Shown one piece after another: positions 1 through 64,000 of a DNA stretch of 64,000 nt. The position numbers were made by a program, and so were the translations under genes. This stretch comes from Bacillus subtilis subsp. subtilis str. 168. Its GTDB lineage: Bacteria; Bacillota; Bacilli; Bacillales; Bacillaceae. Position 1 is the first letter of the stretch, and each line of letters begins with the position of its first letter. The notes beneath the pieces were generated by a model. It made no database searches, was not told where the DNA came from, and saw only the letters and a list, made by a program, of their open reading frames with translations. The stretch is taken from NCBI RefSeq assembly GCF_000009045.1, contig NC_000964.3, positions 1,054,001-1,118,000 of the forward strand. The letters are read 5' to 3'.

Positions 1-2
1 AA

Positions 3-653
3 ATTCCGATGATTTCAGGATATATATTGTCACGGAGTGTCCGTTATTTTGAAAGTGATGAAGGAAAAATCCGTCTTGGCAATATGATTGATGACTTTTT
101 AAAAGAGCGCGGCATGCTTGGAAGCATGGTGCAATTGTTTCTTGGCAATTCAAGCCTTGCGGATCGCGTGCTGCCGGAGCTGCTGAAATTCTTGCGCAAT
201 GAGGAAACAAATAAATTGCTTTCTGATCTCTTAAAAAACGAATGGGGCAAGCTGAGGGAGTATACGTTTAATGAAGCAGATGAAAAATGGAATGCAAAGG
301 CGCTCATTTTCAGTTTGAAACGAAGAGTGCTGCAAGCATTTTCGACTGCCCCTTTCTTCAACAATACGATTGGCACGCTTACCGTCCGCTATGAATCTGA
401 GCTGACCCAGCAAATGCTGCCGGCACTATTAGACAAATTGCTTGAAGGTATTTCGTCCAACCTTGAAAGTGTCTTAAAACGGTTGCGTCTTGAGGAAATC
501 GTCAAGGAGCAGGTGGATCAGTTCCCGGTGGAGCGTCTTGAAGAAATGGTGCTGTCCATTTCAAAAAAAGAATTTAAAATGATTACCTATTTGGGGGGCC
601 TTCTCGGCGGAATTATAGGCGCGATTCAAGCATTGTTTGTCATCCTTTTTTAA
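3..653 (+). CDS. yheB: 3' part of DUF445-family membrane protein (5'-truncated by window edge)
   Basis: Open frame from window start to TAA at 653; C-terminal EEMVLSISKKEFKMITYLGGLLGGIIG hydrophobic tail; synteny with yheA. Confidence 0.8.
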   Translation: MPMISGYILSRSVRYFESDEGKIRLGNMIDDFLKERGMLGSMVQLFLGNSSLADRVLPELLKFLRNEETNKLLSDLLKNEWGKLREYTFNEADEKWNAKALIFSLKRRVLQAFSTAPFFNNTIGTLTVRYESELTQQMLPALLDKLLEGISSNLESVLKRLRLEEIVKEQVDQFPVERLEEMVLSISKKEFKMITYLGGLLGGIIGAIQALFVILF

Positions 654-745
654 GAAGAAATGGTTTTTGATTAATGAAAGGAGCTCCATAGTCTGTTATA
701 GTGGAGTGGTATGTCAAACGGCAATGATGAAAGGAGCTATTTACA

Positions 746-1099
746 ATGGCTGTTAATTTTTATGATGTAGCGTATGATCTGGAAAATGCATTACGCGGGA
801 GCGAAGAATTCACCCGTTTAAAAAACCTTTACGACGAAGTTAACGCAGATGAATCAGCGAAGCGCATGTTCGAAAACTTCCGTGATGTACAGCTTAGACT
901 CCAGCAAAAACAAATGGCAGGAGAAGAGATTACACAAGAAGAAGTGACGCAGGCTCAAAAAACAGTTGCGCTTGTACAGCAGCACGAAAAAATTTCTCAG
1001 CTGATGGAAGCGGAGCAGCGCATGAGCATGCTGATTGGTGAATTGAACAAAATCATTATGAAGCCTTTAGAAGAGCTTTACGGCAGTGTTGAAGGCTAA
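746..1099 (+). CDS. yheA: YlbF/YmcA (Com_YlbF) family protein
   Basis: AAAGGAG RBS; 117 aa helical MAVNFYDVAYDLENALR... sequence typical of the family. Confidence 0.9.
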   Translation: MAVNFYDVAYDLENALRGSEEFTRLKNLYDEVNADESAKRMFENFRDVQLRLQQKQMAGEEITQEEVTQAQKTVALVQQHEKISQLMEAEQRMSMLIGELNKIIMKPLEELYGSVEG

Positions 1100-1104
1100 T
1101 AAGC

Positions 1105-1136
1105 AAAATCCCTTCTTGGATAAGAAGGGATTTTTT
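1105..1136. terminator. Bidirectional intrinsic terminator yheA/yhaZ
   Basis: AAAATCCCTTCTT-GGAT-AAGAAGGGATTTT hairpin with A and T tracts between convergent genes. Confidence 0.85.
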
Positions 1137-1142
1137 ATTCAC

Positions 1143-2216
1143 TCAGCAAACTTGGAAATCCAATGAATCTTTTACCTCTCCATTGATGATGACTGATAAT
1201 GTATGAATTCCTTTGTAATGCTTTCTGGTGGTTAAATCCTTAAAGGATTGGATTCTTGTGTATGACTTCGTTTCGTTTTTTCGTATATTTGTTTCTGTTA
1301 TTTTAAATACTTTCTGATGACGCTGGCCTCTTGCTTTTACAAAATCAATTGCGTACTCAATTCTTACTTTTTGATCCCTGTCTGAATGAATATAGAAAGA
1401 AAATTCAAGGCTTTCGCCAATAACTATACGTTTGGGCTGGCATGTTAAATCATGTAGTTGTATCGAATCAGCATTTTCATAACCAAAAAGCGCTAAGGCC
1501 TGTTTATCACCCTTTTTTAATAAGGTCCGATAGGCGTGTTTGATAATCCAGTCTGTATGGGGATGTGTTCCGTACCATTGATCTGCGACTTTTCTCAGTA
1601 AATGAGGATGCGTTTTTGATATATCATTAAGGTTGTTGGCCACGCTTTTTCTTACATATAAAGACTCGTCCTGCATCAGCTTCTCAAGGATCGGCAATAC
1701 GGGGGAAGGGTCCGATTTCAAAGCCGGTATCGATTTTCCCCATGGCAGGCGGGGCCTGCTGCCTTCGCTCGCAAGTCTTCTCACGTGTTCATTTTTATGC
1801 TCAGACCATGCAAGCAATTGTGCAATCATCTTTTCTTGATCTAACAGCAAAAAAGGCCTTACAGCAAATTCTGAGGTCGAATATTGCGTAAAGGATTCCA
1901 ATGCCTTTATTGATTCTTCCCAATGCGCTAACCCGTACTGTTCCACATAATCTGGAAATAAAATTCCGCTGAGTCCTTTAAAATGAGGGGCTGTATCCCG
2001 TAAAATTGTGAGCGCTTCAACGTATTGTTTTGGCAAAGTTTCGTATAAAGAAACTGTCACGCGGCGCATCCGCTCTTTTAAAGTGAGTTCAGGCCAGTCC
2101 TCCAGCCGTAATGTATCCAAGAATCTGTTTTTGTTAAAATCAGGATAGGATGACCTTACATGATGGATCAACTGAGATATCAGTTCTTCATTATATATTT
2201 CTTTTAAATCAGCCAT
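1143..2216 (-). CDS. yhaZ: DNA alkylation repair protein (AlkC/AlkD-like HEAT-repeat family)
   Basis: 357 aa; TSEFAVRPFL, HVRRLASEGSRPRLPW and YVRKSVANNLND motifs; SOS box upstream. Confidence 0.85.
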   Translation of the reverse strand: MADLKEIYNEELISQLIHHVRSSYPDFNKNRFLDTLRLEDWPELTLKERMRRVTVSLYETLPKQYVEALTILRDTAPHFKGLSGILFPDYVEQYGLAHWEESIKALESFTQYSTSEFAVRPFLLLDQEKMIAQLLAWSEHKNEHVRRLASEGSRPRLPWGKSIPALKSDPSPVLPILEKLMQDESLYVRKSVANNLNDISKTHPHLLRKVADQWYGTHPHTDWIIKHAYRTLLKKGDKQALALFGYENADSIQLHDLTCQPKRIVIGESLEFSFYIHSDRDQKVRIEYAIDFVKARGQRHQKVFKITETNIRKNETKSYTRIQSFKDLTTRKHYKGIHTLSVIINGEVKDSLDFQVC

Positions 2217-2254
2217 ATAAACACCGCTTTTTCGTTTATTATTTATATTGTATG

Positions 2255-2268
2255 GGAATGTACGTTCT
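2255..2268 (-). promoter_or_regulatory. LexA (SOS/Cheo) box of yhaZ
   Basis: AGAACGTACATTCC on minus strand vs B. subtilis consensus CGAAC-N4-GTTCG. Confidence 0.8.
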
Positions 2269-2354
2269 GGATCAAGTGTATAGTCCTAAAAATTAACAAC
2301 TGATCCTACCACGGATATACAAAAGTTGGTTACTTTTTTTAGTTAAAAAAACCC

Positions 2355-2383
2355 TTGTCATCGGAAAGGAAAACTGAGATAAT
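2355..2383 (+). promoter_or_regulatory. SigA promoter of the sRNA
   Basis: TTGTCA-N17-GATAAT with TG at the extended -10 position. Confidence 0.7.
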
Positions 2384-2388
2384 AACAT

Positions 2389-2402
2389 TGAAAGCGCCTA
2401 CA
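2389..2402 (+). promoter_or_regulatory. cre site (CcpA) over the transcription start
   Basis: TGAAAGCGCCTACA vs TGWAARCGYTWNCA. Confidence 0.7.
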
Positions 2403-2618
2403 CTTACCTATTTCAAATGGATACGGTCGCATATCATGCCGTTATATAGAGGGGATAAGCAACAGAGAGTAAGTGTTCGGAGCGCATCATTGGTCAAACA
2501 AGGGGTTCCTGATACATGATTTTTCGTAAATCGAAATAACGATATTAGGGAGAATGGCTGCTTCGATCGTATCCTATCAACAAGCCATACATAAAGTCTG
2601 CTGAGCCAGGCTTTTTTT
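2390..2618 (+). ncRNA. rosA: RosA RNA sponge for RoxS/FsrA (about 229 nt)
   Basis: Promoter + cre at 5' end; three G-rich tracts (AGAGGGG 2448, AGGGG 2501, AGGGAGA 2547); terminator AAGTCTG-CTGAGC-CAGGCTT-T5 at 3' end; no plus-strand ORF; length and features fit what I recall of RosA (S345). Confidence 0.75.
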
Positions 2619-2635
2619 GCTTTAAGAAAAGGTTG

Positions 2636-2664
2636 TTCTAAACACAGAGACAGGGTCATATCCT
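2636..2664 (+). promoter_or_regulatory. SigE-like promoter of yhaX
   Basis: TTCTAAA-N14-CATATCCT. Confidence 0.55.
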
Positions 2665-2701
2665 ATACACAAGTACAGTCATCAAGGAGGGGGACATCTC
2701 T

Positions 2702-3568
2702 GTGTCAAAACAATTGCTTGCCTTAAATATAGATGGAGCGCTGCTTCGGTCGAACGGGAAGATTCATCAGGCAACGAAAGACGCGATTGAATATGTAAAG
2801 AAAAAAGGGATTTACGTCACACTTGTGACCAACCGTCATTTTCGCTCAGCACAGAAAATAGCGAAATCGCTAAAGCTTGATGCCAAGCTGATCACCCATA
2901 GCGGGGCATATATCGCTGAGAAAATTGACGCCCCGTTTTTTGAAAAAAGAATTTCTGATGATCATACCTTTAACATTGTTCAAGTGCTGGAGAGCTATCA
3001 ATGCAATATTCGGCTTCTTCACGAAAAGTATTCCATCGGAAACAAGAAAAAGGTGAATTCGAATTTATTAGGGAAAGCACTCATTCATCCGTCTGACCCG
3101 ATCTTTTATCCAGTCCAGTTCGTTGAATCATTAAGCGATCTCCTCATGGATGAGCCGGTGAGTGCACCCGTCATCGAGGTGTACACGGAGCACGACATTC
3201 AGCATGACATTACAGAAACGATTACAAAAGCCTTCCCTGCGGTGGACGTGATTCGCGTAAACGATGAGAAACTGAATATCGTCCCGAAGGGTGTCTCGAA
3301 GGAAGCGGGTTTGGCCCTCGTCGCTTCAGAGCTGGGCCTGAGTATGGATGATGTCGTGGCCATTGGGCATCAGTATGACGATCTGCCGATGATCGAACTT
3401 GCCGGTCTTGGGGTAGCGATGGGGAATGCCGTTCCGGAAATTAAGAGAAAGGCAGATTGGGTTACAAGGTCCAATGACGAGCAAGGTGTCGCTTATATGA
3501 TGAAGGAATATTTCCGAATGCAGCAGCGAAAAGGATTTCTTGATAAGTTCCACATGAAACGTGTGTAA
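2702..3568 (+). CDS. yhaX: Cof-type HAD-fold protein (spore coat associated; catalytic motifs degenerate)
   Basis: AAGGAGGGGG RBS + GTG; HAD fold motifs recognisable (NIDGALL, KGVSK, GHQYDD, GVAMGNA). Confidence 0.85.
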   Translation: MSKQLLALNIDGALLRSNGKIHQATKDAIEYVKKKGIYVTLVTNRHFRSAQKIAKSLKLDAKLITHSGAYIAEKIDAPFFEKRISDDHTFNIVQVLESYQCNIRLLHEKYSIGNKKKVNSNLLGKALIHPSDPIFYPVQFVESLSDLLMDEPVSAPVIEVYTEHDIQHDITETITKAFPAVDVIRVNDEKLNIVPKGVSKEAGLALVASELGLSMDDVVAIGHQYDDLPMIELAGLGVAMGNAVPEIKRKADWVTRSNDEQGVAYMMKEYFRMQQRKGFLDKFHMKRV

Positions 3569-3607
3569 AAAAGCCGCTCGCGCCCTGACAGGTGCGGCGG
3601 CTTTTTT
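3569..3607 (+). terminator. Intrinsic terminator after yhaX
   Basis: AAGCCGC...GCGGCTT hairpin + T tract. Confidence 0.6.
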
Positions 3608-3679
3608 GCCGGATTGATTTTAGCAGTTTATTTCTGTACACTAAAGAAAGTTTTGAATCTGATAAATTAGGTGATGAAG

Positions 3680-5185
3680 TTGCAAATTAAAATAGAAGGC
3701 ATACATGATGACCGCCTGCATCGGCCTCTGCAAAATATTGCAAATTTGTTTTATGAAGAGTGCGAGCTTGCGTATGGCGGAGAGGAGCCCGCAGATTTTG
3801 TCATTTCTTTAGCGTTGTCACAAACGGATGAGCATGTGACGGTTTCTGGAGAAGTGAAGGGTACTGGCATAAAGGAACAGCATACAAAATTCTTTTCTCC
3901 AGACATGACTGAAAAAGAAGCTTTTAAGCAAGTGAAAAACACAATTTCTTATGTGTATCTCAATCTTCTTCAGGCGCATACGGGCATTACGCAGAAGTGG
4001 GGAATCCTCACAGGAATCCGGCCCACAAAGCTGCTTCATAAAAAACTGCAAAGCGGAATGTCCAAGGAGCAAGCGCATGCTGAGTTGAAAAAAGACTATT
4101 TAATTCATGATGAAAAAATCATGCTAATGCAGGAAATTGTTGACCGTCAGCTGGCGGCAGTGCCGGATTTGTACCGAGTAAAGGATGAAGTCAGCATTTA
4201 TATCGGCATTCCGTTCTGCCCGACAAAATGCGCGTATTGCACATTCCCTGCGTACGCTATCCAAGGACAGGCGGGCAGAGTCGGCTCATTCCTATGGGGA
4301 CTGCATTACGAAATGCAGAAAATCGGTGAATGGCTGAAGGAGCATGATGTTAAGGTTACAACCATTTACTTTGGCGGCGGGACGCCGACAAGCATTACAG
4401 CGGAGGAGATGGATCTGCTGTATGAAGAAATGGTCCGCTCCTTCCCGGATGTGAAAAACATTCGTGAGATTACGGTGGAGGCCGGTCGTCCTGACACGAT
4501 TACAGAAGAAAAACTCGCCGTTTTAAACAAATATGACATTGATCGGATCAGCATCAATCCGCAATCCTACGAAAACGAAACGCTAAAGGCGATCGGGCGG
4601 CACCATACGGTTGAAGAGACCATTGAGAAATATCATCTGTCACGCCAGCACGGCATGAATAATATTAACATGGACTTGATTATTGGTTTGCCTGGGGAAG
4701 GCGTGAAGGAGTTCAGGCACAGTCTTTCAGAAACAGAAAAACTGATGCCGGAATCCCTTACCGTTCATACTCTTTCATTTAAACGGGCGTCAGAAATGAC
4801 GAGAAACAAGCATAAGTACAAAGTTGCCGGCAGGGAAGAGGTTTCTCAAATGATGGAAGACGCGGTAGCCTGGACGAAAGAGCATGGGTACGTGCCTTAT
4901 TATTTATACCGCCAGAAAAACATTCTTGGAAACCTTGAAAACGTCGGATACTCTTTGCCGGGACAAGAAAGCATCTACAACATTATGATTATGGAAGAGG
5001 TGCAGACGATTATTGGCATCGGCTGCGGCGCTGCTAGTAAATTTATTGATCGGGATACAGGGAAAATTACGCATTTTGCGAATCCGAAAGATCCGAAATC
5101 GTACAATGAGCGCTTCGAGCACTACACGGACGAAAAAATCAAATATTTAGAGCAGATTTTTGAAAAAACGACAAAGCAGCACTGA
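3680..5185 (+). CDS. hemZ: HemN-like radical SAM protein
   Basis: TTG start after AGGTG; CPTKCAYC radical-SAM motif, YFGGGTPT, DLIIGLPG. Confidence 0.85.
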   Translation: MQIKIEGIHDDRLHRPLQNIANLFYEECELAYGGEEPADFVISLALSQTDEHVTVSGEVKGTGIKEQHTKFFSPDMTEKEAFKQVKNTISYVYLNLLQAHTGITQKWGILTGIRPTKLLHKKLQSGMSKEQAHAELKKDYLIHDEKIMLMQEIVDRQLAAVPDLYRVKDEVSIYIGIPFCPTKCAYCTFPAYAIQGQAGRVGSFLWGLHYEMQKIGEWLKEHDVKVTTIYFGGGTPTSITAEEMDLLYEEMVRSFPDVKNIREITVEAGRPDTITEEKLAVLNKYDIDRISINPQSYENETLKAIGRHHTVEETIEKYHLSRQHGMNNINMDLIIGLPGEGVKEFRHSLSETEKLMPESLTVHTLSFKRASEMTRNKHKYKVAGREEVSQMMEDAVAWTKEHGYVPYYLYRQKNILGNLENVGYSLPGQESIYNIMIMEEVQTIIGIGCGAASKFIDRDTGKITHFANPKDPKSYNERFEHYTDEKIKYLEQIFEKTTKQH

Positions 5186-5204
5186 TTACAGTGCTGCTTT
5201 TTTT
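5173..5204. terminator. Terminator hemZ/khtU
   Basis: AAAGCAGCACTG-ATTA-CAGTGCTGCTTT + T run. Confidence 0.85.
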
Positions 5205-6420
5205 ATCCCTGTTTTTTTGCGGGCTGAACCTCAGGCTTCCATTTAAATACCTTGTTCAGCAAGCGGTAAATTCGTTTTGATTCCTTTGTGACAAGCGGTC
5301 CCAAAATCGCCAGAATGAGGACATATAATGCGGCAAACGGCTTTAATGTGGCCGACAGTCCGCCGGCTATCCCGAGATTCGCAACGATAATCGAAAATTC
5401 TCCCCGCGATACGATCGTCAGCCCGATATTCGATGAAGCCTTATGAGAAAGCCCTGCGCGTCGTCCTGCCACCATTCCGGCGATAAAATTTCCCAGAATG
5501 GTCAAAATCACTGCACCCAACGCAAGCCAAACCGCTTCACCAAGCGAAAACGGATCGATGCTGAGGCCGAAGCTGAAAAAGAACATCGCACCGAAGAAGT
5601 CGCGAAACGGAACAACGAGGTGTTCAATCCTATCGGAATGCTCTGTTTCTGAAAAGACCAAACCGAGCAGCAGCGCGCCGATTGCTTCTGCTACATGAAT
5701 CGTCTCTGAAAAACCGGCGATAAAAAAGAGTGCTGCGAAAATGACGATAATAAACACTTCGTTTGAGCGAATGTCCAACAGTTTGTTCAACAGCGGCGGG
5801 AGTTTTCTTGCTGCGATAAAAAACAGCAGCATATAACCGAAGGCGATCAAAATGGACAAGAGTGCACTCCCTACGGATGTCGCATCACCTAGTATAAGGC
5901 CGGAAACAACGGACAGATATACGGCAAGGAAAATATCTTCAAACATGATGATGCCGAGAATCAATTCGGTTTCCGGGTTGGCGGTTCTTTTTAAATCAAC
6001 GAGCACTTTTGCGACAATCGCACTTGACGAGATTGTGATGACGCCTGCGAGGATGAGGACTTCCAGAAAGGAAAATCCGGTGATAAACCCGTAAAGCAGT
6101 CCGAGGCTGAAGTTAATCAAAATATAAATCGTCCCGCCGACCGCGATTGATTTTCCTGATTTGATTAACTTCCCGACAGAGAATTCGAGTCCGAGATAGA
6201 AGAGGAGGAACAGTACGCCCATTCGCCCGAAAAACTCGATGATTTCACTGCTTTGAATAAATGTTAGATCAATAATCCCCATTTTCGGCGCGTGCGGTCC
6301 AACAAGCATTCCCAGCACAATCAGAAACGGAATAATCGAAAATTTAATTTTATTGGCGATCACACTGGCGATTGCCACAAGCACAAGTGCAGTTCCGACT
6401 TCAAATACAAGATGGTCCAT
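5203..6420 (-). CDS. khtU: K+/H+ antiporter, CPA2 family membrane subunit
   Basis: 405 aa polytopic membrane protein; IMFEDI and SRGEFS CPA2 motifs. Confidence 0.9.
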   Translation of the reverse strand: MDHLVFEVGTALVLVAIASVIANKIKFSIIPFLIVLGMLVGPHAPKMGIIDLTFIQSSEIIEFFGRMGVLFLLFYLGLEFSVGKLIKSGKSIAVGGTIYILINFSLGLLYGFITGFSFLEVLILAGVITISSSAIVAKVLVDLKRTANPETELILGIIMFEDIFLAVYLSVVSGLILGDATSVGSALLSILIAFGYMLLFFIAARKLPPLLNKLLDIRSNEVFIIVIFAALFFIAGFSETIHVAEAIGALLLGLVFSETEHSDRIEHLVVPFRDFFGAMFFFSFGLSIDPFSLGEAVWLALGAVILTILGNFIAGMVAGRRAGLSHKASSNIGLTIVSRGEFSIIVANLGIAGGLSATLKPFAALYVLILAILGPLVTKESKRIYRLLNKVFKWKPEVQPAKKQG

Positions 6421-6426
6421 CGGGGC

Positions 6427-6924
6427 TCACACGCCCTCTCCAGAAAGAAAATCGTGAATCAGTTTCTTCAGATGCTTTCTCTCACCTGAGAGGACAAGGG
6501 TGTCATTTTCTTCAATAATCGAATCCGCTCCGGGATTTAGGAGCTTTTCCTGGTTGTGTTTGATAATCGCAATAACAGTGACATCGTAATTCTGGCGAAC
6601 ATCAAGCTCACCGAGTGTGCGTCCGATCGATTTGGCGCCTTTTTCGACCTTAAACCATTCAATAATAAGATCGCTGAAGGCCATTTCGATGGACTCCAGA
6701 GCTTGCGGTTTATAGACCATGCCCCCGAGAATAGCTGCAATTTGCCTTGCTTCAGAATCATCCAATGAAATATTTGAAAGAAGCTCATCCGGGTCCCGGT
6801 CATTAAACCGGTAAATTTCCCTTCTTCCGTCATCATGAATGATAATCGTCATTTTTTCGTGGCTTCTTGTTTCGATTTCAAACTTTTTGCCGATGCCCGG
6901 CAGATCGTTTTCTTTAATATTCAA
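6427..6924 (-). CDS. khtT: RCK_C (TrkA-C) regulatory subunit of KhtU
   Basis: TTG start after GGAGGG; MNIKENDLPGIGKKF and C-terminal RCK_C domain. Confidence 0.9.
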   Translation of the reverse strand: MNIKENDLPGIGKKFEIETRSHEKMTIIIHDDGRREIYRFNDRDPDELLSNISLDDSEARQIAAILGGMVYKPQALESIEMAFSDLIIEWFKVEKGAKSIGRTLGELDVRQNYDVTVIAIIKHNQEKLLNPGADSIIEENDTLVLSGERKHLKKLIHDFLSGEGV

Positions 6925-6987
6925 TGAAAATCCCTCCGAATGTAGTGTTGGCAGTATGGGGTGAGTTACAAATAAAACTTGAGCAAA

Positions 6988-7305
6988 TTATATTCGGAGG
7001 TAATTAGACTGGTATTTGACAGGGACGGCCAAAGCCTTTTCCAGCCTGTTTATCAGCGGTTCGTCAAGTGGTTTGACAGAGAGCTGCCTGACAGACTGCG
7101 CCAGCGGGCTGTACTCTTTGATCAGCTCAGCCGGGTGCATGCTGCCCGGCGATGGCGTTTTTGCCGATTGTGTTTCCTGCGGATATGAAGACATAGGCAC
7201 ATAGCTGTCAGTGCTTGCTTCAAACTGGGAAGGCAGAACCACGTCCGAAGGGGGAAAGTACACCATAAATAAACTTAACAGAAAACTGATCAGCAATTTA
7301 TCCAT
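6988..7305 (-). CDS. khtS: Small membrane-anchored accessory protein of the kht operon
   Basis: Strong GGGAGGAAAGG RBS before MDKLLISF; hydrophobic N-terminus, Pro/Ser-rich body; upstream ATGs at 7326/7329 possible. Confidence 0.75.
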   Translation of the reverse strand: MDKLLISFLLSLFMVYFPPSDVVLPSQFEASTDSYVPMSSYPQETQSAKTPSPGSMHPAELIKEYSPLAQSVRQLSVKPLDEPLINRLEKALAVPVKYQSNYLRI

Positions 7306-7462
7306 GTTCCTTTCCTCCCTTCTCATCAAGATATCCCTTCTTTTTCACTATATAAAACTTTATGTTTCCATTCAAACAATATGCATTTTTCAGTATCTAT
7401 TGACCTTGAAAAATAAAAAGGTTTATTTGGGGATGGCGGGGAATGTATAGGAGAAAGAAAAA

Positions 7463-7476
7463 AGTAAGCGCATACA
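7463..7476 (+). promoter_or_regulatory. Possible cre site upstream of yhaR
   Basis: AGTAAGCGCATACA resembles the cre consensus. Confidence 0.4.
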
Positions 7477-7490
7477 TGGAGGTGCTTTTA

Positions 7491-8258
7491 ATGGAGTTTG
7501 TTCAATATGCATGTAATGGGGCCGTTGCAGAGATTATCCTGAATCGGCCTGATGCCCATCACGCCCTGAATGAACAGATGCTGTCTGAATTGAAGGAGGC
7601 AGTCGAAATGGCGGCTGCAAGCGAGGCGCTCATCGTTCTCCTGAGAGGAAGCGGGAAAGGCTTTTCGGCCGGCGGTGATATCAGGATGATGACGTCAGAG
7701 CATGACCCTGACCAATTTAAACGGCTGATGGATACGATTGAGGCTGTCACCCTGAATTTATATCAGATGAAGAAAGTGACAATTGCAGCCATTCATGGTG
7801 CTGCTGCGGGACTGGGCCTGAGTTTGGCGCTTTGTGCGGACATTGTGCTCGCTGAAAAAAACGCCGTTCTCGCGATGAATTTTATCGGCATTGGGCTTGT
7901 TCCGGACGGCGGAGGACATTATTTGCTGAAGAAAAGAATCGGTGAAGCAAAAGCGAAAAAACTGATTTGGAGCGGAAAAAAACTATCTGCCTCGGAAGCT
8001 GCCGATATGGGGCTTCTTGATGGGACATTTGCCGGAGACCCTGCCGAAGGCGCAAGACCCATTATCGAAACCCTGTTGGCCTCCCCTCTTTTGGCGATGA
8101 TCGAAACGAAAGGTATTTTTCAAAGCCTCCAAATTGAAGAACTGAAAAAAGTGCTATCCCTTGAGCGCAGCGCCCAAGAGAGAATGAGAAGGACCAAGGA
8201 TCACCAAGAAGGAATCCGTGCCTTTTTAGAAAAACGGGAGCCGAAGTTTCAAGCGTAA
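7491..8258 (+). CDS. yhaR: Enoyl-CoA hydratase/isomerase (crotonase) family protein
   Basis: GGAGGTG RBS; FSAGGDI, AAIHGAAAG, GLVPDGGG. Confidence 0.9.
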   Translation: MEFVQYACNGAVAEIILNRPDAHHALNEQMLSELKEAVEMAAASEALIVLLRGSGKGFSAGGDIRMMTSEHDPDQFKRLMDTIEAVTLNLYQMKKVTIAAIHGAAAGLGLSLALCADIVLAEKNAVLAMNFIGIGLVPDGGGHYLLKKRIGEAKAKKLIWSGKKLSASEAADMGLLDGTFAGDPAEGARPIIETLLASPLLAMIETKGIFQSLQIEELKKVLSLERSAQERMRRTKDHQEGIRAFLEKREPKFQA

Positions 8259-8278
8259 CAGATCAGCCGGAAAGCTGA

Positions 8279-8464
8279 TCATCTGTGAAACAAAATCAGC
8301 TTTCCGGCTGCATTGACTAAACGATGAGTATGACTATGAAGCTCTTTTTCTTTTAAGAGGGCTTCACCATGCGTTTTTGCCGCTTCTTCATGTTCTGCCT
8401 CGAATTGCTCGTTTACCAGCGTGTTCCCCGAAGGATCAAATACGGTAAGGAAATAATCAGCCAT
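8279..8464 (-). CDS. yhzD: YhzD family small protein
   Basis: GGAGGAG RBS; 61 aa ending THRLVNAAGKLILFHR. Confidence 0.8.
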   Translation of the reverse strand: MADYFLTVFDPSGNTLVNEQFEAEHEEAAKTHGEALLKEKELHSHTHRLVNAAGKLILFHR

Positions 8465-8590
8465 CAGGTTTCTCCTCCATTTTAAGGTTTATCAGTCTTT
8501 CTTCATTTATATTCTAAAAAGGAAATCAAAATCCTTTATTATGCTTTATCCAAAATTAGTATATAATGGGTCAGGGAAGGAGGAGATTCA

Positions 8591-9487
8591 GTGCTTACAA
8601 TTGATCACGTAACGAAGACATTTGGAGATTATAAAGCCGTTGACGGATTGGACTTAGATATTCCGGAACAGCAAATGTTCGGTCTATTAGGCGCAAACGG
8701 AGCGGGAAAAACAACAACGTTTCGCATGATCCTAGGATTATTAAGCATTACGGAGGGCTCAATCAGCTGGAAGGGCCGTCCTGTGAATTATCATATCAGC
8801 AACAAAATCGGTTATTTGCCGGAAGAGCGGGGCCTTTATCCGAAAATGAAGGTAAGGGATCAGCTCGTCTATCTTGCCAGATTAAAAGGGATGGAGAAGC
8901 GAGAGGCTGTAAAAGAGCTCGGGACATGGCTTGAACGCTTCAATATTACAGATTACGAGAATAAGAAGGTGGAAGAGCTTTCGAAGGGGAATCAGCAGAA
9001 AATCCAATTCATTTCGGCAGTTTTGCATAAGCCGGAGCTCCTGATTCTTGATGAACCATTCAGCGGCTTGGACCCTGTCAATGTTGAGCTGCTAAAAGAG
9101 GCCGTGATCTCGCTGAAAAACAGCGGTGTTTCTATTTTATTTTCAAGCCATCGGATGGAACATGTGGAGGAGCTTTGTGAGAACCTTTGCATATTGCAGA
9201 AAGGAAAACCGGTTGTACAAGGCAAGCTGAAGGAGATCAAGCGTTCTTTCGGTAAAAAGAATGTTACCATTCACTCCGATGACGATCTGCGCTTTTTGCA
9301 GTCCCATGAAGGCATTCTTCAATGGAAGGAAACGGCAGACGGCGTCAAGCTGCAGATTGCCAATGAAGACATTTCTCAAGAGATTTTTGCGATGCTCCAA
9401 GGAAAAGGGTTTATCAGAAAGTTTGAGCTTGAAGAGCCGTCACTGCATGATATTTTTATAGAAAAGGTGGGGGCCGTCTATGAATAA
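8591..9487 (+). CDS. yhaQ: ABC transporter ATP-binding protein
   Basis: GANGAGKTT, LSKGN, ILDEPFSGLD. Confidence 0.92.
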   Translation: MLTIDHVTKTFGDYKAVDGLDLDIPEQQMFGLLGANGAGKTTTFRMILGLLSITEGSISWKGRPVNYHISNKIGYLPEERGLYPKMKVRDQLVYLARLKGMEKREAVKELGTWLERFNITDYENKKVEELSKGNQQKIQFISAVLHKPELLILDEPFSGLDPVNVELLKEAVISLKNSGVSILFSSHRMEHVEELCENLCILQKGKPVVQGKLKEIKRSFGKKNVTIHSDDDLRFLQSHEGILQWKETADGVKLQIANEDISQEIFAMLQGKGFIRKFELEEPSLHDIFIEKVGAVYE

Positions 9488-10739
9488 ATTTTGGATCATG
9501 CTTTCTCATACATACAAAAATAAGATTATGGCAAAATCCTTTATTATTTCGACTGTCATCACGGTGCTGCTTGTTTTAGTTGTAACGAATCTGGAGTCGA
9601 TCATTTCTTTGTTTCAAGGTGACGATGCGAAAGAAAAAATCGCCGTTGTTGATGAAACAAACGAATTATATCCGGTTTTTTCTAAGCAGCTGAAAGCGGT
9701 GGATACAGACGGCGATCTTGATGTGAAGCTGTCGAAGCAATCGGAGGATGAGGTCACAAAGCAAGTCAAAGATGAATCACTCGATGGCATGCTCATCATC
9801 AAACGAGATGAAAAAGGGACCATTTCAGGAACATATAAAGCGTTAACGATTTCTGATGAAAGCACGTATCAAACACTGCAGCAGGCGCTGACGCAAACCA
9901 AAACAGCTGTCGGAACAGCGGAGCTCGGCGTGTCGCAGGAAACGATTAGCAGCCTTTATGCGCCTGTTACTGTGGGGCAGAAGGCGCTGAAAGAAGGGGC
10001 AAAGTCTGAGGAAGAGCTTGGCCAGACGGTAGGGCTTGTTTACATTATGCTGTTCGTCATTTATTTCTCGGTGATTATGTATGCCAGCATGATAGCGATG
10101 GAGGTCGCAACCGAAAAATCTTCGCGAGTTATGGAAATCCTGATCTCAAGTATGCCGCCGATCCAGCAAATGTTTGCAAAGCTGCTTGGTATCGGGCTTG
10201 TCGGGATCACACAGCTTGCTATTATTATAGGAGCCGGCTCTCTGTCGCTTAAGCTGAACCAAAAGAGCGAAACGGCTTCATCTGTCGGCGGATTCCTTAA
10301 TTTGACCGACGTATCTGCAACCACTGTCATCTATGCTGTCATTTTCTTTTTGCTCGGATACTTTTTGTACGCGACACTTGCCGCGTTTCTCGGCAGTGTC
10401 GTCAGCAGAATAGAGGACGTGCAGCAAACGATCACGCCGATGACGCTTTTGGTTGTCGCCGGTTTTATGATCGCGATGTTCGGTTTGAATGCGCCTGACG
10501 CAGGATTTATTACGGTAACTTCGTTTATTCCGTTCTTTACGCCAATGATTATGTTCCTGCGCGTCGGCATGCTTGATATTCCGTTCTGGCAGGCGGCTGT
10601 CGGAATCGGAATCACACTGCTCACCATTGTCATACTGGCCGTTATCGGCGCCAGAATTTATAAAGGCGGTGTATTAATTTACGGCAATTCAAGCGCGTTC
10701 AAAGCGATCAAACAAGCGCTACGTTTAGCGAAAAACTGA
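9480..10739 (+). CDS. yhaP: ABC-2 type permease (NatB-like)
   Basis: Overlaps yhaQ stop; EVATEKSSRVMEIL motif; N-terminal TM + ectodomain + 5 TM. Confidence 0.88.
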   Translation: MNKFWIMLSHTYKNKIMAKSFIISTVITVLLVLVVTNLESIISLFQGDDAKEKIAVVDETNELYPVFSKQLKAVDTDGDLDVKLSKQSEDEVTKQVKDESLDGMLIIKRDEKGTISGTYKALTISDESTYQTLQQALTQTKTAVGTAELGVSQETISSLYAPVTVGQKALKEGAKSEEELGQTVGLVYIMLFVIYFSVIMYASMIAMEVATEKSSRVMEILISSMPPIQQMFAKLLGIGLVGITQLAIIIGAGSLSLKLNQKSETASSVGGFLNLTDVSATTVIYAVIFFLLGYFLYATLAAFLGSVVSRIEDVQQTITPMTLLVVAGFMIAMFGLNAPDAGFITVTSFIPFFTPMIMFLRVGMLDIPFWQAAVGIGITLLTIVILAVIGARIYKGGVLIYGNSSAFKAIKQALRLAKN

Positions 10740-10744
10740 TTGGA

Positions 10745-10776
10745 AAACAGCCTGGGGATTCTCAGGCTGTTTCTTT
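10745..10776 (+). terminator. Intrinsic terminator after yhaP
   Basis: AAACAGCCTG...CAGGCTGTTT + T-rich tail. Confidence 0.75.
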
Positions 10777-10782
10777 ATTGAC

Positions 10783-10796
10783 AGAACGTGCATTCG
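10783..10796 (+). promoter_or_regulatory. LexA box of yhaO-sbcE-yhaM
   Basis: AGAACGTGCATTCG overlapping the -35 region of an extended -10 promoter (TGcTAAAAT 10808-10816). Confidence 0.8.
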
Positions 10797-10845
10797 CAAG
10801 AATTCGGTGCTAAAATAAGGGTACTTCATCCTGGAAAGGAGCAGA

Positions 10846-12072
10846 ATGTTGACTGATCTAACCTTTATTCATGCGGCAGATCTTCATCTTGACAGCCCGT
10901 TTTACGGGATATCGCATCTGCCGGAGCCGATTTTTGCCCGGATTAAAGAAAGCACGTTTGCAAGCGTGAGACATATGATAGACGCCGCAGTGAGAGAGCA
11001 CGTTGATTTCATTTTGCTTGCGGGAGATCTGTTTGATGAAGCCAATCGAAGCTTAAAGGCTCAGCTCTTTTTGAAAAAACAGTTTGAAAGACTCAGAGAG
11101 TGCGGAATTTCGGTATACGTCATCTTTGGGAATCACGATCATCTTGGCGGGGAGTGGACGCCGATTGAATGGCCTGAGAATGTCCATATTTTTTCGTCCG
11201 CTGTTCCAGAAGAAAAATCGTTTTTTAAAGAAGGCAGGCGCATAGCAAGCATTTACGGCTTCAGCTATCAAGCCAGAGCATTGATGGAAAACCAAGCCGC
11301 CCGCTATCGGAGATCAACTGACGCACCGTTTCATATCGGCATGCTCCACGGCACGCTGTCAGGATCTGAAGGACACGATCCGTATTGCCCGTTTACACAT
11401 GACGACCTCGTGAAAAGCGGGATGGATTATTGGGCGCTTGGCCATATACATAAACGCCAGGTTCTATCTGCCGAGCATCCGGCAGTCATTTACCCGGGAA
11501 ACACGCAAGCACGCCATATAAAGGAGACGGGAGATAAAGGCTATTATCTCGTTCATGTGACAAACGGAGATATATCTTATGAATTTCAGAGAGCGCATGA
11601 TGTCCTGTGGGAAAAAGCGGCGGTTGATGTGACGGAGGCAAAGAATATGACAGCCCTCTTCCAAATGGTGGAGGACACGTTTTCGAAGCTGCGGAAAAAG
11701 GGGAGCCCTGTTTGTGTAAGGCTTGTTTTACAAGGGACGGCGCCGGAATGGCTGCTGGAGGCGCCAAAAGGCACCTTGGATGAGTTTCTTGAAGCTCTTC
11801 AGGAACAAGAAGCGGAAGAGGAACGTTTCGTTTGGCCTCTTAGATTGGACGATGAGACAGAAAACGAAGCAAACCTAACAAACCTTGATCCTTTTTTTGG
11901 CGGTTTATTTGAAGACATTGATCGCAGCGATCTGTCAGACGTGCTGGAAGGGCTTGAGCGGCATCCAGTGTATAGAAGGCACGCGGACCGGTTTAGCCAA
12001 GAGGAGGTAAAGGAAATAAAAGAGCAGGCACAGATAATATTGAAAAGACAGCTTAAGGTGCTTGATACATGA
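10846..12072 (+). CDS. yhaO: Mre11/SbcD-like metallophosphoesterase nuclease
   Basis: ADLHLD, GDLFD, GNHD, LGHIH motifs. Confidence 0.9.
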   Translation: MLTDLTFIHAADLHLDSPFYGISHLPEPIFARIKESTFASVRHMIDAAVREHVDFILLAGDLFDEANRSLKAQLFLKKQFERLRECGISVYVIFGNHDHLGGEWTPIEWPENVHIFSSAVPEEKSFFKEGRRIASIYGFSYQARALMENQAARYRRSTDAPFHIGMLHGTLSGSEGHDPYCPFTHDDLVKSGMDYWALGHIHKRQVLSAEHPAVIYPGNTQARHIKETGDKGYYLVHVTNGDISYEFQRAHDVLWEKAAVDVTEAKNMTALFQMVEDTFSKLRKKGSPVCVRLVLQGTAPEWLLEAPKGTLDEFLEALQEQEAEEERFVWPLRLDDETENEANLTNLDPFFGGLFEDIDRSDLSDVLEGLERHPVYRRHADRFSQEEVKEIKEQAQIILKRQLKVLDT

Positions 12073-12076
12073 GGCG

Positions 12077-14968
12077 GTGACAGCTTTGCGAATTATATCT
12101 TTACATATCTACCAATACGGAAAATTTTCCAATCGGACCTTTGACTTTTCCGCCTCTCCTGTCCAAGTCATCTACGGATTAAATGAGGCAGGAAAAACGA
12201 CGATGATGTCATTCATTGAAAGCATGCTGTTCGGTTTTCCGAAAACGAAAAAGTATGAACCGAAAACAGGCGGTGTCTACGGCGGTGTTCTTGAAGCTGA
12301 ACATCCTGAGTATGGGGTGCTGAAGATCGAACGGACGAAAGGGACTGCCGAAAAACTAAGCGTGTACACAGAAAAGGGCGAAGTAAAGCAGGGAGATGTT
12401 TTAAAGCAGCTGTTCCAGGGCACAGACAGGTCGTTGTACAAAGCCATATATTCGTTCGACGTATTCGGGCTGCAGGAAATTCACGCCTTTAATCGGGACA
12501 AGATAGGGGAATTTTTGCTCTTTTCCAGCTTGTTTGGTGCTGAAGCCGTATCAAAGCTTGATTCAAGGCTGACGAAGGAAAGCGAAAGGCTCTATAAACC
12601 AAATGGGCGAAACCCTCAATTGAATCAGGAGCTGGAAACGCTTAAGCAGCTGGCAGTTAAGCTAAAACAGGCTGAAGCAGAGGAAGCGGGCTATCATCAG
12701 CTTCTCGAGGAAAAACGAACGCTTGAAGCCCGCCTTGCAGCCGCGGAAACCGAATTGAAAGAGACGGCGGGACATATCCGAATGATTGAGGGAGCGATTG
12801 AGCGAAAGCCGCTGCTAAATGAAAAAGCGACACTCGAACAGGTGATTGCAGAATTTCCGGAACACGCAGGACAATTTCCTGCTGACGGACTGCATCAGCT
12901 GGAAAAATATGAATCCCATCTTCACCCGAAATCAGCACAGCTTGAGGCGCTTCGGGTGAAGATGGCGGAGTTGGACAAACAGAGGCAAAAGCTTATCCCC
13001 GATAAAGAACTATTGGCGAAAGAAACGCTGATACAAGAGCTTTCGGCAGCGTTTCATATGTACCAATCCTGGGGAGAACAGCTGGCAGCCATTCAGGCAC
13101 AGCTGCGCCAGACGTCTGCGCAGACAGCGGCAGGGCTGGAACAGCTCAATAAAACGGATGAAAATGAGCTCCTGAATATGAACACCTCATATGATTATGA
13201 ATGGCAGCTTCAGCAAGCGGTGCAGCAATATGTACAGGCAAGAGACAGAAAACGGCAGCTTGACGAGACGTTTGAACTTGCCCGGCAAGAGCTGGAAGAC
13301 GCGGAAAAGGCCGTTCGTGCCGCTTCGTCCGCGATTCTTGAAAACAGCCAAAGAAAAGATAAAGAAGCAGCTCTTAGAGCATATGATGAAACACAGGGGC
13401 AGCACCAAGAGCAAGCGAAGCTCAGAGAACAGCTAACGTTTTTTGAAAGACAGCAGGCTAAACAGAAAAAGACTGTCATTGCAGCTGGTATGTTGTTCAT
13501 CGTTCTCTTTTCTCTGCTGCAGCAATGGATTCCCGCCATAAGTTTCGGCGCTGCACTTATTGTGTATTGGCTTGTTTCAGGAAAGTCGTCTTCTCGAAAC
13601 AGCCGAGAGACAAGACAGCCCATGACGGATATTTCACCAGCAGAAGCTGAAATGCTTAGAGAAGCGTTATGGGAGGATGACCGCAATAAGCAGCACCTTC
13701 TCACACAGCGTGCAGCGCTCCAGCAAAAAGAGGCGGCGTATGAAAGGGTCATCCAGCAGTTTGAACAGTGGGAAGCCGAAATGGCGCCGTCCTTTACACA
13801 GGTTGAGCGTTTTATGAATGAGCTCGGATTTAAGGAAGATCCATCATTTTTGCTTGATGCATACAGCTTAATGAAGGATGTTAAAAAAGAAGTGAAGAAA
13901 AAGCATGAGCTGACCATAGAAGCAGGCAGGCTGAAAAAGCACCGGAGAACATTCGAAGAACGCGTCAGTATGCTTCTTCCCGTGAATCAGAGTCAGGATA
14001 TCTCCATTTCGGACGCCCTTCACACATTGCGGAAAAACATTGAACGTGAAAAAGAAATTGAGAAGCAAAAAAAGGAAATTGAAACAGATATTCATTATAC
14101 AAAGGAACAGATGCTTGAACTTGAGCAAGAAATACAGTATTTCCACGCACAGATTGAACAGTTATTTGCCGCGGCTGCTGCAAAAGACAGAGATGCGTTT
14201 TTTGCCATAGCCGCCATCAGCAGGCAATTGAAGGATACGGAGAACAAGCTTCATCACGTAAACGCACAGCTTCAAGGCGGGTACCCGGAGGAACTTGAAC
14301 TGGCGGATTCCAATACGCTTTCTGAATTGAAAGATAAGCAATTTGTTGAGAATGAAAGAAAAGAGCGGCTGACTGAGGAGATCGAGCAGCTCCGCAGCCA
14401 AATCGCACTGCTCTCAGTCAAACAGGAACAATTAGAGGCTTCGGGAATGGTCTCAGACCTCAAGCTTCAAACCGAAATGCAAAAAGAACGTGTGAAAGAA
14501 ACGGCTAAAAAATGGGCCTCCATACAAATGGTCAAACAGGTGATCAGAAACAAATTGGAGCGGCATAAAAAAATCGAGCTTCCGCGCCTTCTGGAGACGG
14601 CAGGAGAATTTTTCCGTCCTCTGACTGACGGAAACTACCAAACCATTTATTTTTCCGAAACGGATGATTCGATCATGGTTATGCATCGCGATGGCACTGT
14701 CTATCATGCGGAAGAGCTGTCACAAGGGACGTGTGAACAGCTGTATACAGCGATCCGCTTTGCTTTGGCCGTTACGCGCCAGGGTGAGTCAAAGCTTCCG
14801 TTCCAGCTTGACGACAGTTTTGTTCATTTTGATCAGGAAAGGCTGAAACGTGTATTACATGTTCTGTATGATTTATCTGAAGGCGGTAGGCAGATTTTGT
14901 ATTTTACATGCCATGAGCACGTAAAAGATGCATTTCATAGCAGCCAAATCATCCATTTGGTGTCATAA
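12077..14968 (+). CDS. sbcE: SMC/Rad50-like ABC ATPase with long coiled coil
   Basis: GLNEAGKTT Walker A; LSQGT signature; LDDSFVHFD Walker B/D-loop; FTCH; start GTG 12077 or TTG 12086. Confidence 0.88.
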
Positions 14969-15041
14969 AAGAGGTTCTATAGCTGAAAATCGGTATGTGA
15001 TATACTGGTATTATGTAAGATACGGAGGGAGCTTTAATAGA

Positions 15042-15986
15042 ATGGCTAAAGGGATTATGCTACATGAGGTTGGCGAACAGGTGGACCAGTATCTATTGAT
15101 TAAATCCTCGACGAAAGGGATTGCAAGCAATGGAAAACCGTTTCTGACGCTGATGCTGCAAGACCAGTCAGGCGATATTGAAGCGAAGCTGTGGGATGCC
15201 AAGCAAAGTGATGAAGTGACCTATGCGCCGCAGACGATTGTCAAGGTCGTCGGCGATGTTCACCATTATCGCGGACGCACCCAGCTGAAGCTAAGAAATA
15301 TCAGACCGGTAAGCGAGCAAGAAAACGTCAATATTGATGATTTTTTAGAAACCGCGCCGATTCCGAAAAATGAAATGATGGATACCATCACTCAATATAT
15401 ATTTGAAATGAAAAATCCGAATATCCAGCGAATCACAAGGTTTTTGGTTAAAAAACACGAAGCTGAGTTTATGGATTATCCGGCGGCTACGAAAAACCAC
15501 CATGAGTTTGTCTCAGGTTTGGCGTATCATGTTGTCTCTATGCTGAACCTGGCGAAAGCAATAGCAGATTTATATCCTTCTCTTGATCGTGATCTGCTTT
15601 ACGCCGGTGTTATCCTGCATGATCTTGGAAAAGTGAAGGAGCTGTCCGGCCCTGTTTCCACTTCATATACGGTTGAAGGCAATTTGCTCGGCCATATTTC
15701 CATCATGGTGACAGAGCTTTCAAAAGCGGCTGAGGAGCTTCAAATCGATTCTGAAGAGGTGTTAATTCTTCAGCATTTGATTTTGAGTCACCACGGCAAA
15801 GCAGAATGGGGCAGCCCGAAACCGCCTATGGTGAAAGAAGCGGAAATTCTTCACTATATAGACAATCTGGATGCAAAAATGAATATGATGGACAGAGCGC
15901 TTGAGCGCGTGAAGCCGGGCGAGTATACTGAACGTGTATTTGCACTGGAAAACCGTTCCTTTTATAAACCGACATTTCATAAATAA
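15042..15986 (+). CDS. yhaM: 3'-5' exoribonuclease YhaM (OB fold + HD domain)
   Basis: GGAGGG RBS; OB-fold N-terminus; HHEFVSGL and ILHDLGK HD motifs. Confidence 0.93.
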
Positions 15987-16110
15987 CTTAAAAAGGACTG
16001 ATGCTGACATATTCAGCTCAGTCCTTTTTGATGCGTCTTTCCCGCACATAACTCGTCTCATTCCCGCATATGGTTAAGAATAAAGAATCTATGCAAAGGG
16101 GGAGGAGCCC

Positions 16111-16323
16111 GTGTTATTTTTTCCGTGGTGGGTGTATCTTTGTATTGTAGGCATCATTTTCAGCGCATATAAACTTGTGGCGGCAGCCAAAGAGGAAGAA
16201 AAAGTAGACCAGGCTTTTATTGAAAAAGAAGGACAGATTTATATGGAGAGGATGGAAAAGGAGCGAGAACGCCGCAGTTCTCAGCAGCATGAAGAAGAAA
16301 ATCAAAACCATTCCATCGCATAA
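16111..16323 (+). CDS. yhaL: Sporulation membrane protein YhaL
   Basis: GGGGGAGGAG RBS + GTG; N-terminal TM, charged tail. Confidence 0.85.
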   Translation: MLFFPWWVYLCIVGIIFSAYKLVAAAKEEEKVDQAFIEKEGQIYMERMEKERERRSSQQHEEENQNHSIA

Positions 16324-16362
16324 AAAAAGCTGTGCGGCTCAATGAGCCGCACAGCTTTTTTT
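16322..16362. terminator. Bidirectional terminator yhaL/prsA
   Basis: Perfect A7-GCTGTGCGGCTC-AAT-GAGCCGCACAGC-T7. Confidence 0.9.
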
Positions 16363-16363
16363 A

Positions 16364-17242
16364 TTATTTAGAATTGCTTGAAGATGAAGAAGTGCTGTTG
16401 CTTGTTGAAGATGTATTAAATGTGTCTTTCAGATCTTTATCTTTTACTTCGATGTCAGCCTTCTTCATGACTTTTTGAACAGCTTCCTGAACAGCTGCGT
16501 TGTCATTTAATTTTTGTTCAAGCACTTCAGATTTCAGTTCTTTTTTCATATCATCATATTTGCCGCGTTCTTCTGTCTTTTTAATGATATGGTAGCCGTA
16601 TTGCGTTTTGACAGGATCACTGACTTCACCTGTTTTTAATTTGAATGCAGCTTTGCTGAATGTTTCGTCCATTTGGCCTTCTTTTGCGAACCAGCCAAGA
16701 TCCCCGCCTTTTGAAGCAGAGCTGTCTGTTGAGTATTCTTTCGCAAGGTCTTCAAACTTCTCGCCTTTTTTCAGCTTTTTCTCTACTTCTTCAGCTGTCT
16801 TTTTATCAGCAACAAGGATGTGGCTTGCACGGATTTTGCCTTTTAAGCCTTCCCAGTACTCTTTGATATCGGCGTCTGTTACTTTGATGTTATCTTTAGC
16901 CGCTTTTTGTGTCAGCAATTCATATTTTACTTGTTCTTTCAGGTAATCTTTGCCATATTGCTTTTCGAGGGCAGTATATTGATCGCCAAGCTGCGTTTTG
17001 TATTCTTTCAGCTTGTTGTCAATTTCTTTATCCGAAACTTTATACTTCTTGTCCAATACTTTTTCTTGCACTAGCTGTGTCAGTACGCTTGCGCCAGCTG
17101 TTTTCTTCATGTTTGTGTAAAGCTCGCCTTTTGTGACATCGCCTGCGTCTGTTTTTGCGATAACTTCTTTGTCGCCGCTGCTGCAAGCACTGAGAGCGAG
17201 GATGCTTGTAGCAGTGATAGCTGCTATTGCGATTTTCTTCAT
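16364..17242 (-). CDS. prsA: Foldase lipoprotein PrsA (parvulin PPIase)
   Basis: Lipobox LSAC; IRASHILV and GGDLGWF parvulin motifs. Confidence 0.97.
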   Translation of the reverse strand: MKKIAIAAITATSILALSACSSGDKEVIAKTDAGDVTKGELYTNMKKTAGASVLTQLVQEKVLDKKYKVSDKEIDNKLKEYKTQLGDQYTALEKQYGKDYLKEQVKYELLTQKAAKDNIKVTDADIKEYWEGLKGKIRASHILVADKKTAEEVEKKLKKGEKFEDLAKEYSTDSSASKGGDLGWFAKEGQMDETFSKAAFKLKTGEVSDPVKTQYGYHIIKKTEERGKYDDMKKELKSEVLEQKLNDNAAVQEAVQKVMKKADIEVKDKDLKDTFNTSSTSNSTSSSSSNSK

Positions 17243-17401
17243 TGTTTTCAAACACTCCTAATCATTCCAAATTAAATTACCTATGCGTATCATAACATAT
17301 TGTGGCTTTCTGTAAAAAGATTTTAAATAAAGGGCATTCGTCTAGTCAAACTTTTGCTGATGACATACTTATATATTGATCAAGAAAAGGAGGTATGTAA
17401 C

Positions 17402-17488
17402 ATGAGCGGAGGATACTCTAACGGATTCGCGTTGCTCGTAGTACTGTTCATTTTGCTTATCATCGTAGGTGCAGCTTACATCTACTAA
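17402..17488 (+). CDS. sscA: 28-aa YjcZ-family spore micropeptide MSGGYSNGFALLVVLFILLIIVGAAYIY
   Basis: AAAGGAGG RBS; FALLVVLFILLII hallmark; below the ORF-track size cut-off. Confidence 0.88.
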   Translation: MSGGYSNGFALLVVLFILLIIVGAAYIY

Positions 17489-17612
17489 GCAGCCCGAGGA
17501 TCGCTTGCAACATAAGCGATCCTTTATTTTCACTAGCGCCTAATCGTTTCAAACATGAATTGCATAACATGTAATTGGTAAATAAAGCTTATTACAGGAG
17601 GTGCTATTTAAG

Positions 17613-17699
17613 ATGGGTGAAGTATTTGCAGGCGGATTCGCTTTATTGGTTGTGTTATTTATTTTATTGATTATCATCGGCGCTTCTTGGCTGTACTAA
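17613..17699 (+). CDS. sscB: 28-aa YjcZ-family spore micropeptide MGEVFAGGFALLVVLFILLIIIGASWLY
   Basis: AGGAGGTG RBS; paralog of the preceding peptide. Confidence 0.85.
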   Translation: MGEVFAGGFALLVVLFILLIIIGASWLY

Positions 17700-17705
17700 T
17701 CAACA

Positions 17706-17746
17706 TAAAAAAGCATAGCTGCTTAATCAGCAGCTATGCTTTCTTT
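17706..17746. terminator. Bidirectional terminator downstream of sscB and of the ATC-start ORF
   Basis: AAGCATAGCTGCT-TAATC-AGCAGCTATGCTT with A6 left and T-rich right flank. Confidence 0.85.
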
Positions 17747-17751
17747 CGTAT

Positions 17752-17937
17752 TTACACTGTAAAGGAGATCTCCACAAACGAAGAGATCAGTAAAATTAAT
17801 ATAGATACATTAATAAATCGGAATACCTTATCTTGCCGCTCTTCAGGAATCTCTCTGACAAGGCATAATGTATTGGTGAGCCTGTTTATGAAATATAAAA
17901 TAAACACGGCAGCCACGATAAAATAGAATAAAATGAT
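17752..17937 (-). CDS. Putative 61-aa two-TM membrane protein with non-canonical (ATC) start, or start-lost pseudogene
   Basis: GAGAGAGGGGG RBS 8 nt before ATC; IILFYFIVAAVFILYFINRLTNTLCLVREIPEERQDKVFRFINVSILILLISSFVEISFTV-stop; terminator follows. Confidence 0.55.
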   Translation of the reverse strand: MILFYFIVAAVFILYFINRLTNTLCLVREIPEERQDKVFRFINVSILILLISSFVEISFTV

Positions 17938-18041
17938 GGGAGATTCCCCCTCTCTCTGAACTGTCCCATATTACATTACCAAATATTTATTAAAAAAGAT
18001 AGAATGCAAATTGAAAAATCGCCACCAGCACCAGGGTTTGA

Positions 18042-18560
18042 CTACTTTTCAACAAGAATATCCAAGCCGTCAGCTTCCTGATCAATAAAAGCGGTTTTCG
18101 GTGCTTTTATCAGCTTGAGAGCCAGCAGGAAATCAGGCAGACAGTAGCCGGCGTGAATGCCCGAGATCATGCAAAAATAATGAGCGTGATTCGGAAATGC
18201 CAGTGCTGCGTAAAACAATACCGGTGTAATCAGCAAGAACGGGCTGACGAGTGAAATCAGCATTGTTGTTTTTGGTATACGTTTCCATGTGCGCATGCGC
18301 AATATGTAAAACTTTTTTTCTATTTTTCTTTTTTTGCAGATGATTGGCAGGACATGGATGACTTTATGTACAAATAAAATAACGACGAGCAAACCGCCGA
18401 ATAAAGATACATATTCATCGCTTAAGCTTGTGCCAGGCCGCAGCAGCTCAAAAGCTAAAAAGGTAGATATAAAAACCAAAATCATAAAACATACAGCAGT
18501 TAATATTATGCGAACGGCGCCATAATCCTTCATGAGATTTATGGTCTTCCAGCAATTCAT
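18042..18560 (-). CDS. yhaJ: DUF3267-like membrane protein (zincin-like motif degenerate)
   Basis: GGAAGGA RBS before MNCWKTINL; 172 aa, several TMs, HKVIH. Confidence 0.75.
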
Positions 18561-18767
18561 CAAAGTCATCCTTCCATACATCTTGAATAGAATCTCAAAA
18601 TAATTTACTCCTCCCAAGAGAAAAAATCAATGCTTTTTTAAGAAAAAATATCATCCGGCAGGTATTTTTTTGAAACAAGCAAACAAACTGCGAAATATGG
18701 GGTTAGAACTTTCTTCTCAGTGAATTATCAGCTAAAATAAGATTAAAGATAGAAAGAAGTGGTGTGG

Positions 18768-19109
18768 ATGGATTCGATGGATCATCGCATTGAGCGATTA
18801 GAATATTACATACAATTATTAGTGAAAACAGTAGATATGGACAGGTACCCCTTCTATGCGCTTCTCATTGATAAAGGGCTGAGCAAGGAAGAAGGGGAAG
18901 CGGTTATGAGGATATGCGACGAATTGTCGGAAGAGCTGGCAACACAAAAAGCGCAAGGATTTGTAACCTTTGATAAGCTCCTTGCGCTTTTTGCCGGACA
19001 GCTGAATGAAAAATTAGATGTTCATGAAACAATTTTTGCCCTGTATGAGCAGGGGCTTTATCAAGAGCTGATGGAAGTCTTTATCGACATCATGAAGCAT
19101 TTTGATTAA
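18768..19109 (+). CDS. yhaI: YhaI (DUF1878) family protein
   Basis: [18 protein letters not shown]...; 113 aa. Confidence 0.8.
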
Positions 19110-19717
19110 CTGTTTACAGGTTCGAGCTCTTCAGCCGGTTCATCCGCCGCACTGTCCTTTGCTTTTTTCTTCAATTTTCCGTTTACGCTTTCAAAGTCAT
19201 TGTCAATATTGGTGAGTGACGTTTCGAAAATTTCCATAAAATCATCGCCGTAGATATGGCGTATCATACACATCATTTCTGCCACTTCAGGAAATTTTCC
19301 GAATAAATGATATAAAGGCTGTGACCCTTTAAAAACAGCGTTGCGTGTCGGATCAAATTCCTCAAGCAAGCTCCAGAATACCTCGGTACCTTCCTCAGTC
19401 AATTGGACATATGTGTTCCGTTTATCATTCAGCCGTTTGGAGAACCTTAAATATCCCCGTTCTTCCAGCTTTTTTGAAAAGTTGAATGCGGTTGATACGT
19501 GCATGACCCCGAATTTCGCGATTTCAGAAATGGAAGCTCCATTCAATTGATACGCAATCCATAAAATATGATGCTCATTAATATTCAGGTCATACGGTTT
19601 GAGCCATTGCTGCCAATCCTTCTCGATCGATTTCCAAAGAGCCTTGCTAAGCTGAGCCATTTTCTGGGTGAAAACCAGAGCTTCTTTCACATCATAGGGC
19701 GGTTCCACTCGATTCAT
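19106..19717 (-). CDS. scoC: MarR-family transition-state regulator ScoC/Hpr
   Basis: 203 aa; [16 protein letters not shown] winged HTH. Confidence 0.95.
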
Positions 19718-19894
19718 TACGTCACCTGCTTCTCTTTTTCTTTTTCTCTATTATGCCAATAAAATAAAGATTAATAAAGATGAAAATGTAAGAATTTTTT
19801 AATAAATTCACAAACCATTGCGACGAAAGGGTTTTTCGGCCAAAAAAAATACGGGTCCAATTTTGGCCCGCATTTTTTTCTTTTGAATAGGATA

Positions 19895-20251
19895 TTAGTT
19901 TTGTAAGGTTTTCTCCAGCTGTCTGATTTTCTCTTCGATATCGGCAATTTCTTTTTGCAGATCCTGCTGGTGAGGCTTGATCTCTTCCTGCCATTTTTTA
20001 ATTGATGTTTGGAGCTCGCCGCCCACGTCTTTAATAACATCCGTGCTTTCTTTTGCCGCTTTGATCAGCTGGTCTTTTAATGCAAGCCCGTCTGACTTTA
20101 AGCGTTTGATTGTTTCTTCAAAAGAATCATAATTGGTTTTCATTTTTTCACGCAGCTGCTTTCCTGAGGAAGGTGCAGTAAGAAGAACCGCTGCTCCTCC
20201 GATGATGCCGCCTACGAATAGTCCTGTTAATAGAGAACGTCCGCTCGCCAT
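19895..20251 (-). CDS. yhaH: YtxH-domain protein
   Basis: GLFVGGIIGGAAVLLTAPSSGKQLR YtxH signature. Confidence 0.85.
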   Translation of the reverse strand: MASGRSLLTGLFVGGIIGGAAVLLTAPSSGKQLREKMKTNYDSFEETIKRLKSDGLALKDQLIKAAKESTDVIKDVGGELQTSIKKWQEEIKPHQQDLQKEIADIEEKIRQLEKTLQN

Positions 20252-20380
20252 TACAATCACCCCGTCTTTTTCTTCAAAATAGGATTCATTCAGCATTTTT
20301 CATTTTTGTTGAAAGCCTGAACTTCTATACATAGCTTGCTTTATTTTAGCATATTTTTTAAGTGAAAAGGAGGGAGAAGG

Positions 20381-20572
20381 TTGTCTGTCTTTTTGATTGT
20401 ATTATCCTGCATCACCCTTGCCTTCGCTTCAGGCGCTGTTTACTATATCAAACTTCTCAGCCAGGCTGCTTCTTATCCGCCCAAGAGGGTTATCCGGCAG
20501 AAAGCGCTTGTTTGTTCAACCGGAACCGCCTTTACACTATGTCTTATCTTTTTCACAAAACTCCTCGCTTAA
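20381..20572 (+). CDS. yhzF: Small two-TM membrane protein
   Basis: AAGGAGGGAG RBS + TTG; 63 aa. Confidence 0.7.
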   Translation: MSVFLIVLSCITLAFASGAVYYIKLLSQAASYPPKRVIRQKALVCSTGTAFTLCLIFFTKLLA

Positions 20573-20645
20573 AACATGCTGACATGCTGCGGGCGCTCTG
20601 TTCAAAAAAACCTCTCCCGGAAGCGGAAGAGGTTTTGTGTGACAA

Positions 20646-21164
20646 TTATTTAGCAGCTTCCATAAAGCTTGAACGCCTTAAAATGGTTTGCACAATCGGA
20701 TAAATAATGATCATTGAGATTGTATTCAGCACAGCGGCCGGCAGAACAACAGCCGCGAACAATGCGGCGAAACCGCCCGGTAAACCGACGATCAATAAAG
20801 CTGACGATAGAAACACAATTCCTGATAAGATGGTCCCGATCACTGTCAGCACAGCGGCTGCACCTGTTTTCCGGCTCTTTCTGAACAAGAGAAACAGGGA
20901 GAAGAACAGAAACGCTGATACGGGTTTATCAATGATGTTAGGGATCTGTCCGGCTGGAAACGCGGTTGTAAGCGCGGAAATGATTCCGGTCACGATCCCG
21001 ATGACGAGTACATTTTGCACCCGCGGGAACAGCAGAATGCCCATGAACATCATGATCAGCATCATATCTGGTTTCATGCCGCCTAAAAAGGGCGGAATAA
21101 TGGAATGAAGCGCTGCGCCGATTGCGGCAAACAGAGCCATAATGACTAACTCTTTTGTTTTCAT
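20646..21164 (-). CDS. trpP: Tryptophan transporter (ECF S-component type)
   Basis: 172 aa hydrophobic; MKPDMMLIMMF; TRAP repeats over the RBS. Confidence 0.9.
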   Translation of the reverse strand: MKTKELVIMALFAAIGAALHSIIPPFLGGMKPDMMLIMMFMGILLFPRVQNVLVIGIVTGIISALTTAFPAGQIPNIIDKPVSAFLFFSLFLLFRKSRKTGAAAVLTVIGTILSGIVFLSSALLIVGLPGGFAALFAAVVLPAAVLNTISMIIIYPIVQTILRRSSFMEAAK

Positions 21165-21166
21165 AA

Positions 21167-21198
21167 CTATGCTCTCCTCTGCTAAGCTTTTTGCCCTC
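21167..21198 (-). promoter_or_regulatory. TRAP-binding triplet repeats overlapping the trpP SD
   Basis: AAG-cu-UAG-ca-GAG-ga-GAG-ca-UAG at exact 5-nt periodicity, plus an upstream GAG. Confidence 0.85.
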
Positions 21199-21288
21199 CA
21201 ATAATATGCTCATCATTTATTGCGAAGGCTTTACAGAATGTGTTATGCAAACAGTATACCAAACGGACGGTTTGCATAGCCAGACTTT

Positions 21289-22368
21289 TTACTCATTTTC
21301 CTGCTGGAATTTCTTCATGAACGCAGCTAATTTTTCACAGTCTTCGAGAGAGACCGCGTTATAAATAGAAGCGCGGCAGCCTCCCACCGAACGGTGTCCG
21401 CCAAGGCCGATCATCTTCGCATCTTTTGCTTTCTGAACGAATGTTTTCGTTAATTCGTCATCCCGAAGCGTGAATGTGACATTCATGCGTGAGCGGCTGT
21501 CTTTTCTGGCATGTCCTTTATAGAAGCCGTTGCTTTCATCAATACAGCTGTAGAGAACCTGCGCTTTTTGTTCATTGCGCTGTTCAACAGCTTCCACACC
21601 GCCGTTTTCCTTGAGCCATTCCAGAACGAGGCTCAGCATATAAATCGCAAATGTCGGCGGAGTGTTGTAGAGTGAATCCGCTTTGACATGCGTGGAATAT
21701 TTCAAGATTTTTGGGACGTTCGCATTTTCATTTTGCAGCCAGCTTTTTTTCATGATGACTACAGTCACGCCGGAAGGGCCGAGGTTCTTTTGGGCGCCTC
21801 CGTAGATCACATCAAATTTGGACACATCGATTTTTCTGCTTAAAATATCGCTGGACATGTCGGCTACGAGCGGAATTGGAGAATTCGGAAACTCCTGCCA
21901 CTGAGTGCCGAAAATTGTATTGTTGGATGTGATATGTAAATATGCGCCGTCTTTTACATCCGTAAGGTCAACCTCTGGAATATAACTGTAATTGTCTGTT
22001 TCACTTGTAGCGGTGATAGACGTGTTCCCGAACAGTTTCGTTTCTGCCAGTGCTTTTTCAGACCAAGCGCCGGTCATCACAAAATGTGCGGTTTTTTCAG
22101 GTGTTAAAAAGTTCATCGGAAGCATTGAGAATTGAAGGCTTGCCCCGCCTTGAAGAAACAAGATATCGTAATCTTCCGGAATGCCCATCAGTTCGATTAA
22201 GAGGCTTTTCGCTTTTTGGTGCACCGCTTCATACTCTTTGCTGCGGTGGGAAAGCTCCATAACAGACATGCCGGATTCGTTAAAATCAATAAATTCTTTC
22301 TGTGCTTTTTGCAGAACTTCCAGTGGCAGCGCTGCAGGACCTGCGTTAAAATTCGTTGTACGTTCCAT
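21289..22368 (-). CDS. serC: Phosphoserine aminotransferase
   Basis: NFNAGPAALP, MELSHRS, GAQKNLGPSG, GHRSVGGCRASIYN. Confidence 0.97.
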   Translation of the reverse strand: MERTTNFNAGPAALPLEVLQKAQKEFIDFNESGMSVMELSHRSKEYEAVHQKAKSLLIELMGIPEDYDILFLQGGASLQFSMLPMNFLTPEKTAHFVMTGAWSEKALAETKLFGNTSITATSETDNYSYIPEVDLTDVKDGAYLHITSNNTIFGTQWQEFPNSPIPLVADMSSDILSRKIDVSKFDVIYGGAQKNLGPSGVTVVIMKKSWLQNENANVPKILKYSTHVKADSLYNTPPTFAIYMLSLVLEWLKENGGVEAVEQRNEQKAQVLYSCIDESNGFYKGHARKDSRSRMNVTFTLRDDELTKTFVQKAKDAKMIGLGGHRSVGGCRASIYNAVSLEDCEKLAAFMKKFQQENE

Positions 22369-22514
22369 TATGATCTCTCCCTGTTTTCCACGTTAATGTA
22401 TAAAATAATACAATTATCCTATCACAAAAATTCAGTTTTTTGATAAAAAATTAGAATTATCAAAAGAAATTGACGGATGTTTGCGAAATGTTCACAAAAT
22501 AAAATAACCTCATC

Positions 22515-22952
22515 TTATGATGAGGCCAGGCGTTTTGCGATAGAGGAAGAGATGTTCTGCAGATCCTCCGGTTTATAATCATCAGCATGCGTTTTCCAAA
22601 CCGCTCCGAATCCATCTCCTTTTCCGTAGCGAGGGATAATATGCATATGGTAGTGGAACACAGATTGTCCAGCTTTTTCGCCGTTATTGTTCAGCGTATT
22701 TAAGCCGATCGGTTCAAATTCATCCCGGATAGCGCGGGCGATTTTTGGAACAGCATGGAAATATTGTTTTGCTAATTCATCTGTAAATTCATATACATTC
22801 TCAATATGTGTTTTCGGAATGACAAGCGTATGGCCTTTTGTCACTTGGCTGATATCAAGAAAGGCAAGTACATGTTCATCTTCATACACCTTCGCTGATG
22901 GAATGTCGCCGGCAATAATTTTACAAAAGATACAATTCTCTGCACAATGCAT
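22515..22952 (-). CDS. hit: HIT-family nucleotide hydrolase
   Basis: CIFCKII and HYHMH histidine triad. Confidence 0.93.
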   Translation of the reverse strand: MHCAENCIFCKIIAGDIPSAKVYEDEHVLAFLDISQVTKGHTLVIPKTHIENVYEFTDELAKQYFHAVPKIARAIRDEFEPIGLNTLNNNGEKAGQSVFHYHMHIIPRYGKGDGFGAVWKTHADDYKPEDLQNISSSIAKRLASS

Positions 22953-23012
22953 GAGGGTTCCTCCTTATGAAATTGTTTAGTATGTATACATTCATCGTAC
23001 CACAGAAATGCA

Positions 23013-23051
23013 GAAAATAGAAAACAGGATGAACGGCGAGCGTTCACCCTG
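23013..23051 (-). terminator. Minus-strand intrinsic terminator upstream of hit with no annotated gene feeding it
   Basis: CAGGGUGAACG-CUCGC-CGUUCAUCCUG-UUUUCUAUUUU; 11-bp stem with one G.U pair (A.C mismatch if read on plus). Confidence 0.7.
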
Positions 23052-23313
23052 AATGCAGAGGAAGAGCTTATATGAAGAAAATGTGTTATGCCTTTGGTAA
23101 GCACCTCATTTGTCAATAAAATGAAGACTTGTTTAATGCCTAACGATTCCTGCGATAAACACCTCATTTGACAATTTGCTTCATACATGAAGAATTCATC
23201 AATTCAGTGAAGAGAAATGGTTTGAGCATTGGACATGTTTATTTTCTATCCAACTGTTTCTAAGACGTCTTTGACAAACACCTCATTTTTCAGTTGATAT
23301 GCTTTTCCTCTAC
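23018..23313 (-). ncRNA. Putative sRNA (about 300 nt) with three SD-like repeats
   Basis: Inferred from the terminator, a candidate SigG/SigF-like promoter (TCATA-N18-CATCATA, 23349-23320) and triple repeats; ends approximate. Confidence 0.45.
23092..23294. repeat. Three imperfect 26-nt direct repeats (23092-23117, 23150-23175, 23269-23294)
   Basis: ctttggtaagCACCTCATTTgtcaat / ctgcgataaaCACCTCATTTgacaat / ctttgacaaaCACCTCATTTttcagt; 18 of 26 positions invariant. Confidence 0.85.
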
Positions 23314-23381
23314 AACTTTTATGATGTCCAGAACCCTGTCTCTTTATGACAGCAAATTCATCATTTGTTAAAAGGGAATTG

Positions 23382-23411
23382 TTTCAAATCAGGCCTTGTT
23401 TTTGGTACTAT
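23382..23411 (+). promoter_or_regulatory. SigA-type promoter of ecsABC
   Basis: TTTCAA-N18-TACTAT with extended TG. Confidence 0.55.
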
Positions 23412-23439
23412 GAAGAAAAACACTATAAGGGGAGAAACT

Positions 23440-24183
23440 ATGTCTCTGCTATCGGTAAAAGACTTGACCGGCGGATATACAAGGAATCCGGTTTTAAAAA
23501 ACGTATCATTCACCCTTGAACCGAATCAAATTGTCGGCTTAATCGGGCTGAATGGTGCTGGTAAAAGTACAACAATCAGACACATCATCGGGCTGATGGA
23601 CCCGCATAAAGGTTCAATCGAATTAAACGGTAAAACGTTTGCTGAGGATCCGGAAGGCTACCGTTCACAATTTACCTATATACCTGAAACACCTGTTTTA
23701 TACGAAGAATTGACGCTGATGGAGCATCTTGAACTAACAGCCATGGCATATGGACTGTCAAAAGAAACGATGGAGAAAAGGCTGCCTCCGCTACTAAAGG
23801 AATTCCGAATGGAAAAGAGGCTGAAGTGGTTCCCGGCCCATTTTTCTAAAGGAATGAAGCAGAAGGTTATGATTATGTGCGCATTTTTGGCAGAGCCTGC
23901 GCTCTACATTATTGATGAGCCTTTTCTAGGGCTTGATCCGCTTGCCATTAACGCGCTGCTTGAACGGATGAATGAAGCGAAAAAAGGCGGGGCGAGCGTG
24001 CTGATGTCAACACACATTTTGGCAACGGCAGAACGCTATTGCGATTCGTTTATTATTTTACATAACGGCGAGGTGCGGGCGCGCGGCACGCTGTCAGAGC
24101 TCAGAGAGCAGTTTGGAATGAAGGACGCGGCGCTGGACGATTTGTATCTTGAGCTTACAAAGGAAGACGCTGGCCATGAATAA
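23440..24183 (+). CDS. ecsA: ABC transporter ATP-binding protein EcsA
   Basis: GLNGAGKST, FSKGM, IIDEPFLGLD. Confidence 0.95.
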   Translation: MSLLSVKDLTGGYTRNPVLKNVSFTLEPNQIVGLIGLNGAGKSTTIRHIIGLMDPHKGSIELNGKTFAEDPEGYRSQFTYIPETPVLYEELTLMEHLELTAMAYGLSKETMEKRLPPLLKEFRMEKRLKWFPAHFSKGMKQKVMIMCAFLAEPALYIIDEPFLGLDPLAINALLERMNEAKKGGASVLMSTHILATAERYCDSFIILHNGEVRARGTLSELREQFGMKDAALDDLYLELTKEDAGHE

Positions 24184-25402
24184 TATGCTTGATATTTGGC
24201 AGTCGCGGCTGCAGGAGCATATCAAAGAAACAAGAACATACATGAAATATATGCTCAACGATCACCTCGTCATTGTTTTGATTTTTTTTCTAGCGGGCGC
24301 TGCAAGCTGGTACAGCAAATGGATACGGGACATTCCCGCTCACTTTCCGTCCTTTTGGGTGATGGCCGTGCTGTTTTCGCTCGTATTGACAAGCTCTTAT
24401 GTGCGAACGCTTTTGAAGGAGGCTGACCTTGTTTTCTTATTGCCTCTTGAAGCAAAAATGGAGCCTTACTTGAAGCAGGCGTTTGTCTACAGCTATGTGT
24501 CTCAGCTGTTTCCGCTGATTGCGCTGAGCATCGTTGCGATGCCGCTTTATTTCGCAGTCACTCCGGGAGCTTCGCTCGTATCGTATGCCGCGGTCTTTGT
24601 CCAACTGTTGCTGCTGAAAGCGTGGAATCAGGTAATGGAATGGCGAACGACTTTCCAAAACGACCGCAGCATGAAACGGATGGACGTCATCATTCGCTTT
24701 GCGGCGAATACACTCGTTCTTTATTTTGTTTTCCAATCTGTTTATATGTATGCGCTTCTCGTCTATGTCATTATGGCTGTTCTTTATCTGTATATGTCTT
24801 CCGCAGCAAAACGGAAAACATTTAAATGGGAGAGCCATATTGAGTCCGAATTGAGACGAAAGCAGCGTTTCTATCGGATTGCCAACCTGTTTACTGATGT
24901 GCCGCATTTGCGAAAGCAAGCCAAACGCAGAGCTTATCTCGACTTTTTGCTGCGGCTTGTGCCGTTTGAACAGCGCAAAACATTTGCCTATATGTTCACC
25001 CGCGCCTTTTTGCGTTCGAGCGATTATTTGGGCATTCTTGTCAGATTAACGATCGTTTTCGCGCTGATCATTATGTATGTCTCAGCCAGCCCGCTGATTG
25101 CCGCGGTTTTGACTGTGTTTGCCATTTTCATTACGGGCATTCAGCTTCTGCCGCTCTTCGGTCACTTTGACCATCTGGCGCTTCAAGAGCTGTACCCTGT
25201 GCAAAAAGAAACAAAGCTGAAAAGCTATTTCTCTCTATTAAAAACTGCACTTAGTATTCAAGCGCTGCTGATGTCTGTTGCATCTGCCTATGCAGCCGGC
25301 TTGACCGGTTTTCTGTACGCGCTGATCGGTTCTGCCGTTCTGATTTTTGTTGTTTTGCCTGCTTATATGACGACCAGGCTGAAAAAGCACGGAAAGCTGT
25401 GA
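24176..25402 (+). CDS. ecsB: ABC transporter permease EcsB
   Basis: Overlaps ecsA; LKEADLVFLLP; polytopic. Confidence 0.92.
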   Translation: MNNMLDIWQSRLQEHIKETRTYMKYMLNDHLVIVLIFFLAGAASWYSKWIRDIPAHFPSFWVMAVLFSLVLTSSYVRTLLKEADLVFLLPLEAKMEPYLKQAFVYSYVSQLFPLIALSIVAMPLYFAVTPGASLVSYAAVFVQLLLLKAWNQVMEWRTTFQNDRSMKRMDVIIRFAANTLVLYFVFQSVYMYALLVYVIMAVLYLYMSSAAKRKTFKWESHIESELRRKQRFYRIANLFTDVPHLRKQAKRRAYLDFLLRLVPFEQRKTFAYMFTRAFLRSSDYLGILVRLTIVFALIIMYVSASPLIAAVLTVFAIFITGIQLLPLFGHFDHLALQELYPVQKETKLKSYFSLLKTALSIQALLMSVASAYAAGLTGFLYALIGSAVLIFVVLPAYMTTRLKKHGKL

Positions 25403-25421
25403 ACTGAAAAGAGGTAATCAA

Positions 25422-26132
25422 ATGACAGATAATCAGCTGCTGATGCAGGAAGCTTTGGAATGGAAAATGCATTTTTTGCGAAAGGATTCCATGTTTGAAC
25501 GCTTTTCGAAGCGTGTCCAGACGAAGGTGAATGAACGGATTCCTGAAAAAATCCATACGGTCGTCACCGAGAGTGTGAAAAAAATGGTAGAAGCGACAAT
25601 GGCCGGCTCTAATATCATCACCTATAAAAAGGATACAAGTGCACTGTCGCTCAGTGAAAAAAACGAATTGGCGAAAAAAACGATTGTTTCTTATCAAAAA
25701 GTGGCAGCTGCTGAGGGAGTCGGCACCGGAGCGGGCGGCATTTTTTTAAGCATTGCTGATTTTCCGCTGCTGCTTTCAATTAAGATGAAGTGTTTATTTA
25801 CCTTGTCTTCCATTTACGGCTTTGATGTCAAGGATGCACAAGAAAGGATATTTTTGCTGCTCGTGTTTCAGCTTGCGTTTTCGAGTGATGATGGCCGTAA
25901 GTCGCTTTTTTCTGTCATCGAAAATTGGGAGACGGAGAAAAAGAGCATCGACTGGAGAGTGTTCCAGCAGGAATATCGCGATTATATCGACGTCGTGAAG
26001 CTTTTTCAGCTTTTGCCGGGCGTAGGAGCGGCAGTCGGCGGAATTGCCAATTATAAGCTGCTTGCTCAGCTTGGAGAAACGGCAAGACATGTTTTTCATC
26101 TGAGGATATTAAAGGAAACAGCCGGAGAATAA
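25422..26132 (+). CDS. ecsC: EcsC family protein
   Basis: GAGGT RBS; EGVGTGAGG, KLFQLLPGVGA. Confidence 0.9.
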   Translation: MTDNQLLMQEALEWKMHFLRKDSMFERFSKRVQTKVNERIPEKIHTVVTESVKKMVEATMAGSNIITYKKDTSALSLSEKNELAKKTIVSYQKVAAAEGVGTGAGGIFLSIADFPLLLSIKMKCLFTLSSIYGFDVKDAQERIFLLLVFQLAFSSDDGRKSLFSVIENWETEKKSIDWRVFQQEYRDYIDVVKLFQLLPGVGAAVGGIANYKLLAQLGETARHVFHLRILKETAGE

Positions 26133-26151
26133 ACACTCCGGCTGTTTTTTT
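26116..26151. terminator. Terminator ecsC/sndC
   Basis: AAACAGCCGGAG...CTCCGGCTGTTT + T run. Confidence 0.8.
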
Positions 26152-27340
26152 ATAGCTGATGATAGGTGATCGCAGCGCCGGCAAGGACCTTGGCCGCTGT
26201 CAGCATGGCTTTTTCGTTGATATCAAATTTCGGATGGTGGTGGGAATAGACTCGCTCTGGCTGTTCGGGAGCGGCGCCTGTAAAGAAAAAAGTGCCCTTC
26301 ACGTTTTGTAAGTAATAAGCAAAATCCTCGCCGCCCATTTGTGGTTCACCGTCAATGACCTGCTGAACGCCCTCGGTATTCTTTGCGGTGCTCACCAAGT
26401 GGTTCGTTTCTGCAGGATGGTTCACAACCGCTGGATAACCCTGTTCATAGGTGTACTCATAGGACGCGCCGTGCATGCTGCATATTCCTTTTACAACCGC
26501 TTCAATTTCTTTCTCCAGAATGTCCCGGACATTTTCATCAAAAGAACGCGCTGTGCCGATGAGTACTGCTTGGTCTGCGATGACATTAAACGGATTGTCG
26601 GCGATGAAGGAGCCTGTCGAAATGACGGCGGATTGAATCGGATTGACTTTGCGGCTGACAATGTGCTGCAAAGAGGAAACGATTTGCGAACCGATTAGGA
26701 CGGCGTCTTTAGTATCATGCGGATGAGCGCCGTGGCCGCCCTTTCCGAAGACTTTAATCGTAAATCGGTCTGCCGCCGCCATTACGGCGCCGGGGCGGCA
26801 GAGAATAGTTCCGAGCGGCTCAGTTGCCCAAAGATGAGTGCCGAATATCACATCCGTGTTTTCGAGACATCCGTCATCAATCATTGGCTTTGCGCCTCCA
26901 GGATAATATTCTTCTGCATGCTGGTGGATCATCACAAATGTTCCCTTCAGTTCATGTCTGTTTTGGTGAAGGACCTTGGCCACTGCGAGAAGAGCTGCGG
27001 TGTGGCCGTCGTGGCCGCATGCATGCATGACACCAGGCACTTTGGAGGCGTAAGGGACATCTTTTTCATCTTGAATGGGGAGAGCGTCAAAGTCGGCCCT
27101 CAAAGCGACTGTAGGGCCGGGTTCGCTTCCTTCTATATTTGCTAAAACCCCTCTACCGCCAACGTTTGTGCGGATTGGGACTCCTAACGATTCATAATAG
27201 GAAGCAATAAATGCGGCGGTTTTTTCTTCTTGAAATGAGAGCTCAGGATACATATGAAAATGGCGCCTGATCTCAACCATTTCTTCAAAACAGCCGTCGA
27301 GCTGTTTGTTTATCTCTTTCTGCAGTGTGGATATGGACAA
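26150..27340 (-). CDS. sndC: M20D amidohydrolase (N-acyl amino acid deacylase)
   Basis: RRHFHMYPELS, LRADFDALP, MHACGHDGH, HAEE, GGEDF; also called yhaA. Confidence 0.85.
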   Translation of the reverse strand: MSISTLQKEINKQLDGCFEEMVEIRRHFHMYPELSFQEEKTAAFIASYYESLGVPIRTNVGGRGVLANIEGSEPGPTVALRADFDALPIQDEKDVPYASKVPGVMHACGHDGHTAALLAVAKVLHQNRHELKGTFVMIHQHAEEYYPGGAKPMIDDGCLENTDVIFGTHLWATEPLGTILCRPGAVMAAADRFTIKVFGKGGHGAHPHDTKDAVLIGSQIVSSLQHIVSRKVNPIQSAVISTGSFIADNPFNVIADQAVLIGTARSFDENVRDILEKEIEAVVKGICSMHGASYEYTYEQGYPAVVNHPAETNHLVSTAKNTEGVQQVIDGEPQMGGEDFAYYLQNVKGTFFFTGAAPEQPERVYSHHHPKFDINEKAMLTAAKVLAGAAITYHQL

Positions 27341-27412
27341 AGCCGCTTCCCCCTTTTCTATGCTTTTCCATGATTGTATAGAAAAAGTCTGAATATTTCA
27401 ACTCATGCTGTT

Positions 27413-28804
27413 TTAAAGCATCATCACAGCTGCGAGGGTTGTCACCAAAAGGCCAATCGCGACGGGAATGAAGTTTTTTCTGGCAAGCTCAAAAGGATCA
27501 ACTTTGCAAATGGCCGCGGCGGGAATCAAAGCCCATGGGACCAGTGTTCCTCCGCCCACCCAGATGGCAGAGATTTGTCCGAGCGCGGTCAGAATAGCGG
27601 GATCGGCATGGAGAGCGGACGAAAAGAGCTTTGCGATGGAGCCGGCGAGAGAAATGCCAGAAAATCCTGAGCCGTCAAGGCCTGTTATGGCTCCAGCGGC
27701 AGTTAATGCAGTGGCGGCAAGCTCCTTTGACATAGGCATCATATGGGATAAAGCAATGCCAAGATCGTTGACAATGCCGTGGGAACCTTTAGGGAGTGAA
27801 GTGCCCAGTATGCTTTCATAGCCTGAGTCGCCAAGATAAAAGAAAGCGGCAATCGGGATGACGGGGCCGAAAACCTTAAAACCGAACTTAAATCCGTCAA
27901 TAAAATAGCCGGTGATTTTTTCAAGCCCTTTATGCTTATACACGAAAAAATGAACGGTAAAGAGGATACAAATTGCAGACCCGCCAATTAACGCGGTTGC
28001 ATCATTTCCTTGTAGGTTAAACAAGAGCATGCAGGCGATATCTGCAAGAAAGGCAAGCGGAATCAAAAAAGCCAGTATGGACCGCAGGCGTTTTGGCAAG
28101 TACAGCGAGTTGTCTTGTTCGCCGGAAAGAACGGGGGAAAAAGAAGTGGGATGCTCCTGTTTTTTGCGTTCGCGCTGAATCATGATAAAGGCAGCAGTTG
28201 TTGTTGTCACACCCATAATCAGCACAAGCGGAATACTGGCCGAGACGACATCACCGACTGGAATGCCTGCTGCATCCGCAGTCAGCTTTGGCGCCGCCTG
28301 AATGACAAAGTCTCCTGACAGGGCAAAACCGTGTCCGAATAAGTTCATGGCCATGGCCGCGGCAAGAGGCGTCAAACCGGCACGTGCGGCTGCGGGGAGC
28401 AGGACGGCGCCGATCAAAGCGACACCCGGAGAAGGCCAGAAGAATAGAGAAATGGCGAACATCAGGCCTCCAATCAGCCAATAGGCAGTCACAGGCCCTC
28501 TCACAAGGCTTGCAAAGGGAGAAATCATCGCTTCATTTATCCCTGTTTTTGTTAACAAATCACTCATTGAAACGATAAAGCAAATGATGAAAATCGTGGG
28601 CAGCAGTTCGCCGGCCGCATAGATAAAGCTGTGGAATAAACTGCTGACAGAAGCTGAAAGTGAATGGCTGGCCCATAGCGATATGATAAAAATGCCGAAT
28701 AGAGAAATAAATGTCGTGTCTTTTCTCAGCAGCATAAATAGGATAATTGCACCGATAAAAAACACATACAGAACATGGACAGGCAAAATCCCGACTTCCA
28801 TCAT
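27413..28804 (-). CDS. yhfA: Uncharacterised polytopic membrane transporter
   Basis: 463 aa, about 12 TMs. Confidence 0.75.
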   Translation of the reverse strand: MMEVGILPVHVLYVFFIGAIILFMLLRKDTTFISLFGIFIISLWASHSLSASVSSLFHSFIYAAGELLPTIFIICFIVSMSDLLTKTGINEAMISPFASLVRGPVTAYWLIGGLMFAISLFFWPSPGVALIGAVLLPAAARAGLTPLAAAMAMNLFGHGFALSGDFVIQAAPKLTADAAGIPVGDVVSASIPLVLIMGVTTTTAAFIMIQRERKKQEHPTSFSPVLSGEQDNSLYLPKRLRSILAFLIPLAFLADIACMLLFNLQGNDATALIGGSAICILFTVHFFVYKHKGLEKITGYFIDGFKFGFKVFGPVIPIAAFFYLGDSGYESILGTSLPKGSHGIVNDLGIALSHMMPMSKELAATALTAAGAITGLDGSGFSGISLAGSIAKLFSSALHADPAILTALGQISAIWVGGGTLVPWALIPAAAICKVDPFELARKNFIPVAIGLLVTTLAAVMML

Positions 28805-28869
28805 CGATCACTCCTTCCGCTTACAGATTATTCATAGGCGGGCGGAAGGTGCCGGGACAGAGGGGAGGG

Positions 28870-29184
28870 TTATGATGGAAGATGAACATTGATCTGTTTC
28901 AGCTGCTCAATCAGATGATGCCTTAATCCTCTATTCGCTTTTTGCAGATGTTTTGGGAAGCATTCAGGAGAAAAAATGACGCACCCTTCAGCAAGCCAGT
29001 TTTTTCTATAGGCGATGATGCTTTCCGATGGCTCTATATGAGTTATCCTCGTGCTGCATCTCGTACTCATCAAATCCGAACTGAAAACCGCAGCACGGGC
29101 AGATTTCATGAGAATGATTGCCTTCATGATCATATGGCGGTTCAGCCAATCCTTAAACCCGCAGACTGGGCAAGTATGCTTCAT
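28870..29184 (-). pseudogene. yhgB: Cys-motif (CxxC + CPCC) protein with two compensating frameshifts; open as 104 aa but middle third out of frame
   Basis: GGGAGG RBS; MKHTCPVCGFK in frame 0; GLAEPPYDHEGNHSHEICPCCGFQFGFDEY in the -1 frame; back to frame 0 for IEPSESIIAYRKNW. Confidence 0.6.
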
Positions 29185-29228
29185 TTTGCTTTCCTCCCAA
29201 TAAAATAAGCTGCCGGACATGCCGGCAG

Positions 29229-29756
<528 letters not shown>

Positions 29757-29850
29757 TCAAAACAATGGTATAAGTTTCTATTGGCGAGTGCTTCGAACAT
29801 AATTCCAAACAATTTTTCCCATACTACCTTTAGAAAGGCGAGGTGAGTTC

Positions 29851-31995
29851 ATGTTTAAGATAAAGAAAAAGAAACTTTTTATACCTATCATTATTTTAGT
29901 GTTAACTGCTTTTCTCGCTTTAATAGGATATATTTCAATTATTTTTCTCGGCCATTATGTCATAGATGAAAAAAAGCTTATTCTTCATGCTTCTTCAAAA
30001 ATTGTTGATCAAAACGGAGATGAGGTTGCAAGCCTGTATACAGAAAATCGCGAGCCGGTCTCGATCAATGAGATTCCTAAGCAGGTCAGAGAAGCGTTTA
30101 TCGCTGTTGAGGATAAAAGGTTCTATGAGCATCACGGCATTGATGCAAAATCCGTCGGAAGGGCAGTGTACCGCGATATATTAGCAGGCGGAAAGGTGGA
30201 AGGCGGAAGCACGATCACCCAGCAGCTTGCCAAAAATATTTTTCTGACACATGACAAAACATTTCTAAGAAAAACAAAAGAAGTGATCATTGCGATTAAT
30301 CTTGAACGGGATTACAGCAAGGACAAGCTGCTTGAAATGTATTTAAACCAGCTTTACTTCGGACACGGGGTTTACGGCATACAAGCGGCGTCCCACTATT
30401 ATTTTAATAAAGAAGTAAAAGATTTGACTGTATCTGAAGGCGCTGTTTTGGCCGCTATTCCGAAGGCGCCTTCTACGTACTCTCCAATTTTGCACCCTGA
30501 TAAAAATAAGGAGCGGCGTGATACAATTCTAGGTATGATGAATGACCAAGGCTATATCAGTGCGAAAGAGGCTGTCACCGCACAGGGCCGGACGCTTGGA
30601 CTGCATGTGAAGAAACAGTCGGAAACACCTTGGTTTGACAGCTACATTGACCTTGTGATCAAAGAGGCGGAAGACAAGTATTCCATTTCCGGAGAGCAGC
30701 TTCTTCAAGGCGGATACACGATCAAGGTGCCGCTCGATTCGAAGCTGCAGAAGACGGCTTACCAGGTGATGAAAGAGGGAAGCTATTATCCCGGAACAGA
30801 TCAGAATGCCGAGGGAAGCGCGGTCTTTATTAATAACAAGACAGGCGGTGTAGAAGCGGCCATCGGCGGAAGGGATTACACATCCAAAGGATATAACCGT
30901 GTCACAGCTGTCCGCCAGCCGGGTTCCACATTTAAGCCGCTTGCTGTATACGGACCGGCGATGCAGGAAAAGAAATTTAAGCCATATTCTCTATTGAAGG
31001 ATGAGTTGCAGTCCTACGGAGATTATACGCCGAAAAACTACGACAGCCGGTATGAGGGCGAAGTCACTATGTCTGACGCCATTACGTACAGCAAAAACGC
31101 GCCGGCTGTCTGGACGCTGAATGAGATCGGCGTCGAAACAGGGAAATCTTATTTGAAAGCAAACGGCATTGATATCCCTGATGAAGGCCTTGCTCTTGCT
31201 CTAGGCGGCTTGGAAAAAGGCGTTTCACCGCTCCAGCTTGCCGGCGCGTTTCATACATTTGCCGCGAATGGAACGTATACTGAACCCTTCTTTATCTCGA
31301 GCATAATAGATGAAGACGGAGAAACAATAGCCGATCATAAAGAAGAAGGAAAGCGGGTATTCAGCAAGCAGACGTCTTGGAATATGACGAGAATGCTGCA
31401 GCAGGTAGTCAAAAAGGGAACGGCCACGTCCGGCACCTATCACGGCGACCTGGCGGGAAAAACAGGTTCAACATCTTATACAGGCGTCTCCGGCGCGACA
31501 AAGGACGCCTGGTTTGCAGGCTATACGCCGAAAATAACCGGGGCAGTCTGGATGGGCTATGACAAAACGGATCAAAACCATTATTTGAAAGCCGGGAGCT
31601 CATACCCGACGCGGCTGTTTAAGGATATTTTGACACAGGCAGGAGAAACCGGTCATGTGTTCACAAAGCCTAAAAACGTTAAAGAACTGGAAAGCCCGAT
31701 TGAGCTGAAGCCGGTCAAAACACTCACAGCCGATTACACATTTAAAGCAGCGGGGCTCTTTACTATTGAATTAAAGTGGGACGCTCAAGAGGATGATCGG
31801 GCCGTATACAGAATTTATGTAAACAAGGACGGCGAGGAGACGCTTCTTGATTCGGTTGAAGGGAAGGGAAGCTATGAAATTCCTTATGCCAACTTATTTT
31901 CGGGCGCGTCTTATAAAATTGTGCCTTATAATACACAGACAAAAAGAGAAGGGGAAGGAACCGATTACGTTCAGCCAAAATTGTTTTCCTCTTAA
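29851..31995 (+). CDS. pbpF: Class A penicillin-binding protein 2c
   Basis: Transglycosylase EDKRFYEHHGID/GGSTITQQLAKN; transpeptidase STFK, SKN, KTG. Confidence 0.95.
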   Translation: MFKIKKKKLFIPIIILVLTAFLALIGYISIIFLGHYVIDEKKLILHASSKIVDQNGDEVASLYTENREPVSINEIPKQVREAFIAVEDKRFYEHHGIDAKSVGRAVYRDILAGGKVEGGSTITQQLAKNIFLTHDKTFLRKTKEVIIAINLERDYSKDKLLEMYLNQLYFGHGVYGIQAASHYYFNKEVKDLTVSEGAVLAAIPKAPSTYSPILHPDKNKERRDTILGMMNDQGYISAKEAVTAQGRTLGLHVKKQSETPWFDSYIDLVIKEAEDKYSISGEQLLQGGYTIKVPLDSKLQKTAYQVMKEGSYYPGTDQNAEGSAVFINNKTGGVEAAIGGRDYTSKGYNRVTAVRQPGSTFKPLAVYGPAMQEKKFKPYSLLKDELQSYGDYTPKNYDSRYEGEVTMSDAITYSKNAPAVWTLNEIGVETGKSYLKANGIDIPDEGLALALGGLEKGVSPLQLAGAFHTFAANGTYTEPFFISSIIDEDGETIADHKEEGKRVFSKQTSWNMTRMLQQVVKKGTATSGTYHGDLAGKTGSTSYTGVSGATKDAWFAGYTPKITGAVWMGYDKTDQNHYLKAGSSYPTRLFKDILTQAGETGHVFTKPKNVKELESPIELKPVKTLTADYTFKAAGLFTIELKWDAQEDDRAVYRIYVNKDGEETLLDSVEGKGSYEIPYANLFSGASYKIVPYNTQTKREGEGTDYVQPKLFSS

Positions 31996-32116
31996 TGGAA
32001 TTCGGCGATTTTTTGAACTTTGAGCTACATTTCTATACCATTTGCCTAAAACAAGGTATAGTGTAATAAGTCAAGAAATACGAACGTATGGTTGCCGTAT
32101 GAAAGGTGGAAATCAG

Positions 32117-33178
32117 ATGAGTAAACGAGAAACGTTTAACGAGACGTTTTTAAAAGCTGCGCGGGGAGAAAAAGCGGATCACACGCCTGTGTGGTATATG
32201 AGGCAAGCAGGGCGCTCACAGCCGGAATACCGCAAGCTGAAGGAAAAGTACGGATTGTTTGAGATCACACATCAGCCCGAACTTTGTGCGTATGTCACAA
32301 GACTGCCGGTTGAGCAATACGGAGTCGATGCTGCAATCCTTTATAAAGATATCATGACGCCGCTGCCGTCAATCGGTGTGGATGTTGAAATCAAAAACGG
32401 GATCGGTCCTGTGATTGATCAGCCAATCCGGTCTCTGGCGGACATTGAAAAACTCGGCCAGATTGATCCGGAACAGGACGTGCCGTACGTGCTTGAGACG
32501 ATTAAACTGCTTGTCAATGAGCAGCTGAACGTCCCGCTCATCGGTTTCTCAGGTGCGCCTTTTACGCTTGCAAGCTATATGATCGAAGGCGGCCCGTCGA
32601 AAAACTACAATAAAACAAAAGCCTTCATGTACAGCATGCCAGATGCATGGAATCTGCTGATGTCCAAGCTTGCCGACATGATCATCGTGTACGTGAAAGC
32701 GCAGATTGAGGCAGGCGCAAAAGCGATTCAAATCTTTGATTCGTGGGTCGGCGCATTGAATCAGGCAGATTACAGAACATACATCAAACCCGTGATGAAC
32801 CGGATCTTTTCAGAGCTCGCAAAGGAGAATGTGCCGCTGATCATGTTTGGCGTTGGCGCAAGCCATCTTGCAGGTGATTGGCATGACCTTCCTCTCGATG
32901 TTGTCGGGCTTGACTGGAGACTCGGCATTGATGAAGCCAGATCAAAAGGAATTACTAAAACAGTGCAGGGCAACCTGGACCCGTCCATTTTGCTTGCGCC
33001 ATGGGAAGTCATTGAGCAGAAAACGAAGGAAATACTTGATCAGGGTATGGAGTCAGACGGCTTCATTTTCAATCTTGGCCATGGGGTATTTCCTGATGTC
33101 AGTCCCGAGGTTTTGAAAAAACTGACAGCATTTGTCCATGAATATTCACAAAACAAAAAAATGGGTCAATATTCCTAA
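32117..33178 (+). CDS. hemE: Uroporphyrinogen decarboxylase
   Basis: [22 protein letters not shown]. Confidence 0.97.
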
Positions 33179-33249
33179 GCATATCTTTTGGTATCTTAAT
33201 GATATCCTGTCAAAATGTTTGTATCAGATCATTAAAGAGGGTGTAAACA

Positions 33250-34182
33250 GTGAGTAGAAAGAAAATGGGGCTTCTCGTGATGGCGTACGGCACGCCTTAT
33301 AAGGAAGAAGATATTGAACGTTATTATACACATATCAGAAGAGGCAGAAAGCCTGAACCTGAAATGCTTCAAGATTTGAAAGACAGATACGAAGCGATTG
33401 GCGGCATTTCACCGCTTGCCCAAATCACAGAACAGCAGGCGCATAATCTGGAACAGCACTTGAATGAAATTCAGGATGAGATTACGTTTAAAGCGTATAT
33501 CGGACTGAAGCATATCGAGCCGTTTATTGAAGACGCCGTAGCAGAGATGCATAAGGATGGCATTACAGAAGCAGTCAGCATCGTGCTGGCGCCGCATTTC
33601 TCCACGTTCAGCGTTCAGTCCTACAACAAACGCGCCAAAGAAGAGGCTGAAAAACTCGGCGGCTTAACGATTACGTCAGTTGAAAGCTGGTACGATGAAC
33701 CGAAGTTCGTGACATATTGGGTTGACCGAGTGAAGGAAACATATGCGTCAATGCCTGAGGATGAAAGAGAAAACGCAATGCTCATCGTATCCGCACACAG
33801 CCTGCCGGAAAAAATCAAAGAATTTGGAGACCCGTACCCGGACCAGCTTCATGAATCGGCGAAATTAATTGCTGAAGGCGCAGGCGTTTCCGAATATGCT
33901 GTCGGCTGGCAAAGTGAAGGGAACACGCCTGATCCTTGGCTCGGACCCGATGTTCAGGATTTAACACGTGATTTATTCGAACAAAAAGGCTATCAAGCAT
34001 TTGTATATGTTCCTGTTGGGTTTGTCGCGGATCACTTAGAAGTGCTTTATGATAATGATTATGAATGCAAAGTGGTTACTGACGATATCGGCGCAAGCTA
34101 TTACCGGCCGGAAATGCCAAATGCCAAGCCTGAATTTATTGATGCTTTGGCAACAGTCGTATTAAAAAAATTAGGACGTTAA
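33250..34182 (+). CDS. hemH: Coproporphyrin ferrochelatase
   Basis: GTG start; [23 protein letters not shown]. Confidence 0.97.
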
Positions 34183-34196
34183 AGAAGGCGATGAAC

Positions 34197-35609
34197 ATGA
34201 GTGACGGCAAAAAACATGTAGTCATCATCGGCGGCGGCATTACCGGTTTAGCCGCCGCCTTCTATATGGAAAAAGAAATCAAAGAAAAGAATCTGCCGCT
34301 TGAGCTGACACTTGTTGAGGCAAGTCCGAGAGTCGGCGGGAAAATCCAGACTGTCAAGAAAGACGGCTATATCATCGAAAGAGGGCCAGACTCATTTCTG
34401 GAACGAAAGAAAAGCGCCCCGCAGCTTGTTAAAGACTTAGGTCTTGAGCATTTGCTTGTCAACAATGCGACCGGGCAATCCTATGTGCTTGTAAACCGCA
34501 CCCTGCATCCAATGCCGAAGGGCGCTGTAATGGGGATACCGACAAAAATTGCGCCGTTTGTTTCTACGGGTCTGTTTTCCTTGTCCGGGAAGGCGAGAGC
34601 TGCTATGGATTTCATCCTGCCTGCAAGCAAAACAAAGGATGATCAGTCATTGGGAGAATTCTTCCGCAGACGTGTCGGAGATGAAGTGGTCGAGAACTTA
34701 ATCGAGCCGCTACTATCAGGGATCTACGCAGGCGACATTGACAAGCTCAGCCTGATGTCGACATTTCCGCAATTTTATCAGACGGAACAAAAGCATAGAA
34801 GCCTGATTCTCGGCATGAAAAAAACAAGGCCTCAAGGCTCAGGCCAGCAGCTGACGGCAAAAAAACAAGGGCAGTTCCAAACTCTGTCAACCGGTTTGCA
34901 GACCCTTGTAGAAGAGATCGAAAAGCAGTTAAAGCTGACGAAGGTGTATAAAGGCACAAAAGTGACCAAACTTAGCCATAGCGGCTCTTGCTATTCGCTC
35001 GAACTGGATAACGGCGTCACACTTGATGCTGATTCAGTAATTGTGACTGCTCCGCATAAAGCGGCTGCGGGAATGCTTTCTGAGCTTCCTGCCATTTCTC
35101 ATTTGAAAAATATGCACTCCACATCCGTGGCAAACGTCGCTTTAGGTTTCCCTGAAGGCTCCGTCCAAATGGAGCATGAGGGCACGGGTTTTGTCATTTC
35201 AAGAAACAGTGACTTTGCGATCACAGCCTGTACGTGGACGAATAAAAAATGGCCGCACGCAGCGCCGGAAGGCAAAACGCTGCTTCGGGCATATGTCGGA
35301 AAAGCCGGAGACGAATCCATTGTCGATCTATCAGATAATGACATTATCAACATTGTGTTAGAAGACTTAAAGAAAGTCATGAACATAAACGGCGAGCCGG
35401 AAATGACATGTGTAACCCGATGGCATGAAAGCATGCCGCAGTACCATGTCGGCCATAAGCAGCGTATCAAGGAGCTGCGTGAAGCACTTGCATCTGCGTA
35501 TCCGGGTGTTTATATGACAGGCGCTTCTTTCGAAGGTGTCGGCATTCCCGACTGCATTGATCAAGGAAAAGCTGCCGTGTCTGACGCGCTTACCTATTTA
35601 TTCAGCTAA
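34197..35609 (+). CDS. hemY: Coproporphyrinogen/protoporphyrinogen oxidase
   Basis: IIGGGITGL, ERGPDSFL, MPQYHVGH, GVGIPDCI. Confidence 0.97.
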   Translation: MSDGKKHVVIIGGGITGLAAAFYMEKEIKEKNLPLELTLVEASPRVGGKIQTVKKDGYIIERGPDSFLERKKSAPQLVKDLGLEHLLVNNATGQSYVLVNRTLHPMPKGAVMGIPTKIAPFVSTGLFSLSGKARAAMDFILPASKTKDDQSLGEFFRRRVGDEVVENLIEPLLSGIYAGDIDKLSLMSTFPQFYQTEQKHRSLILGMKKTRPQGSGQQLTAKKQGQFQTLSTGLQTLVEEIEKQLKLTKVYKGTKVTKLSHSGSCYSLELDNGVTLDADSVIVTAPHKAAAGMLSELPAISHLKNMHSTSVANVALGFPEGSVQMEHEGTGFVISRNSDFAITACTWTNKKWPHAAPEGKTLLRAYVGKAGDESIVDLSDNDIINIVLEDLKKVMNINGEPEMTCVTRWHESMPQYHVGHKQRIKELREALASAYPGVYMTGASFEGVGIPDCIDQGKAAVSDALTYLFS

Positions 35610-35638
35610 AACCTCCGCTTTATCGCGGAGGTTTTTTT
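35608..35638 (+). terminator. Terminator of hemEHY
   Basis: AAAACCTCCGC-TTTATC-GCGGAGGTTTT + T. Confidence 0.85.
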
Positions 35639-35712
35639 GATGTGCAATGGCAATATTGTGTAAAAAATGATTGAATTGAACAGCAGGTTATGATACATTT
35701 GCATATGTACTT

Positions 35713-35741
35713 AATGACTAAAATGTTCAAACGGTCAGTTT
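35713..35741 (+). promoter_or_regulatory. Candidate YhgD operator 1
   Basis: AATGACtA-N12-gGTCAGTTT just downstream of a TTGAAT-N17-TACATT promoter. Confidence 0.55.
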
Positions 35742-35754
35742 CGAGGTGAATACA

Positions 35755-36330
35755 ATGTCAATAGATCGAAAAAAGCTCATTTTGGAGGCGGCTACAAAGT
35801 CTTTCACGCAGTTCGGGTATAAAGCGACGACAATGGATCTTGTCGCAAAACTTGCGAACGTGGGGAAGGGAACCATTTATACTTTTTTCAAAAACAAAGA
35901 AGAGCTGTTTGACGAGATTTTCACTACTTTATTAAAGGAAATGAAGCAAAAAGCGGATGAAGCGATGGAGCCGAGCCTTCCGTTCCATGAAAATGTGCAC
36001 AGAGCGCTGTTTGCCATTCTGGAGTTCAGGAAAACACATCAGCTGACGATTAAAATTTTCCAAGAGAATGCCGAGATTGGTACAATGGCAGTTCAGGAAG
36101 TGATCCAGAAAATGGAGCGATCCATCCTGTCTTATATCAAAAGCAAGATTGAAGACGGGATCAAAAGCGGCGCAATCAAGCCGTGCGACCCTGAGCTGAC
36201 AGCCTTTGTGATGCTGAAGCTTTATATCGCGCTCATTTTTGACTGGGAAAAACAACACCCCCCGCTTGATAAAGAGACAATTGCGGGACTGCTTGAATTG
36301 TATGTTGTCAAAGGATTGTCAGCGAACTAG
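35755..36330 (+). CDS. yhgD: TetR-family regulator
   Basis: FTQFGYKATTMDLVAKLANVGKGTIYTFFKNKEELF. Confidence 0.92.
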   Translation: MSIDRKKLILEAATKSFTQFGYKATTMDLVAKLANVGKGTIYTFFKNKEELFDEIFTTLLKEMKQKADEAMEPSLPFHENVHRALFAILEFRKTHQLTIKIFQENAEIGTMAVQEVIQKMERSILSYIKSKIEDGIKSGAIKPCDPELTAFVMLKLYIALIFDWEKQHPPLDKETIAGLLELYVVKGLSAN

Positions 36331-36353
36331 ATAATCCTTTCTCTTTGCAAGAA

Positions 36354-36382
36354 AATGACCATTTTTTATGATGAGTCAGTTT
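36354..36382 (+). promoter_or_regulatory. Candidate YhgD operator 2 overlapping the yhgE promoter
   Basis: AATGACcA-N12-aGTCAGTTT across TTGCAA-N16-TATGAT. Confidence 0.55.
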
Positions 36383-36400
36383 TAGAATGGAGGCATCAGG

Positions 36401-38728
36401 ATGAACACAATACGAAGTCAGTGGAAAGACATCGTAACAAGTAAAAAATTATTGATTCCCATCATCGCCATTTTGTTTGTCCCGCTTATTTACAGCGGCG
36501 TATTCTTAAAGGCTTATTGGGACCCGTACGGCACAGTTGACCAGCTGCCTGTCGTTGTCGTCAACCAAGACAAGGGAGCAACGTATGAAGGAGAAAAACT
36601 TCAAATCGGTGATGATCTGGTCAAAGAATTAAAGGATAATAACAACTTTGATTGGCATTTTTCCAATGATCTCGACCAATCGTTAAAGGACTTATTGAAT
36701 CAAAAATATTATTTAGTTGTCGAGATTCCTGAGGATTTTTCTAAGAATGCCAGCACTGTATTAGACAAAAATCCGAAAAAATTGGATCTGAAATACCATA
36801 CAAATGCAGGTTCTAACTATGTAGGGGCAACGATCGGCGAAAAAGCGATTGATAAACTGAAAGCCTCTGTTTCAAAAGAAGTGACCGAGCAATATACGAA
36901 AGTTATTTTTGATAACTTTAAAGATATCGCAAAAGGTTTGAGCGACGCGAGCAGCGGCGCGAAAAAAATTGATGACGGCACAAAGGATGCGAAAAACGGA
37001 AGCGCCCAGCTGAAAGAAAATCTGGCGAAGCTGAAGGAAAGCACCGCTACCATCAGTGACAAAACAGCGCAGCTTGCAGATGGAGCGGCTCAGGTGACGA
37101 GCGGCATCCAATCACTTGACAGCTCGCTCGGTAAATTCCAGGACAGCAGCAACCAGATTTATGATAAATCTAGTCAGCTTGCAGCAGGATCAGGCGAGCT
37201 GACAAGCAAGATGAATGAACTTCTTGCCGGACTTCAAAATGTGCAGAAGGGTACGCCTAATCTTACTAACGGGTTGGATCAGCTCAACAGTAAAGTCCAA
37301 GAAGGTTCTGAGAAAGCGGCAAAAGCGGAAAAGATCATTAATGCGCTCGATTTAACGAAGCTTGAAACTGCTGTAAACAATCTGGAAAAGTCAGAAACTG
37401 CGATGAAGGAATTCAAAAAACAGCTGACTGACTTTGAAAACAGTTTGAAAAACCGTGATCAGGCATTTAAAAATGTCATCAATTCGAGTGACTTCTTAAC
37501 AGCGGAGCAAAAAAGCCAGCTGATTAATTCTGTTGAGAAAAAGCTTCCGCAAGTTGATGCGCCTGATTTTGATCAAATATTAAGCCAGCTACCTACAGCT
37601 GATCAGCTGCCTGACATCGCAACGATAAAAAGCTCTCTTGAAGACGTGAAAGCGCAGGTGGCGCAGGTGAAAGCCATGCCGGAAGCTACATCTAAGCTTT
37701 ATAACGGCGCAAAAACAATCCAAGATGCGATTGACAGATTAACTGAGGGAGCTGATAAGATATACAACGGTTCTCAGAAGCTGACAGATGGCCAAACTAA
37801 ACTGACAGCGGGCATCGGTGAATATAATAAGCAGTTCGCAAAAGCAAAAGCGGGCTCAGAGCAATTGGTGACAGGAAGCAGCCAAGTATCCGGCGGATTG
37901 TTTAAGCTGTTAGACGGGTCTAAACAGGTCCAAAGCGGATCATCAAAACTTGCAGACGGATCTGCATCACTTGATACAGGTTTAGGCAAGCTATTGGACG
38001 GCACAGGAGAGCTGTCTAGTAAGCTGAAGGATGCGGCTGACCAAACAGGAGATATCGATGCTGATGATCAAACATACGGCATGTTTGCGGATCCGGTTAA
38101 AACCAAAGATGATGCCATTCATTCCGTTCCTAACTATGGAACAGGGCTGACACCTTATATCCTGTCAATGGGCTTGTATGTCGGCGGCATCATGCTGACG
38201 GTTGTCTTCCCGCTGAAGGAAGCGTCAGGACGTCCGAGAAACGGTTTTGAGTGGTTCTTCAGCAAATTCAATGTCATGATGCTTGTAGGAATCATTCAAT
38301 CATTGATTGTGGCGACGGTTCTTCTATTGGGAATTGGTCTTGAGGTAGAGAGCACGTGGAGATTTTACGTGTTTACGATCATTACGAGTCTCGCTTTCCT
38401 GGCGATAATTCAATTTTTGGCTACAACGATGGGCAACCCGGGGCGATTTATCGCAGTCATTATTTTAGTGCTGCAGCTGGGAGCGAGCGGAGGAACCTTC
38501 CCGCTGGAATTGCTTCCGAATTTCTATCAGGTCATCCACGGCGCATTGCCGATGACCTACAGCATTAACGGATTCAGAGCAGTCATTTCAAACGGTGACT
38601 TTGGCTACATGTGGCAGATGGCCGGCGTCTTAATCGGCATTGCCCTCGTCATGATTGCACTAAGCATTACTTACTTTACAATGTTAAGCCGGAAGGAAGA
38701 AACATCAGAAGAACAGCCGGCTTCATAA
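36401..38728 (+). CDS. yhgE: YhgE/Pip-family membrane protein
   Basis: N-terminal TM + WDPYG...LPVVVVNQDKGA; L-x-x-G heptad stalk; C-terminal 5-TM bundle with GGTFP. Confidence 0.9.
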   Translation: MNTIRSQWKDIVTSKKLLIPIIAILFVPLIYSGVFLKAYWDPYGTVDQLPVVVVNQDKGATYEGEKLQIGDDLVKELKDNNNFDWHFSNDLDQSLKDLLNQKYYLVVEIPEDFSKNASTVLDKNPKKLDLKYHTNAGSNYVGATIGEKAIDKLKASVSKEVTEQYTKVIFDNFKDIAKGLSDASSGAKKIDDGTKDAKNGSAQLKENLAKLKESTATISDKTAQLADGAAQVTSGIQSLDSSLGKFQDSSNQIYDKSSQLAAGSGELTSKMNELLAGLQNVQKGTPNLTNGLDQLNSKVQEGSEKAAKAEKIINALDLTKLETAVNNLEKSETAMKEFKKQLTDFENSLKNRDQAFKNVINSSDFLTAEQKSQLINSVEKKLPQVDAPDFDQILSQLPTADQLPDIATIKSSLEDVKAQVAQVKAMPEATSKLYNGAKTIQDAIDRLTEGADKIYNGSQKLTDGQTKLTAGIGEYNKQFAKAKAGSEQLVTGSSQVSGGLFKLLDGSKQVQSGSSKLADGSASLDTGLGKLLDGTGELSSKLKDAADQTGDIDADDQTYGMFADPVKTKDDAIHSVPNYGTGLTPYILSMGLYVGGIMLTVVFPLKEASGRPRNGFEWFFSKFNVMMLVGIIQSLIVATVLLLGIGLEVESTWRFYVFTIITSLAFLAIIQFLATTMGNPGRFIAVIILVLQLGASGGTFPLELLPNFYQVIHGALPMTYSINGFRAVISNGDFGYMWQMAGVLIGIALVMIALSITYFTMLSRKEETSEEQPAS

Positions 38729-38730
38729 AG

Positions 38731-38768
38731 AAAAAGAACTTGTTTCCTTGGAAACAAGTTCTTTTTTT
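38731..38768. terminator. Bidirectional terminator yhgE/fabHB
   Basis: AAAAAGAACTTGTTTCC-TT-GGAAACAAGTTCTTTTT. Confidence 0.9.
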
Positions 38769-38769
38769 G

Positions 38770-39747
38770 TTACATCCCCCATTTAATAAGCAATCCTGTA
38801 TAGGTTAATCCGCCGCCAAACCCGAAAAGCAAAACGATTTGATCTTTTTTCAGCTTCCCGGCTTTCACTGCGAGATCGAGCGCCAAAACAATTGAAACCG
38901 AAGACGTGTTTCCGTAGTGCTCAACACTAGTGAGCGTTTTTTCAATCGGGAACGGTGTTTTTTCACAAATTGACTCGATCATGCGCAAGTTGGCGCTGTG
39001 AGGAACAAACCAATCGAGATCATCGGAGCTGAGTCCTGCTTTATGTAAAAGCCGTTCAAATTCGCCAGGGACGGTTCTTGCGGCCCATTTATATACCTCG
39101 CGTCCGTTTTGCACCATTTTTCCGGAACCGACAAGCTGCACACCGTTTATTTCATTTCGCAGTCCGGCACGATACAAAATATCGCCGCCGTTCCCGCTTG
39201 TTCCTTGTACAGACGCAAGAAATCCCGGCGTCTCTTCATCTCGTTCTACTAACAGCGCACCCGCGGCATCGCCGAACAGTACGCATGTCGTTCGATCGGT
39301 ATAATCGGTTACCTTTGATAACGTCTCTCCGGCGATGACGAGAATTTTTTGATGAAGGCCAGATGTGATCAATCCATTTGCCAAATGGAGGCCGTATGTC
39401 AGCCCGGCGCATGTCGCATTAATATCCAGCGCGCCGGTGCTTTCCCAGCCGAAATATTCCTGTACGCGGCATGCCGTACTCGGAAAGGCGTAATCGGATG
39501 TGGTTGTGGCAACGAGGATCATATCGACATCATCAAGCGTTCCTTTATAACGGCTCTTGAGATTCTTCACCGCTTCTATGCATAAATCAGAGGTAAATTG
39601 ATGTTCATCCGCAATCCGGCGTTCTCTCATTCCTGTGCGCTGAACGATCCATTCATCAGAGGTATCAACGATCTTTTCTAAATCTGCATTGGTTAAACGT
39701 CTGCTCGGCGCATAGGTGCCGATAGCTGTAATTTTTGCTTTTGACAT
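38770..39747 (-). CDS. fabHB: 3-oxoacyl-ACP synthase III (FabHB)
   Basis: NATCAG, PHSAN, GNTSS, FGFGGGLT. Confidence 0.95.
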   Translation of the reverse strand: MSKAKITAIGTYAPSRRLTNADLEKIVDTSDEWIVQRTGMRERRIADEHQFTSDLCIEAVKNLKSRYKGTLDDVDMILVATTTSDYAFPSTACRVQEYFGWESTGALDINATCAGLTYGLHLANGLITSGLHQKILVIAGETLSKVTDYTDRTTCVLFGDAAGALLVERDEETPGFLASVQGTSGNGGDILYRAGLRNEINGVQLVGSGKMVQNGREVYKWAARTVPGEFERLLHKAGLSSDDLDWFVPHSANLRMIESICEKTPFPIEKTLTSVEHYGNTSSVSIVLALDLAVKAGKLKKDQIVLLFGFGGGLTYTGLLIKWGM

Positions 39748-39785
39748 ATGAATCACTCCTTATGGTCAGATTATAACACTAGATA

Positions 39786-39802
39786 TTAGTATCTGGTACT
39801 AA
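39786..39802. promoter_or_regulatory. FapR operator shared by divergent fabHB and yhfC
   Basis: TTAGTA-TCTGG-TACTAA palindrome. Confidence 0.85.
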
Positions 39803-39873
39803 AAAGAAGGTTTTTTTACAAAAAAAGAGAAGTGTAGATAGGAATCTATGAAAAAGAAAAAGGAGGCTGAAAA

Positions 39874-40650
39874 ATGGTCAGTCAAGAAGCAGTAGTCTTT
39901 TTGGCATTATCCGGGGCTATTGCGTTTCTGTTGCCAATCGGGCTGATTGTATGGTTTAAGCGAAAGTATGGTGCCTCGCTTAAAGTGTTTTTTATTGGCG
40001 CTCTCACGTTTTTTGTCTTCGCTCAGCTGCTGGAAGGCGGCGTTCATGTTTATGTACTGCAAGTGAATGAAATGACGAAAGAAGCGATGCAGCATCCATT
40101 ATGGTATGGCATTTACGGCTGCTTGATGGCCGGCATTTTTGAGGAGTGCGGAAGGTATTTGATGATGCGATTTTTTATGAAGCGCCATCATACTTGGGCA
40201 GATGGTCTGGCTTTCGGGGCAGGCCATGGCGGGCTTGAAGCCATCCTGATTACAGGCTTGTCCTCTATCTCACTTATTGTATACGCATTTGCAATCAATA
40301 GCGGGACGTTTGAACAGCTTTTGGTCAATGGCGACGTCAAACAGGCGCTTTTGCCGATACAGGAGCAGCTGCTGCATACTCCTTCGTATGAATGGATGCT
40401 GGGCGGAATAGAAAGAATCAGTGCCATTGCCGTCCAGATTGGTCTGTCTCTGCTTGTTTTGTACGCGGTTAAAAACCGCCGGCCGCTGTTTTTGCTGTAT
40501 TCTATTCTTTTACATGCACTGTTTAATGTCCCGGCGGTTTTATATCAAAGAGGAATCATAGAGCATGCTGCAGCTGTTGAAATCATTGTTGCTCTTATAG
40601 CGGCTTTATCAGTTTATTGGATTGTAAAAGCAAAAAGGGTGTTTCAATAA
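39874..40650 (+). CDS. yhfC: YhfC-family intramembrane (PrsW/CPBP-like) protease candidate
   Basis: AGIFEECGRY, GAGHGGLE, LLHALFN; about 7 TMs. Confidence 0.8.
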   Translation: MVSQEAVVFLALSGAIAFLLPIGLIVWFKRKYGASLKVFFIGALTFFVFAQLLEGGVHVYVLQVNEMTKEAMQHPLWYGIYGCLMAGIFEECGRYLMMRFFMKRHHTWADGLAFGAGHGGLEAILITGLSSISLIVYAFAINSGTFEQLLVNGDVKQALLPIQEQLLHTPSYEWMLGGIERISAIAVQIGLSLLVLYAVKNRRPLFLLYSILLHALFNVPAVLYQRGIIEHAAAVEIIVALIAALSVYWIVKAKRVFQ

Positions 40651-40740
40651 AAGGTCCAAGCAGCAGCAATGCCCGCTTGGAAAAATGTGAATGGAAATAT
40701 TCATTAAGCATGGGTCATCAGAATATTTCTGATTCAGTCT

Positions 40741-40944
40741 TTAGCAATGACAGCAAGAATGTCTGTGTTTTTTACAAGAGAAACAATGGTGTTTCTTTTT
40801 CTTCTTCTCGCAAGGGTCATGGCATTCTTTCTTTTTCTTGCAATGGTCGTGGAAATCTTTATCGAACCACTCGTCAAAGAACCAAAAATCATCGAACCAA
40901 TCGTGACAACGACATTTCTGTTCATGTGAATGACGACAGCACAT
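40741..40944 (-). CDS. yhfD: 67-aa Cys/His/Lys-rich protein (metallothionein- or spore-coat-like)
   Basis: AAGAGGAGGG RBS before MCCRHSH; 12 Cys and 11 His. Confidence 0.75.
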   Translation of the reverse strand: MCCRHSHEQKCRCHDWFDDFWFFDEWFDKDFHDHCKKKKECHDPCEKKKKKHHCFSCKKHRHSCCHC

Positions 40945-41062
40945 AGAAATCCCTCCTCTTCCCATGCTCTCTACAGCATATGAGAGATTGATAGGAAAAG
41001 ATTGGACGGGTCCCTCGGGAAAAGAGTATATTTTAAGTAGAAAATAAAAGGAGGAATGCCCT

Positions 41063-42103
41063 ATGACGTCCGTACGTAAAACGATGGAGCTCATTAAAGA
41101 ACTTGTATCGATCCCAAGCCCGACAGGAAATACATATGAGGTGATCAATTATATTGAAAGCCTTTTAAAAGAATGGAAGGTAGAAACGGTTCGGAACCAC
41201 AAGGGCGGCTTAATTGCAACGCTTCCAGGACGCGACACATCCCGGCATCGCATGCTGACAGCGCACGTTGACACCCTCGGCGCTATGGTGAAGGAAATTA
41301 AAGCGGACGGCCGGCTGAAAATCGACTTAATCGGCGGGTTCCGCTACAACTCGATTGAGGGGGAGTATTGCCAAATTGAAACCGCCTCGGGAAAAATGTA
41401 CACAGGCACAATCTTAATGCATCAAACGTCTGTGCACGTATACAAAGACGCGGGAAAGGCTGAGCGGAATCAAGAGAATATGGAGATCCGCCTAGATGAA
41501 CCTGTTCACTGCCGGAAAGATACGGAGGAGCTTGGCATTGGCGTCGGAGACTTTGTGTCGTTTGATCCACGTGTCGAGATCACATCAAGCGGATTTATTA
41601 AATCGCGCCATTTGGATGACAAAGCAAGCGTCGCCTTATTGCTCCGCTTAATTCATGAAATTCAAACAGAAGACATTGAGCTGCCGTATACAACCCATTT
41701 TCTTATTTCCAATAATGAAGAAATCGGTTACGGCGGGAATTCGAATATTCCTCCTGAAACAGTTGAATATTTGGCGGTTGATATGGGCGCTATCGGTGAC
41801 GGGCAGGCGACGGATGAATATTCAGTATCAATCTGTGTGAAGGATGCGAGCGGGCCGTATCATTATCAGCTCAGAAAGCATTTAGTTCAATTAGCCGAGA
41901 AGCATCATATTGACTATAAGCTTGATATATATCCGTACTACGGGTCTGATGCGTCAGCAGCGATCAAATCCGGGCATGATATTGTGCATGGCCTCATAGG
42001 GCCGGGAATTGACGCTTCCCATGCATTTGAACGCACCCATAAATCATCTCTTCGCCATACCGCTAAGCTTCTGTATTACTATGTACAGTCACCAATGGTA
42101 TAA
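41063..42103 (+). CDS. yhfE: M42 family metallo-aminopeptidase
   Basis: AHVDTLG, RHLDDKAS, NEEIG, AVDMG, SHAFER. Confidence 0.9.
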   Translation: MTSVRKTMELIKELVSIPSPTGNTYEVINYIESLLKEWKVETVRNHKGGLIATLPGRDTSRHRMLTAHVDTLGAMVKEIKADGRLKIDLIGGFRYNSIEGEYCQIETASGKMYTGTILMHQTSVHVYKDAGKAERNQENMEIRLDEPVHCRKDTEELGIGVGDFVSFDPRVEITSSGFIKSRHLDDKASVALLLRLIHEIQTEDIELPYTTHFLISNNEEIGYGGNSNIPPETVEYLAVDMGAIGDGQATDEYSVSICVKDASGPYHYQLRKHLVQLAEKHHIDYKLDIYPYYGSDASAAIKSGHDIVHGLIGPGIDASHAFERTHKSSLRHTAKLLYYYVQSPMV

Positions 42104-42115
42104 GGGGGAGGACCA

Positions 42116-42523
42116 ATGAAGATTTATAAGCTGAAAAGCACATTCGGTTGGGAAGGTGATGACGGGTTGGGAGAACAGCTGATTCAGCAGATCCTTGCCG
42201 GAGAAAAAAGCGCCACGTGCGCGCCGAAATCATTGTATTCAAAAGATGAATTGAGGGACGTTTATCAAACAGCGGGTCAGCTTGTTACCGTTTATGATAA
42301 ACATGACAATCCAAGATGCAATATAAAAGTAACAGATGTCTTTGAAACCACCTTTGGTGCGCCTGATATGAGGTTAGTCAAAGGAGAGGGCAATGGAGAC
42401 CGAATTGAGGAGTTTCAAGAGGATCATCGGATGGCATGGGCGGAACTGATCAAAAGCGGTGAACTGGAGCTGAATGAGGATACTGTTTTGATTACAGAGT
42501 TGTTTGTGCTTGTTAAAGATTAA
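42116..42523 (+). CDS. yhfF: ASCH (PUA-like) domain protein
   Basis: [10 protein letters not shown]...GEG.G. Confidence 0.8.
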
Positions 42524-42557
42524 AAAAGCCTGCGGGGCAAGAACCCCGCAGGCTTTT
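42524..42557. terminator. Bidirectional terminator yhfF/gltT
   Basis: AAAAGCCTGCGGGG-CAAGAA-CCCCGCAGGCTTTT. Confidence 0.88.
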
Positions 42558-42559
42558 CA

Positions 42560-43849
42560 TTAACCAGAAATGGTTGCGTTTTGTTCTGTTTTCGATTGGG
42601 ACATAACAGTTTCTGCTTTCGCAGGATTAAACATGCCTTCCCATTTAGACATCACAACGGCAGCAAGCGCGTTACCAGTCAGGTTGACAACTGTACGTGC
42701 CATATCCATGATGCGGTCTACGCCGGCAATAAAGGCAAGTCCTTCAGCCGGAACGCCGATGGTGCCAAGCGTTGCAAGCAAGACAACAAAAGAAGTACCA
42801 GGTACGGCAGCCATCCCTTTGGATGTCACCATTAAGACGAGCACAAGCGTAATTTGGTGCCAAATCGTCAAATCAATGCCATATACCTGTGCTAAAAAGA
42901 GTGCGGCAATAGATTGATAGAGAACGGAACCGTCTAAGTTAAACGTGTAACCGATCGGAATGACAAATGAAACAATGCCTTTTGGACATCCGATTTTCTC
43001 CATTTTTTCCATGATACGCGGAAGAACCGTTTCAGAGCTGGACGTACTGAACGCCAGTAAGATTTCGTCCTTCATGTAAGCAAGGAACTTGAAGATGCTG
43101 ATGCCGGCAATTTTTGCGACAATCCCGAAAATAACAATTAAGAAGAAAGCAAGCGCGACATAAACCAATCCGACGAGCTTTCCGAGAGAGATAAGAGAAC
43201 CGAGTCCGAATTTAGACACAGTCACTCCGATAAGAGCGAAAACGCCGAATGGCGCCACTTTCATCACAAGGTTTACAACGTGGAACATGGCATGGGATAC
43301 ACCTTCAAAAAAGGCTAATACAGGCTTGCCTCTTTCACCGATCGCGGAAATACCCAATGCAAATAGTACTGTAAAGCAGATGATGGCTAGAAGATCCCCT
43401 TCGACCAATGACTGGAAGAAGTTTGTCGGCACAATATGGAGGAACGTTTCCGCCACTGATTTATTACTTTGTTCTTTTTCAGTTTCAACATATTGACTGA
43501 TGTCCGATTTTTGAGCTTCGTGTATATTAACTCCTGTACCCGGATGGAAGATGTTTGCAAGGGCTAGTCCGAGAATAATGGCAAAAGTCGTGATGATCTC
43601 GAAGTACAGAATCGTTCTGAAGCCTAATTTACCGACTTGCTTTCCATTTCCTGCACCGGCTACACCGATGATTAAGCTGGAGACAACAATAGGAATCACT
43701 ATCATTTTGATTAAGCGTAAAAAGAGATCCCCGATTGGCTGCAGGTAAGTAGGCAATGCTGGGTTGCCATACCAAATGACGCCAACAATGACACCTAGAA
43801 TAAGTCCAACGAATATTTGTGTGGCTAATCCAAACTTAATTCTTTTCAT
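42560..43849 (-). CDS. gltT: Proton/sodium:glutamate-aspartate symporter (DAACS)
   Basis: FSTSSSETVLP, GYTFNLDG, DRIMDMARTVVN. Confidence 0.95.
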   Translation of the reverse strand: MKRIKFGLATQIFVGLILGVIVGVIWYGNPALPTYLQPIGDLFLRLIKMIVIPIVVSSLIIGVAGAGNGKQVGKLGFRTILYFEIITTFAIILGLALANIFHPGTGVNIHEAQKSDISQYVETEKEQSNKSVAETFLHIVPTNFFQSLVEGDLLAIICFTVLFALGISAIGERGKPVLAFFEGVSHAMFHVVNLVMKVAPFGVFALIGVTVSKFGLGSLISLGKLVGLVYVALAFFLIVIFGIVAKIAGISIFKFLAYMKDEILLAFSTSSSETVLPRIMEKMEKIGCPKGIVSFVIPIGYTFNLDGSVLYQSIAALFLAQVYGIDLTIWHQITLVLVLMVTSKGMAAVPGTSFVVLLATLGTIGVPAEGLAFIAGVDRIMDMARTVVNLTGNALAAVVMSKWEGMFNPAKAETVMSQSKTEQNATISG

Positions 43850-44119
43850 AGATTACCTCCCAAAAAACAAAGTATCAACATATATCATGAATAGACATAT
43901 ATTTAATCTCACTATTAGATCAAATTATAATAGATAAGAAATCAATTCGTCTATAGTAAATTATATTTCGAAAATAAAGAATATTCAATGACATTATGAT
44001 AATCACCAGAATTATCTAAAAACAGGTGAGCTTTGACCTAACCTGACTATTATTTCAAAATTAAGAGATATGTGAAAAAATAAGAAAATCCCACGCGTAA
44101 GGCGCGGGATTTTCGCTCA

Positions 44120-44254
44120 TTACAAATCGTTTACTTTTATACAGTCATTGCAGATATTACCATAACACTCATGCTGCTCTTCTATCTTTTTTCCGCATTC
44201 CGCACACTTTTTCGAAGGCAGGTTTCTAAAAAATTCTGTGATTTTCCCCAGCAT
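44120..44254 (-). CDS. yhfH: YhfH-family 44-aa zinc-finger-like protein
   Basis: GAGGGA RBS; EFFRNLPSKKCAECG...ECYGNICNDC. Confidence 0.85.
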   Translation of the reverse strand: MLGKITEFFRNLPSKKCAECGKKIEEQHECYGNICNDCIKVNDL

Positions 44255-44287
44255 AACCAATCCCTCTTTCCCCTTTGTAGTGATTTC

Positions 44288-44334
44288 ATTGTAATATAAC
44301 AGATTACAAAAATCAATAACTGTTTTGATACAAT
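44288..44334. promoter_or_regulatory. Overlapping divergent SigA promoters of yhfH and yhfI-lplJ
   Basis: Minus: TTGATT-N17-TACAAT (44316-44288); plus: TGaTACAAT extended -10 (44326-44334). Confidence 0.55.
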
Positions 44335-44411
44335 GTTTAAAACATGCTTTTTTCAAGAAAAATGGGTATATTGAAGGAGGACCAATTTTTTTGAAAAGAT
44401 AGGAGGACATT

Positions 44412-45146
44412 ATGAAAGTTACAGTTATCGGATGCTATGGCGGTTTTCCGGCCGCAAATGAAGCGACGTCAGGCTATTTGTTTCAGTCAGGTGATTACTC
44501 TCTGCTTGTTGATTGCGGCAGTGCCGTATTGTCTAAGCTGTTCGGATATGTGCCGGCGGAAAAGCTGGATGCGGTCGTTCTGTCTCATTATCACCATGAC
44601 CATATCGCTGATATCGGACCGCTGCAATTTGCCAAGCAAGTCGGTTCGTTTCTCGGCAAAGGAGAGCATACGCTTCCGATTTACGGACATGATGCTGATA
44701 TAGAACAGTTTCAAAAGCTTACATATAAAACACATACAAAAGGGATCGCCTATCAGCCGGATCAGCCGCTGACTGCCGGTCCGTTTACGATCACCTTTTT
44801 AAAAACGATTCACCCGGTGACGTGCTATGCCATGCGGATTACTGACGGCAGCCACACTGTCGTTTATACTGCTGATTCCAGCTATCAGGATTCATTTATA
44901 CCGTTTTCGAAAGATGCTGATTTATTGATCTCAGAATGCAATTTTTATGCCGATCAAGACGGAACAAGTGCAGGCCATATGAACAGCCTGGAAGCTGGGC
45001 GCATTGCAAAAGAAGCCGGAGCGGGAGAACTGCTGCTGACACATTTGCCGCATTTTGGCGTGCATGACAACCTTCGCAAAGAAGCGAAAACCGTTTTTAA
45101 CGGAGAAGTGAATATTGCGAAATCAGGTTTTGTGTGGGAAGGATAA
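44412..45146 (+). CDS. yhfI: Metallo-beta-lactamase-fold hydrolase (RNase Z-like)
   Basis: LVDCGS, SHYHHDH, YTADS, THLPH. Confidence 0.85.
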   Translation: MKVTVIGCYGGFPAANEATSGYLFQSGDYSLLVDCGSAVLSKLFGYVPAEKLDAVVLSHYHHDHIADIGPLQFAKQVGSFLGKGEHTLPIYGHDADIEQFQKLTYKTHTKGIAYQPDQPLTAGPFTITFLKTIHPVTCYAMRITDGSHTVVYTADSSYQDSFIPFSKDADLLISECNFYADQDGTSAGHMNSLEAGRIAKEAGAGELLLTHLPHFGVHDNLRKEAKTVFNGEVNIAKSGFVWEG

Positions 45147-45158
45147 AGGAGGAGCACC

Positions 45159-46154
45159 ATGTTATTTATAGACAATCAAAATATCAATGATCCGCGGATC
45201 AATCTTGCTATCGAGGAGTACTGTGTAAAGCATTTAGACCCTGAACAGCAATATTTGCTCTTTTATGTGAATCAACCGTCTATTATCATTGGGAAAAACC
45301 AAAATACAATAGAAGAAATCAATACAAAATATGTTGAGGAAAACGGGATTATCGTCGTCCGCCGTTTATCAGGCGGGGGCGCTGTGTACCATGATCTGGG
45401 GAACTTGAACTTCAGCTTTATTACCAAGGATGACGGGGACAGCTTTCATAACTTTAAAAAATTCACTGAGCCAGTGATTCAGGCGTTACATCAGCTTGGG
45501 GTTGAAGCCGAATTAAGCGGCCGGAACGACATTGTAGTAGATGGCCGGAAAATATCCGGAAACGCTCAGTTTGCAACGAAAGGCCGTATTTTCAGCCACG
45601 GCACCCTCATGTTTGATTCAGCCATTGATCATGTTGTATCAGCATTAAAGGTGAAAAAGGATAAAATTGAATCAAAAGGCATCAAATCGATCAGAAGCCG
45701 AGTGGCAAACATCAGTGAGTTTCTCGATGATAAAATGACCACCGAAGAATTCCGCAGCCATTTGCTTCGCCATATTTTTAACACAAACGACGTTGGAAAC
45801 GTGCCGGAGTATAAGCTGACGGAAAAAGATTGGGAGACCATTCATCAAATTTCGAAAGAGCGCTATCAGAATTGGGATTGGAACTACGGCCGCTCACCAA
45901 AATTTAACCTTAATCATTCGAAGCGTTATCCGGTTGGATCGATCGATTTGCACCTGGAAGTCAAGAAAGGCAAAATCGAGGACTGCAAAATCTTCGGAGA
46001 TTTCTTCGGTGTCGGTGATGTATCTGAAATTGAAAACCTGCTGGTCGGAAAACAATACGAACGCAGCGTCATCGCTGATGTGCTCGAAGGTGTGAATCTC
46101 AAGCATTACTTTGGGAACATTACGAAAGAGGATTTCCTTGATCTGATTTACTAA
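45159..46154 (+). CDS. lplJ: Lipoate-protein ligase
   Basis: RRLSGGGAVYHD, RNDIVVDGRKISGNAQ, HGTLMFD. Confidence 0.95.
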   Translation: MLFIDNQNINDPRINLAIEEYCVKHLDPEQQYLLFYVNQPSIIIGKNQNTIEEINTKYVEENGIIVVRRLSGGGAVYHDLGNLNFSFITKDDGDSFHNFKKFTEPVIQALHQLGVEAELSGRNDIVVDGRKISGNAQFATKGRIFSHGTLMFDSAIDHVVSALKVKKDKIESKGIKSIRSRVANISEFLDDKMTTEEFRSHLLRHIFNTNDVGNVPEYKLTEKDWETIHQISKERYQNWDWNYGRSPKFNLNHSKRYPVGSIDLHLEVKKGKIEDCKIFGDFFGVGDVSEIENLLVGKQYERSVIADVLEGVNLKHYFGNITKEDFLDLIY

Positions 46155-46218
46155 GGCAAAACACATCGTTTGAAAGAGCGGTTGTGTTTTTGAAATAATG
46201 GAGGCAGGAGGGATTCAC

Positions 46219-46863
46219 ATGAAAGTGTTTTTAATCGGAGCGAACGGACAAATCGGGCAAAGACTCGTCTCTTTATTCCAAGATAATCCTGATCATTCCA
46301 TCAGAGCGATGGTCAGAAAAGAAGAACAGAAAGCGTCTCTTGAAGCTGCCGGTGCAGAAGCTGTGCTTGCGAATCTGGAGGGCAGCCCGGAAGAAATCGC
46401 CGCTGCGGCAAAAGGTTGTGACGCGATCATTTTCACAGCCGGTTCCGGCGGCAGCACAGGCTATGATAAAACGCTGCTGGTGGATCTTGATGGAGCGGCA
46501 AAAGCCATTGAAGCTGCGGCCATTGCCGGAATCAAACGGTTTATTATGGTCAGCGCCCTGCAAGCCCATAACCGTGAAAATTGGAATGAGGCACTCAAGC
46601 CTTATTATGTGGCCAAGCATTATGCTGATAAAATTCTGGAAGCGAGCGGTTTAACCTATACGATTATCCGTCCGGGAGGCCTTCGCAATGAGCCTGGAAC
46701 GGGAACTGTTTCAGCAGCGAAGGATCTGGAGCGGGGATTTATTTCCCGTGATGACGTTGCAAAAACGGTCATTGCCTCTTTAGATGAGAAGAATACGGAA
46801 AATCGGGCCTTTGATCTGACAGAAGGAGATACGCCGATTGCCGAAGCATTGAAGAAACTATGA
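46219..46863 (+). CDS. yhfK: Atypical SDR / NAD(P)-binding protein
   Basis: LIGANGQIG Rossmann motif; IRPGGL; ISRDDVA. Confidence 0.85.
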   Translation: MKVFLIGANGQIGQRLVSLFQDNPDHSIRAMVRKEEQKASLEAAGAEAVLANLEGSPEEIAAAAKGCDAIIFTAGSGGSTGYDKTLLVDLDGAAKAIEAAAIAGIKRFIMVSALQAHNRENWNEALKPYYVAKHYADKILEASGLTYTIIRPGGLRNEPGTGTVSAAKDLERGFISRDDVAKTVIASLDEKNTENRAFDLTEGDTPIAEALKKL

Positions 46864-46944
46864 CAGTACTGACACTCAGGGCTTTTTGCTCTTGAGTGTT
46901 TTTTTCTGTTTCTCTATAATGGAGAAGAAAGCTTGGCTTCAATA

Positions 46945-46964
46945 ATGAATGACTATTCATTCAC
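46945..46964 (+). promoter_or_regulatory. FadR (YsiA) box of lcfB
   Basis: ATGAATGACTATTCATTCAC vs WTGAATGAMTANTCATTCAN. Confidence 0.85.
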
Positions 46965-46979
46965 TTAAGGGGTGGGAGA

Positions 46980-48521
46980 ATGAATCTTGTTTCAAAATTG
47001 GAAGAAACAGCATCTGAGAAGCCCGACAGCATCGCATGCAGGTTTAAAGATCACATGATGACGTATCAAGAGCTGAATGAATATATTCAGCGATTTGCGG
47101 ACGGCCTTCAGGAAGCCGGTATGGAGAAAGGGGACCATTTAGCTTTGCTGCTTGGCAATTCGCCTGATTTTATCATCGCGTTTTTTGGCGCTTTAAAAGC
47201 TGGGATCGTAGTTGTTCCCATCAATCCGTTGTACACGCCGACAGAAATTGGTTATATGCTGACAAATGGCGATGTAAAGGCAATCGTGGGCGTTAGCCAG
47301 CTTTTGCCGCTTTATGAGAGCATGCATGAATCGCTGCCAAAGGTTGAGCTCGTCATTTTATGCCAGACGGGGGAGGCCGAGCCGGAAGCTGCGGACCCAG
47401 AGGTCAGGATGAAAATGACAACGTTTGCAAAAATATTGCGGCCGACATCTGCCGCTAAACAAAACCAAGAACCTGTACCTGATGATACCGCGGTTATTTT
47501 ATATACGTCAGGAACGACTGGAAAACCGAAAGGCGCGATGCTGACACATCAGAATTTGTACAGCAATGCCAACGATGTCGCAGGCTATTTGGGAATGGAT
47601 GAGAGGGACAATGTGGTCTGCGCTCTTCCCATGTTTCACGTGTTTTGTTTAACCGTCTGTATGAATGCACCGCTGATGAGCGGCGCAACTGTATTGATTG
47701 AGCCTCAATTCAGTCCGGCATCTGTTTTTAAGCTTGTTAAGCAGCAGCAGGCGACCATTTTTGCCGGTGTGCCTACAATGTATAACTACTTGTTTCAGCA
47801 TGAAAACGGAAAGAAAGATGATTTTTCTTCGATCCGGCTGTGCATTTCGGGAGGCGCGTCCATGCCAGTCGCGTTGCTGACGGCGTTTGAAGAAAAATTC
47901 GGTGTTACCATTTTGGAAGGCTACGGGCTCTCGGAAGCATCACCCGTCACGTGCTTTAACCCGTTTGACAGGGGCAGAAAGCCGGGCTCCATCGGGACAA
48001 GTATCTTACATGTCGAAAACAAGGTCGTAGATCCGCTCGGACGCGAGCTGCCCGCTCACCAGGTCGGCGAATTGATCGTGAAAGGCCCCAATGTGATGAA
48101 GGGCTATTATAAAATGCCGATGGAAACAGAGCATGCATTAAAAGACGGGTGGCTTTATACGGGGGACTTGGCAAGACGGGATGAGGACGGCTATTTTTAC
48201 ATTGTTGACCGGAAAAAAGACATGATCATTGTAGGAGGATACAATGTGTATCCGCGGGAGGTGGAGGAGGTGCTGTACAGCCATCCGGACGTCAAGGAGG
48301 CGGTTGTCATCGGCGTGCCGGACCCCCAAAGCGGGGAAGCGGTAAAGGGATATGTGGTGCCGAAACGCTCTGGGGTAACAGAGGAGGACATCATGCAGCA
48401 CTGCGAAAAGCATCTGGCAAAATACAAGCGGCCTGCCGCCATTACGTTTCTTGACGATATTCCGAAAAATGCGACGGGGAAAATGCTCAGACGGGCACTG
48501 AGAGATATTTTGCCCCAATAA
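46980..48521 (+). CDS. lcfB: Long-chain fatty acid-CoA ligase
   Basis: [32 protein letters not shown]. Confidence 0.92.
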
Positions 48522-48559
48522 AATGAAAAAGCGAAGCGGTTAGCTTCGCTTTTTCATTT

Positions 48560-60056: not shown

Positions 60057-61586
60057 TTAATCGAGATCTATTTGTTTTAATGGTTTAATGGCCGGACCCT
60101 CTACAACTTCGCCAGATGGCTTAAAGCGTGATCCGTGGCACGGACAATCCCACGTATGCTCACTGTCGTTCCACTCGACCTCGCAGCCTAAATGGGTACA
60201 AGTCGTATCAACGAGATGGAGGCAGCCTGTCTCATCACGAAATGCTCCCGCTCGCCTGCCGTTTATGGTGACGGCTTTCCCTTCTCCTGGCGAAATGTCT
60301 TCAAATTGGACATCAGGCTTTTCAAGCTTTCCTTTTATCAAATGCTTGGCGACATCTGCATTGTAGGAAATCACTTTCTGCAACCCGGGATTCAGATGGA
60401 AACGGGACGGCGTGAAAATGCTTTCGTATGGGTTTTCTTTTTTCTCCACAAGGTCTGACAATAAAGTGGCTGCGACTGCTGAGGACGTCATGCCCCATTT
60501 TTTGAACCCGGTCGCTACTAGAATATTGTCCTCATTTTCCGACATCGGCCCGATAAACGGGATTTTGTCGATCGTCACTAGATCTTGGGTGGACCAATAA
60601 TATGGAATGCTTTCGATGCCGATGGTGCTTTCGGCCAGTTGTCTCAGTGTTTCATAATGTGTAGACATGGCTTTTCCCTGGCCTGTTTTATGGCTTACTC
60701 CGCTGAAGAGAATCAGCTTTTCACCGTTTACAACCGTATAGCGGAGCGCCACTGACGGCTGATCGATACTCAAATACATGCCCTCGGGATACTCGATCTT
60801 CGGCTTGATGGCAAGGACATAAGATCTGTCGGAGTACATTCTCGCAGCATATAATCCGCCTCCGTCATAAAAAGGGAAGTGGGAACAGCATATGATAAAG
60901 CGGCTCTTAATGGCGTGCCGGCTTTTTGTTACCACTTCGGGCCTTTCGCCTTTTTTGATATCAAGCGCAACGGTCTCTTCATAAATTCGGCCGCCTTTTT
61001 GAACAATTTGCTCCAGAAGCGCTTTTAAGTATTGAAGCGGATGAAATTGAGCTTGATTCTTCATGACAAGCGCCAGCTTAGAACCTAAGGGAATTGGAAG
61101 ATCCTTGATAAGGTCTCTTTCAATTCCGAGCTTTGTGTATGCCTCATGCTCGGTGTGGATTTTTTGAACAGCGTTTTCATTTGCCGTATAAAGATATGCG
61201 TCTTGCTCGATCCATTCACAATCAATTTGATGTTCATCCACAATGCCTTTTATGTAATCAATTGCGTTTTGGTTTGCTTCATAATAAAGCCTCGCATGGT
61301 TTAATCCGAAATGGCGGATAAATTCGTCGTATATCATGTCATGCTGTGCGGTAACTTTAGCAGTTGTATGCGCAGTGGTTCCGTTAAGAACCTGATTTGC
61401 TTCAATCAAAACGACACGGAAGCCTCTCTTCGTAAGTTCATATGCCGTTGTGATTCCCGTAATCCCGCCTCCGATAATGGTGACGTCACATTCAGTGTCC
61501 TCTTGAAGCGCAGGAAAAGAAGGCAGGTCAGTTGATGTTTTCCAGTATGTTTCAGGTGCTTCCTTTGCAAAATGTTGATTAGCCAA
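60057..61586 (-). CDS. yhfW: FAD-dependent oxidoreductase fused to a Rieske [2Fe-2S] domain
   Basis: TTG start after GGAGG; IIGGGITG; CTHLGC...CPCHGS. Confidence 0.9.
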   Translation of the reverse strand: MANQHFAKEAPETYWKTSTDLPSFPALQEDTECDVTIIGGGITGITTAYELTKRGFRVVLIEANQVLNGTTAHTTAKVTAQHDMIYDEFIRHFGLNHARLYYEANQNAIDYIKGIVDEHQIDCEWIEQDAYLYTANENAVQKIHTEHEAYTKLGIERDLIKDLPIPLGSKLALVMKNQAQFHPLQYLKALLEQIVQKGGRIYEETVALDIKKGERPEVVTKSRHAIKSRFIICCSHFPFYDGGGLYAARMYSDRSYVLAIKPKIEYPEGMYLSIDQPSVALRYTVVNGEKLILFSGVSHKTGQGKAMSTHYETLRQLAESTIGIESIPYYWSTQDLVTIDKIPFIGPMSENEDNILVATGFKKWGMTSSAVAATLLSDLVEKKENPYESIFTPSRFHLNPGLQKVISYNADVAKHLIKGKLEKPDVQFEDISPGEGKAVTINGRRAGAFRDETGCLHLVDTTCTHLGCEVEWNDSEHTWDCPCHGSRFKPSGEVVEGPAIKPLKQIDLD

Positions 61587-61697
61587 GCCGTTATACCTCC
61601 AATCAGATTTATTCTTAATTTTTCCATATTCTATCTTTTCATACATAGGAAGCAGGCATTGTTCATAACATAATAAGGTTGAAAAGGAGTGATTTCA

Positions 61698-62555
61698 TTG
61701 GCGAATCAAAAAAAGAAAACATTACCGCCTCAGCACCAGAACCAGCAGCCTGGTTTTGAATATCTGATGGACCCGCGTCCGGTTTTTGATAAGCCGAAGA
61801 AAGCGAAAAAATTAGAGGGCAAAACCGCTATTATTACTGGAGGAGACAGCGGGATTGGACGCGCTGTCTCGGTGTTATTCGCAAAAGAAGGGGCTAATGT
61901 GGTCATTGTGTATTTGAATGAACATCAGGACGCCGAGGAAACAAAGCAGTATGTAGAAAAGGAAGGGGTAAAATGCCTGCTGATTGCAGGAGATGTCGGG
62001 GATGAAGCGTTTTGCAATGATGTGGTCGGGCAGGCAAGCCAAGTGTTTCCATCCATTGATATATTGGTTAACAATGCAGCTGAGCAGCATGTCCAGCCCA
62101 GCATTGAAAAAATCACCAGCCACCAGCTGATCAGAACCTTCCAAACAAACATTTTTTCCATGTTTTACTTAACAAAGGCAGTGCTGCCTCATTTAAAAAA
62201 AGGGAGCTCTATTATTAATACCGCTTCAATTACCGCCTATAAAGGCAATAAAACGCTGATCGATTATTCAGCGACAAAAGGCGCGATCGTTACGTTTACA
62301 AGGTCCCTTTCCCAGTCGCTTGTTCAGCAGGGCATACGGGTCAATGCAGTGGCACCGGGTCCCATTTGGACACCGCTTATCCCGGCCAGCTTTGCCGCAA
62401 AAGACGTGGAAGTGTTTGGTTCAGACGTGCCGATGGAACGCCCGGGGCAGCCGGTCGAAGTGGCGCCAAGCTATCTATACCTTGCCAGCGACGATTCCAC
62501 ATACGTCACAGGGCAGACGATTCACGTCAATGGCGGAACAATTGTGAACGGATAA
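61698..62555 (+). CDS. yhxC: Classical SDR oxidoreductase
   Basis: TTG start after AAGGAGTG; [19 protein letters not shown]. Confidence 0.9.
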
Positions 62556-62582
62556 TAAAAAGCCAATCCTTGAAGGATTGGC

Positions 62583-62816
62583 TTATTCGCTCTGCTTGAG
62601 CGCTGCATATTCTTTAGAGAGCGTAAGAAACGCATCTTTATCTTTTTCGTCCAAGGCTTTGTTAATTTGGTCCGTCAGCATGGCAAGCCGACGGTTATAC
62701 AAGGATTCATCGAGCACCATTTGAATGTAAATATCCGTCATTGTGACATCGAATTCTTTTGTTTTTTGCGTGTTGCGGGACTTCATGAGCTCAGTGTACG
62801 ATTTTTTCTCTTTCAT
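62583..62816 (-). CDS. yhzC: IDEAL-domain protein
   Basis: QINKALDEKDKDAFLTLSKEY. Confidence 0.8.
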   Translation of the reverse strand: MKEKKSYTELMKSRNTQKTKEFDVTMTDIYIQMVLDESLYNRRLAMLTDQINKALDEKDKDAFLTLSKEYAALKQSE

Positions 62817-62961
62817 AAAGAATCCCCCCAATGCCTTTTTTATAGTATATGGATAACGGTCGAAAAAATCAATAAATTTTTATAATTTTTAGACAACTAA
62901 TACTTGGCAATCTATCGACATATCCTGCAAAATGCCGTAAACCGGCAAGTCTTATGAAAGT

Positions 62962-63018
62962 AAAATCGGTTTATTACTAGTCATTTAGTACCATTAAATA
63001 TCATTAAAAGATGATTTT
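62962..63018 (+). promoter_or_regulatory. ComK K-box pair of the comK promoter
   Basis: AAAA-TCGGT-TTAT and AAAA-GATGA-TTTT separated by 31 nt (four helical turns start to start). Confidence 0.8.
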
Positions 63019-63108
63019 ATCTTAAATGTTAAAAAAACCTGTCGTTTTACAAAAACAGATGATAGATTATTAGTATAAATTTTGCAGAAAAAGGATGGAG
63101 GCCATAAT

Positions 63109-63687
63109 ATGAGTCAGAAAACAGACGCACCTTTAGAATCGTATGAAGTGAACGGCGCAACAATTGCCGTGCTGCCAGAAGAAATAGACGGCAAAATCTG
63201 TTCCAAAATTATTGAAAAAGATTGCGTGTTTTATGTAAACATGAAGCCGCTGCAAATTGTCGACAGAAGCTGCCGATTTTTTGGATCAAGCTATGCGGGA
63301 AGAAAAGCAGGAACTTATGAAGTGACAAAAATTTCACACAAGCCGCCGATCATGGTGGACCCTTCGAACCAAATCTTTTTATTCCCTACACTTTCTTCGA
63401 CAAGACCCCAATGCGGCTGGATTTCCCATGTGCATGTAAAAGAATTCAAAGCGACTGAATTCGACGATACGGAAGTGACGTTTTCCAATGGGAAAACGAT
63501 GGAGCTGCCGATCTCTTATAATTCGTTCGAGAACCAGGTATACCGAACAGCGTGGCTCAGAACCAAATTCCAAGACAGAATCGACCACCGCGTGCCGAAA
63601 AGACAGGAATTTATGCTGTACCCGAAAGAAGAGCGGACGAAGATGATTTATGATTTTATTTTGCGTGAGCTCGGGGAACGGTATTAG
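63109..63687 (+). CDS. comK: Competence transcription factor ComK
   Basis: GGAGG RBS; MSQKTDAPLESYEVNG...SHKPPI...FPTLSS. Confidence 0.97.
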   Translation: MSQKTDAPLESYEVNGATIAVLPEEIDGKICSKIIEKDCVFYVNMKPLQIVDRSCRFFGSSYAGRKAGTYEVTKISHKPPIMVDPSNQIFLFPTLSSTRPQCGWISHVHVKEFKATEFDDTEVTFSNGKTMELPISYNSFENQVYRTAWLRTKFQDRIDHRVPKRQEFMLYPKEERTKMIYDFILRELGERY

Positions 63688-63695
63688 AAAAATAG

Positions 63696-63727
63696 GAAGG
63701 AGCTGACCGAACAGGGCAGCTCCTTTC
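63696..63727. terminator. Terminator comK/yhxD
   Basis: AAGGAGCTG...CAGCTCCTT hairpin. Confidence 0.7.
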
Positions 63728-63733
63728 ATAAAG

Positions 63734-64000
63734 CTATGCCGTCGGAATTCCTCCGGTGATGCCATATACCTGAGATGTCACATAGCTTGAATTCTCTGAA
63801 GCTAGAAATACATAAACATCGGCCAATTCCACTGGCTGCCCAGCGCGATTTAATGGAGCTGGCGGCGTGCCTTGTCCGAATTTCGGGATGTTTTCCGTCG
63901 GCTGTCCGCCGGAAATTTGCAGCGGTGTCCAAATTGGTCCGGGCGCAACTGAATTTACTCTGATGCCTTTGGAAGCAAGCTGTTTTCCCAGTCCGACGGT
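63734..64000 (-). CDS. yhxD: C-terminal 88 aa of an SDR oxidoreductase (5'-truncated by window edge)
   Basis: My translation: [28 protein letters not shown]...[17 protein letters not shown]...GITGGIPTA-stop; absent from the ORF track. Confidence 0.85.

Follow-up and report, generated by a model that had tools for sequence, protein, structure and literature searches.

[quoted passage not shown] The AUA start of ccpN is conserved in Bacillus subtilis (PMC13009471), the AUU of infC is the classic near-cognate start codon (PMC1805508), and starts of the AUU type are sensitive to initiation factor IF3 and to C1402 methylation (PMC13659658). In Enterococcus faecalis, the rare ATT start of ebpA attenuates expression (PMC4447247).

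Here, we describe a gene of B. subtilis 168 that, judged from its sequence, matches this class of weak near-cognate starts paired with an extended SD, as exemplified by infC, ccpN and cvfC1. It is located in the window (i.e., the whole stretch of 64,000 nt that was analysed), which is part of a genome of one single contig of 4,215,606 bp. At this locus, a near-cognate codon is found at functional spacing from a strong SD, with no canonical start able to substitute for it; the non-canonical codon is conserved in relatives (49 of the 49 genomes of the genus); and coding constraint starts at the proposed start and is absent before it. The reading we favour, and hold with good confidence as a whole, is that of a functional gene for a small membrane protein, which would be translated from a weak near-cognate AUH start (H = A, C or U) behind a long SD, its canonical start having been lost once. 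Initiation at the ATH codon, the weakness of that initiation and the status of the weakness as a selected trait are what we infer from the comparisons below.

Layout, product and transcription of the gene

The gene and its surroundings comprise the following features, in window coordinates.

17752–17937, minus strand: coding sequence, 61 codons and the TAA stop (17754–17752), for a protein predicted to form a helical hairpin in the membrane
17935–17937, minus strand: ATC, the likeliest initiation codon, 8 nt past the G run and homologous in position to the ATG, GTG or TTG found elsewhere
17932–17934, minus strand: ATT, the alternative initiation codon, 11 nt past the G run, giving a 60-aa product and used by most public calls
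17914–17916, minus strand: GTG, the first canonical start in frame (a 54-aa ORF in the ORF listing), not a conserved start
17971–17973, minus strand: in-frame TAA that closes the frame upstream
17707–17745, minus strand: bidirectional intrinsic terminator, a 17-pair stem with a T run, common to the gene and the convergent yhzF
17613–17699, plus strand: yhzF, convergent, 28 aa, a micropeptide of the YhzE/YjcZ family
17402–17488, plus strand: sscA, a micropeptide of the YhzE/YjcZ family
17967–18002, minus strand: conserved upstream block, consisting of CTATCTTTTT, about 10 nt and then TTTGGTAATGTAATATG

An earlier reading of this DNA from its letters alone (hereafter, the sequence-only reading) had described an ORF of 61 codons, opened by ATC behind a strong ribosome-binding site and specifying two hydrophobic helices, a description borne out by the sequence and by an AlphaFold2 model. 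The terminator it had proposed, with a T-tract in the minus-strand direction, is real: it extends from 17745 to 17707 with 17 pairs and a T run, and the 17-pair stem is present in the minimum-energy fold of that segment. The gene is probably monocistronic. We take the reference annotation to place a gene named yhaK between yhzF and yhaJ; our literature search returned no paper on the ORF, on B. subtilis “yhaK” or on BSU09960.

The AlphaFold2 model (based on an alignment of 37 sequences; mean pLDDT 91.9) consists of two helices, 2–27 and 32–60, joined by a turn at R-E-I-P. The product is thus modelled as a small integral membrane protein folded into a two-helix hairpin, the conserved polar connector of which is probably cytoplasmic. 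In this connector, N18, T21, L24, C25, P31, E32, V38, R40, I42 and N43 are invariant, while in the second helix, S52-S53 is invariant and E56 nearly so. Pfam searches returned no family above its curated threshold (the best match, ATP-synt_J, with an E-value of 0.24, is under its cut-off), and there was no match for the product in NCBIfam nor for the locus in Rfam. In the ESM Atlas, the product matches clusters of “hypothetical protein” only, and a Foldseek search of the PDB with the predicted hairpin yielded nothing useful (best E-value, 3.8).

The upstream block is conserved in Bacillus, Metabacillus, Neobacillus, Cytobacillus and Aeribacillus, and is unique in its own genome. A role as promoter or operator of the gene is probable; the block contains TGgTAATGT, which is like an extended −10 element. 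When it was compared by eye with the consensus sequences for sigma A, B, D, E, F, G, H, K, L and W, none was recognised confidently, and a pattern search of the genome for a regulon led to a single additional match, located within a transporter gene and, in our view, due to chance. Between the stop codon of yhaJ (18042) and the gene (window positions 17975–18042, minus strand), B. subtilis has no recognisable intrinsic terminator. A clear hairpin followed by a T run is present between yhaJ and the gene in species of the pumilus type (loci L014–L019). Read-through from yhaJ may differ between species.

When Fozo et al. (2010) probed the 3′ end of yhzE-2, the opposite strand was seen to give rise to a strong RNA, 110–120 nt in length, throughout growth (PMC2887945). 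yhzE-2 is identical with yhzF (17613–17699, plus strand), and the RNA is thus located on the strand of the ORF, at its terminator (approximately 17700–17820 of the window). This RNA, which may be either a 3′ fragment of the mRNA of the gene or a separate small RNA, constitutes indirect evidence of transcription on the ORF’s strand at the terminator.

Conservation and selection

Homologous ORFs, which the sequence-only reading had proposed to look for, were found by a six-frame search in 40 out of 41 relatives; in the family, a relative of the ORF occurs in all 91 genomes, and scanning one genome per species led to 431 confirmed loci. In an even sample of the class, the ORF is present in 46 of 301 genomes, limited to the window’s own order and one further family. 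It is essentially a single-copy gene, with a weak second partial match (E-value 4.4e-4) in 1 of those 301 genomes. Synteny extends across genera as scoC-yhaI-(yhaJ)-gene-(yhzF/sscA)-prsA, where yhaJ is usually present, and where one or two genes for YhzE-type micropeptides, on the opposite strand, separate the gene from prsA. Our survey thereby flags a conserved protein family beside prsA in hundreds of species.

The start codon and dN/dS were compared across Bacillus, as had also been suggested: codon 1 is an ATH in 49 of 49 genomes, and dN/dS ranges from 0.04 to 0.12 between the window and B. velezensis, B. atrophaeus, B. pumilus, B. altitudinis, B. paralicheniformis and B. glycinifermentans, with dS values of 1.0–1.6 with respect to the species of the pumilus and licheniformis groups. 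Amongst 38 distinct Bacillus sequences, the number of variable columns (out of 61) is 25 at the first, 10 at the second and 51 at the third codon position, and all 49 frames within the genus are intact, each of them exactly 61 codons long. An ORF of 79 aa on the plus strand (17687–17926), antisense to the gene and having third codon positions in common with it, was also considered and dismissed as a shadow ORF, in view of its higher dN/dS and the extra stops present in some relatives.

Could the ORF be an untranslated relic in Bacillus, in a region kept for a function at the RNA or DNA level, e.g., for an RNA that acts on the yhzF mRNA? The absence of a canonical start agrees with this explanation, and so do the strong RNA of ~110–120 nt on the ORF’s strand, antisense to the 3′ end of yhzE-2 (= yhzF) (PMC2887945), and the constraint at the nucleotide level evident from the frozen synonymous sites described below. 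However, with dS above 1 since the loss of the start, a relic would be expected to have dN close to dS, frameshifts and stops, whereas the observed dN/dS is 0.04–0.12 and the 49 frames are intact; moreover, the constraint spans the whole ORF and not its 3′ part alone. We consider a relic highly improbable. Rather, the conservation, the purifying selection and the genus-wide ATH codon together argue for a real, widely conserved gene under purifying selection that has a non-canonical start, which was one of the two alternatives entertained in the sequence-only reading.

The initiation codon and its history

The ribosome-binding site that precedes codon 1 is the following element.

17946–17955, minus strand: extended SD AGAGAGGGGG, pairing to the 3′ end of the 16S rRNA over 10 positions, including two G-U pairs

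The spacer between AGAGAGGGGG and the ATC is AATCTCCC (8 nt), in which the AUC at 17944–17942 adds three pairs to the SD duplex, beyond an internal loop. The duplex with the 16S 3′ end of the same genome has an energy of −16.2 kcal/mol, a value that just 3% of 2814 long ORFs in this genome attain, even if each is represented by its best-pairing site. A site of this kind, together with 50 or more open codons downstream and the lack of a canonical start upstream, is a feature of just 18 ATH codons in the entire genome, several of which simply have a genuine ATG or TTG as the next codon. Other such ATH codons of this genome are found at 1334966 (plus strand), 2025678 (minus), 1506602 (minus), 25163 (minus) and 3712590 (plus); all five are candidate non-canonical starts, and the ATC at 1334966 opens 1332 codons.

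Within the genus Bacillus, codon 1 is ATC, ATT or ATA in each of the 49 species genomes and ATG in none, as counted by a pattern search, for which the single non-matching genome was read separately. In all genera examined outside Bacillus, including those of other families, the gene has an ATG, or sometimes a GTG or TTG, 7 nt past the corresponding G run (e.g., GGGGGATCTCAT-ATG). Amongst these genera are Metabacillus, Cytobacillus, Neobacillus, Peribacillus, Rossellomorea, Aeribacillus, Thermolongibacillus and Nanhaiella, as well as four further genera of the same family. A MAFFT nucleotide alignment lines up the ATH codon 1 with the canonical starts of the sister genera, column for column.

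The sequence-only reading was right that ATG, GTG and TTG are absent near the ribosome-binding site: the nearest canonical codon in frame is the GTG at 17916–17914, 29 nt from the G run. If translation started there, the protein would have 54 aa, and the upstream SD and ATC would be irrelevant. This GTG is the only ATG, GTG or TTG in frame near the 5′ end, and it is the start chosen in some public calls (P0005, on 41 contigs), but it is without an SD of its own, and helix 1 would shrink to approximately 10 hydrophobic residues. In other Bacillus species, moreover, the codon is replaced by ATC, GTC, GCC, CTG, GTA or GTT, although a few of them have TTG. The seven codons 5′ of the GTG behave as coding sequence does, with changes in none of the seven at position 2, in all seven at position 3 and in three at position 1, these three being conservative. 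We regard a start at the GTG as very unlikely.

In-frame stops are present 5–12 codons upstream of codon 1 (5–8 in other Bacillus species), and no start-like codon occurs between these stops and codon 1, where the intervening codons constitute the ribosome-binding site itself. The region upstream of codon 1 is not conserved as protein. The constraint on codons 1–7, the lack of conservation of the GTG and the upstream stops together imply that initiation would have to use the ATH codon. As an initiator, AUC is generally held to be poor.

The same gene might instead be initiated one codon downstream, at the ATT (17934–17932), to give a product of 60 aa. AUU is the classic near-cognate start of infC (PMC1805508), public calls of the identical 60-aa product from the ATT (P0045) exist on at least 1000 contigs, and in an ungapped protein alignment, Met1 of the other genera stands opposite codon 2. 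Nevertheless, the choices of gene callers are not evidence, the ATT is 11 nt away from the G run, whereas codon 1 and the ATG of the other genera have a spacing of 7–8 nt, and the nucleotide alignment equates codon 1, not codon 2, with the canonical starts. In species of the pumilus type, furthermore, codon 2 is GTT and cannot be a common start; codon 1 is the sole start-like codon left there and, therefore, the only candidate common to the genus. An ATT start for this gene appears somewhat unlikely to us. From these sequence comparisons, the initiation codon is most likely the ATC at 17937, and the ATT at 17934 is possibly usable as a second initiation site.

The claim that the gene was unannotated does not hold for the public databases, given the 60-aa product from the ATT on at least 1000 contigs. 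The calls expose how inconsistently one gene has been delimited, at 54, 60, 61 and 72 aa: the 61-aa form from the ATC is found on 6 contigs, 61-aa forms from ATA are called in the pumilus group, and the named entries amongst the calls are “hypothetical protein” only. One locus of the pumilus type, with ATA GTT and 85% identity to the query, is on a 1511-bp contig filed under Neobacillus drentensis (L050), which looks like contamination of that assembly by the B. pumilus group.

Longer calls of 71–72 aa in genomes of the velezensis and licheniformis types (P0001, P0004, P0011, P0044) start at an ATG within the upstream block (17969–17967), which is out of frame in strain 168 and in frame in some species. 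A single-base difference puts this ATG in frame (L008–L011, L013, L020–L023), and the first 10–11 residues of the 71–72-aa calls are the translated ribosome-binding site. The calls very likely have wrong N-termini. One could envisage that translation does begin at this ATG, for a longer protein that in 168 would involve a frameshift into the frame of the ORF. The ATG is conserved in the upstream block, the velezensis- and licheniformis-type species have it in frame with their 71–72-aa calls (P0001, P0011), and AGGGGG with the CUC-containing spacer resembles the shift-promoting context of prfB. Its relation to the frame nevertheless varies with the species, from in frame to +1 or to a stop after 2–4 codons (in the pumilus type), and it is out of frame in the Metabacillus loci that we checked by eye; in addition, no SD precedes it, and the 10–11 upstream codons are not conserved as protein. 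Such a start is hardly credible, and the ATG belongs to the upstream block, not to the gene.

As regards the history of the ATH codon, parsimony on a tree of 3-kb loci rooted on Metabacillus requires, at the third base, that G was replaced once at the root of the genus and that five more substitutions followed, all of them between A, C and T. A single change at the base of the genus makes the loss of the start old. On this evidence, the ancestor of Bacillus lost the canonical start in a single event, and its descendants have retained a start that is presumably weak. The other alternative in the sequence-only reading, a recent ATG-to-ATC loss in this lineage, finds no support, as the loss is common to 49 of 49 genomes of the genus, traces to one basal event and was followed by purifying selection. 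The pattern is suggestive of selection against a strong start, the five changes among A, C and T being too few to prove that G is avoided.

The median energy of the SD duplex is −16.9 kcal/mol in ATH species as compared to −15.8 kcal/mol for all genera with a canonical start. We also considered the strong SD as compensation for the weak codon and rejected this idea, as the sister genera with ATG have an SD of the same strength. On this view, Bacillus would have turned down an otherwise strongly initiating gene. The locus thus offers a natural experiment on start choice, where the same gene with the same strong ribosome-binding site has AUG, GUG or UUG in the sister genera versus AUC, AUU or AUA in Bacillus.

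Possible masking of the ribosome-binding site and comparison with known systems

Three further elements may bear on access to the ribosome-binding site.

17935–17952, minus strand: local hairpin, predicted to pair the G run to CUCCC in the spacer and to the UC in codon 1
17842–17868, minus strand: codons 24–32, with frozen synonymous sites, containing GAGAUUCCU
17853–17845, minus strand: GAGAUUCCU, a 9-nt complement (codons 29–31) to GGGAAUCUC at 17948–17940, i.e., to the ribosome-binding site and spacer

The local hairpin has an energy of −7.0 kcal/mol, which is not unusual (45 of 200 shuffles fold as well), and its pairs form with a probability of 0.53–0.72 in longer transcripts. The frozen stretch stands out at the synonymous sites: in Bacillus, all 10 invariant third positions of the ORF are located in codons 24–37, with 7 out of 8 invariant in codons 25–32, a clustering for which the window-corrected P is ~1e-4. 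No other part of the ORF pairs as well with the SD region as the stretch with GAGAUUCCU: over 100 distinct sequences, the mean energy is −11.8 kcal/mol, and 81% are at −8 kcal/mol or lower. The putative long-range helix has −13 to −18 kcal/mol across the family and is weak in genera in which spacer and codons differ. The RNAalifold consensus contains this helix and no other; 97.3% of the cells pair and one compensatory change is present; covariation is nearly absent (34–43 of 500 shuffles reach the observed value), because both sides of the helix hardly vary. When single sequences are folded, its probability is 0.0003, and it lies 3–4.5 kcal/mol above the optimum. On the plus strand, the 27 nt of the frozen stretch look like a promoter-sized TTCAGG-16 nt-CATAAT, and they alternatively fit an element at the DNA level.

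The mechanism we propose for the favoured start at codon 1 is as follows. The 30S subunit would be held by the unusually long SD duplex, formed by AGAGAGGGGG and the AUC at 17944–17942, which would set the P site on the near-cognate AUC at 17937, where the initiator tRNA would have a third-base mismatch; the AUU at 17934 may serve too. Initiation would be inefficient and should be sensitive to IF3, so that the protein is made at a low level. The small hairpin, and perhaps also the 9-bp helix with codons 29–31, would mask the ribosome-binding site and lower the output further. The non-AUG start probably keeps the output low.

A more elaborate version, in which the near-cognate start, the hairpin at the ribosome-binding site and the 9-bp helix with its frozen synonymous sites form the layers of one selected translation throttle, is speculative and, in our opinion, unlikely. 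Through the 9-bp helix, initiation could become dependent on ongoing translation or a helix-opening factor. If the throttle were true, the protein would be harmful or regulatory above trace amounts and its output would respond to the IF3 level or the growth state; the gene would then be a chromosomal, core-genome counterpart of the masked mRNAs for small membrane toxins. The gene also bears on the reasons for which a cell would attenuate a membrane micro-protein instead of losing it, and it provides a test case, in the best-studied Gram-positive model, for the yield of near-cognate starts and for their tuning by IF3 or 16S methylation.

With the type I toxin mRNAs of txpA/RatA and bsrG/SR4 (PMC6562991, PMC2887945), the gene shares a small hydrophobic membrane protein as product (61 aa, two hydrophobic helices) and a masked ribosome-binding site, which is predicted here. 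Like them, it is convergent with its neighbour, the 3′ ends overlap, and an RNA has been detected there on the ORF’s strand. The sole antisense overlap seen is that of the 3′ ends with the convergent yhzF, via the common terminator, and the RNA of Fozo et al. is on the strand of the ORF itself. Unlike the type I toxins, which have one helix, the product has two; and where such toxin loci are patchy and prophage-linked, or multicopy, this gene is essentially single copy and occupies a fixed syntenic position in the core genome of hundreds of species, including all 91 genomes of the family. The YhzE/YjcZ micropeptides, sscA and yhzF, are likewise small and hydrophobic, and they are its neighbours in nearly all genomes; however, they consist of 28 aa with a single helix, are specified by the opposite strand from canonical starts and have no sequence similarity to the product.

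The gene resembles ebpA in the rare ATT/ATH start and, by analogy, in an expression that would be kept low; ebpA, in contrast, encodes a large pilus protein and has an annotated ATG downstream (PMC4447247). The closest resemblance is to infC (AUU/AUA), ccpN (AUA) and cvfC1 (AUU), which likewise have an isoleucine-type codon at the proper distance from an unusually long SD, with the non-canonical codon kept among relatives; by analogy with them, attenuated initiation would be expected here, and cvfC1 even specifies a product of the same 61 aa. It differs from these three in that its third base drifts between C, U and A within one genus, while the sister genera all still have the ancestral AUG (or a GUG or UUG), and in that its initiation at this codon is a prediction from sequence. 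Furthermore, infC, ccpN and cvfC1 encode regulators or a translation factor, whereas the product of the gene described here would be a membrane hairpin.

Follow-up and report, generated by a model that had tools for sequence, protein, structure and literature searches.

The S357/ncr1670 RNA of Bacillus subtilis carries repeated, conserved Shine-Dalgarno-like motifs

The closest described relative of the RNA encoded between hit (hinT) and ecsA in Bacillus subtilis is Bvs196 of B. velezensis PEBA20 (Xu et al., 2022), a 294-nt RNA that runs at about 300 nt on Northern blots (PMC9147052). According to GFP fusions, Bvs196 is expressed only in the forespore, weakly through sigmaF and strongly through sigmaG, the signal being more than 12-fold lower in a sigG mutant, and its loss reduces the resistance of spores to heat and UV (PMC9147052). 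It occupies the 490-bp hinT-ecsA spacer, and S357 of B. subtilis is its stated homolog, classed as independently transcribed with sporulation sigma factors predicted (PMC9147052). CsfG of endospore formers, which is named alongside this homolog among the independent sporulation sRNAs, resembles S357 in being a forespore RNA under sigmaF/sigmaG control but differs from it in locus and sequence. Outside sporulation, the CsrB/RsmZ sponge RNAs share with the S357 family their non-coding nature and the presence of variable copies of one short motif (here 2-7). However, the site of CsrA is a GGA in hairpin loops, whereas the S357 core is AUGAGGUG and a consensus hairpin was not found for it. Besides, we know of no protein that binds the S357 motif, unlike the case of CsrB/RsmZ. 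Another parallel is provided by the STAB-SD elements, Shine-Dalgarno (SD)-like stabilisers of Bacillus mRNAs that bind the 30S subunit without initiating translation. Judging from its sequence, the S357 motif would share with them the complementarity to the 3' end of 16S rRNA and the lack of both a start codon at initiating distance and a following ORF. STAB-SD is nevertheless a single 5'-proximal element of mRNA leaders, whereas S357 has several copies along a non-coding RNA, and the S357 motif has additional invariant flanks (AAAU...UYUR..AAAG) beyond the anti-SD pairing.

The locus was analysed in a window of 64,000 nucleotides of the B. subtilis 168 chromosome, in which the hit-ecsA gap covers positions 22953-23439 (487 nt). 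An earlier note made from the letters of this window had proposed that the gap encodes an independent non-coding minus-strand RNA of about 300 nt, possibly specific to sporulation, and had presented it as a new sRNA. The independent RNA is corroborated by the literature on ncr1670/S357, by the band of about 300 nt obtained for Bvs196 and by a conserved promoter and terminator, but it is not new. S357 is one of the published B. subtilis tiling-array segments (Nicolas et al., 2012), which the note had recommended for comparison. The minus-strand unit between hit and ecsA is S357/ncr1670, the B. subtilis ortholog of B. velezensis Bvs196. The RNA was thus already catalogued in 2010-2012 and its ortholog characterised in 2022, and the locus adds nothing to the catalogue.

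This identity is illustrated by the coordinates. ncr1670 is the minus-strand RNA of the hinT-ecsA gap (PMC2965217, PMC3574147), with a 5' boundary published at 1077313, a gene-direction code of /-/-/+/ (PMC2965217) and a published coverage of 1077037-1077292, i.e., 23037-23292 in the window (PMC3574147). The offset between the window and the B. subtilis 168 chromosome, 1,054,000, was calibrated on ncr560, of which both published ends fit the sequence: 1056390 agrees with the start predicted from a promoter (near 2390), and 1056619 with the U-tract of a terminator (at about 2619). Because this offset puts 1077313 at 23313, the unit coincides with the published ncr1670; likewise, 1077037 becomes 23037, within the terminator hairpin. 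S357 (Nicolas et al., 2012) and ncr1670 (Irnov et al., 2010; Dambach et al., 2013) have the same locus, strand and ends, in line with the statement that they are one RNA (PMC4410918). Over 473-499 nt, the hit-ecsA spacer shares 76-79% identity with those of B. siamensis and Bacillus sp. ISL-51 (loci L008 and L009), two relatives of the B. amyloliquefaciens group against which the homology with the B. velezensis group was computed, that with PEBA20 itself being taken as stated in PMC9147052. As for Hfq, ncr1670 showed a weak co-immunoprecipitation enrichment of 2.77-fold (PMC3574147), and S357 was reported to be affected by hfq inactivation in minimal medium (PMC4410918). In the published descriptions of the B. 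subtilis copy (S357/ncr1670) that were consulted, no analysis of function, structure or motifs was found; the published functional evidence comes from B. velezensis. The covariance models of Rfam 15 gave no relevant match in the region at E <= 10, the weak snoRNA-like matches being attributable to chance, and nothing reached the gathering score among seven related loci from other genera. The features of the locus are collected in Table 1.

Table 1. Features of the hit-ecsA region, in window coordinates (promoters of hit and ecsA are putative).
Feature	Position	Strand	Remark
hit/hinT (HIT-family protein)	22515-22952	-	downstream neighbour of the RNA
hit sigmaA extended -10 promoter, putative (TGgTACGAT)	22994-23002	-	downstream of the terminator
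S357/ncr1670 RNA	23014-23313	-	about 296-300 nt; 3' end somewhere inside the U-tract
Intrinsic terminator	23014-23051	-	11-bp stem 23051-23025 and U-tract 23024-23014
Terminator tail TTTTCTATTTT	23024-23014	-	
Terminator 3' arm CGTTCATCCTG	23035-23025	-	
Terminator loop CTCGC	23040-23036	-	
Terminator 5' arm CAGGGTGAACG	23051-23041	-	
Closing helix, 3' pyrimidine-rich arm (..GCUCUUCCUCUGCA)	23054-23071	-	directly before the terminator
Repeat unit 3	23088-23117	-	core AUGAGGUG at 23109-23102
Repeat unit 2	23146-23175	-	core AUGAGGUG at 23167-23160
Repeat unit 1	23265-23294	-	core AUGAGGUG at 23286-23279; nhmmer score 24.3
Closing helix, 5' purine-rich arm UGUAGAGGAAAAGCAUAU	23297-23314	-	inverted repeat I1
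Transcription start (G)	23313	-	7 nt after the -10 box; ncr1670 1077313 minus 1,054,000
-10 region GGACATCATA (CATCATA 23326-23320, preceded by GGA)	23329-23320	-	18-nt spacer after the -35 element
-35 element TCATA, sigmaG/sigmaF-type	23349-23345	-	read from the sequence
ecsA promoter, putative (TTCAAA-17-TACTAT with TG)	23383-23411	+	back-to-back with the sRNA promoter
ecsA (ABC transporter ATPase)	23440-24183	+	divergent neighbour of the RNA

The promoter proposed for the RNA, TCATA-N18-CATCATA, had been likened to SigG/SigF sites while being called a weak match, and both views hold. As a pattern match on its own, it is weak evidence: the loose sigmaG pattern gHATR-N17/18-CATnHTA has 6 matches in the 64-kb window against 3.9 +/- 2.1 expected, and when GG is added to the pattern the S357 site is the sole match in the window, against 0.19 expected. 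The promoter becomes convincing because its position and sequence are kept in 15 Bacillus species and many other genera, and because the published 5' end of the transcript maps exactly 7 nt past the -10 box. An aligned G/T-C/A-ATA element occupies the -35 position in the 15 Bacillus species and also in other genera, and more than ten genera have kept a GGnCATnnTA box ahead of the RNA. By this conserved sequence, the promoter of S357 is of the sigmaF/sigmaG type, in-vivo dependence on these factors being shown for Bvs196. The proposed forespore specificity is likewise in line with the ortholog, which is forespore-only and depends on sigmaF and mainly on sigmaG (PMC9147052). For B. subtilis S357, sigma-factor dependence is in the literature a prediction accompanied by a thesis citation. 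The back-to-back arrangement with the ecsA promoter also fits, provided that the putative promoter listed in Table 1, of which the reverse complement ATAGTACCA...ATTTGAAA is kept in relatives, is that of ecsA. Of the best 80 Hit loci, 79 have an ecsA homolog in divergent orientation upstream of hit.

At the other end, the 11-bp hairpin and U-tract that the earlier note had placed on the minus strand of the 487-nt gap were found where it had located them. The stem has 11 pairs including one G.U, which is an A.C mismatch on the plus strand, and the hairpin folds with -16.1 kcal/mol on the minus strand against -13.9 kcal/mol on the plus strand, where the stem is interrupted and the U-tract absent. 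Terminator-like sites number 5 in 2.5 kb against 2.5 +/- 1.6 expected. The stem shows compensatory changes between species.

Between these ends, S357 is predicted to fold stably, with a single-sequence minimum free energy (MFE) of -82.5 kcal/mol (z = -4.2), close to the consensus value of -82.3 kcal/mol given for Bvs196 (PMC9147052). The two RNAs are also alike in their position in the hinT-ecsA spacer, their sigmaF/sigmaG promoter, their Rho-independent terminator and their stable, conserved fold, and Bacillus orthologs are 292-341 nt long. A helix closing the 5' and 3' regions carries compensatory changes according to RNAalifold. Across 54 RNAs, this 5'/3' duplex is kept with -21.4 kcal/mol against -12.4 kcal/mol for shuffled sequences (p about 1e-10), and its G.U pairs are mismatches on the opposite strand. 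S357 is non-coding, with no conserved ORF. As noted earlier, the gap holds no ORF led by an RBS: the ORFs in it are purely mechanical and all lack an SD sequence, the only long one (115 aa, 22841-23188) passes through the terminator into hit, and indels among orthologs are not multiples of 3.

The RNA contains three direct repeats of about 30 nt (family D1), which the earlier note did not mention. They share the consensus RAAAUGAGGUGUYUR..AAAG. In unit 1, the core together with the bases after it (AUGAGGUGUUU) does not vary in 14 of 15 Bacillus species, the exception being B. atrophaeus, with ACG for AUG; in unit 2, UCAAAUGAGGUGUUU is invariant in all 15; unit 3 is less constrained, reading AUGGGGUG in the licheniformis group and being degenerate in the pumilus group. 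Apart from 7 weak matches elsewhere, a profile of the unit retrieved 236 copies, all on the sense strand of hit-ecsA spacers and distributed over 76 of the 80 loci, the sample being the best 80 Hit loci, with the B. cereus group, Paenibacillus and Clostridia lying outside it. Within the 64-kb window, the profile was significant only at the three units of S357 (fourth match at 13190, E=7.8), and sites complementary to the motif (ACACCUCAUU-like) comprised the antisense of the units themselves and one site at 13182. The number of units varied from 2 to 7 per RNA, and the length of the RNA scaled with it, from 292 to 663 nt. In the 61 loci with predictable RNA ends, the units always lay between one sigmaG-like promoter and one terminator. 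The architecture, i.e., a sigmaG promoter, a covarying closing helix, 2-7 motifs and a terminator, is kept in the hit-ecsA spacers of more than ten spore-forming Bacillaceae genera. By comparison, the Bvs196 paper reported orthologs in 253 Bacillus genomes only, as obtained by BLASTn, and left the repeated motif unmentioned, whereas the family described here has members in more than ten other genera, as well as versions with 4-7 units and 420-660 nt. What is new here is the modular anatomy of the motifs, copies of which are described neither in the cited papers nor in Rfam; a literature search on the motif sequence returned unrelated primer and miRNA strings only.

A conserved hairpin formed by the repeat unit was considered and found unsupported. 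Base-pair probabilities over 197 units revealed no dominant partner, and in two fixed-register stem models only 37-91% and 26-86% of the pairs were canonical, covariation being slight. Duplexes between core and flank were no stronger than those of shuffled sequences (-5.4 against -5.2 kcal/mol, p=0.06). A covariation scan of all pairs yielded weak signals only (best -4:+29, excess 0.20), RNAalifold predicted 0 pairs on 81 units, and the local MFE z-scores of the units averaged -0.2 to -0.8. Since no consensus local fold is supported, the unit is described as a primary-sequence motif. In the predicted full-length folds, the motif is mostly paired, with an unpaired probability of about 0.2.

Several other readings of the locus were weighed. 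The RNA and hit are on the same strand and only some 60-70 nt separate the terminator from the start codon of hit, so that the hairpin could be an attenuator in a long hit 5' leader, the sequence upstream of it being cis-regulatory. This is highly improbable. A cis-acting leader would have no promoter between terminator and gene, whereas 15 species keep, between terminator and hit RBS, a block containing an apparent extended -10 element (23002-22994; TGTGGTACGAT / TGTGATACGAT / TGTGGTAATAT). Because this candidate promoter for hit, assigned by consensus, sits downstream of the terminator, the hairpin is probably no leader attenuator, which also speaks against the possibility, raised by the earlier note itself, that it only attenuates hit; S357 appears to be separate from hit. 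In addition, the upstream promoter is of the forespore type, Northern blots of the ortholog show a discrete band near 300 nt, S357 has been assigned to the independently transcribed RNAs (PMC9147052), the terminator of the Metabacillus indicus RNA is about 465 nt from hit, and an alternative antiterminator pairing was not seen in the consensus fold. The repeats might also be DNA sites for a regulator of the divergent ecsA/hit promoters, with an incidental transcript, given that they lie in the divergent promoter region and that the plus-strand copy has TTGACA-like words. Such a role is hard to credit for 236 copies out of 236 in the same orientation, confined between one promoter and one terminator in all 61 loci with predictable ends, irregularly spaced (52 to 200 nt) and scaling in number with RNA length; moreover, the G.U pairs of the flanking helices can form on the sense strand only, and the ecsA promoter falls outside the repeat region. 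Translation of the units into tiny peptides from the motif AUG (MRCL...) would account for the invariance of this AUG and for the predominance of Leu at the fourth codon (161 of 199 units, with the four synonyms TTA, TTG, CTG and CTA in use), but the Y-U-R pattern is equally accounted for by RNA-level constraints. An SD-like word occurs in the 20 nt upstream of only 5 of the 199 units, the ORFs vary in length between 2 and 200 aa, a stop appears at codon 3 or 4 in 13 units and conservation ends at about nt 20 of the unit. Peptide coding was rejected as scarcely tenable.

A conventional antisense sRNA has better support, though we still regard it as rather unlikely as a full account. According to this explanation, S357 acts solely through its variable region (nt ~74-131) pairing with sspN-tlp and spo0A, the motifs being a structural or stabilising scaffold. 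In its favor, microscale thermophoresis (MST) showed binding of Bvs196 to sspN-tlp (Kd ~74 nM) and spo0A (3.6 uM) that was abolished by mutation, and sspN-tlp mRNA was 2.9-fold up in the deletion strain (PMC9147052). The MST affinities and qRT-PCR changes are modest, and the pairing evidence is in vitro. Compensatory mutants restored binding only to levels 10-100-fold below wild type and, as the authors themselves remark, Spo0A acts in the mother cell (PMC9147052). Furthermore, the proposed pairing region is the least conserved part of the RNA, whereas the motifs are invariant across genera. Because the published pairing segments (nt 74-131 and 109-124) fall between unit 1 (~nt 28-35) and unit 2 (~nt 147-154), they fail to explain the conservation of the motif.

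We favor a reading centered on the motifs themselves. Taken jointly, the identity with S357/ncr1670, a transcription unit separate from hit and motif-based action in trans form the best explanation of the locus, and a very probable one. The functional core would consist of the repeated, near-invariant SD-like motifs held within the covarying 5'/3' closing helix, and S357 would act in trans. Multivalent binding of the motifs to a very conserved pyrimidine-rich partner is, in our view, the most likely mechanism, although somewhat short of even odds. Candidate partners would be an RNA-binding protein, a CU-rich RNA or, within 30S subunits, the anti-SD end of 16S rRNA, the partner as such being pure inference. 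By binding it, S357 would adjust translation or the stability of RNA in forespore and spore, and antisense pairing to sspN-tlp/spo0A through the variable region may run alongside it.

The complementarity to ribosomal RNA can be expressed as a predicted duplex of -9.5 kcal/mol between the motif and the 3' end of 16S rRNA, which lies between the values of the true hit RBS (-11.1 kcal/mol) and ecsA RBS (-8.6 kcal/mol). None of ATG, GTG and TTG occurs in the consensus from +11 to +20 (RUYAAAGACA). Were anti-SD pairing the sole constraint on the motif, the invariance of the U in AAAUGAGG, a mismatch to the 16S tail, would be surprising, and variants of the GGAGG type would be expected too.

Altogether, with a probability of roughly 40%, S357 would belong to a Bacillaceae-wide forespore RNA family, absent from Rfam, the function of which lies in 2-7 near-invariant SD-like motifs. 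Instead of a conventional antisense sRNA, it would then be a multivalent decoy or scaffold by which 30S subunits (through the anti-SD tail), a CU-rich RNA or some RNA-binding protein are titrated in the developing spore. The best-conserved parts of S357 are RBS-like motifs that are uninvolved in the published mechanism of Bvs196. How translation or RNA stability is managed in the forespore and the dormant spore is a poorly understood question. Should ribosomes or a conserved RNA-binding protein be bound by the motifs, S357 would offer a handle on it and would also count among the rare sponge-type candidates of Firmicutes.

The minus-strand hairpin, U-tract and promoter-like site that the earlier note had described between the divergent hit and ecsA genes were all found in the sequence, and, as it had stated, none of the ORFs of this 487-nt gap is led by a ribosome-binding site (RBS). 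The computed fold of the hairpin reaches -16.1 kcal/mol on the minus strand; its plus-strand version has a broken stem and is followed by no U-tract. A 115-aa ORF that begins within the RNA, crosses the terminator and overlaps the hit 5' end in another frame was rejected as a gene, since it lacks an RBS and shows no conservation. By itself, the promoter match is weak: a loose sigmaG pattern gave six matches in the window vs 3.9 expected, and the same pattern with GG gave this single site vs 0.19 expected. The six loose matches all lie on the minus strand, several of them within genes. Another sporulation-type promoter-like sequence, TTATA-N18-CATAATA, was observed at window position 8566 (minus); a 61-aa ORF with a strong RBS (MADYFLTVFDPSGNTLVNEQF...) follows about 100 nt downstream.

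Features of the hit-ecsA gap and of the calibration RNA ncr560/ncr18 (window coordinates)
Feature	Position	Strand	Description
ncr560/ncr18	2355-2622	plus	between yhaZ-like and yhaX-like ORFs
ncr560 promoter	2355-2383	plus	TG-extended sigmaA, 10/12 match; predicts start near 2390
ncr560 terminator	2593-2622	plus	stem 2593-2614, U-tract from 2615
hit	22515-22952	minus	HIT-family gene
serC	further downstream of hit	minus	phosphoserine transaminase gene
hit-ecsA gap	22953-23439		487 nt, between divergent genes
ecsA	23440-24183	plus	ABC-transporter ATPase gene
Promoter-like site	23349-23345 and 23326-23320	minus	TCATA, 18-nt spacer, CATCATA with GGA before
Repeat unit 1	23265-23294	minus	~30-nt direct repeat
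Repeat unit 2	23146-23175	minus	~30-nt direct repeat
Repeat unit 3	23088-23117	minus	~30-nt direct repeat
Terminator hairpin	23051-23025	minus	11-bp stem CAGGGTGAACG / CGTTCATCCTG, one G.U pair, 5-nt loop
Terminator tail	directly after the hairpin	minus	TTTTCTATTTT
Conserved block 3' of the terminator	22994-23002		TGTGGTACGAT / TGTGATACGAT / TGTGGTAATAT
Rejected 115-aa ORF	22841-23188	minus

The RNA was identified through a full-text literature search on both flanking genes. It was reported as ncr1670, a cDNA peak on the minus strand that covers 1077246-1077313 in the hinT (hit)-ecsA interval (Irnov et al., 2010; PMC2965217), and as a 256-nt RNA (1077037-1077292) with a 2.77-fold Hfq enrichment (Dambach et al., 2013; PMC3574147), and corresponds to S357 of the tiling-array study of Nicolas et al. 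(Rochat et al., 2015; PMC4410918). According to a thesis result as cited in a 2024 review, the S357 promoter is active in sporulation. Genome-to-window mapping was calibrated on a second published RNA, ncr560/ncr18 (yhaZ-yhaX, 1056390-1056619, plus strand; reported Hfq enrichment of 13.9-fold), whose two ends agree on an offset of precisely 1,054,000. Under this offset, the ncr1670 5' boundary (1077313) falls on window position 23313, a G located 7 nt after CATCATA, at the very start position predicted by the promoter, and the published RNA-seq coverage stops at 23037, within the terminator hairpin. Since the ncr1670 ends fit the promoter and the terminator, the refuting condition of the earlier note, that no minus-strand RNA ends near 23018, does not hold, and its reading stands. 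The proposed transcript is therefore an independent minus-strand RNA with a mapped 5' end and a terminator, but it is not new, being already known in B. subtilis as S357/ncr1670, with an ortholog, Bvs196, in B. velezensis.

Bvs196, a 294-nt RNA of the 490-bp hinT-ecsA spacer homologous to S357, gives a Northern band of ~300 nt (Xu et al., 2022; PMC9147052). In that study, its promoter-GFP fusion was expressed in the forespore only and more than 12-fold lower in a sigG mutant, its deletion lowered spore heat and UV resistance, and BLASTn orthologs were retrieved from 253 genomes, of Bacillus only. By analogy with this ortholog, S357 would show forespore-specific, sigmaF/sigmaG-dependent expression and a role in spore resistance. 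Together, the ncr1670/S357 and Bvs196 data support in substance the earlier interpretation of an independent noncoding RNA with a sporulation-type promoter.

The spacer was aligned across 15 Bacillus species from the subtilis, amyloliquefaciens, pumilus and licheniformis groups. Both promoter boxes (-35 and -10) are conserved, as is a purine-rich 5' box (GUAGAGGAA / GUAGAAGAA / GAAGAAGG), whose pairing partner is a 3' pyrimidine box (UUCCUCUGC / UUCUUCUGC / CCUUCUUCA) directly ahead of the terminator; this helix shows compensatory changes, with G.U pairs present on the RNA strand only, and the terminator is likewise conserved with compensatory changes. Judging from its consensus, the conserved block 3' of the terminator may serve hit as a sigmaA promoter of the extended -10 type. 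Because of this candidate promoter between terminator and hit, and of the discrete Northern band of the ortholog, it is unlikely that the hairpin acts as an attenuator in a hit leader.

The gap also contains three ~30-nt direct repeats that had escaped the earlier note, with the core AAAUGAGGUGUYUR..AAAG on the RNA strand (family motif RAAAUGAGGUGUYUR..AAAG). Among the 80 best loci encoding Hit relatives, 79 of which carry a divergent ecsA homolog upstream of hit, most have 2-7 copies of the exact 8-mer ATGAGGTG ahead of hit, nearly all of them on the hit strand. A 30-nt unit profile gave 236 sense-strand matches in the spacers of 76/80 loci vs 7 weak matches anywhere else, the core invariance among strong matches being partly built in because exact 8-mers had served to seed the profile. 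In the 64-kb window, only the three gap copies were significant, with one weak extra match (E = 7.8, position 13190). The 15-species ortholog alignment offers an unbiased view of conservation: unit 2 is invariant (15/15), unit 1 deviates by a single substitution in B. atrophaeus, and unit 3 is more loosely conserved. The repeats are not mentioned in the Bvs196 paper, and a text search of the literature for the motif sequence returned nothing relevant. In Rossellomorea, Neobacillus, Robertmurraya and related genera (L035, L036, L048, L049, L051, L056, L064, L071, L073-L075, L077, L078), a degenerate unit (AACGGGGTGGTTGTTAAAGACC or AAATGGGGTGTTCGCTAAAGGC) and a box AAGGGGATGGTCGTCTTGCA form further conserved blocks within the RNA, 60-130 nt upstream of a canonical unit. 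Loci of Alteribacter, Anaerobacillus and Salipaludibacillus (L026, L047, L063, L080) and of Peribacillus sp. SCS (L024, L025) have no unit or very weak matches, which suggests that the RNA was lost or strongly diverged in these lineages; the L080 spacer spans only ~180 nt, and L024 and L025 keep a ~590-nt spacer with unit matches of 7-9 bits.

At 61 loci, one sigmaG-like promoter (G/T-C/A-ATA, N17-18, GGnCATnnTA) could be assigned ahead of the first unit and one strong terminator past the last, among others in Bacillus, Priestia, Metabacillus, Sutcliffiella, Peribacillus, Neobacillus, Rossellomorea, Mesobacillus-like genomes, Robertmurraya, Parageobacillus/Geobacillus and Anoxybacillaceae. The duplex between the 5' box and the pre-terminator segment averages -21.4 kcal/mol vs -12.4 in shuffled controls and -10.3 in internal ones (p about 1e-10, n = 54 distinct RNAs). 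As the 5' box sequence shifts between genera (GAGGAA, GAAGAAGG, GAAGGGGA, others) while pairing holds, this closing helix covaries. RNA length follows unit number, from ~320 nt with two units to ~380 with three, ~470 with four and ~650 with seven. The seven-unit RNAs (640-660 nt) of Metabacillus niabensis, M. bambusae, Bacillus sp. J37 and a Bacillota MAG (L031, L039, L040, L079), located about 150-800 nt upstream of hit, each have just one promoter and one terminator; a 244-nt block of three units was duplicated in tandem to give rise to them, and its two copies are 85% identical. Rfam 15 gave no family match in the window or in seven family loci. In Metabacillus indicus (L028), an unrelated repeated element, GGGTTAATGTTKCTAAACCC TTTTT, forms three hairpin-plus-T-run copies between the sRNA terminator and hit, at ~361, 309 and 153 nt from the latter.

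S357 as a whole has a minimum free energy of -82.5 kcal/mol (z = -4.2). Several structure analyses established no common local fold of the unit, which behaves as conserved primary sequence. Reading its AUG as a peptide start draws on codon 4, which encodes Leu through four synonymous codons in 161/199 units, but was rejected: the ORF lengths vary between 2 and 200 aa, the third or fourth codon is a stop in thirteen units, and an SD-like word lies upstream in only 5/199. A DNA-level role of the repeats is also unlikely, as all copies share one orientation with irregular spacing and lie within the transcribed interval wherever the RNA ends are predictable. GAGGUG, the core, makes a good Shine-Dalgarno (SD) sequence, and the duplex predicted between it and the 3' end of 16S rRNA reaches -9.5 kcal/mol, on a par with the genuine hit and ecsA sites. 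No start codon follows GAGGUG at initiating distance, and anti-SD pairing alone does not explain the invariant flanks, which include a U mismatching the 16S tail.

S357 would act in trans, with the repeated SD-like motifs as its putative functional core. We favor, with a probability of about 0.4, multivalent binding of these motifs to a conserved pyrimidine-rich partner or to a protein. Antisense pairing, as published for Bvs196, which binds sspN-tlp and spo0A mRNA fragments in vitro (PMC9147052), is a somewhat less likely alternative and is compatible with motif binding; the segments proposed to pair with spo0A and sspN-tlp (nt 74-131 and 109-124) are situated between units 1 and 2, where the RNA is variable. 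Rather than the existence of the RNA, it is this modular, genus-spanning architecture that deserves attention.

Follow-up and report, generated by a model that had tools for sequence, protein, structure and literature searches.

Three G-rich repeats located between hit and ecsA in Bacillus subtilis are carried by S357, also called ncr1670, the B. subtilis orthologue of the small RNA Bvs196: a non-coding RNA of about 298 nt encoded on the minus strand. It is very probable that these repeats are functional recognition modules of this forespore sRNA and that they act at the RNA level. The locus is not the undescribed system that an earlier reading of the DNA (the sequence-only reading) had taken it for, because S357, ncr1670 and Bvs196 are already present in the literature and Bvs196 has been studied experimentally as a forespore sRNA. 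The gene itself is therefore known, but the repeated module, its conservation throughout the family, its variable copy number and a second locus in Priestia appear to be undescribed in the searchable literature; a literature search for the sequence of the motif retrieved nothing but unrelated primers.

Few forespore sRNAs have an established function; for S357/Bvs196, only two targets have been found in vitro and the phenotypes are modest. The conserved part of S357 is a repeated module which resembles a Shine-Dalgarno (SD) sequence and lacks a start codon. It offers a precise and easily mutable handle on the true partner of the RNA, and a sequence signature with which a family that has no Rfam model can be annotated.

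The transcript between ecsA and hit

The window, that is, the whole stretch of 64,000 nucleotides that was analysed, includes a serC-hit-ecsA-ecsB region of the B. subtilis type, in which hit (22515-22952) is encoded by the minus strand and ecsA, from 23440 onwards, by the plus strand. The core CACCTCATTT (plus strand) is found at 23102-23111, 23160-23169 and 23279-23288, within 190 bp, and there is no fourth copy in the 64 kb. Dinucleotide shuffling of the window predicts 0.18 copies, and none of 100 shuffled sequences contains three or more. A repeat search delimits the same family as three 30-nt copies (23088-23117, 23146-23175 and 23265-23294) which are 77-80% identical to the reference copy. 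Read on the minus strand, the copies share (C/A)AAAUGAGGUG and continue with 12-13 related nucleotides (UUUGUCAAAGACG, UUUAUCGCAGGAA and CUUACCAAAGGCA). The three repeats that the sequence-only reading had noticed in this spacer are thus real. The only other match to the module matrix described below is a weak one, GGGATGAGGTGATCGCGACAAGCT at 52774-52797 on the plus strand (score 12.4), which is probably an ordinary SD sequence or a chance match.

Irnov et al. placed ncr1670, which is the segment S357, on the minus strand of the hinT-ecsA spacer, with the strand pattern /-/-/+/. Dambach et al. found a 256-nt peak in the hinT-ecsA spacer that was enriched 2.77-fold by co-immunoprecipitation with Hfq, and the inactivation of hfq was reported to affect ncr1670. 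The orthologue from B. velezensis, Bvs196, has been studied by Xu et al. (2022, PMC9147052): it measures 294 nt by Northern blot and lies in a 490-bp hinT-ecsA spacer, it is expressed only in the forespore, with a dependence on sigmaF and sigmaG that was shown experimentally, and its deletion alters the resistance of the spores to heat, UV and formaldehyde. The region that these authors describe as pairing with the targets, nucleotides 74-131, lies between the first and the second repeats, outside the modules. The results, discussion and figure legends of that article mention neither the repeated module, nor its SD-like core, nor its occurrence outside Bacillus.

S357 and Bvs196 are the same gene: they share the hinT(hit)-ecsA spacer, the hit-sense strand, a length of about 294-300 nt, a promoter of the sigmaF/sigmaG type and an intrinsic terminator. 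In the window, about 298 nt separate the predicted 5' end from the terminator, to be compared with the published 294 nt (Bvs196, Northern blot) and 256 nt (co-immunoprecipitation peak). S357 is also homologous in sequence to the RNA of the B. velezensis group, as full-length alignments with the locus of B. siamensis (L008) and with a second locus (L009) show. The sigmaG-type -35 and -10 elements are conserved; the dependence on sigmaF and sigmaG has been demonstrated experimentally in B. velezensis only, and the assignment in B. subtilis rests on promoter clustering and on a thesis, both as cited in the literature. Since a promoter of the sigmaG/sigmaF type drives transcription up to a terminator located upstream of hit, S357 is probably made in the forespore. 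The sequence-only reading had also considered that the plus strand might be expressed, as an sRNA with three anti-SD seeds; this is unsupported, because promoter and terminator both lie on the minus strand, to which published work also assigns the RNA. The features of the transcript are the following.

23320-23350, minus strand: sigmaG/sigmaF-type promoter (-35 GTCATA at 23350-23345, 18-nt spacer, -10 GGACATCATA at 23329-23320)
23016-23313, minus strand: predicted S357/ncr1670 transcript of about 298 nt, which contains the three repeats (from the positions of promoter and terminator)
23301-23313, minus strand: purine-rich 5' end GUAGAGGAAAAGC, the 5' arm of a closing helix (inverted repeat and fold)
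23266-23289, minus strand: module M1, AAAAUGAGGUGUUUGUCAAAGACG, RNA nucleotides ~25-48, weight matrix score 33.5
23205-23220, minus strand: CU-rich central block CCAUUUCUCUUCACUG, with an invariant CACUG (alignment)
23147-23170, minus strand: module M2, CAAAUGAGGUGUUUAUCGCAGGAA, RNA nucleotides ~144-167, weight matrix score 32.0
23119-23126, minus strand: internal anti-module CUUCAUUU, complementary to AAAUGAGG of M2 or M3
23089-23112, minus strand: module M3, CAAAUGAGGUGCUUACCAAAGGCA, RNA nucleotides ~202-225, weight matrix score 32.1
23055-23067, minus strand: CU-rich 3' arm of the closing helix, GCUCUUCCUCUGC (inverted repeat and fold)
23016-23051, minus strand: intrinsic terminator just upstream of hit (11-bp stem-loop at 23051-23025, followed by a U-run)

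The predicted fold of the full-length RNA has an energy of -82 kcal/mol (z = -4.2 relative to shuffled sequences). Compensatory changes are seen in the alignment both in the closing helix, where AU pairs are replaced by GC pairs, and in the stem of the terminator.

Two other elements were noticed in this region. Directly after the terminator, about 40 nt upstream of the ribosome binding site of hit, the sequence TGTGGTACGAT (22994-23004, minus strand) resembles an extended -10 element; it is kept as TGTGGTA(C/A)(G/T)AT in other Bacillus loci and is probably the promoter of hit itself. Within S357, a 21-codon ORF, MLKPFLFTELMNSSCMKQIVK (23164-23229, minus strand), ends at the UGA of the AUGAGG of M2. 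Its translation is improbable, since it lacks an SD sequence and the B. pumilus group has a different flanking sequence.

No Rfam family corresponds to S357: Rfam 15 gives no match at E <= 1 in the region 18000-28000 of the window, nor at E <= 0.1 in the corresponding part of six divergent loci. The identification of the locus as CsfG was considered and rejected, since CsfG is located between ylbG and ylbH. The naming in PMC9147052 is not uniform in this respect: the introduction equates Bvs196 with S357, and the discussion mentions "S547 (Bvs196 homolog)". As S547 is CsfG, the latter looks like a slip, which could mislead annotation.

The module and its distribution

Eighty loci were retrieved through the Hit protein, with one genome per species. 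In most of them, the exact 8-mer ATGAGGTG recurs upstream of hit and on its strand (214 occurrences overall), and the copies anchored on it were used to build a 24-nt weight matrix. With this matrix, 245 modules are detected in the 1.2-kb regions that precede hit (96 kb in total, hit strand), versus four weak matches in the remaining 908 kb, both strands included; in the window, only M1-M3 have high scores (32-33.5). The consensus of the module, about 24 nt in length, is RAAAUGRGGUGUYURUYAAAGAC. The segment AUGAGGUG is nearly invariant, its main variant being AUGGGGUG.

Modules are present in 76 of the 80 loci, in two to seven copies: two in 15 loci, three in 42, four in 14, five in 1 and seven in 4. 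They are common to Bacillus, Priestia, Metabacillus, Peribacillus, Neobacillus, Sutcliffiella, Rossellomorea and the Anoxybacillaceae. The four loci devoid of modules belong to Alteribacter, Anaerobacillus (two) and Salipaludibacillus, and no equivalent repeat exists in the three of them that were checked (L026, L063 and L080). A search for the module in viral contigs found nothing. All the modules of a locus have the same orientation, and their spacing ranges from 52 to more than 200 nt. The promoter block GCATA/GAATA-N17-18-GGnCATnnTAAT is conserved across genera upstream of the first module (63 of 76 loci with a crude pattern), which lies at a median distance of 35 nt downstream of the -10 element; the purine-rich 5' end downstream of the promoter is also conserved across the family, and a terminator separates the last module from hit in 71 of the 76 loci. 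The predicted lengths of the RNAs range from 289 to 661 nt.

The alignment of 14 Bacillus species shows that the modules are the best kept part of the RNA. Indeed, 17 of 23 columns are invariant in M1 and 18 of 23 in M2, the column identity of the two being 0.93, versus 0.69 for the rest of the RNA (22 of 164 columns invariant), and M1 and M2 are the longest invariant blocks besides the terminator. The repeats are therefore kept while their flanks diverge, which is the reverse of the pattern (flanks conserved, repeats lost) that the sequence-only reading had named as evidence against itself. The same reading had remarked that the copies differ 3' of the core by transitions, and this largely holds for the whole family, with 141 transitions and 22 transversions at positions 8-12; at positions -2 to 7, there are 47 transitions versus 2 transversions.

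The RNAs of the Metabacillus type measure about 640 nt and carry seven modules in the order A-B-C-A-B-C-A (L031, L039, L040 and L079, at about 2190-2860). The presence of one promoter and one terminator indicates that each is a single RNA with an internal, tandemly repeated three-module unit. In Metabacillus, Priestia, Peribacillus, Rossellomorea and the Anoxybacillaceae, the sRNA also contains a second purine-rich repeat, AAGGGGAUGGUnnnnUUGMAY, which is absent from Bacillus sensu stricto; the GGGAUG of this repeat resembles a site of the CsrA type. Its positions are as follows.

L039, 2455-2480 and 2703-2728: second purine-rich repeat
L054, ~2570: second purine-rich repeat
L030, ~2636 and ~2776: second purine-rich repeat
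L044, ~2812: second purine-rich repeat

The module is also found away from hit. Scanning metagenomes with the module pattern yielded 114 stretches, 47 of which have hit immediately downstream. In 34 others, which carry several modules, neither hit nor ecsA is present, and about 20 of the remaining matches, with a single module, look like chance occurrences in unrelated coding DNA. The 34 loci without hit contain a copy of the Priestia type, with the same 140/68/68 spacing and with its own sigmaF/G-like promoter and its own terminator, beside a cspB-like gene.

L095, 1990-2460, minus strand: Priestia-type csp-linked copy of the sRNA, four modules
L201, 1700-2030, minus strand: Priestia-type csp-linked copy of the sRNA, four modules

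The csp-linked copy is present in one NCBI chromosome (L201) and missing from seven other genomes which encode an identical Csp (1 of 8). In a phylogenetic tree, the hit-linked copies form one supported clade amid more diverse copies without hit. The sRNA unit is therefore an autonomous gene, since a copy with its own promoter and terminator exists without hit or ecsA. The core of the fourth module is mutated to AUGAGUUG in L095. Some csp-linked loci (L123, L187 and L192) have a fifth module, which is situated 309 nt past the RNA with four modules and may be part of a further small gene.

What the modules may bind

The resemblance of the core to an SD sequence is genuine but limited. The predicted duplexes between the modules and the 3' tail of 16S rRNA, for which the textbook sequence was used, have energies of -9.3 to -11.1 kcal/mol, compared to -20.7 kcal/mol for the ideal site AAAGGAGGUGAUC. 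The best SD sequences of the 58 long ORFs of the window have a median of -11.7 kcal/mol with the same tail, and the pairing strength of the modules lies at about the best 2-3% of random 17-mers. The match is moderate, about as strong as an average SD sequence, and its description as nearly perfect (9 of 10 positions of the ideal SD) was overstated. In the 13-nt core AAAUGAGGUGUUU, 11 of 13 positions can pair with the 16S tail, GAGGUG:CACCUC being the stable part. Transitions account for the common variants at positions -2, -1, 3 and 10, and the changed bases would still pair with a U or a G of the 16S tail thanks to G-U wobble. As expected for a STAB-SD or a decoy of the 30S subunit, the GAGGUG able to pair with CACCUC is not accompanied by a start codon. 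The sequence-only reading was right on this point: none of the three copies in the window is followed by a start codon at about 5-12 nt with an ORF, and usable start codons are lacking for 217 of the 219 unique modules of the 76 related loci.

The favored explanation, at somewhat less than even chance, is that the modules are multivalent SD mimics, to which 30S subunits or a CU-rich RNA resembling the anti-SD bind, and that S357 acts as a decoy or a sponge, or is protected in the manner of a STAB-SD. The modules would act at the RNA level, as start-less imitations of ribosome binding sites, and would be bound by a trans-acting partner that normally recognizes such sites, most likely the anti-SD of the 30S subunit or another CU-rich RNA. 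Binding would titrate this partner; it could also shield a long-lived spore RNA from 5'-to-3' decay. A decoy or a sponge would agree with the multivalent arrangement of the RNA, whose body is poor in G (12%) and whose modules are rich in it (29%). At least one module per RNA (M3, or alternatively M2) would be masked by the internal CUUCAUUU, M1 being free in the consensus structure. S357 would be linked to translational shutdown and to spore quality if the ribosome, or a factor with affinity for ribosome binding sites, proved to be the partner. A broader version of this proposal is speculative and rather unlikely: S357 would be the prototype of a family of forespore RNAs spread across the Bacillaceae, in which two to seven start-less SD mimics capture 30S subunits, or a factor recognizing ribosome binding sites, when the spore shuts down, the balance between masked and open modules tuning the capacity of capture. 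If true, these RNAs would form an RNA-based device to control or store the translation apparatus on entry into dormancy or upon germination.

Several points stand against the SD mimics. The invariant U1 and U8 are mismatched with the 16S tail, and anti-SD pairing leaves the conserved 3' half of the module, UUUGUCAAAGAC, unexplained. The predicted accessibility of the core is low and its predicted pairing is only that of an average SD. Very high copy numbers of the RNA would be required to titrate ribosomes, which raises a problem of stoichiometry. In addition, the published targets of Bvs196 pair with nucleotides 74-131 according to PMC9147052, and not with the modules, and CsfG, the obvious CU-rich RNA of the forespore, has no specific complementarity to them.

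The two mismatched uridines, the unexplained 3' half, the low accessibility and the stoichiometry favor the main rival, in which the modules are binding sites for a protein. S357 would then be a protein sponge similar to CsrB, or an assembly platform, in the forespore, and the resemblance to the SD would be incidental unless the protein also binds ribosome binding sites. This is a possibility that we consider tentatively, as less probable than the SD mimics. It would account for the conservation of about 20 nt as primary sequence, with no covariation supporting either local hairpin, for the invariance of U1 and U8 despite their inability to pair with 16S rRNA, and for a variable number of G-rich motifs in a G-poor RNA. 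Outside Bacillus, the conserved second motif AAGGGGAUGGU, rich in purines, looks like a CsrA site; this also agrees with the protein rival, as do the modest enrichment of ncr1670 with Hfq (2.77-fold) and the effect of hfq inactivation. On the other hand, this enrichment is low, and the known protein motifs do not fit: the core contains GGU and CsrA requires GGA. Hfq from B. subtilis prefers AG repeats, which also counts against a protein, and we know of no candidate RNA-binding protein in the forespore.

The modules could instead be engaged mainly within the RNA itself, by pairing with its own CU-rich segments, so as to build a scaffold or to auto-inhibit the seed that binds the ribosome binding sites of the targets. 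Candidate partners exist: the anti-module CUUCAUUU, the central seed and the 3' arm are all CU-rich, and the published target-binding region (PMC9147052) is the CU-rich centre. In the consensus structure, the core of M1 is unpaired and UGUUU/AGACR forms a small hairpin, the core of M2 pairs with a downstream CUUCAUU, and M3 forms a hairpin with the upstream CUUCAUUU. The latter hairpin is maintained by compensatory changes in the B. pumilus group, even though the module consensus is lost there, and compensation is also seen for one module of Parageobacillus. Anti-module motifs are mildly enriched (47 strict matches versus 26 expected, z = 3.2-4.3).

However, these 47 matches have to be set against 245 modules, that is, less than one strict anti-module for about 3.2 modules per RNA. 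Most modules are thus not consumed by intramolecular pairing, as they outnumber the internal complementary segments. The complementarity between the core and its immediate flanks does not exceed that of shuffled controls, which gives no indication that the core is masked locally. Within the 3' half of the module, no covariation was found for the hairpins 6-10/16-20 or 9-13/17-21, the paired fractions being those expected from the composition of the columns. A purely structural element would be expected to covary, rather than to remain invariant across genera while its partners diverge. The structural contexts of the modules also differ between genera, and thermodynamic folding gives the core an unpaired probability of 0.20-0.25, which predicts no special accessibility. 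An essentially intramolecular role is improbable.

By analogy with RosA and RoxS, S357 could be a sponge for the forespore sRNA CsfG, but this is very unlikely. The two RNAs share compartment and timing, the G-rich motifs of S357 would face the CU-rich loops of CsfG, and RosA, encoded in the same window, provides a precedent. To compare them, ylbG-ylbH loci were retrieved through CoaD, CsfG being the reverse strand of the Rfam family ylbH, RF00516. The CsfG sequences, those of B. siamensis and a relative of Bacillus sp. J37, were paired with S357 from the same or a closely related species (L081 with L008, L082 with L039). For the duplexes between modules and CsfG, a fraction of 0.32-0.78 of shuffled modules is at least as good, and the duplexes between the whole RNAs are no better than those of shuffled sequences, although the whole-RNA method yields long duplexes that are meaningless. 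CsfG contains no CACCUC. With CsfG as the sole partner compared, the complementarity to the seeds of a partner sRNA that characterizes RosA was thus not found, and the search for complementarity to known sRNAs that the sequence-only reading had suggested revealed, for CsfG, nothing beyond shuffled controls.

DNA operator sites for ecsA or hit had also been mentioned as an alternative in the sequence-only reading; they could be, for instance, Spo0A-like boxes or sites of another transcription factor, controlling hit, ecsA or the promoter of the sRNA. The repeats do lie in a divergent intergenic region, and M1 contains TTTGTCAAA, which resembles the 0A box recognized by Spo0A (consensus TGNCGAA / TTTGTCRAA). 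This alternative is nevertheless very unlikely, since the modules are situated in a transcribed body, all between promoter and terminator and in one orientation, and differ widely in number and in spacing (52 to more than 200 nt), the B. pumilus group preserves the hairpin at the RNA level, and the whole unit exists autonomously at the csp locus, in the absence of hit and ecsA. The Spo0A box itself was rejected: TGTC[AG]AA is found in 16 of 131 unique modules and TGTCGAA in 1 of 131, and the invariant AUGAGGUG lies outside the box.

Finally, it is hardly credible that the cores are genuine ribosome binding sites of very small ORFs: their anti-SD pairing does equal that of an average gene, but ATG, GTG or TTG occurs 4-12 nt after GGUG in only 2 of 219 unique modules, versus 44% at random positions of the same regions, ATGAGGTGTTGA gives a stop codon in some copies, the variation has no 3-nt periodicity, and coding potential was rejected, as the copies preserve no reading frame and almost entirely lack start codons.

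Comparison with known RNAs

S357 belongs with the regulatory sRNAs that contain multiple motifs. CsfG (S547) is a forespore sRNA which depends on sigmaF and sigmaG, as S357 probably does, and it is conserved in spore formers. It differs by its ylbG-ylbH locus, by motifs that are CU-rich instead of G-rich, and by the existence of an Rfam model (RF00516), which S357 lacks.

The STAB-SD of the cry3A leader from B. thuringiensis is a single, near-perfect SD without a start codon, which acts as a 5' stabilizer in an mRNA leader. S357 shares with it a start-less SD-like sequence which is able to pair with the 3' end of 16S rRNA, and the position of its first module near the 5' end. It differs in that two to seven copies of moderate strength, with a conserved extension, are carried by a non-coding RNA.

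Similarly, CsrB, RsmY and RsmZ are non-coding RNAs in which a short purine motif is present in many copies and in variable number. Their motifs are GGA sequences exposed in hairpin loops, which bind CsrA or RsmA. The core of S357 is GAGGUG or GGGGUG (hence GGU) and has no GGA, and it is not consistently presented in a hairpin loop. Repeated A(N)GGA motifs in hairpin loops are thus not found in the modules.

RosA (S345), which sponges RoxS and FsrA, resembles S357 in having several G-rich tracts that could capture C/U-rich partners. The short G-runs of RosA match known C-rich regions, whereas the unit of S357 is a conserved module of 13 to 24 nt. RosA itself can be located in the window: the intergenic stretch 2374-2620 (plus strand) contains the G-rich tracts AGAGGGGAUAAG, CAAGGGGUUCC and UUAGGGAGAAUGG, and a terminator-like hairpin followed by a T-run. 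This position matches the one published for ncr560/RosA, between yhaZ and yhaX, with a coordinate offset inferred from that of ncr1670.

Follow-up and report, generated by a model that had tools for sequence, protein, structure and literature searches.

The gene yhgB of Bacillus subtilis 168, possibly locus tag BSU10090, is annotated on the minus strand at 28870..29184 of the window (the whole 64,000-nucleotide stretch of DNA analyzed here) as an ORF of 104 codons that runs without interruption in frame 0 from the ATG at 29184 to the stop at 28870–28872. A preliminary description of this DNA proposed that the open frame is not the ancestral protein, and that two compensating frameshifts conceal a CPCC motif in another frame. 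The locus raises the question of whether yhgB still encodes a working protein, what its ancestor looked like and what that ancestor did. A literature search found no paper mentioning yhgB.

Translation of frame 0 yields 104 aa, beginning with MKHTCPVCGFK and continuing through DWLNRHMIMKAIILMKSARAAVFSSDLMSTRCSTRITHI and EPSESIIAYRKNWLAEGC...; the remainder after MKHTCPVCGFK and DWLNRHMIMKAIILMKSARAAVFSSDLMSTRCSTRITHI is EPSESIIAYRKNWLAEGCVIFSPECFPKHLQKANRGLRHHLIEQLKQINVHLPS. The alternative frame, starting two bases later at 29182, reads a stop, GLAEPPYDHEGNHSHEICPCCGFQFGFDEYEMQHEDNSYRAIGKHHRL and a stop. The annotated ORF is a composite of the two, with its ends in the ancestral frame and its middle out of frame. 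The N-terminal segment MKHTCPVCGFK (29152..29184, minus strand) is in the ancestral frame and supplies the first cysteine pair, C5 and C8 in family numbering. The ancestral frame of the middle segment (29036..29152, minus strand) is the alternative one, where 39 codons encode GLAEPPYDHEGNHSHEICPCCGFQFGFDEYEMQHEDNSY with the second pair, C29 and C32; the same nucleotides in frame 0 give the unrelated DWLNRHMIMKAIILMKSARAAVFSSDLMSTRCSTRITH. The C-terminal 54 codons (28873..29034, minus strand) are again in the ancestral frame, EPSESIIAYRKNWLAEG...QLKQINVHLPS, and contain the conserved residues R61, W64, Q95 and L96. A profile of the intact family (A4, built from 36 members) matches the frame-0 ORF with an E-value of 8.5e-16, and it matches the 48-codon alternative-frame piece alone (29009–29152) with an E-value of 1.4e-15 over profile positions 14–52, including the second cysteine pair. 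Such a double-frame pattern is far beyond chance, and the translations of both frames confirm the reading first given of them.

Orthologs carry the two halves of this pattern in a single frame. The search of a large protein collection with the 104-aa ORF returned 11 proteins at E ≤0.01 among 12 candidates, with full-length matches to P0002 (B. vallismortis, 106 aa), P0003 (B. cabrialesii cluster, 105 aa), P0004 (B. halotolerans) and P0008 (B. mojavensis). The first three are uninterrupted and follow MK.xCPVCGFKGLTEP.YD..G.HS.EIC.CCGFQFG.DD.EM..EDGSYLEPSESI.AYRKNWLA..., i.e., the alternative-frame text between the frame-0 ends. P0008 is in this frame too, but has a short scrambled stretch further on. 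The CPVC...CPCC frame is retained by orthologs of 104–106 aa from B. cabrialesii, B. inaquosorum, B. vallismortis, B. spizizenii and B. halotolerans, and CPVC...C[PSL]CC is read through in all four full-length matches as well as in loci L001, L002, L054, L056 and L057. Orthologs keeping the DWLNRHMIMK frame of the annotated ORF would have spoken for that ORF as the ancestral one; that frame was found in B. subtilis sequences only. Natural intact orthologs took the place of an artificially restored B. subtilis gene, and each of the two frames was used as a query of its own.

DNA alignments with the loci of B. inaquosorum, B. spizizenii, a cabrialesii-like genome and others contain two gaps private to the window, one base in AA-GG and two bases in ATA--TAG. 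At the first site, AAGG (29151..29154, minus strand), the window is 1 nt shorter than every aligned ortholog (alignment columns 87 and 50). At the second, an ATATA run (29035..29039, minus strand), it is 2 nt shorter (columns 204–205), whereby the ancestral frame is regained and one codon is lost. The net loss of three bases accounts for 104 codons instead of 105. Codon 48, adjoining the second lesion, has changed from GGT to AAC, so that three of the 12 private nucleotide substitutions of the B. subtilis branch are clustered beside the 2-nt gap. The preliminary description had placed both sites at the correct coordinates (29154–29151 and 29039–29035), and the −1 and −2 lesions it predicted there appear as single gaps of 1 and 2 nt; intact orthologs and alignments together also bear out its view that the open 104-aa ORF descends from a CxxC...CPCC protein of about 105 aa.

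Three causes had been put forward for this arrangement: a true double lesion, a persistent sequencing error and recoding. The identical scrambled product (P0001) is encoded by at least 1000 contigs in the NCBI, ENA and Logan archives, among them chromosomes of 4.1–4.5 Mb (the longest contig 4.48 Mb), which excludes a persistent sequencing error. Both sites do lie in short repeats, the G-run of AAGG and a TA repeat, that are error-prone in some chemistries; however, not only is the exact product present on complete chromosomes, but both shifts are found in 11/11 members of its 90% cluster, the ten others differing from P0001 by other start codons and by few substitutions or further frameshifts. 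The chance that the reference harbors a sequencing or assembly artefact and that the real gene is intact is, in our estimate, negligible. No intact or single-lesion allele of the B. subtilis type was present among the protein-search matches, and two further alleles inside the B. subtilis cluster (P0019 and P0021) are frame-disrupted as well. Alleles that are intact but bear the label 'Bacillus subtilis' fall into the cabrialesii cluster; the flanking genes of one such locus, L054, are only 90–93.5% identical to those of the window, which indicates another species.

Programmed recoding would combine a −1 shift at AAGG with a +1 or −2 shift at the ATATA run, so that the four-cysteine (Cys4) protein would still be made. 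Its appeal lies in the alternative-frame segment, which is nearly perfect and holds every family-conserved residue of that region; yet neither site is slippery. Shift-prone −1 sites follow the heptamer X XXY YYZ, and GGG TTT AAG G at the first site contains none in the frame used; the second has no known shift-prone motif (−1 or +1) either, and two shifts within one 105-codon gene would have no known precedent. Intact orthologs are translated without any shift, and in relatives the gene is disrupted at different positions, through stop codons and deletions of 10 and 29 nt, so the lesions look like decay and not like a conserved device. The good preservation of the hidden frame is explained by a short branch, with its 12 lineage-specific substitutions, and the almost unmutated middle marks the lesions as evolutionarily young. 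We consider recoding extremely unlikely; it is the true double lesion that the fixed allele, the intact orthologs and the DNA alignments bear out.

The same gene has been broken independently in four sister lineages, at other positions, as seen in translations and alignments. Bacillus sp. N13C7 and a Logan contig (L003, L052) share an in-frame TAG at codon 44 and a 1-nt insertion. The closest relative by its flanks (L053, 94–96.5% identity) combines a 1-nt insertion near codon 40 with a deletion of 10 nt; B. mojavensis ATCC 51516 (L004) carries a 1-nt insertion leading to a stop at codon 84, and B. halotolerans ATCC 25096 (L005) has deletions of 1, 29 and 1 nt. Across the locus yhgB is the most diverged gene, with nucleotide identities of 74–87% compared to 83–96% for yhfA, hmoB and pbpF. 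Pairwise dN/dS among intact copies is 0.05–0.42, showing that purifying selection acts on the gene where it is intact.

The family to which yhgB belongs by descent, given the profile matches of both its frames and its orthologous position, is large. An exhaustive search with profile A4 recovered 783 cluster representatives at E ≤0.001 and 77 at ≤1e-10, from Bacillaceae, Paenibacillus, Verrucomicrobiota, Acidobacteriota, Chloroflexota and others. Columns C5, C29, C32 and W64 are invariant in the 36-sequence alignment, and C8, G9, L13, I28, G37, R61, Q95 and L96 are nearly so. Intact orthologs have all four cysteines in one frame, with the CPCC preceded by an upstream CxxC. In yhgB these two motifs are divided between frames (CPVC in frame 0, CPCC in the alternative frame); frame 0 keeps C5, C8 and the conserved C-terminal residues and lacks C29 and C32. 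With two of the four family cysteines missing, the annotated ORF is best interpreted as a pseudogene whose reading frame happens to be uninterrupted: it has frame-disrupting lesions relative to intact orthologs, and invariant residues are lost.

The AlphaFold2 model of the intact B. cabrialesii ortholog forms one compact unit (pLDDT 87.5, pTM 0.77), with short beta hairpins around the cysteine pairs followed by helices 53–66 and 89–98. Judging from this model, a product in which half of the predicted metal site is replaced by unrelated sequence is unlikely to fold like the intact ortholog. When PDB sequences were searched with the family profile, the only matches were weak ones to knuckles of zinc ribbons and rubredoxins (E ≥0.085), which together with the cysteine pattern make zinc binding by the ancestor plausible. 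Foldseek comparison of the intact-ortholog model with the PDB produced no match with E <1, the immunity chain of 8ey4 included.

Neither the window ORF nor its pieces had a match in Pfam or NCBIfam, and PF14206 (Cys_rich_CPCC) did not appear even at an E-value of 10. Four intact close orthologs, however, match PF14206 with 16.6–23.2 bits (E 6e-5 to 7e-3) over model positions 1–60 of 75, as do 14 of the 36 family members at E ≤0.01, none of them reaching the gathering threshold of 24.5 bits. The affinity to CPCC-type families that the preliminary description had suggested looking for is real in the orthologs, but stays below the curated threshold (23.2 bits at best), and the YhgB-like family was not found at the curated thresholds of either Pfam or NCBIfam. 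Both families have two cysteine pairs, a CPCC-type second knuckle and a similar size, and both are fused to SUKH-type or other small domains; unlike PF14206, the YhgB-like family possesses its own conserved C-terminal helical half (R61, W64, Q95, L96). In some proteins a YhgB-like domain stands next to a true PF14206 domain (E 1.6e-24), which marks them as separate modules.

Gene neighborhoods outside the B. subtilis group hint at what these proteins do. At 33 of the 46 related loci found there, a same-strand ORF ends 0–40 nt upstream of the YhgB-like gene, often with a 4-nt overlap, and carries a conserved domain of about 100 aa. These loci were counted with a profile built from ten upstream ORFs of about 105 aa each, which align well and conserve H16, H20, Y32, D37, E50, R53 and R60. 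The domain lies at or near the C-terminal end of its carriers, which range from 87 to 604 aa and have varied N-termini. The 33 loci include L006, L007 and L051 of Bacillaceae, home to the closest non-subtilis YhgB homologs; in L006 and L051 the carrier's N-terminus belongs to NCBIfam NF038340, 'SAR2788 family putative toxin' (E 4.5e-63). When the upstream neighbors were scanned in bulk against Pfam, no recurrent annotated family emerged, the partner domain being absent from Pfam.

By sequence, the upstream domain matches chain A of PDB entry 8ey4, titled as a contact-dependent growth inhibition (CDI) toxin–immunity complex, with an E-value of 7.8e-10. In its AlphaFold model (pLDDT 89.8) two helices are followed by a sheet of four strands and by a C-terminal helix, and the structural matches of this model are 8ey4_A first and then the colicin D tRNase entries 1tfk, 5znm, 1tfo and 1v74. 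This BECR RNase fold, together with an architecture of varied carriers, C-terminal toxin domains and small immunity genes, has been described for polymorphic toxins (PMC3482391). YhgB-like domains are themselves fused to SMI1_KNR4/SUKH immunity domains, DUF2247, DUF7674, DUF6980 and true PF14206 domains, and in Oceanobacillus (L009) a SUKH gene and a DUF7878 gene precede the YhgB-like gene in an array on the same strand. Variable carriers, a C-terminal toxin, a small coupled downstream gene and fusions to immunity domains are the signatures of a cognate immunity gene. Gene neighborhood and domain fusions suggest that ancestral YhgB was most likely an immunity protein for a colicin-D-like (BECR) tRNase toxin domain.

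CdiA-CT/CdiI and colicin D/ImmD (8ey4, 1v74, 1tfk) are among the closest known systems: the upstream partner found with YhgB-like genes is a homolog of the 8ey4 toxin with the fold of the colicin D tRNase, and the toxin gene is followed by a small gene that is often translationally coupled to it in YhgB-like loci. The YhgB-like protein differs in that it resembles no PDB chain, the immunity chains of 8ey4 and ImmD included, and would represent a different, Cys4-type immunity family. We hypothesize that the YhgB-like proteins probably form a Cys4 immunity family that has escaped annotation and has PF14206 as a distant relative. Literature searches on PF14206, 8EY4 and SAR2788 found nothing relevant. 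Two features of the data run against an immunity role: 13 of the 46 loci outside the B. subtilis group have no adjacent toxin, and nothing in the PDB matches the YhgB model structurally.

In the window itself, yhgB sits between hmoB and yhfA, an order shared by loci L001–L005 and L052–L057, and its start codon follows the hmoB stop after 44 nt. An intrinsic-terminator-like hairpin with a T-run belonging to hmoB (29208..29230, minus strand; hairpin conserved in the DNA alignment) abuts the yhgB ribosome-binding site, where a Shine–Dalgarno-like GGGAGG (29193..29198, minus strand) is located 8 nt 5′ of the ATG and is conserved in orthologs. No sigma-70-like promoter was found between the hmoB terminator and this ribosome-binding site. 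Thus, the gene directly upstream is not a same-strand toxin-domain gene, but hmoB with its terminator, and the upstream-domain profile detected no toxin-domain ORF anywhere in the 64-kb window. The toxin domain of Bacillaceae, used as query in a word-based search, retrieved proteins of Mesobacillus, Terribacillus, Exiguobacterium and Priestia and, within the limited sensitivity of this method, none of the B. subtilis group. On these grounds B. subtilis yhgB is best regarded as an orphan, a copy of an immunity gene that lacks its toxin.

The position next to a heme oxygenase gene invites a different idea, already touched on in the preliminary description, namely that the ancestor was a small zinc-ribbon regulator or metal-handling protein tied to HmoB, with no immunity role. 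The Cys4 pattern and the adjacency in the window agree with this, as do weak matches of a few family members to nucleic-acid-binding zinc ribbons (TFIIB, primase). However, adjacency to hmoB, yhfA and pbpF is restricted to L001–L005 of the B. subtilis group, which leaves the heme link unsupported, whereas across phyla the conserved neighbor is the toxin-domain gene (the 33 loci above). A terminator separates hmoB from yhgB, and the fusion partners of the family are immunity-type domains. We regard a regulator tied to HmoB as very unlikely. Orphan immunity genes, such as those in SUKH/SMI1_KNR4 arrays, offer a parallel: like them, yhgB has no toxin and evolves faster than its neighbors. Unlike them, the gene of the B. 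subtilis group is single and wedged between housekeeping-type genes, with no island around it, and in B. subtilis it is frameshifted.

Taken together, the explanation that we find clearly probable is that yhgB is a pseudogene that is still open, whose ancestor most likely encoded a tRNase-toxin immunity protein and was an orphan in the B. subtilis group. The ancestor would have been a protein of about 105 aa with two cysteine pairs (CPVC...CPCC), in which a predicted zinc-ribbon-like module packs on two C-terminal helices. We propose that it bound and neutralized the colicin-D-like (BECR-fold) tRNase domain of polymorphic toxins. An orphan copy would help only where other bacteria deliver such toxins, which would make it dispensable in their absence and account for its repeated loss. 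The B. subtilis lineage lost 1 nt after codon 11 and 2 nt some 39 codons later, leaving the stretch between them out of frame and giving a scrambled annotated product that keeps the first cysteine pair and the C-terminal half and has lost the second pair. We infer that this product is non-functional. On this reading the frame compensation arose by chance, and a pseudogenized orphan immunity gene is an ordinary kind of thing.

The main competitor is the possibility that the 104-aa product is a young functional protein, made and useful, for example through partial or altered binding activity. The second frameshift would then have been favored for restoring the C-terminal helical half, and selection in B. 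subtilis would maintain the product, in which a novel middle of 38 residues joins the old first cysteine knuckle to the old helical half. The open frame, the conserved Shine–Dalgarno sequence, fixation throughout the species and the lack of observed single-lesion alleles are consistent with this, and 65 of the 104 residues, including R61, W64, Q95 and L96, are in the ancestral frame. The C-terminal segment has a dN/dS of 0.24 relative to B. inaquosorum, but pairwise values of this kind mostly reflect time before the lesions. The B. subtilis branch itself has about 7 nonsynonymous and 4 synonymous changes among its 12 private substitutions, a number too small to show neutral evolution. Against a working product speaks the loss of two of the four family cysteines, as half a zinc module is unlikely to fold when the intact model forms one unit. 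Further disrupted alleles exist within the B. subtilis cluster (P0019 and P0021 above), the gene is plainly broken in four sister lineages, and the window holds no toxin partner to act on. We therefore consider a functional 104-aa protein improbable, with a small but appreciable chance. As in other compensated-frameshift pseudogenes and ORFs, the −1 and −2 lesions of yhgB, about 117 nt apart, cost one codon net and enclose a scrambled stretch; P0008 of B. mojavensis appears to be a second, shorter case in the same gene. The yhgB stretch differs from such cases in losing invariant residues that are predicted metal ligands, so the compensation probably restores the frame and not the function.

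For annotation, this means that the CDS present in very many B. subtilis assemblies, where it is called with 87, 104 or 116 aa, is a scrambled remnant better flagged as a frameshifted pseudogene than as a 104-aa hypothetical protein. Homology transfer from annotated yhgB would spread a false middle sequence. What is new here is the family-level immunity prediction, along with the recognition of the B. subtilis copy as one of several independent decays. The former is the part worth testing: a family of at least 783 sequence clusters gains a candidate function, that of Cys4, probably zinc-binding proteins conferring immunity to colicin-D-like tRNase toxins. The predicted targets include the 'SAR2788 family putative toxins' of Bacillaceae, and both the toxin domain and its YhgB-like partner are missing from Pfam curated hits.

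The B. subtilis species complex, with its intact, compensated and broken alleles, provides a small natural series for studying the loss of orphan immunity genes after the cognate toxin has ceased to be encountered. Two proteins considered as alleles bearing the first lesion of the window, P0006 and P0007, turned out in the DNA alignment to be other-frame gene calls of independently broken genes.

Within the B. subtilis species complex, at least four further lineages have independently inactivated their yhgB orthologue, and other strains or species of the complex retain an intact gene. The damage consists of a stop codon, insertions of 1 nt, and deletions of 10 and 29 nt. Inactivated copies were located in Bacillus sp. 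N13C7 (L003:3001–3330), a Logan contig (L052:1578–1935), B. mojavensis ATCC 51516 (L004:3001–3330), B. halotolerans ATCC 25096 (L005:3001–3290) and L053 (2449–2780), the closest relative of the window by its flanking genes.

Another YhgB protein from B. mojavensis (P0008), compared with L004:3220–3260, reads SRSTSSS where its relatives have YPQHQQQ and then returns to frame. Judging from the protein sequence only, this looks like a second, shorter pair of compensated frameshifts in yhgB, and the copy in ATCC 51516 is truncated by a 1-nt insertion that P0008 appears to share. In the window, codon 48 of the ancestral frame (29041–29046, minus strand) has changed from GGT to AAC by three neighbouring substitutions specific to B. 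subtilis; their proximity to the 2-nt gap of yhgB, about 3 nt away, suggests one complex mutation, not a series of independent hits. Different B. subtilis assemblies have inconsistent gene calls at 28870–29220, with products of 87 (starting MIMKAII), 104 or 116 (starting MSGSLFY) amino acids, a disagreement typical of a decayed gene.

Upstream, the yhgB Shine-Dalgarno sequence (29193–29198, within 29185–29230) is directly abutted by the hmoB terminator hairpin (29208–29230), a layout also conserved in species with intact yhgB. A search between the two elements for a promoter-like site found none; terminator read-through is one possible transcription route for the intact gene.

YhgB-like genes can also belong to a conserved two-gene module, in which a toxin-domain ORF comes first and the YhgB-like gene lies directly 3′ of it, frequently with a 4-nt overlap. 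The 3′ end of the first ORF encodes a domain of roughly 100 aa with a colicin-D-like fold, homologous to chain A of PDB 8ey4, a CDI toxin–immunity complex; neither this domain nor its YhgB-like partner has any Pfam match at curated thresholds. The module is found in the Bacillaceae loci L006 (2068–2982 with 3001–3306) and L051 (4129–4980 with 5001–5321), and around position 3001 in L034, L036, L037, L041, L042, L044 and L047, all outside the B. subtilis group.

Variant arrangements were also observed. One Chthonomonadaceae locus (L043:2854–4126) has a YhgB-like gene, a toxin-domain gene (3396–3797) and a second YhgB-like gene (3791–4126); with YhgB-like genes on both sides, the toxin thus sits between two immunity-type copies. 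In Oceanobacillus sp. J11TS1 (L009:2102–3321), no toxin adjoins the YhgB-like gene, which is preceded on the same strand by one SUKH/SMI1_KNR4 and one DUF7878 gene; this row resembles an immunity-gene array.
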